Below, in pieces: positions 1 to 64,000 of a stretch of 64,000 bases of DNA. Origin of the DNA: Saccostrea echinata. Its lineage: Eukaryota. Where the stretch lies: the NCBI RefSeq assembly GCF_033153115.1, contig NW_026889795.1, positions 9,982,001-10,046,000 on the forward strand. The letters are read 5' to 3'. Position numbers and translations under genes: made by a program. Each line of letters starts with the position of its first letter. The first letter of the stretch is position 1. Below the pieces are notes generated by a model. It searched no databases. It saw nothing but the letters and a program-made list of their open reading frames with translations, and had not been told where the DNA came from.

Positions 1-12800: not shown

Positions 12801-15236
12801 TGTGAAAGGGTGAAAATAACACAAGGCGAAAATATCCCTAATACAGTACGACCCCGCAGCTCAGGAGTGGCTGTTATTAAGTTATATGTAATGTAAATAA
12901 AAGAGAGTTTAGACCCATTCACGCGATCAGGAATGAAAAACAAAATGTGTGGAAATATTTATATACACTGTACAAGTATCTATACAGACTGGCAGATATA
13001 TAAAACATCTGTTCAATGGTCTTTTATAGGGAACTGGAAGGTCTTGGGATTGGTTTCAAAGGAGGCGTGGTTATTATAAAGACGGACCAATCAATTTGTG
13101 AGTATGATCTTACATGTACCAAACAACATGTTATCTTCCAAACCAATGCTGATAAAAAATTTTGTATACATGTCATTTTGTGTTTCTCTTTAGCTCTAGC
13201 CCTTGTCCTAGAACACAACATATACCTAATTACAGGTAAGATATTTACAAAATGTAATCTAATTGCATATTCTAAATTAATGATAATTAAGTTACTTATA
13301 CATGTATACAACACATACTTAATAATTAACAAGTTACATGTACATGTAAGTTAGTTTCACAATATATACTAAGATATACCAAATTGCAGGTTAGTAATTT
13401 AAACAACAACATATAATCTAATGCAGCTTAGACCTTGCATCATGATATGCAAGTATTTATACATGTGAATACATAAAAAATCTGTTGCAAAGATTCCTTT
13501 TGTATATTCCCCTGGCCTGAAAAAAAAATTGTTAAAAAGCTCATCTTTTTTTTTCAAATACCTATGCATCTTTACTCACACATTTTTATTTCAGTGGTTG
13601 TGTAGGAGCAGATAACTTAGATGAGAAAGACAATGCCAGAGAACCTTTCAATCCCTATACCATCAAGAGAGTGAACATTCCTAGATACAGCGAGACAGGG
13701 CAGTAAGTACAGCTGCACTATTGATTATAACGACCTGGCTCCGGGGCCATAAAACTTAGATGATCTGAACTGTTGATTCTAATGACCTGGCTCCGGGGCC
13801 ATAAAACTTAGATGAGCAGAGCTGTTGATTCTAATGACCTGGCTCCGGGGCCATAAAACTTAGATGAGCAGAGCTGTTGATTCTAATGACCTGGCTCTGG
13901 GGCCATAAAACTTAGATGAGCAGAGCTGTTGATTCTAATGACCTGGCTCCGGGGCCATAAAACTTAGATGAGCTAAACTGTTGATTCTAATGACCTGGCT
14001 CCGGGGCCATAAAACTAAGATGAGCTGAACTGTTGATTCTAATGACCTGGCTCCGGGGCCATAAAACTAAGATGAGCTAAACTGTTGATTCTAATGACCT
14101 GGCTCCGGGGCCATAAAACTTAGATGAGCTGAACTGTTGATTCTAATAACCAGGCTCCAGGGCTATAAAACTTAGATGCATATGAGTTCTAACTTTTGAT
14201 CTCAGTCTCACTTTCAAAAAAGGAATTATATTTATTGGAAAAGTGACACTGAGATCAAAATTGATCTCATCTAAGTTTTATGGCCCTGGAGCCTAATTGT
14301 TCATCACAAAATAGACAAGATTTCCACAAAATAAAGTTCTATAGATAACTAAAAAGCATATGTTTCTTGAAAAATAAAATTCTACGAAAATTATGTCAAG
14401 ATCTTCATGTGTCTTCCTCTTTAGAACTTTGAATTGCATTACAAAAAAATCCAATAATATAAGTAACTGAGATTTTAAAAAATCTTGGTTATATGGAAAT
14501 TATATATCACTTCCAATCCCTCATATCCTAGAACTTCCTGGTATGGATAATTATAAAGAAATACATTATAAATAACTTACATTATAAATAACTAAAATAT
14601 TTATGTCCCAAGGAATTCCTTATGAACTAGTTTTACATCAATTATAATGCACAAATTTAACTTTCCATTCTTATTGAATTCTTTGATTTCTTTTCAGTCG
14701 GCCAAACATCCCAGGCTATCAGGGCTGTACTTTGTGGCAGGGAGTCTATGCTCCAGCTCATTCTATGAAAGTAATTAATGCTCAGAGCACCACTTCAACG
14801 GTTCATAAGTAAGTAATTAATGCTGCACCACTTCAGCAGTTCATAAGTAAGTAATTAATGCTCAGAGCACAACTCCAACAGTTCATAAGTAATTAATCAG
14901 TTCAGCAGTTCATAAGTAAGTAGTTCATGCTCAAAGCATCACTTTAATAGTTCATAAGTAATTAATGCTCAGAGCACCACTCCAACAGTTGGTCAAAGCC
15001 TCTCTCTCAATACTTTGTGTATTTTGGGGTCAAAGCCTCACTCTCAATTCTCTGTATTTTGTGGGTCAAAGCCTCACTCTCAGTTCTCTATTTTTAGATC
15101 AATGCCAATATCCCCCAATAACTCAAACCACAAGCGGGAGTCTCAGATGTCTAAGATGGTGACCACTGTTCCTCCTTGTAATCCATTCAACCAGATCAAC
15201 AAACTGGAGGAGGTGCTGGAGAGTAAAGTCCAGTAA
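6173..15236 (+). CDS. SPATA48: SPATA48/C7orf72-like protein; exons 6173-6707, 9289-9350, 11460-11551, 12280-12418, 13030-13097, 13194-13235, 13595-13702, 14698-14808, 15098-15236
   Basis: Nine exons splice in phase with GT..AG. Motifs WNSR..SQLGGWTS, STQKSYEEVPWDNMLPPK, WDWFQRR..PINFSSPCPRTQHIPNYSG, RPNIPGYQG and SKMVTTVPPCNPFN match my recollection of the SPATA48 family. Confidence 0.8.
6839..6901. repeat. Compound microsatellite (TTTA)n(GTT)n
   Basis: Direct reading; source of the YLFI and poly-Cys tail of the unspliced ORF. Confidence 0.9.
9705..10210. mobile_element. MITE with TA TSD and AGCATC-rich interior
   Basis: TA|CAGTGCAGGGAACTAATTTTGTTACA ... TGTAACAAAATTAGTTTCCTGCACTG|TA; 26-bp TIR with 1 mismatch. 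Confidence 0.85.
12386..12680 (+). repeat. About 55-bp tandem repeat spanning the exon 4 3' end and splice donor
   Basis: AAAAGATACGACCCCGCGGCTCAGGAATGGCAG|GTGAGTTACATGTAACGTA, about 5 copies plus a partial copy. Confidence 0.9.
13711..14293. repeat. Nine-copy 52-bp tandem array made from a MITE left end, followed by the rest of the MITE
   Basis: GACCTGGCTCCGGGGCCATAAAACTTAGATG recurs at 13732, 13784, 13836 ... 14148. The inverted counterpart CATCTAAGTTTTATGGCCCTGGAGCC is at 14268-14293. Confidence 0.9.
14771..15097 (+). repeat. Two adjacent tandem arrays filling SPATA48 intron 8 (about 42-bp donor-side and about 37-bp acceptor-side units)
   Basis: GTAATTAATGCTCAGAGCACCACTTCAACAGTTCATAAGTAA about 6 times, then GGTCAAAGCCTCACTCTCAATTCTCTGTATTTT 3 times. 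Confidence 0.85.
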
Positions 15237-18033
15237 ACAGTTAATAAGAAAGACGTCACATATCAGACTGTTCATTCTTTATTGTTTTTTGGAAGCTCAA
15301 TGTTTACCTTAAGTATTGAATAATGCATAGTAGTTAAGCTACGTTGATAAGTTGGCCACATTAAGGAGCTGGCCATTGTGGATACAAGAAACTTTTTTTT
15401 TAATTGAATTTTCCCAGAAAGCTATTTTTCTTCCTTATCTATTATATCTGGTGTTATATATGTTAAGTGTATTGATTACTGGTTTAGGGTCCTTAAAATT
15501 GGCCCACATATGTATTCTACACAGGCCATTGTAAATTTTCATTGCGTTAAAGGTACTTTTATTGAAACTGCCTTGTGACTTTCATGTCGTCTCTCTGGGA
15601 AGTGAAAATGATTTGAGTGTGCATAAAAAAGCTCAAAGTCTCAATGTTCAGGACAAATCAGTATTATTTTTATAAATGTAGACGATATATAAATAAAGGT
15701 AGTATTTTTCGTTTTGTAAATAAATATTCTGTAATATTTTTAAGTTGTTATGTTTCCCTCTATATGTTGTAAGATGATTGGTTAATATCATCAAATTCTG
15801 CACACTGCAACTAGATTTCCTATTCTTATGGAGTGATGCACTACTATAACTATGTCAGTTTTGTTGTTAGTGGGAGGAGGAAATTTAATACATGTTGTAT
15901 CTGTTGTATGAGAGTTTTCCCTCCTAGCTCCCCTTATTTCTGCTACTGTTGAAAAGAAGAATAAATATTTGTGCAGCTCATAATGGGTGGTATTATGGGT
16001 GTATGTGTCAGATGATTTTAATTTTCTTGAGTGAAGTATTTCATTTTATTTTTTTAAAATCTCTTGGATACTGTATATCTGTTGAATCCATTTACTGAAC
16101 TATTTTATGTATTTTTTTAAGCAAATAAAAATGTGATCTTGTTTGTTTTAACCTGTGTTCTATTCTTTATTTGTTCTTTGGACATTTTAGTTAAAAAAAA
16201 TCTCATCAAGACTTTGAAGATTTAATAACCGACAAAACAAAGTTGTTAATTTATTAATCGTTTCACTGACAATTTTCTATTGGCAATATAAGATATCTAT
16301 GTATACTGCCCCATAGATCAATGGTCTAAAAATGAAGAAAATTAAAACAAAAGGACCAATCGCATCGATATCTTTTCATTAATTTTTATGTTGACTCTAA
16401 CCTTTCTGATTTGATCCTTGAGATTCTGTGAAATCACTTATTTTCGTGGAAGTTAAATTTTCCTTGTTTTCGTGGTATGACGGAGCCTCGAATACAGCCC
16501 CCCCCCCCCCCCCCCCCCCCCCCCCGAAATGCTAAAATTTTATATAACAGTATCGTGTATCTTCTTCATCCACGAAGAAGAAATCCCCCGAACCAATATT
16601 TTATTCTCAATCCTAGAAAATTTGACCCCTCGAAGGGATTGTATAGTCTGTAAGCACAATTATGTTTTAATTTCATGTATAATGTAGATTCAAATTTGTC
16701 AATATCATAGTCCAGAGAACGGGAAAAGTGGACGAATATAAATGAACATATCAGGAAAACCTCTTTAGAAATTTGTTTACTAACCACAGCAGGGCTATGT
16801 ACAATATTACTGAAGCAACTTCATGTAGTGTTGGTTTTGTTCACATAAGTTTCCTAGTGGTGAGGGCACAAAGGATGTAAAAATTCATCATTATACCTCG
16901 GATTTTTTTTTGTTTAAATCGTCTTCTCAAGAAGAGAATGACCACAAAACATATTGATTGGCAGGTATTTTTATACGTTGTACGTTTAGATCTGCTCGAT
17001 CTGGAGCAAGGTTGGGCCAACAATATTGAGTGGAAATTTTACAAAATACAAAGGGAAAAGCAGAGTATGATAATTACAGGTCATAGAAAATCTTATTAAT
17101 ACTGTATGTACAGATTAATATATTTGTTATTTTCGCCCCGTATTAGTTTTGCCCTATTATATGTGCAAACAATTTTACCTCGTTATAAGTTCGCCCAGAT
17201 AAAATTGTTCTAAAAGATATAACTATGTAATTATTGAATTTGCTTCATTTTCGAGGGCGACAATTTTTCTATAAATATTTCATTTTATATACAAAATATA
17301 TGTTTACAGTAATCCAATGTAGATTCAGATATGCTGACGCGGGTACCTCCTTCAAGTTAGGGATGGAACAGCAAATATTGAAAGAATCTTTCAGGACTTT
17401 TTGTCATTCAAAGACGATCGAGTCAATATTAGTAAAATTACAATGCGCGCGTACACTCCCATGCAGTGTTGACTCGATCCAAAATCTTGGCTCGAGGTTT
17501 AAAGCTGAGGCTACAGTTGGGGATCAACTGTAGCGGAGCAGCAATTAACACAAGATGGTTTCAGAGTGGTGCCGTTTATTACAAGGATTATATACTAGTA
17601 CCAGATTCTGCAAAACAATAAAAAATTCATTAACTAAATTTGATATCACATATAACAGCAGAATCTGTTGTCATCATAAAATCAGATAATTACTACATAT
17701 TAATTAGGTCATAAAATAATAAATATTGACACAAGTCAATGAGTTATATCTCTTGACAATCGATATTTCTCTTTATATATTCACTTCATATAGTGGATAA
17801 TAAATATTTACCGTATACATATAGCTACATACAATGTACCAAACTATGGGTACGAATCCATCTTTAATATATTTCTAATACAGTATATATGTCTTGCTAT
17901 GGATTTAATATCTACAATTCATAAATAACATTTATACAATATATATCCTTTGTGTCATAAAATACATTAGTTCATTACAAAGATTAAAATCAACTAGTTC
18001 ATCAGCTTTTGACAAACTTAAATAATTTATTAA

Positions 18034-18168
18034 AGTAGGGAAAAAACCAGGGTTCTGGACCAGTGTCCTCCCATAGAGTTACTATGGAGGATCCTCCTGG
18101 TATCCTCCCAGCGTGTGAGGATACCCATGACGTCATCTAATGAATTTAATTAACAAATTAATTATGAA
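18034..18168 (+). repeat. Polinton left TIR
   Basis: Reverse complement of 27195-27329 with 2 mismatches in 135 bp; weaker similarity extends about 20 bp further. Confidence 0.95.
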
Positions 18169-18830
18169 ATATTAATTAAAATTAATTATATTTTGATTAT
18201 TAATTACATAATTTTTGAAACGATATGATTCTGTCATGTGTAGTCGGAGTGTCAATTAAATTAATTATATAATTATACACACTAGTAATCTCAAAATGTT
18301 TCAAACGCATTCGATTCTAACACAGATTCAATTCAACTAACTTTAGAGTAACTTTCAAAGAGTTAAGGCTTTTATGACATTATGTAACCATTTTCATTAA
18401 TGATATTATTTTTCCAAAAAGAATCATTTGAATTAGTCTCCCTATATCATAGAGTAGCCAACAAAGGTGTTATAGATAGTCCTCGCCAACAAAGGTGTTA
18501 TAGATAGTCCTCGCTTACAACAATAATTGATTCAAACACAATCGGGAGTTGCACTAACAAAATTTGAATCAGTGACAAGAGACAACATTTATTTTTTAAT
18601 TAGATTTTTATTTTCCCCGTTACAATTATGAAGCATGGGTTGGAGAGCCATCCCATGTCCATTTTACAATGACCTACAGCCTAGTCTATAATGTACAATA
18701 CATTTATTTACACTATGAGAGTCGTCTACCATCCATCATATCATACTGAAGCGATCTGTGTTTATGTACGCTCTTTCTGAAAAGATGGAATCTGATGTTT
18801 GACCTGTCCAGGGTAGTGCACTCTCCTATA

Positions 18831-19937
18831 TCATAGATTTGAAACATCAGACGCCTTGATCCAAGAATTAAATTTCTTTGGATAATAAAACCATTTGACG
18901 AAATATTGTTTGTTATTCCCCTTTCCTCTAGTCTTTAATATTTTTTCAACTTTCCATAGATCATCGTCTTTCACATCCACTCTTTGAAGTTCTGATTGAT
19001 AAAAAGATCCTTTGATTTCATCTCCGTCAAAATCCTCTACTCTGTAGACAGGTAAACCACCACGTAAAATCCTCTGAGAAATGATAAATATTTCACCCGT
19101 CCACCTTTCGTCATATTCGAGAGAAAATGGATTCCTGAGATGGGTAAGTCGAACGTGGTCACCGATTTTAAATCTAAAAGGTTTTCTTACAGTCTTCGTC
19201 TTTTTAATAACTGTGTGATCCTTTGGCCAATACATTTTCCACCACACAGCTGTTTCATTTCCACTGTTGACAATTTTAGGAGTCATACCGATAGTTCGGT
19301 GATATGTGCTATTGTAGCTTTTGACAAAAGTTTGAAGTTTTTCAATATATGCATACGACTTTTGGTAAGTAATAAAACGATATATCCTTGTCTTCATGGT
19401 TTTGATGACCCGCTCGGCAATTGCTGCTTTGGTTTCATTCTGAGCATAAAGATGTTGAACATCATGATCTTTGAAGAGTCTCTGAACTTCCTTCGCTCGA
19501 AATTCCTGTCCTTTATCTGTTCGTATTCTTTTAGGTACTCTATCCTCCTTGAAAATGTCCTCTAAAGCAATGGCTACTGTAACCCCCTTTTTGTTTTCCA
19601 AAGGACGCATCCACAGGTACTTTGATAGAACATCGATCACGACCAGTACATACATGAATCCTTCGTTGTACTTGGCAAACTTGGCCATATCCATGAGATC
19701 TGCAGACCACTGGTCATCAATACCCGTCACCATTATTTTGTTTCGTTGAAAACGTCTCCGTAGTGGTCTTTGTAAGCTGTAAGCTTCTTGTTTTTGCAAC
19801 CATTTCCTAATTTTGTATTTGCTAATTACATATTTACCGTCTTTTCTCACATACCGGAATAATTTGTCTGGTCCCAGAAAACTACCAGCATTATTTGGAT
19901 TGTAATAAATGTCACGTAAATAGTTCTCCCAAGACAT
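18831..19937 (-). CDS. Retroviral-like (rve) DDE integrase with C-terminal chromodomain, Polinton type
   Basis: 368 aa. QWSADLMDM (D), RIRTDKGQEF (D), AIAERVIKT (E), YNSTYHRTIGMTP, FKIGDHVRL; chromodomain WKVEKILKTR...QYFVKW...FNSWI. Confidence 0.95.
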   Translation of the reverse strand: MSWENYLRDIYYNPNNAGSFLGPDKLFRYVRKDGKYVISKYKIRKWLQKQEAYSLQRPLRRRFQRNKIMVTGIDDQWSADLMDMAKFAKYNEGFMYVLVVIDVLSKYLWMRPLENKKGVTVAIALEDIFKEDRVPKRIRTDKGQEFRAKEVQRLFKDHDVQHLYAQNETKAAIAERVIKTMKTRIYRFITYQKSYAYIEKLQTFVKSYNSTYHRTIGMTPKIVNSGNETAVWWKMYWPKDHTVIKKTKTVRKPFRFKIGDHVRLTHLRNPFSLEYDERWTGEIFIISQRILRGGLPVYRVEDFDGDEIKGSFYQSELQRVDVKDDDLWKVEKILKTRGKGNNKQYFVKWFYYPKKFNSWIKASDVSNL

Positions 19938-20007
19938 GTTTCCTCGTCAATCTCCAGCGGTAAAATGAAATAAAAGTTATATATTACATAAATTTATGGA
20001 GGACAAT

Positions 20008-21642
20008 TTATTCACCATTTTCATCCTCGGTTTCATCTTCAGAATCTGTGTCATCATCTTCATCATCTGTTTGTTCATCGTCTGTTAAATACATCATCTC
20101 CTCAAGGAGATGTTTGTACTTCCTGAGAGCCATACGAACAGCCGGTAAGTTTTCATATCCCTTTTTAAGGAACTTTTCAATACTATTCATTATTTTTCCG
20201 TGGATCTGTCCACCTTTCAAGTCTAAAATGTCCAGAATAGTTCTTCCATATAGGTCTAAAAATGCAATAAAATTGGTTTCCTGCATTTTGTTATTTGCTT
20301 TATTTTCTGCTTCCATTTTAGACAATCCCTCTTTTCGATATTTTTTGAACTTTTCATACCACGTATCCTCATTTTTAACCTTTGATCTTTTTTTCATTCT
20401 TTTGAAGTAGTCTTCTTCTGTTGATGCATTAGGAGAATCATCGTCATAGTCCATTGCGTATTCATCTGACTGAAAGATATGCTGCTTCTTTTTAAGTGGT
20501 TCCTCATAATCATCCAGAGGGAGTTGTCGTTTACGATTATCATTTTCCGGGCACCATCTCTTGACATGTTGTTGGAGGTCATGCGTACTATCAAATACGA
20601 GTCCACAATCATCACAAGATGCCATCATAGAACGCAAAGATGTATCAGTGGATTCAAAAGTTTGACTCTTTACTTCACCAGAGCTATTTAGATGCGTCCT
20701 TTCTTCTTCGGAAAATCTTTGCAAATGACTTGTTGTTTCTGGTTTGTGTTCTTTTATAGGCATGTCTGTGAAAATTTCAGTGCGCATGCGCATTGATTCA
20801 GGCGTTGTCGGTTTTAAATCTATTAAAAGATATCCAAAGGGTTTTTCTGTTGCTTCTTTGAAATGCCTCATCAATTGTTGGGTATTTCCAGGATACATCT
20901 GTCGAGCCAATGTCATCACTTGTTGTTTGTCTATTGGATTTTTAAAAAGAACGAGATAATGACAGTTTCGTCTTTGGGTTGGATCTTTGTTGTAGAACAA
21001 GTTTTGGTTAATAGCGATGACTGAAAGGTTTCTATGATGGCTTCCTTCAGTAAACAATTCATTGATCCGGGAATCCTTGGAGGTGCTTGACATCATATCA
21101 TCTAAAATCAACACATTTCTTTTTTGAGGATTTAAAAAAGAATCCTCTTCCAAATCCATTGGTATTCCTCGAATGAATTCCACGCTGGGGAAAACCGTGT
21201 CCTTTATGACGTCATACAAAGGTTGCCACCGTTTATAAAGCCAAATTATCCGTTCTGGCGGGGGAGCAATTTTGGTTAGACAGTTTTGTAATAGTAATTT
21301 GACAAAGTATGTTTTTCCACATGAGGTTGGTCCCGATACGTTTGCAGTAAATGGATGCTTGAATTGAAAAATCTGCTGCTGCTGCTTAAGATGTGTTTCC
21401 TGGTATTGTTTCTTTGAAGCGTCATTTATCTTTTGTTGCGTTAAAAAGGTTTCTTCTTGCAGTTGATTGTTTAAAGTGCTGTATAACTCTTGCTGCTGCT
21501 GCTGGGTTAACATTGTATATTCCTGCTGTTGGTTGAAACTTACGGTATATCCTTTATCTTTCCTCGGGTGTTTCAGTTTCAAGTGACGCTGTAAATCATG
21601 AGGCCACACGTAAGTTTTGGGGCAGAATTTACATTGATTCAT
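20008..21642 (-). CDS. Polinton packaging-type (A32/FtsK-HerA-like) ATPase with N- and C-terminal zinc fingers and an acidic tail
   Basis: 544 aa. Walker A HPFTANVSGPTSCGKT, Walker B LILDDMM, LFTEGSHHRNLSV, NCHYLVLFKNPID, KPFGYLLID. C2H2 finger CKFC..HLKLKH, polyQ tracts, second finger CDDC..HVKRWC. Confidence 0.9.
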   Translation of the reverse strand: MNQCKFCPKTYVWPHDLQRHLKLKHPRKDKGYTVSFNQQQEYTMLTQQQQQELYSTLNNQLQEETFLTQQKINDASKKQYQETHLKQQQQIFQFKHPFTANVSGPTSCGKTYFVKLLLQNCLTKIAPPPERIIWLYKRWQPLYDVIKDTVFPSVEFIRGIPMDLEEDSFLNPQKRNVLILDDMMSSTSKDSRINELFTEGSHHRNLSVIAINQNLFYNKDPTQRRNCHYLVLFKNPIDKQQVMTLARQMYPGNTQQLMRHFKEATEKPFGYLLIDLKPTTPESMRMRTEIFTDMPIKEHKPETTSHLQRFSEEERTHLNSSGEVKSQTFESTDTSLRSMMASCDDCGLVFDSTHDLQQHVKRWCPENDNRKRQLPLDDYEEPLKKKQHIFQSDEYAMDYDDDSPNASTEEDYFKRMKKRSKVKNEDTWYEKFKKYRKEGLSKMEAENKANNKMQETNFIAFLDLYGRTILDILDLKGGQIHGKIMNSIEKFLKKGYENLPAVRMALRKYKHLLEEMMYLTDDEQTDDEDDDTDSEDETEDENGE

Positions 21643-21705
21643 GATGATCGACGCTGACTCCTCGACTACAGAACATCAAATGACCAGTCTCTCTCATGTC
21701 ACTTC

Positions 21706-24700
21706 TTAAATACTCAAAGTCATTGCATTATGGGAAATTCTCCAATGTCCATGAGCTAATGTGTGAATTCCATCGTTCAATATATAACGTTTGTCATCAA
21801 AGGGGGAAAGAGATGTTTTGTTCAAGGCAATGGTATGTATCTGATGTTTTTCTGATCTAAATGTAATCATGGTTTCCATGTGAGATTCTCTTTGAAATAA
21901 ACATTCTTTGTACGACGAATGGCGCATAATCACCGATTTGCTGACACCTTTAGCTGTTGGTCCATAGGTAAGACTATACATTTTTGGTCTCAAACCTACA
22001 AATTCTGTCATAGGCTCTGACATGGTTTCATCTTTCATTTTACCCAAGACCTTTTTGTTGGTGTCATCATATAGAAAATGATCACTTGGGTAATCGCTGA
22101 AATCAAAATGGTGCTTTACTTTCTCCAGATCCTTGTACAAGTCTTCCGTAAATATATTGTAACATAAGGAATCTGTGTCTGTGAACAGTAACTCTTCATT
22201 TCCTCCATATGTGTATTTGACATTGTTGTAGTGGAAATGATACATCAGTACCTTTGACATTTCTAATATGGAAAATCCAACGTATATAGGGCAATTCAAG
22301 ACAAGATTCTGTTTTGTAAGTTCCACCGATGCCAGATCTTTGTTGAATATCTTAAATGATTTGAACCCTGGTTTTGCTGTAACCTTAAGAAGCCTTTGCT
22401 CCCGGTGAATAAGCTGAATATCTACTCGTTTTCTGAGATTTTCCATTGTCTTTCCAAACACACTGTTATTCATTAATTTGTAGAAGTCTTTTTCAAAGTC
22501 ATTCTTAGCTGCTTTTCGCATGTTTGTATTAAAGTCAATGTACTTTTTCAACCATGGCTCCTGTTGAAACGCAAGCACTTGATGAACTTTAGTGACCTTC
22601 ATACCGAGTGATAAGTATAGCTGCAAATTCCTATAGTGAATTACGTAATCGGTTTTGTTGTGGAGATTCGGAACTAATTTTCGAGTTGATGTTTCAAGAA
22701 GATTCAGCTCTTTGAGTAGTTCTTTCTGGTAGGATGATAGCATATTTGGTTTCACTTCAAATGGTTCTGGTGCTAACGGATAATCACTGTGAAGGTCATG
22801 TAATTCTGCTGGATAATCAAGATCCACTGATAAAATGTAGCCTTCTTTAAAATCTTCACTGATATTTTGAATATCAAAAGAATTTATTTCCTCCTTGGAA
22901 AGCCATCGGAATCCGTGTGATGTAAGAGCTTGACTCATTGACCATCCATATAAGTTGTTTGCATCTAGATACATGAGGTAATTGTTTGGTTGGCTATGAT
23001 TGTAATCTTCTACATATGGATTGTTAGCTTTGGCGTATCTTTGTGATATCATAGAAATGCCTCCCCTCAGACCCCTTTCAATGAATAGATGCATGTCAGG
23101 GTCTGTAAAAAGTTCTAAATGAACGTCTGTCATTTTTAGAGCCGCTTGCCATGCCAGTCCCGGGGCAGTGTAAAAATGTGCTGGGTCTAGTCCATAAATA
23201 CGAAGACAAAGATTTCTAAAGTTTTCAAATACATCGGCTAAAAGAATGATGTCAGTTTCCATATAGAGATCGTGATAGTCTCCTAAGTCGGACATCTCAA
23301 ATGTTTTCCAAACAGACTGTGCATGATAAAAATCAGCTTCTGACAAATCCTGATCATCAATACTACTATGAAAAGCTGATCTCTCTGGAAGACATTTTTC
23401 TCGAAATTTATCTATACTATCCATGTACTCGTAGGGATACACCCCTTTGCGCATGAGTAAATTCATCTTTTCGTTAATTTGACCTGGATGCTGCTTTTCA
23501 ATATAGTGATGAAGGTGCTTAAACTTCTCTACACCTTCCTTTGAAAGGTTTTTCACAAGTTTTTCTAGAGATGTTGACAGAAATTGAAAGGAATCAATGA
23601 AATCCAGTTTTCCCATTGAAAAAGATATGTACTTTTCATGGTTCTGTGGAATGCAGCTCAGTGTTTTGGTTTTCATTTTTCCAATTGCTTGCATGATTAT
23701 GTGGGAGTCGTATCCCCTTAAATTGTGAAATAATACAGGTATGCGTTCCCGTTGTTTCAGGTTAAGGTTGCATGTATTATGTGCAGCACCTCGGAACTTC
23801 CCAGTTACGTGGCAATGGTCGCGAACACGATCTGCACCCAATTCTTGCATACATATATGGCATTTTTCAGCAGTTTGAAACAAGTTTTCATCGTTTGTTG
23901 ACATCTCAAGAGGCAAAGGGTTCCGGAGAATTTTCATCAACCTTTCTTCCACTTGCACCATGTGTCAACAAACGTTTCGGCAACATTCTCTCCTCGGTAT
24001 GTCACGTGATCTTCCGTAAGATTGTCATCAGGTCCAACAATCTTATATGTAAACCCTGAAGGAGTGTGTTTTGCTAGCTTAGTTGTACTTGGCTTAGACA
24101 AGTTGGGTTGGCATGTTGAAATTTTGGAGGATATGCACTCAAAATCTGCATATATGACAAAATTAACTTTCTGTTGCTTGGAAACGTCAGAATAGCTCAG
24201 CCACTTATTTTCCTCTGAAGGCATTTCTATCCTTTGAGCTCCATGCACTTTGCAATAAGGTCTGTGCTTTTCCAACAGTTTTGCTTTTGTAAAGCCATGT
24301 AAACAATAGCAGCAGTAGAAATACTGGTTGCGATCGCTGTTTTGTTCGGCTAGAAGTCGATTAAAGTTTTTAATCCAGCAGTAATGTGATCGTTGTCCGT
24401 TTGTTATCACTAAAAGATCTACGTGACGCTCGAAACGCTGCTTTGTCAAATGAATGAGATAAACATGTCCTTTTTCATAACCAAAAACATTGACAGATAT
24501 GCCATTCTGGATTTCGAACTTAATAATGTCCTTCATCTGCATTGGAAATTCTATTCCAGTAAAGTCCAGTTCATCAACATATGGAGCGTAATTTGAAACC
24601 CTTTTGGCATGGTGTGCTGCTGGGTGTAGCGCAGATAAGATAGCCCATTGGAAGCATTTCTGATCTGTATTTTGTACGTTCACAATGGCTTTTTTGACTC

Positions 24701-37559: not shown

Positions 37560-37748
37560 GACATAGGTCTCCCGGCATTAAAAATGAAAATTAAGGGTAT
37601 TTCGGATATGACCTTAAAAACAAAGGTCCCCTCTTACTGTAGGTGTAAACAGGATAAAGAATCCTCACTGCGCATTACCGGTATTTCGTGGCATCTCATG
37701 AGCGGAAAATTCTCGCAAGGGACGTATTTAACAACAATCAATCAATCA
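37560..37748 (+). mobile_element. 5'-truncated SINE related to the previous one
   Basis: TTCGGATATGACCTTAAAAACAAAGGTCCC...GATAAAGAATCCTCACTGC...GGGACGT..(CAAT)n tail. Confidence 0.55.
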
Positions 37749-37866
37749 TGTGTCCGTGTTTGCTCTGCTTTCAGTTTGTAATAGTTACACTGTAGTTGGT
37801 CTTAGCATAATCACTGTTCGTTATCTTCACATTTAACAGGAACTCTAGTGGTTTATGATATCTTAA

Positions 37867-39236
37867 GGTGGCCCGATCCTCAGGTTCTGAAATTCGACAA
37901 AAGCTCTCCAAAATGTCTCTGAATTCACCAAGTAATATGCACTTACCCATATTATTTCCTCAGAGTTCATCATTATACATGTAATTAATTATATTATATA
38001 GGGAAAATTATATATAAATATATATTTATATATCGAATATATTTTCAGGAAACGCGAATAATTAAAGGCACCAGCTATGTATTTTCTAATTGAAAATTTG
38101 ATCAACAAATATATTTTTGGATAATAATCTATAGGTATCCACGCTTTTGAGTTTCACATCATTATACAAACGGGTTCCAGGGATTAAGTAAAACGCTTGT
38201 TCATATAACGCTTAATTAATGATTTTAATACAATTGTTTTGTAAAACACAGTTTGACTGGGTATTACACTGACGTTTGAGGTAGTAAAACGAGCATTAAC
38301 GAGGTTCGCTCCTGAGCTTTTGAGCAGATTTATATCTTAACCTATATTTAAAAAATTCTGCTTAAAGTTTTAATTCTTACAATAATTTTGGATTCTACAA
38401 TGCCAATTAAACTATATTCAGTTAAAACTCCAGGATTAAATTCCATACCAAAAGCATTAAGTGAGGAACTATATTTTGTGGTGGAAGGTTTTTTAGAAGA
38501 AAATGATCATTTTTTTCTCTTTCGAAGTATTTAAAGGATGTGAAGTTTGGGTTCCTATTTTTACATGCAGTCTGCACACAGAGTTATTTTGTGCAGTGAA
38601 CTGTTTTATACTGGTCTTAAATTATATAATAAATAAACTGTCATGAATTCTATCATCATATTTGATAAATATAGCAAATATATTGTGAAAATCAAGAAAA
38701 AAATATCCCTATTTTAAGCTTAAAATTAGCACTATTTTAGTTATACCTAAAAATTAACATCACAGACCCCCACTTTTTATTTTATTTTCTGAATATATAA
38801 GATACTTTTAAACATTCTTCTTAAATTCAGTAAAATGTCATTACTTTCAAATGATATTTTTGCTTGTTAAATTTTTAATGGCAAAAAATGAAATTTTTTG
38901 AGTGCAAAAAGGTCAATTAATTGAACATGCGGAGTAATTTGAAATTTTTTTCGTTGTCACAAATTTTAATGTGTCTATTCAAGATGAAATAAGATTGTGT
39001 TTGTTCCCATAATCTATTTGAATAAAAAAAAATATTGGAGGAAAACTTTTAAAAATTGATTTATGTGAAAGACATACTTACAGTGCAAAAAGGTCAAACT
39101 AAATGCTCTGTAGCACCAAAAGAAGCGCATTTACCCCCATTTTTTGTTTTGATTTTTAACTAAGCTATGTGTATAAATTCTAAAAATATACTTGATAAAA
39201 AATTCTCATTACTTTTGATTGCAGGATCGAACCTCC
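37867..39236. mobile_element. TTAA-flanked non-autonomous DNA element (Kolobok-like ends)
   Basis: TTAA|GGTGGCCCGATCCT ... AGGATCGAACCTCC|TTAA; 11 of 14 TIR positions match; no ORF. Confidence 0.65.
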
Positions 39237-39996
39237 TTAAGGAGGGATTCTTGTCTGGTTTCTGACTAGACGAAATATTCTAAGTATATTTGCTTGTATG
39301 TCTTATATACTTAGCTGTAATGTATTAAAAGGATCATATTTTTCTTTACTCATCATTATTGTACAATTTTAGATAGAAATGGTAAACTGAGTTTGAAATC
39401 CAGCAGGGACTACATTTTTGGCGGAACTGCGGCGTATGAAAATATCTCCTTTTCTGCCTTTCAAAATCACTTAAAGATCAATACATTTAGTTAATTTTTT
39501 TTTAAAATCAAAGACTTAAAGAAATTTTGAAATGTAACTGAAATTAATAAAAATGCCCTAAAGTTTTAAAATATAGCAAATAATAATGATTTTCTGAACA
39601 AACTACAATCTTGTTAGCTTTTGAAAGCTTCCAACCTAAAACAAATTTGAGCAAAAAATCAGTAAAAAGTGTTTTTTCTCTCTTACTAAACGGTCAAAGC
39701 TTTTTGTTTTTGTATCATTTGTATATTTATATGACTACTTTACCATATGTAAAAATAAGAAATATTTAAATATAAGAAGTATATAAAAATAACTAATAAT
39801 TCCAAAAATTAAGAAAAACAGAGGAAATTTGGGTTAGCCAATATCTATTTTTAAAATTTAAATAAAAGCTTTTCATTGTGACGTCATAATAGAGCGACGC
39901 AAAAACACAATGTTCCTTGACGTATTTTATATAACAAAACTCAACAAAATAAGACATGAACATCAAACAAAATGCATATATTGCATTAGAATGGGA

Positions 39997-40360
39997 ATAA
40001 CTATCTTTTATATTGGCATTTGCGACCTCTAATGCTGATCTAACGGTCGCAAACATCCTTTCTACCTGCTCCGCTTAGTCGCCGGTAAAACTCAGTTTGC
40101 GACCGTTAAATCAGGATTAACGGTCGCAAATACCAAATTAAAGATAGTTATACCCAAAATGCACAGAAAAATTATCAATGACATTTGACGTCTGCACATT
40201 GGGAGGTATTCAAATTGTCGTTTTCGTACAACAGTCAGCAAGGTAATAGCGATGGTGTTGTGTTTTACATGTACTATGTCTAAATAATAGTCAGGACAGA
40301 TAGTGTTCTCTCCTCTGGCTCGCGCACCATGCGTCAAAACCTGACTGCTATTTAGGCATA
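39997..40360. mobile_element. Hairpin-ended non-autonomous element
   Basis: Palindrome at 39997-40151 (ATAACTATCTTTA..TTTGCGACC / GGTCGCAAA..TAAAGATAGTTAT), then a short inverted repeat TATACCCAAA...TTTAGGCATA. Confidence 0.55.
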
Positions 40361-40384
40361 GTACATGCAAAGCATAACACTATT

Positions 40385-40739
40385 TTATTATACCTCATTA
40401 TAATTATTCTATACAAGGCGTTATCTGATTAGTTCTAGATTATCACGTGACAGGGCCATAAAACTCCATATTTCCCTGTCGTCGTCATGCTTTTCATCAT
40501 ATTCAACTTCTTCGGAGACCAGGCTATTCTGACGTCGATCTACTACTCCGGGGAGTTTGCGTTCAACGAACGATAACTATTGCAGGAAAATGCACTAGGT
40601 CTCCGAAGAAGTTGAATATGAAGAAAAGCATGACAACGACAGGGAAATATGGAGTTTTTTGGCCCTGTCGTGTGATAATCTAGTCTAAGAACCAATCAGA
40701 TAACGCGATGTATAGAATAATTATAATGAGGTATAATAA
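40385..40739. mobile_element. Fold-back element with about 135-bp arms
   Basis: TTATTATACCTCATTATAATTATTCTATACA...CTTCTTCGGAGACC paired with GGTCTCCGAAGAAG...TGTATAGAATAATTATAATGAGGTATAATAA. Confidence 0.85.
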
Positions 40740-40927
40740 TATATATTTACATTTCCAATGTCTTTGTCCGAGATAAAATTTCAAATAGTAAAAATACTTT
40801 ACTTCTACATAAATCTACTGGTTCATCGATAGGTGTGGTGAAAAAAAATCACATGCGGGGAGGGACAAATAGAGACAGAAGCGGGGCTTGTAGCACGTGA
40901 ATTTGCAGAATCAAGAGCATGTAAATA

Positions 40928-41088
40928 TAAGGAATTACTGTCAGATTTTTTGGTTTCATGACGATTATCAATCGAATGGCTTGCGTGATAATTTTATGCA
41001 TAAACGCCTTCGGCGTTTATGCAAATTATCACGCAAGCCAATCGATTGATCACATAATGAAACCAAAAAATTAGACAGTTATTCCTTA
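40928..41088. repeat. 160-bp palindrome centred on GCC-TTC-GGC
   Basis: TAAGGAATTACTGTC...GCATAAACGCC TTC GGCGTTTATGC...GACAGTTATTCCTTA. Confidence 0.85.
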
Positions 41089-42786
41089 AATAAATATTGC
41101 AAATAAATTACATGTACAATACATTTACACAATATGCAGAAAGATAAACATCACATGATAAAAATTCCGACACATCACACAAGAAAAACATCAGTTGTTA
41201 TAGCACCATAAAGGCATAGCGTTGACATGATATAAATATATATTTCAAGGCGTTATAAAGAACCGACATATTTTGCATCTGATAATTTTTTCCCAGTCTT
41301 AACACTAAGTAATAAACTATCTGTAGGATTTCCAGATACTAGTATACTAACGTTTTAAAATGAAAAGTAGATATTTTCATGCAATCTTTCAAAAAAATTT
41401 TCACCAACATATTTTTTATCATATGAAATGCTAAACAAAACTTATTAAGATCGACTACCTAACATTAACATTCTTTTCAATTATATATTCTGTCACATAA
41501 TCCTAAAAAAGAGAGATTAAACTCATCACACATCTTTATAAAACACCTTCCTACCAAATATATCCACATATATCTACAAATAGGGTGTCCAGGAAGTACA
41601 TTTATATAGTGCATATTGTTATGTATAGATTAAAGAAAACAATTAAAAAAAGAAAGAAAGAAAGGAAAAGGAGAGAATATATGTGAGAGGAGGTGGTTGA
41701 TATTCCTAAACTTCAGTTTCTTCGTAAGTTCATATTTCTGAGGCAAACATTTCGAATAATCCTTGTTTTATGGACTGTAAAATGTTAGTAAAAAAATTAT
41801 ACATGTTTTATACGGTAATCAAGTAATGCTAATTTAGCGTGGAAATGTCTGTCTTTATGCAGAGGCCTTATCTGTGATAGCTTTTAAACGGAAAAAATAG
41901 TTACTGAATATTAACAGATAGTGCAGTTTTCCCCCATATCCATTTAGGATATTTCAGTAGGAGTAAATAATTAAAAATGTTTCCACTTAAACATATTGCC
42001 GTGGCCCCTTTTTCGGACCCCTCTAACATCATCTAATTAACTCAAATCTTAGTTATTTTACACCTAACCCATATTTTGTTATCTGTGTGGTACATTACTT
42101 GCAAAAAAATACATTGAAAACGGCGCTTTAGTTTTATTAAAGGTAATTAAAAATGCCCACTAGTGGGTGCTAATTCCGGAATGTTGCACTTGTCCGAGCT
42201 GGGTTTTAATTGTGTCTCATTAATATTCGGAGTAGGCGGAGCATTTCATCGATCGATTGAAAACATGTAATAGCCAGTTATATAATGGCTTCTGGGAACT
42301 ACTCAGCATAATAAAATAAAAAAAATATATACACAAAAGTAAACACAAAGAACATGTTTAAACTTCTCAAGGATTATGCCTTTTTTTTTTGGGGGGGGGG
42401 GGGGAGGGTGCGGGGGGGGATTTTGAAGATGTTCATGTACTCCCTCCCTAAATCCAGATTTTCCCCCCAATTTTTGGTAGGTTCTGGTATATCCTTGAAG
42501 TCATATAGTAAATAAACAAAATCTAGCAGCTTACTTAAAAAACAACAGGTGAATGACAGGTTACTTTTGTTTCGAAAATGTTTTGCTTTTTAAGTAGGGT
42601 AAGTTGCGATCACAATTTACGTGGCGTATACGTGGAAAATCAACACTAAATAAACCAGGGCTACTTGTACATGTAAACACACACTTCACATTATTTTAAT
42701 GAAAAAATAAAAATAATATAAAAGAAAAACAACTTCTCCTGTATTTTCAAAAAGATTAGTGCCGTATCGAATTTTTAAAATAATAT

Positions 42787-42836
<50 letters not shown>

Positions 42837-42935
42837 TTAAGTACAATAAATACTGGTGTACAGAATAAGAAAACAAAACATTTTTTGTAGTGATATTTAA
42901 TCACTAAAACAATTTTATTAATTGTATGTGTGCTT

Positions 42936-42968
<33 letters not shown>

Positions 42969-45432
42969 TTTTTGTCCCATTAAGCTTTCCAGTGTTAAAC
43001 AATCTATACGTACTTCTACCCTGTGTACCTTTATTTTACAGTCAAAAACATTTTTAGGAATGATCCTATTGCTAAGATGTAGAGTATATGCCTTGGAAAC
43101 TCCTTGAGCCCGCAAGCGAACCCCTAATCCGAGGACTAAAACTAAAATATCATTACATTTTGTCCGATTTAAAATTCTATTACCCTCATCTGTCAAATAT
43201 TTCTTATGAATGGTGTAGCATCATTATTTTTCCTGTCTTTAAATATGGACCTAATGCCTGAACAATATTAATATCCATTGGATGCCACTATTATCATAGG
43301 TTTCTTGACCGTAGGAACCGGGGGGGGGGGGGAGGGGGCACGGATCTCCCCCATAATTTTGCCGATATATAGAACACTATAGAAAACATAGCTACCATGC
43401 ACTTGTGCCCCTTCAATAATTACGTCTGATGTCCCTCCCCCCTTTTTTGCTTGTCAAGGAATTTTTGGTAGTTGATAGTGCCCCCAACTGAAAATATACG
43501 GCTGTACCCCAAAAACTGAAATTGCTTCCTACGGGCCTGTGTTTTACCAAAAGAGGAATTTTATACATACCTAAAGAACTCCTTTGATAAGTATATATTA
43601 AACTCTTTTGAAATCCATATAGATGTATGTTTTAATTTAAAGAATATTTTGTTAAGAAAAGCAAATGGAATGTAGTAGAAGGGTCAGTCTATTTTAGCCC
43701 ACTCCCTACATCAAGGTCAACGTAAATACATAATTGATATAAAATAAACAAAACAAAAATGTAGAAAATGTACCAAAAAGAAGGGGTTGGGAGAAAAATA
43801 AAAAAAAGAATAGAAAAATACTAGTAAGCAAAATTACAGAGAAAAATAAACAAAATTACAGAAAAAATATCGGTTTGGAAATATTCAAAAATGTTATATT
43901 TACTTACAAAATAATGAATATTTTAGCAATACTTGGCACTACTAAAAATACTGGGCAGAAAAAAATAATTCGATGTTGATCAATTGAAAATGTAGCGGTC
44001 TGAATTGCTAATCGGAGCTAAAACCACGTGATTTTTTTTATTTTTTTTTGTATTCACAAAGGTACCCGAGTCTACAAATCACTTGATAAATTGGAATATT
44101 TAACAGGTCATGATGAGGTCGATGACATGTAAATACCCGTGAATAGTGAAGGAAACGGTCGGTATTTTGTACCTTTTTTCAAAAAGTTTACCCCGAGCAG
44201 GCTTGCCCAAAATTCTCCTTTAAATATGCTGAATTTACAACAGTTATACACCCTCTGTCCTTTTGAGAAATTTGGGCAACAATGCGCTCACCATGTATTA
44301 CGGCTTTAAAAATCGGAATAACTTTGAATATCAATGGAGATTCGTGAATTGCAGTGACCCCTCTTACAAAACACAGCTTTTTTCTTTATTTTTATGGACT
44401 TTTAATTCCTGTAATTTTGCAAAGTTGCAATTTAGACATAGAAGAATCGCATTATTCATCTCATGGCGCAATTTTCTATACTTTATTTTTGCGCAATTTA
44501 CCGGGGGCCACGTTTTGTACATAAAGTGCAATCATCCTTTCCCAAAGAGGATAAAATACACAAGCGTAATGGTTTATAAAATATAAATGGCAATGCTTAA
44601 CATCAAACGTACAAAGTAATTACCTCATAGTTTGGAAGGAAATCAATTTTTTGATGGATAAATGAACAGAATAATCATTAACCAAAAAACAATTTAAAAA
44701 AAAACAACAACAACAAAGCATTCAAATTTTCAAGTTTTAGCTTACACGGCAAAATAAAGAAGAAAGATCCCTTAATTATTATATTGTCTACTTCTGATAT
44801 TAAAGTACAACTGCTTCATAAAAGCGCATTCAGAGGGCAGTGAATATCGAGAGAATTGCAAAAATATATGCATTGTAATACTTTTTGTTTTTAATTAGTA
44901 AGAAGTTAAAGCCGTTATATCAATGTCCATCCATTTAGAAAACATGATGTTCCATTTCTCAAGCCAAAAACAAAGATAACAAAGCCGACGAAAAGGGCAG
45001 AAATATTGGATGTGAAGAAAAAAATGGGGTGAAACTGTTAGAATATTCTGTTCAAATGCTAGAAGATCTTGTACCAAATGTATATGAACCAGTTCTATTC
45101 AACTATAACAATTAATATGTTTTATTATACCTCTATTAAGAATACTCAAATTTGATTGGCTTGTTAGAAGGCTTTTAAACTCAATAGTAACGCCAAAAAG
45201 TACCGTTTACAGCAATAATGACCTAGGAATCATTGCACGTGGGATATAATGACCCGGATCCGGTTGTATCAATATTTAATGAATAATTAAAGCTTAATTA
45301 AACTGATCATTTTTAATGTGTCATTAAATTCCGTTGTATCAATGTTTTAATGAACGAATCGATGCATTAAAGCTTCATTAACTTCTCTAATTTTAATGAA
45401 GCCAAGAGGGCTTCTTTAAACGCTCATTAACA

Positions 45433-48400
45433 ATGGCGGCCAACGTAATGTTTGGTCAGTTGGGTAGAAGAAGAGCGGATAAGGTTTTTAGAGAACGTTT
45501 TTCTGTACAAAACATGAGTGAAGAGGAAATTCGGAGGCGGTATCGATTTGGAAAGGAATCAATAAAACAAATCGTGGACTTACTTGACCCAGTAATCGGC
45601 CATAGGACTAGGAGGTCGCAGGCATTATCAACAGAATTACAGGTATATAACTGATAGAAAAAAACTCACTTTGTCATGTACTGTCCATACGAAAACAGTC
45701 AACAAACACCACAACCTCCCATTTCCCTTGTTTTTTTTTTTAGTTGATTACGTCACATATTGCGTCACCTTGGTGGCGGATCCCATATAGTACAAGAATA
45801 ATTAATAATTATTATACATATTATACATGAACATGATTATACATACATACATCTCATATTATTTGAATAATCTTGTTTGATTATACACAGGTGAACTGTG
45901 ACGACAAAATTCTTGAGTGATTCTAAAATATTAGAGTTATTCCCCTTTGTGCATATCATGTAAGCATGTCACAGGTGCTTGGAAACTGAAGATCCGCAAT
46001 TATATGCTAGTATTATTTTTTTAGGGGGGGGGGGGGGTTCTATATATGTCCTTGAACATGTATAAAACACCAACCGACTGTGTCTGGGATATCAAAGGCC
46101 AGCCGAATGTAAAAATATTCCGTTTTAAAATCAAAATGCTGTGGCTGTTTTAAAATCACGTTTTGTGATACATTTAGTGGAGTCGTCGGTGGGCCGCGTT
46201 CTGTAGTATTTGAATCATTTGAATCATTTAAAATCTTTCATCTAAGATTAATTAGACAATTTACGTAATATCTTCATTGTATTCGCCATCATTATGGAAA
46301 TATACCGCATTAATGAGGTTGATTTATTTATTCAATATTATGAAAAATGGAGAAGGCCCACATTAATAAAATCTGTAACATAAATTACTTAAAAAAAATG
46401 AACTAATATACATGTATATGCATATACACTGTACTACATTTGTATGAAATCCACATGCTGGTTTTTGAGGTCAATACGATGATTTAGACACCTGAGGAAT
46501 ACAATATTCACCGAGCCCGAAAAAAACAGCAATAATTGTTTTATTATATGATTCAATGATAAAATTACACACACTCATTAAGCAATCCAGTACTAGCCGA
46601 ACATAATGAGAGAAACAGGGTTAAAAACAACAGTTGTATTATTTTGGAATTTTTAATTCTAGTTTAGGTGCAATGTAAATAATATAAATGTCAGGCATAT
46701 ATATAGGATTGATTTTGAAAAAGGGGGAAAAAGTGACAACTTACCTAAAAAAATCTTTGACTAGCCAACCCTCCCAAGGAAAGGAATTCTCCTGACTCAA
46801 ATTTTTATTCGGTGGGAGGTAGAGGTCCATAAAAGAGGGAGGGGCTTTCATTGAAATATTTTATCCTTAAAATTTAAATTAAAACTTTACATTCTCAAAA
46901 TGAAGGGGGAGGCGCAGACTTCCTGCCCCCCCCCCCCTAACCCAACCCTCACCCGAGAATCTATGTGCCTTAATGTTATGTTCATATGAGTGGAAGTCAG
47001 GTGCAAGTGAGATAACTTTCCAAAACTATTTGCATCAATTTGGAATTTCCCTAAATATTTTCGGTCCAGTGTAGAATGCATAATTCCTGATATTGACCTG
47101 GAAAGTCACGTGCAGGTCAATGTAATGTAGTATTTTTCTAACATTGTTGGATCTCAGCCAATCNNNNNNNNNNNNNNNNNNNNNNNNNNNNNNNNNNNNN
47201 NNNNNNNNNNNNNNNNNNNNNNNNNNNNNNNNNNNNNNNNNNNNNNNNNNNNNNNNNNNNNNNNNNNNNNNNNNNNNNNNNNNNNNNNNNNNNNNNNCAA
47301 TGGTAATTTTAATTGTTAATATGATAGGTCTTCACCATTTTCAAAAAATTACATTTCAAAGTTATGCCTTTATTTGAAAAATATATAAATAAATAAAAAC
47401 AAACTTTTGCCTAAAACCGACCCTATTTTTCATAAGCATAAAGTAGTAAATCCATTTTTTTCTTAGACCCATACCAAAATAAAGTAGTGTAAATTGGAAT
47501 TTTCTTGGATATTATTTTACAAATAATTTTAACTTATTTTAATTTAACTTATCTAACATAATGCGTGTACACCTATGTATTTTTTCCGCAGAAAAGTAAA
47601 CATGAAACCAATTTGCAGATTATAAATTGCGCATAAAAAAGTCTACAAATTTTAATTATTTTTTTTTTCAAATTTAGATTCTGATTGCCTTGAGATTTTA
47701 TGCCAGTGGAAGTTTTCTTCAAGTTCTTGGTGACACAACTGGGGTCGACAAGTCAACAGTCTCTCGAATCGTTCTGAAAGTGTCGCAGGCACTGGTATCT
47801 CTTGCGCCCAGATTTATTAAATGGCCAACAGACGAGGAGCTAACCAGCATCAAGAGTGATTTTTTTAAATTAGCAGGCTTTCCAGGTGTTATAGGCTGTA
47901 TCGACGGCACTCATGTGAGGATCCAAGGACCGTCAGAGAATGAACCAGCATTTGTGAATAGGAAAGGTTACCACTCAATCAATGTTCAAGCTATCTGTGA
48001 TAATGCTGGTATGTAAAAATGAGATTTGATATGAAATATATACTTCTTTTTACGTAAGCTAGCGAGAGATTATTTGTTATTGCATTTATATAATAATATA
48101 AAAATTGTTTTAATATCATTACATAGGATAAAAATTGAATATTAGTGAGTACTTTTTTAAGAACCGAAGCATATTATGATACAGTTATGATTGTGAGTTT
48201 TTCGGAAACATATTGTACAGTAAAAGTAACCCAAAATAACCTTGGAATAACCCCCCCCCCCAATCCTCCCTGGGAAACGCGCACCTCTCATGAGTTGGTC
48301 AGATAAAGATGATGGAGAGTACCTTGTTAAGATGTATGCAACCCTTCCTAGCTGTTTCGCGTTTGGATAGTCTTTTTTATTTTTTGTCTGATCAATATTA

Positions 48401-49865
48401 TTTTTACTCGACATTTTTAGCACGACCCCTTGCCCCTTACAGTAAAATTCATGGATCCGCCCTAGCACTTGTAGTTATTGTGCCTTTTTGATACAGGTAA
48501 ATTTACCAACATCGTGGCAAGATGGCCAGGTAGCACGCATGATAGCCACATATTTAACATGAGTGGAATAAAGCAAGATATTGAGCGGGACTTCCGCTCT
48601 ATCAATGATGGCATCATATTGGGCGATAGTGGGTATGCCTGTAAACCATATCTTATGACACCATACCTCCGACCCTCCTCTCAGGCCGAGGAGCGCTTTA
48701 ATACAGCGCATTCTAAAACACGCGTGACCATTGAGAGGACATTTGGCTGGTGGAAACGACGGTTCCACGTCCTTCATTCTGAAATCAGAATGAAGCCAGA
48801 GAGAGTGTGCACAATTATTGGTAAATATATAATTCGTTAATATACTGTCATTTATAATTAACCATGCGCCTGATACAGAGAGAAGGAAGCAATTCAGAGA
48901 GTAAAGATCATAAGTCAAAGGTCAAAGTATGCACAGGTGAAGTTTCAGGGTTTGACATTAACTTTTATGAGTACTAGACCAGTCGGGCTACTTCCCATAA
49001 TTTTTACTAGCCCTGACCGTGAGGTAATTTTGAAATTGTTTCAAACTAGCCAATTGAGTCGGGTTTATCAAGACATGCGAGTATTGTAAGCTTTAAAGAT
49101 CATTCAACGAACTTTAATAATTTTTTCATCTTAAATATTAATAAATTAATTGCAGAATATATTTTTTCAGTAACTTTTTATACCATATTGATACTGAAGG
49201 ACGCTAGTTTCTACCGCGGCTTGTCTATTACAGCCGTGGCTGAAAATAGCAATTGTGTCATACAGAGATTTTTTTTTATAGAATGATATCTGTGTTTACA
49301 ATCGCACAAATTAAGAAAAATTCTTTAAAAAGTTTATTGAATATTTATTTGAAAGACTGAAATGGGTTTTAACAGGTATTTTATTAACACGACCAATCGG
49401 TCTAGTTCACGTACATTTTACACGACCGGACCACTCATTTACTAGACTGAGTCGGTCGGACGTGCCTTAGTGTCAAACCCTGGAAATACTGAACCTTATC
49501 CTCTTTCATTTAAAAGTTATGAGCATATTAAAGTTTATGTTATAGTATAAGTGTATTTGTGACAGAGAGAAAAATTGACAGACGAATAAGATTACATGTA
49601 CATCATAATCTTATATGAAATGCGTTTAAATATAGTTTGACAATGAAGTTTAAATCAAAAAATTAAAAACTTTACAATTTATGTATGCATTTGTTTCCAT
49701 AACTACACTTTAGGTGCTTGTGCAGTTTTGCATAACCTGGCTATAATGTACAACGAGCCACCGATGGATGAAGATATAACTGTTAATGGAAATATACAAG
49801 GAAATTACAATGGACCCGAGGATGGAAAGAACATCAGGAATTACATCACACAACATTATTTCTAG
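45433..49865 (+). CDS. Harbinger (HARBI1-like) DDE transposase, 338 aa; exons 45433-45642, 47678-48008, 48497-48820, 49714-49865
   Basis: Exon lengths 210+331+324+152=1017 nt in one open frame. Motifs [71 protein letters not shown]. Confidence 0.92.
47164..47297. other. Assembly gap (134 N)
   Basis: Run of N inside transposase intron 1. Confidence 1.
48946..49482. mobile_element. hAT-like MITE in transposase intron 3
   Basis: CAGGGTTTGACATTAA ... TTAGTGTCAAACCCTG; no clean 8-bp TSD seen. Confidence 0.65.
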
Positions 49866-50292
49866 ATAGGACAGTACTTCATTGGCTAAATACTCCCATT
49901 CTACTGACGTAAATTTTATCTCTCTAAACAGAATTTTAAACAGGATTTTAAAATTTGAAGAACCTTCACTACAGAACAAGTTAAGGACCCTCTAGACTAT
50001 ACACTGATAATAATGTTTTTGGACACCAAGAATATTATATCGTATAAAGGTGTAAATACTGAGTTTTATTTTTATATCATTTTCAACACAGGGTAGTAGT
50101 CTAGCCATATACAACCAGGAAAAATGTTCAAAGCCTACGATGTACTGATTGAAAGAAATCACTGTCGATCGCGCACTAAATCGGGAAAATACATGAACAT
50201 GAACACGAAGTCTTCAGTTAATTTATGAAATTGATGCTTAGAATTCTTTAAAAAAAAAAAAGAACTATTTGATAACATGATTCATATATTTA

Positions 50293-52112
50293 TTAATCTT
50301 CATTGGATAAATTTAACTCCAATCGCAATTTTTTATTCATTAATTGGTAATAAATTGTTTGCTCCTGTATCTTTTTCTTCTGTTCTACCAAAACTTCGTA
50401 CTGCATTCTTGTAACATCTTCGGGCCTTATTCTTTTACGTTGACCTCGATCATTTGGAGTTCCCACTTTTTTTGACCTACAATGCAAAAGGGTAAACTTT
50501 TACAGTTGTGATTGTGCATGCGGGATTGAAATTCAGCGTTAACGTATGTATGTAAAATTACCTTTTTATGATTAAGAGTAGCTTATGAAGATCTTACCAA
50601 ACTAAATAAATCTATTATGTACTAGTTCATATACTGATACACGTCTATGCATTATAATGTACATTTGAAAAAATAAAATTAAAAAAAAATAATAAATTTT
50701 GGGTAATTTTATGATTAAACCATGAAATGGTGAGCAAGTTATTGTATTTTCTACGGTTGAACTGTTCATTTAAATTACTAATTTTCTAAGTTTTATTACA
50801 TGCTTGACTCCACACATGTCTCCATGCTTGTGGCTGCAGTACTAGTTTTATTTTCTATGCTGGTTATTTCTTCCACCATCTGATCGGGCGAGCAATGAGT
50901 CTCCTGGATTGGTGTGACTTGTTCTGGCTGAAGTTTTAATTCATTTTGCTGGTGGTCAAGTGGAATCAGCAGATCAGTAAGAATTGAGACGGTATTTGGC
51001 GAGCCAATCAAATTGATGTTGCTTTCATCTTTGGTTACAAGTAAAAAAAGAAAAGAGATAATACTAGTACTACAGTATACCATAAAGGTTTTAGATTGAC
51101 ATCATTTCAAACCACCCTCATTGCCATGCGCAGACCTGGGGGGGGGGGGTTTCCAGACACCTTTGAAGTTCTTTGGAGGAGTCATACATGTATATATGAA
51201 GCTTGAGAAGCGAAGAAAAGACGCTCAAACAGCCCCCCCCCCCTCCCCAACTTCATGTTAGATTTGCGTTCTAAATTTTAATTCAACAAAACAAATTAAT
51301 TGAATTATAATGGGAGTAAAAATGAATTTGATGCCCGCATAAATTAATTTTTGCTCTTACCAATTCTAATCAAGTCAATCGTTGTCATTTGCACACCTGT
51401 GAAAACTACTGTAAGCAAAGGGAGAAAACTACTCCAATTTGTTTGTCTATACTGCCTGACCCTTTCAGAACCTCTTCGCAGATTTATATTACCGATACAT
51501 GTTTACTATTACTTTACACAATATTTCTTATGACATATAGATGATTTTGCAACTTGATTCCGATGAACTTATATACCCCCCCCCCCCCCCAAAAAATTTA
51601 AAAAAAATCAAACCCTTATTTATCAATCCTTGTATCTGGTCCATATAATATTTAATATAAGTAATTTGTATTTTATATTTCTTGCAAATTGAGAACTTTA
51701 ACTTACCAGGTGCCTGAGTCTCGAATCCGGATAATCCATTAAAAGTTGGAGAATCTTTGTAGATATCAACGATCTTTTCGCTGACTGTCGAAAGAGGTTT
51801 TGCGCAGGGTCCTCCCCCTGTTTGTCTCTGTGAAAGTTTGTTGTAGCTGAATTCCTTTTTTGCCGTCTGATGCATATTGGTCCATTTGGTTTTAATCTCT
51901 TTAGTAGTGCGACTTGAAACTCCTAACGCATTTATTTGCGCTGTGATATTATCCCATACTTTTTTCTTTTTCTCATTGGTAACACTATTGGTTAGTTTGC
52001 TATTAATGATGTTAATATTTCTCTCCACCAGTTCGGCTAAAAGTTGAATTTCACTAGAATCAAAATTTTTCCCCCGATTTCTATTACATTTAAATTGAAT
52101 TCCTTCGGTCAT
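50293..52112 (-). CDS. Harbinger Myb/SANT-like (trihelix) DNA-binding protein, 272 aa; exons 52112-51707, 51028-50800, 50476-50293
   Basis: RGKNFDSSEIQLL...KKKVWDNITAQINA...RTTKEIKTKWTNM...QTGGGP. Exon lengths 406+229+184=819 nt in frame, with a coiled-coil-like C-terminus. Confidence 0.85.

Positions 52113-64000: not shown

Follow-up and report, generated by a model that had tools for sequence, protein, structure and literature searches.

The locus described here raises the question of why an element that encodes no capsid carries a packaging-type ATPase, and what the zinc fingers and other domains fused to this ATPase do. The window, the whole stretch of 64,000 nucleotides of Saccostrea echinata DNA that we analysed, holds the ATPase gene between the genes of a family B DNA polymerase and an rve integrase. 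The features are listed below in the order of their positions.

18028..18033, no strand: target site duplication, left copy, 6 bp (same hexamer at 27330-27335)
18034..27329, no strand: capsid-less Polinton/Maverick element of 9,296 bp, delimited by inverted ends and target duplication
18034..18180, no strand: left terminal inverted repeat with four GAGGAT motifs and a TGACGTCA site
18831..19937, reverse strand: rve integrase with chromodomain, 368 aa (Pfam rve E 3.7e-13, Chromo E 5.8e-08)
20008..21642, reverse strand: zinc-finger-fused packaging-type ATPase, 544 aa, single uninterrupted ORF
20011..20079, reverse strand: acidic tail, 17 D/E among the last 25 residues
20080..20421, reverse strand: helical domain of no known family, residues 408-521 (pLDDT 93)
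20551..20616, reverse strand: zinc finger 2 (C2HC, CxxC-x12-H-x4-C), residues 343-364, three cysteines invariant in 66 aligned sequences
20767..21369, reverse strand: A32/B204-type ATPase core, residues 92-292, assigned by fold matches and motifs
21097-21111, reverse strand: Walker B of the ATPase core
21310-21333, reverse strand: Walker A of the ATPase core
21375..21386, forward strand: array of four GCT triplets, the second polyQ run; predicted finger 1 site
21492..21503, forward strand: array of four GCT triplets, the first polyQ run; predicted finger 1 site, length differs among copies
21565..21633, reverse strand: zinc finger 1 (C2H2), residues 4-26, helix W/D/R at -1/3/6, target GCT predicted by the residue-base code
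21706..25436, reverse strand: family B DNA polymerase with two N-terminal C2H2 fingers, split by a frameshift into two ORFs in the window copy
27183..27329, no strand: right terminal inverted repeat with four GAGGAT motifs

Polintons generate a target duplication of 6 bp. Such a duplication flanks the window element and is exact in 22 of 25 other elements checked, the remaining three being shifted or different at one base. Together with the terminal inverted repeats, the rve integrase, the FtsK/A32-type ATPase and a polymerase with family B motifs, it is a feature that the element shares with Polintons/Mavericks (polintoviruses, adintoviruses) as characterised in the available parts of PMC4028283, PMC8502044 and PMC11161782. 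The element differs from them in its length (9.3 kb against 15-20 kb), in the absence of capsid, penton and protease genes, and in its ATPase, which has more than twice the usual Polinton length and carries fingers. Neither an ORF nor a profile match for capsid, penton or protease was found in the window element, and it has no unassigned ORF of capsid size. It is a Polinton derivative and not a complete polintovirus.

Besides the window element there are six more copies, full-length or nearly so and about 98% identical, each with both ends and its own flanks. Contigs of the runs X1 and X2 contain the empty-site joint of the duplication at 18028..18033 and join across the element (17910-27427), so the insertion is polymorphic. 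The polymerase is unbroken, as one ORF of 1,250 aa, at L031, L032, L033 and L035. Its family B motifs are visible and its relatives within capsid-bearing Polintons are 42-55% identical, and it has no Pfam DNA_pol_B_2 match; a divergent class of Polinton polymerases is reported in the part of PMC8502044 available. None of the sequencing runs that contain the locus is recorded as RNA. Contigs from three putative RNA runs (two studies) span about 18.6-25.5 kb and cross the ATPase gene without a splice joint, a weak hint only. Elsewhere in the window there are a rhodopsin-family GPCR ORF (32003-32947, forward strand) and a Myb/SANT-like ORF (51528-52112, reverse strand), host or other transposon genes unrelated to the element, as well as tandem arrays and elements with inverted repeats, of a kind typical for oysters (633-1280, 12330-12713, 13659-14282, 35318-36230 and 53045-54205).

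The initial annotation had described the protein as one uninterrupted frame with two fingers, an ATPase, a helical region and an acidic tail, and both the ORF check and the structure model bear this out. In the alignment-based model finger 1, the ATPase, finger 2 and the helical domain are confident blocks with disordered links between them; the linker between finger 1 and the ATPase comprises residues 27-91. The top solved match of the ATPase core in a PDB fold comparison is the genome-packaging NTPase B204 of STIV (PDB 4kfs, 4r2h), with E about 1e-7 and a TM of 0.6-0.67 depending on the target. Unlike the window protein, B204 is a compact archaeal virus protein without fingers, and the identity is 14-16%. 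In a library of viral models the core matches the A32 and IVa2 proteins, and Pfam gives a weak match of the window protein to IVa2. Sequence searches of the PDB with the 544-aa protein and with capsid, helical and penton profiles returned nothing significant.

The helical domain has 1,244 relatives at E 0.001, with no clear Pfam or PDB family and no viral fold at E 0.001. Its best Z, 6.6, is to generic helices, its atlas matches are due only to the finger, and it has no similarity to the unknown ORFs of the complete Polinton. We do not take these missing matches as proof of a new fold.

A search among proteins of 299-952 residues found 554 homologues. Those with a species name among the best 120 come from scallops, mussels, clams, the pearl oyster and Solemya, and judging by these sequences the fusion is widespread in bivalves. 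The fused clade has a support of 88% in a quick tree of 82 rows. A scan of viral contigs gave 26 pattern matches, none of them confirmed as a relative.

For the ATPase core, dN/dS is 0.07 in three comparisons within the window's own family (family A) and 0.08-0.10 in family C. In family D omega is 0.20, from four palindromic elements with 11 synonymous and 8 nonsynonymous changes (p 7e-4). The finger and helical domains mostly have values of 0.07-0.27, at higher distances, and the linkers are near neutral. These values leave out a comparison with the broken copy C36 and a whole-gene estimate, which were misaligned. By these ratios the fused ATPase is under purifying selection, and with the invariant cysteines of finger 2 they support the earlier proposal that the added modules are conserved and selected.

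Within the oyster genome 33 elements with a fused ATPase were mapped, one of them without its right end in view and two at the same site. In one ATPase search of the genome 80 of 486 candidates were scored, and in a second one 79 of 741, so the family counts are lower bounds. Families A, B and C and two single elements are 7.8-11 kb long and encode polymerase and integrase, with two different polymerase types. Family D consists of near-perfect palindromes of 7.2-7.5 kb, which contain the fused ATPase gene twice, head to head, and nothing else, and which look like fold-back products of a protein-primed replicon. Its members (C54, C16/C28 and C27 of G000; L050-L054) have arms that are 99.9-100% alike, and the elements are about 96% identical to each other. 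An assembly artefact was considered as the source of the palindromes and is ruled out by exact target duplications at three separate sites; it is also contradicted by the higher likeness of the arms within an element than between elements.

Family E (3.3-4.5 kb; L077-L083, L200, L201) encodes only a short penton-like ORF and the fused ATPase, and most copies are broken. The penton-like ORF, intact or broken, is present in all six family E elements examined and is 44% identical to the ORF preceding the capsid gene of a complete element. The penton label is based on the position before the capsid gene and on a resemblance of motifs, assessed by eye, to a published PX alignment. The copies of family E show decay, and the penton-like ORF has more nonsynonymous than synonymous changes among copies. 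The penton profile matches only these 6 of the 33 elements and none of the window's family.

None of the 33 elements with a fused ATPase in this genome contains a major capsid gene. A profile of 57 capsid sequences and two further capsid queries gave no match at E 1, and two queries for the adenain-like protease gave no match either. Each of the 15 capsid-bearing Polintons examined has a compact ATPase of about 210-240 residues that carries no added domains.

The association of the fused ATPase with the absence of a capsid, which the initial annotation had proposed to examine, also appears outside this genome. From metagenomes and genome bins 87 loci were used, 80 of them retained from 151 and 7 added; the helical domain is present in 39. 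A capsid-module gene was found in one of these 39 and in 15 of the 48 loci without the helical domain (Fisher p 5e-4), a weak sign of capsid absence since the median contigs are 2-3 kb long. In L175 capsid, protease and the complete fusion follow each other in a row, and in L130/L135 and L108/L143 a finger-ATPase joined to other tails lies beside capsid-module genes. The idea that loss of the capsid caused the repurposing does not agree with these loci; as the full fusion adjoins capsid and protease genes in L175, it is not a product of capsid loss. We propose that the fusion originated within capsid-bearing Polintons or next to them, and that it allowed descendants without a capsid to persist.

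The loci can be ordered as a reduction series in which the ATPase is kept last. It runs from capsid, protease and fusion (L175) over penton, core-like ORF, array and ATPase (L180, which lacks the capsid and protease genes found between these in a complete element) to penton-like ORF and ATPase (family E) and to the ATPase alone in the palindromic elements. The initial annotation had also considered that the flanking segments might be separate ORFs in other copies. This was seen for the finger 2-helical-acidic part only, which is a separate ORF in L122 and present as an extra copy in L137, so the fused protein may join two finger-led genes.

Three further observations concern these loci. L108:472-1971 has the finger-ATPase-finger in frame with an adenain-like protease and a penton-like ORF upstream. 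L100:1-4221, from another host, is a contig of 4.2 kb bounded by inverted repeats, with a fused ATPase (apparent intron) and a cargo gene with CARD plus RING. L175-L181 are seven contigs binned as bacterial that carry animal-type elements, probably as host contamination.

C2H2 fingers follow a recognition code that relates residues of the helix to bases. Helix positions 6, 3 and -1 read bases 1-3, as given in the portion of PMC4005693 available. Applied to finger 1, this predicts GCT for W/D/R, found with CAG runs; GTT for W/S/R, with CAA; GTG for R/A/R, with CCA; GCG for R/V/R, with CCG; and GAG for R/N/R, with CCT. The predicted triplets are nearly always on the antisense strand. The code entries for W(-1) and V(3) were fixed after a first look at the finger-repeat data.

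A prediction was possible for 20 lineages, of which 13 have an array, and 12 of these 13 arrays match (permutation p 5e-6, with the two code entries set after the first look). The other seven have no tandem array in the linker or within 400 bp upstream; family E has its array 3' instead. For 13 held-out loci, two of which are also among the 20 lineages, the rule was written beforehand; nine match, two miss and two have no array (p 9e-4). Mismatching arrays are those of L133, L115 and L075.

The repeats leave their trace in the protein. PolyQ is found with all four fingers that have W, L or Y at -1. With R at -1, 20 of 30 proteins have polyP, one has polyQ and nine have neither. Codon usage tracks the finger: CCG encodes 19/23 linker prolines and 1/23 elsewhere in family C, CCT 20/24 and 5/22 in family D, and CCA 20/25 and 4/25 in family B. 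For the window linker the excess of CAG is borderline (p 0.054). The only two runs of at least three copies of any of the six tested triplets in the 9.3-kb element are both GCT and both in the linker. Arrays also occur outside the coding sequence, upstream of the gene in L180 (46 tandem GCT) and L144, and past the stop codon in family E. A tree of 27 rows requires at least 12 changes of finger class among 24 of the rows, and three close sisters differ in both finger and array at once. Strict tree-independent pairs are too few to test (two same, none opposite and two unchanged; three, none and none).

Taken together, finger 1 very probably binds the triplet array of its own element, as far as code and repeats can tell. 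Finger 2 is not a family-specific reader, because its recognition helix is nearly constant across families (helix tally). The polyQ linker noted initially is present in the window protein, but it is modest (19 Q per 70 linker codons, two runs of five) and replaced by polyP in most relatives. As the DNA repeat matches the finger 1 triplet, polyQ is probably a DNA signal and not the activator-like module that had been suggested.

The same data bear on the possibility that the gene is a functionless relic of a recent capsid loss, with a repeat that arose by slippage and moves with the finger as one block. The full fusion beside a capsid gene in L175 and the variable repeat length among copies would agree with this. 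However, dN/dS is 0.05-0.10 among capsid-less families at synonymous distances up to saturation, the identity of the repeat follows the finger code even in non-coding arrays, and between close sister families the finger and the array both differ. We find a relic hardly credible.

The terminal repeats have a different partner. The two N-terminal fingers of the polymerase (window 25270-25430) match a hexamer in the terminal repeats (18034-18180 and 27183-27329), which occurs 2-4 times within the first 150 bp of the repeat. Six groups show this match, and none of the ten ends gave an off-diagonal count. The code specifies four of the six hexamers in full; for the other two the last base was taken from the DNA. 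The finger-hexamer pairing changes across the six groups and adjoins the TGACGTCA site. For the family C polymerase no three-finger match was found by eye. On this evidence the terminal repeats match the polymerase fingers, and the ATPase finger is the wrong partner for them.

This match is one argument against an accessory role in replication or integration, in which the ATPase would bind its own genome and translocate or recruit the polymerase or integrase, own or borrowed, without a particle stage. Such a role would suit the position of the ATPase gene directly upstream of the integrase in 13 of the 39 outside loci with the helical domain and in families A, B and C, the single ungapped contig that covers both genes, and the insertion of ATPase-only elements with target duplications. 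The polymerase, however, already has fingers matching the terminal repeats, and it is penton-like ORFs that accompany the ATPase gene in reduced elements. In addition, the available part of PMC4028283 reports that capsid, protease and ATPase are lost in concert, and the capsid-less Polintons in it have mostly lost the ATPase too (nine), so the ATPase is not generally needed to transpose. We therefore consider an accessory role improbable. Table S1 of the same paper, within the part available, contains two of 72 elements that are positive for the ATPase without the other three virion genes. One of these is P_Pd1.1 of the annelid Platynereis (10.8 kb), which is possibly of the same kind as the window element.

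The initial annotation had stated that the ATPase has nothing to package into. This is true of the element but not of the genome, where at least 153 matches to one capsid gene were counted, with scores for 150 of 368 candidates; many of these matches lie in open frames of 470-476 codons. Many more capsid families are present, with capsid identity taken from atlas matches to DJR-like clusters, and there are complete elements of 22 kb. A candidate helper, as a satellite would use, is thus found in the same host. The closest capsid homologues with a species name are consistent with a Saccostrea oyster as host. One complete 22-kb family (L059:2074-2628 and L060:5458-5970) has an IAP-like gene (BIR and RING) and a macro-domain-like ORF, identified by eye.

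Packaging ATPases of this family form a ring. A ring of the fused ATPase would present several fingers to the tandem triplets, and the weakness of a single finger would therefore be offset. The array would serve as an address label on the element's own DNA, so that finger and label could change jointly and families sharing a genome would remain distinct. It is likely that the element tags its own DNA, because the pairing of finger and repeat changes in step across relatives, and the polyQ or polyP linker would be a side effect of having the label within the gene. The motor would then dock at the vertex of a helper capsid and load the element genome into it. Docking on helper capsids is an assumption, since the fused ATPase and the compact ATPases of the helpers seen are only about 32-48% identical.

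We give an even chance to this reading, in which a self-recognising packaging motor loads its own genome into the capsids of complete Polintons of the same host and the window element is their satellite. The fold, the intact motifs, the purifying selection, the reduction series and the capsid-bearing relatives in the genome are all consistent with packaging. Among the functions that the initial annotation had offered, a specificity factor for helper capsids fits best. On the other side, family A keeps polymerase and integrase and could spread within the genome without particles.

The acidic tail (at least 12 D/E in 44 of 73 long homologues) fits equally well with self-activation, in which finger 1 would sit on the array, the tail would switch on the element's genes, and the ATPase would serve for oligomerisation or have a second job. 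Most arrays are located at the gene's 5' end or close to it, and the finger 2-helical-acidic module is sometimes encoded by a gene of its own. Adenovirus IVa2, a packaging ATPase, also activates the major late promoter, according to the available text of PMC5033970, so the two functions need not exclude each other. A regulator of this kind has nothing else to activate in the palindromic elements, and still it is the ATPase core that is most constrained; the only intact family E protein (L081) lacks the acidic tail, and its array lies past the stop codon; and the penton-like ORF as sole partner gene is left unexplained. We regard self-activation as unlikely, though it is the strongest competitor of the packaging reading.

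The penton-like ORF also enters a further explanation, in which the fused ATPase would poison the packaging of the helper or compete with it, shielding the element or the host while itself remaining unpackaged. This would fit selection acting on an ATPase by itself and on a penton-like protein by itself. Interference does not need a finger matched to its own DNA, however, and it sits poorly with the many independent insertions of the elements and the abundance of complete Polintons in the genome, so that we find it very unlikely.

The satellite reading has counterparts elsewhere. The phage satellites P4, PICI and PLE have no capsid of their own, keep packaging or specificity parts and use the particle of a helper. 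The window element resembles them and the transpovirons of giant viruses in being capsid-less and retaining a packaging or specificity part, with helper use inferred here. It differs in being an animal nuclear element whose helper would be another endogenous Polinton, and we claim no homology. With adenovirus IVa2, which binds repeated packaging sites (A-repeats, with L4-22K) and is also a transcription activator (PMC5033970, available part), the window protein has in common a packaging ATPase with repeated sites on its own genome, here predicted only. It differs from IVa2 in its fused C2H2 finger with a readable code, in microsatellite sites that are often inside the gene and in its capsid-less carrier.

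Neither a finger-fused ATPase nor such satellites are described in the available parts of PMC8502044, PMC11161782 and bioRxiv 2025.04.19.649669, 2025.02.07.637071 and 2026.10.13.758929. Searches of the literature found no description either.

More broadly, layered satellites of endogenous Polintons, down to elements of one or two genes, may hijack helper capsids in animal genomes by means of their own packaging motor. They would preserve their identity by two programmable zinc-finger locks, one between the ATPase finger and a microsatellite within its gene and one between the polymerase fingers and the terminal hexamer. This is quite possible, with the balance slightly against it.

Maverick particles were unobserved as of 2021, according to the available part of PMC8097293. 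That a packaging ATPase is under selection as the lone virion gene of elements without a capsid is an indirect sign of helper particles in molluscs. How double jelly-roll viruses choose the genome to be packaged is largely open outside adenovirus, and a readable finger code with a natural series of matched sites would make genome selection directly testable. The arrays further suggest that selection can act on a polyQ or polyP tract through its DNA rather than through the protein.
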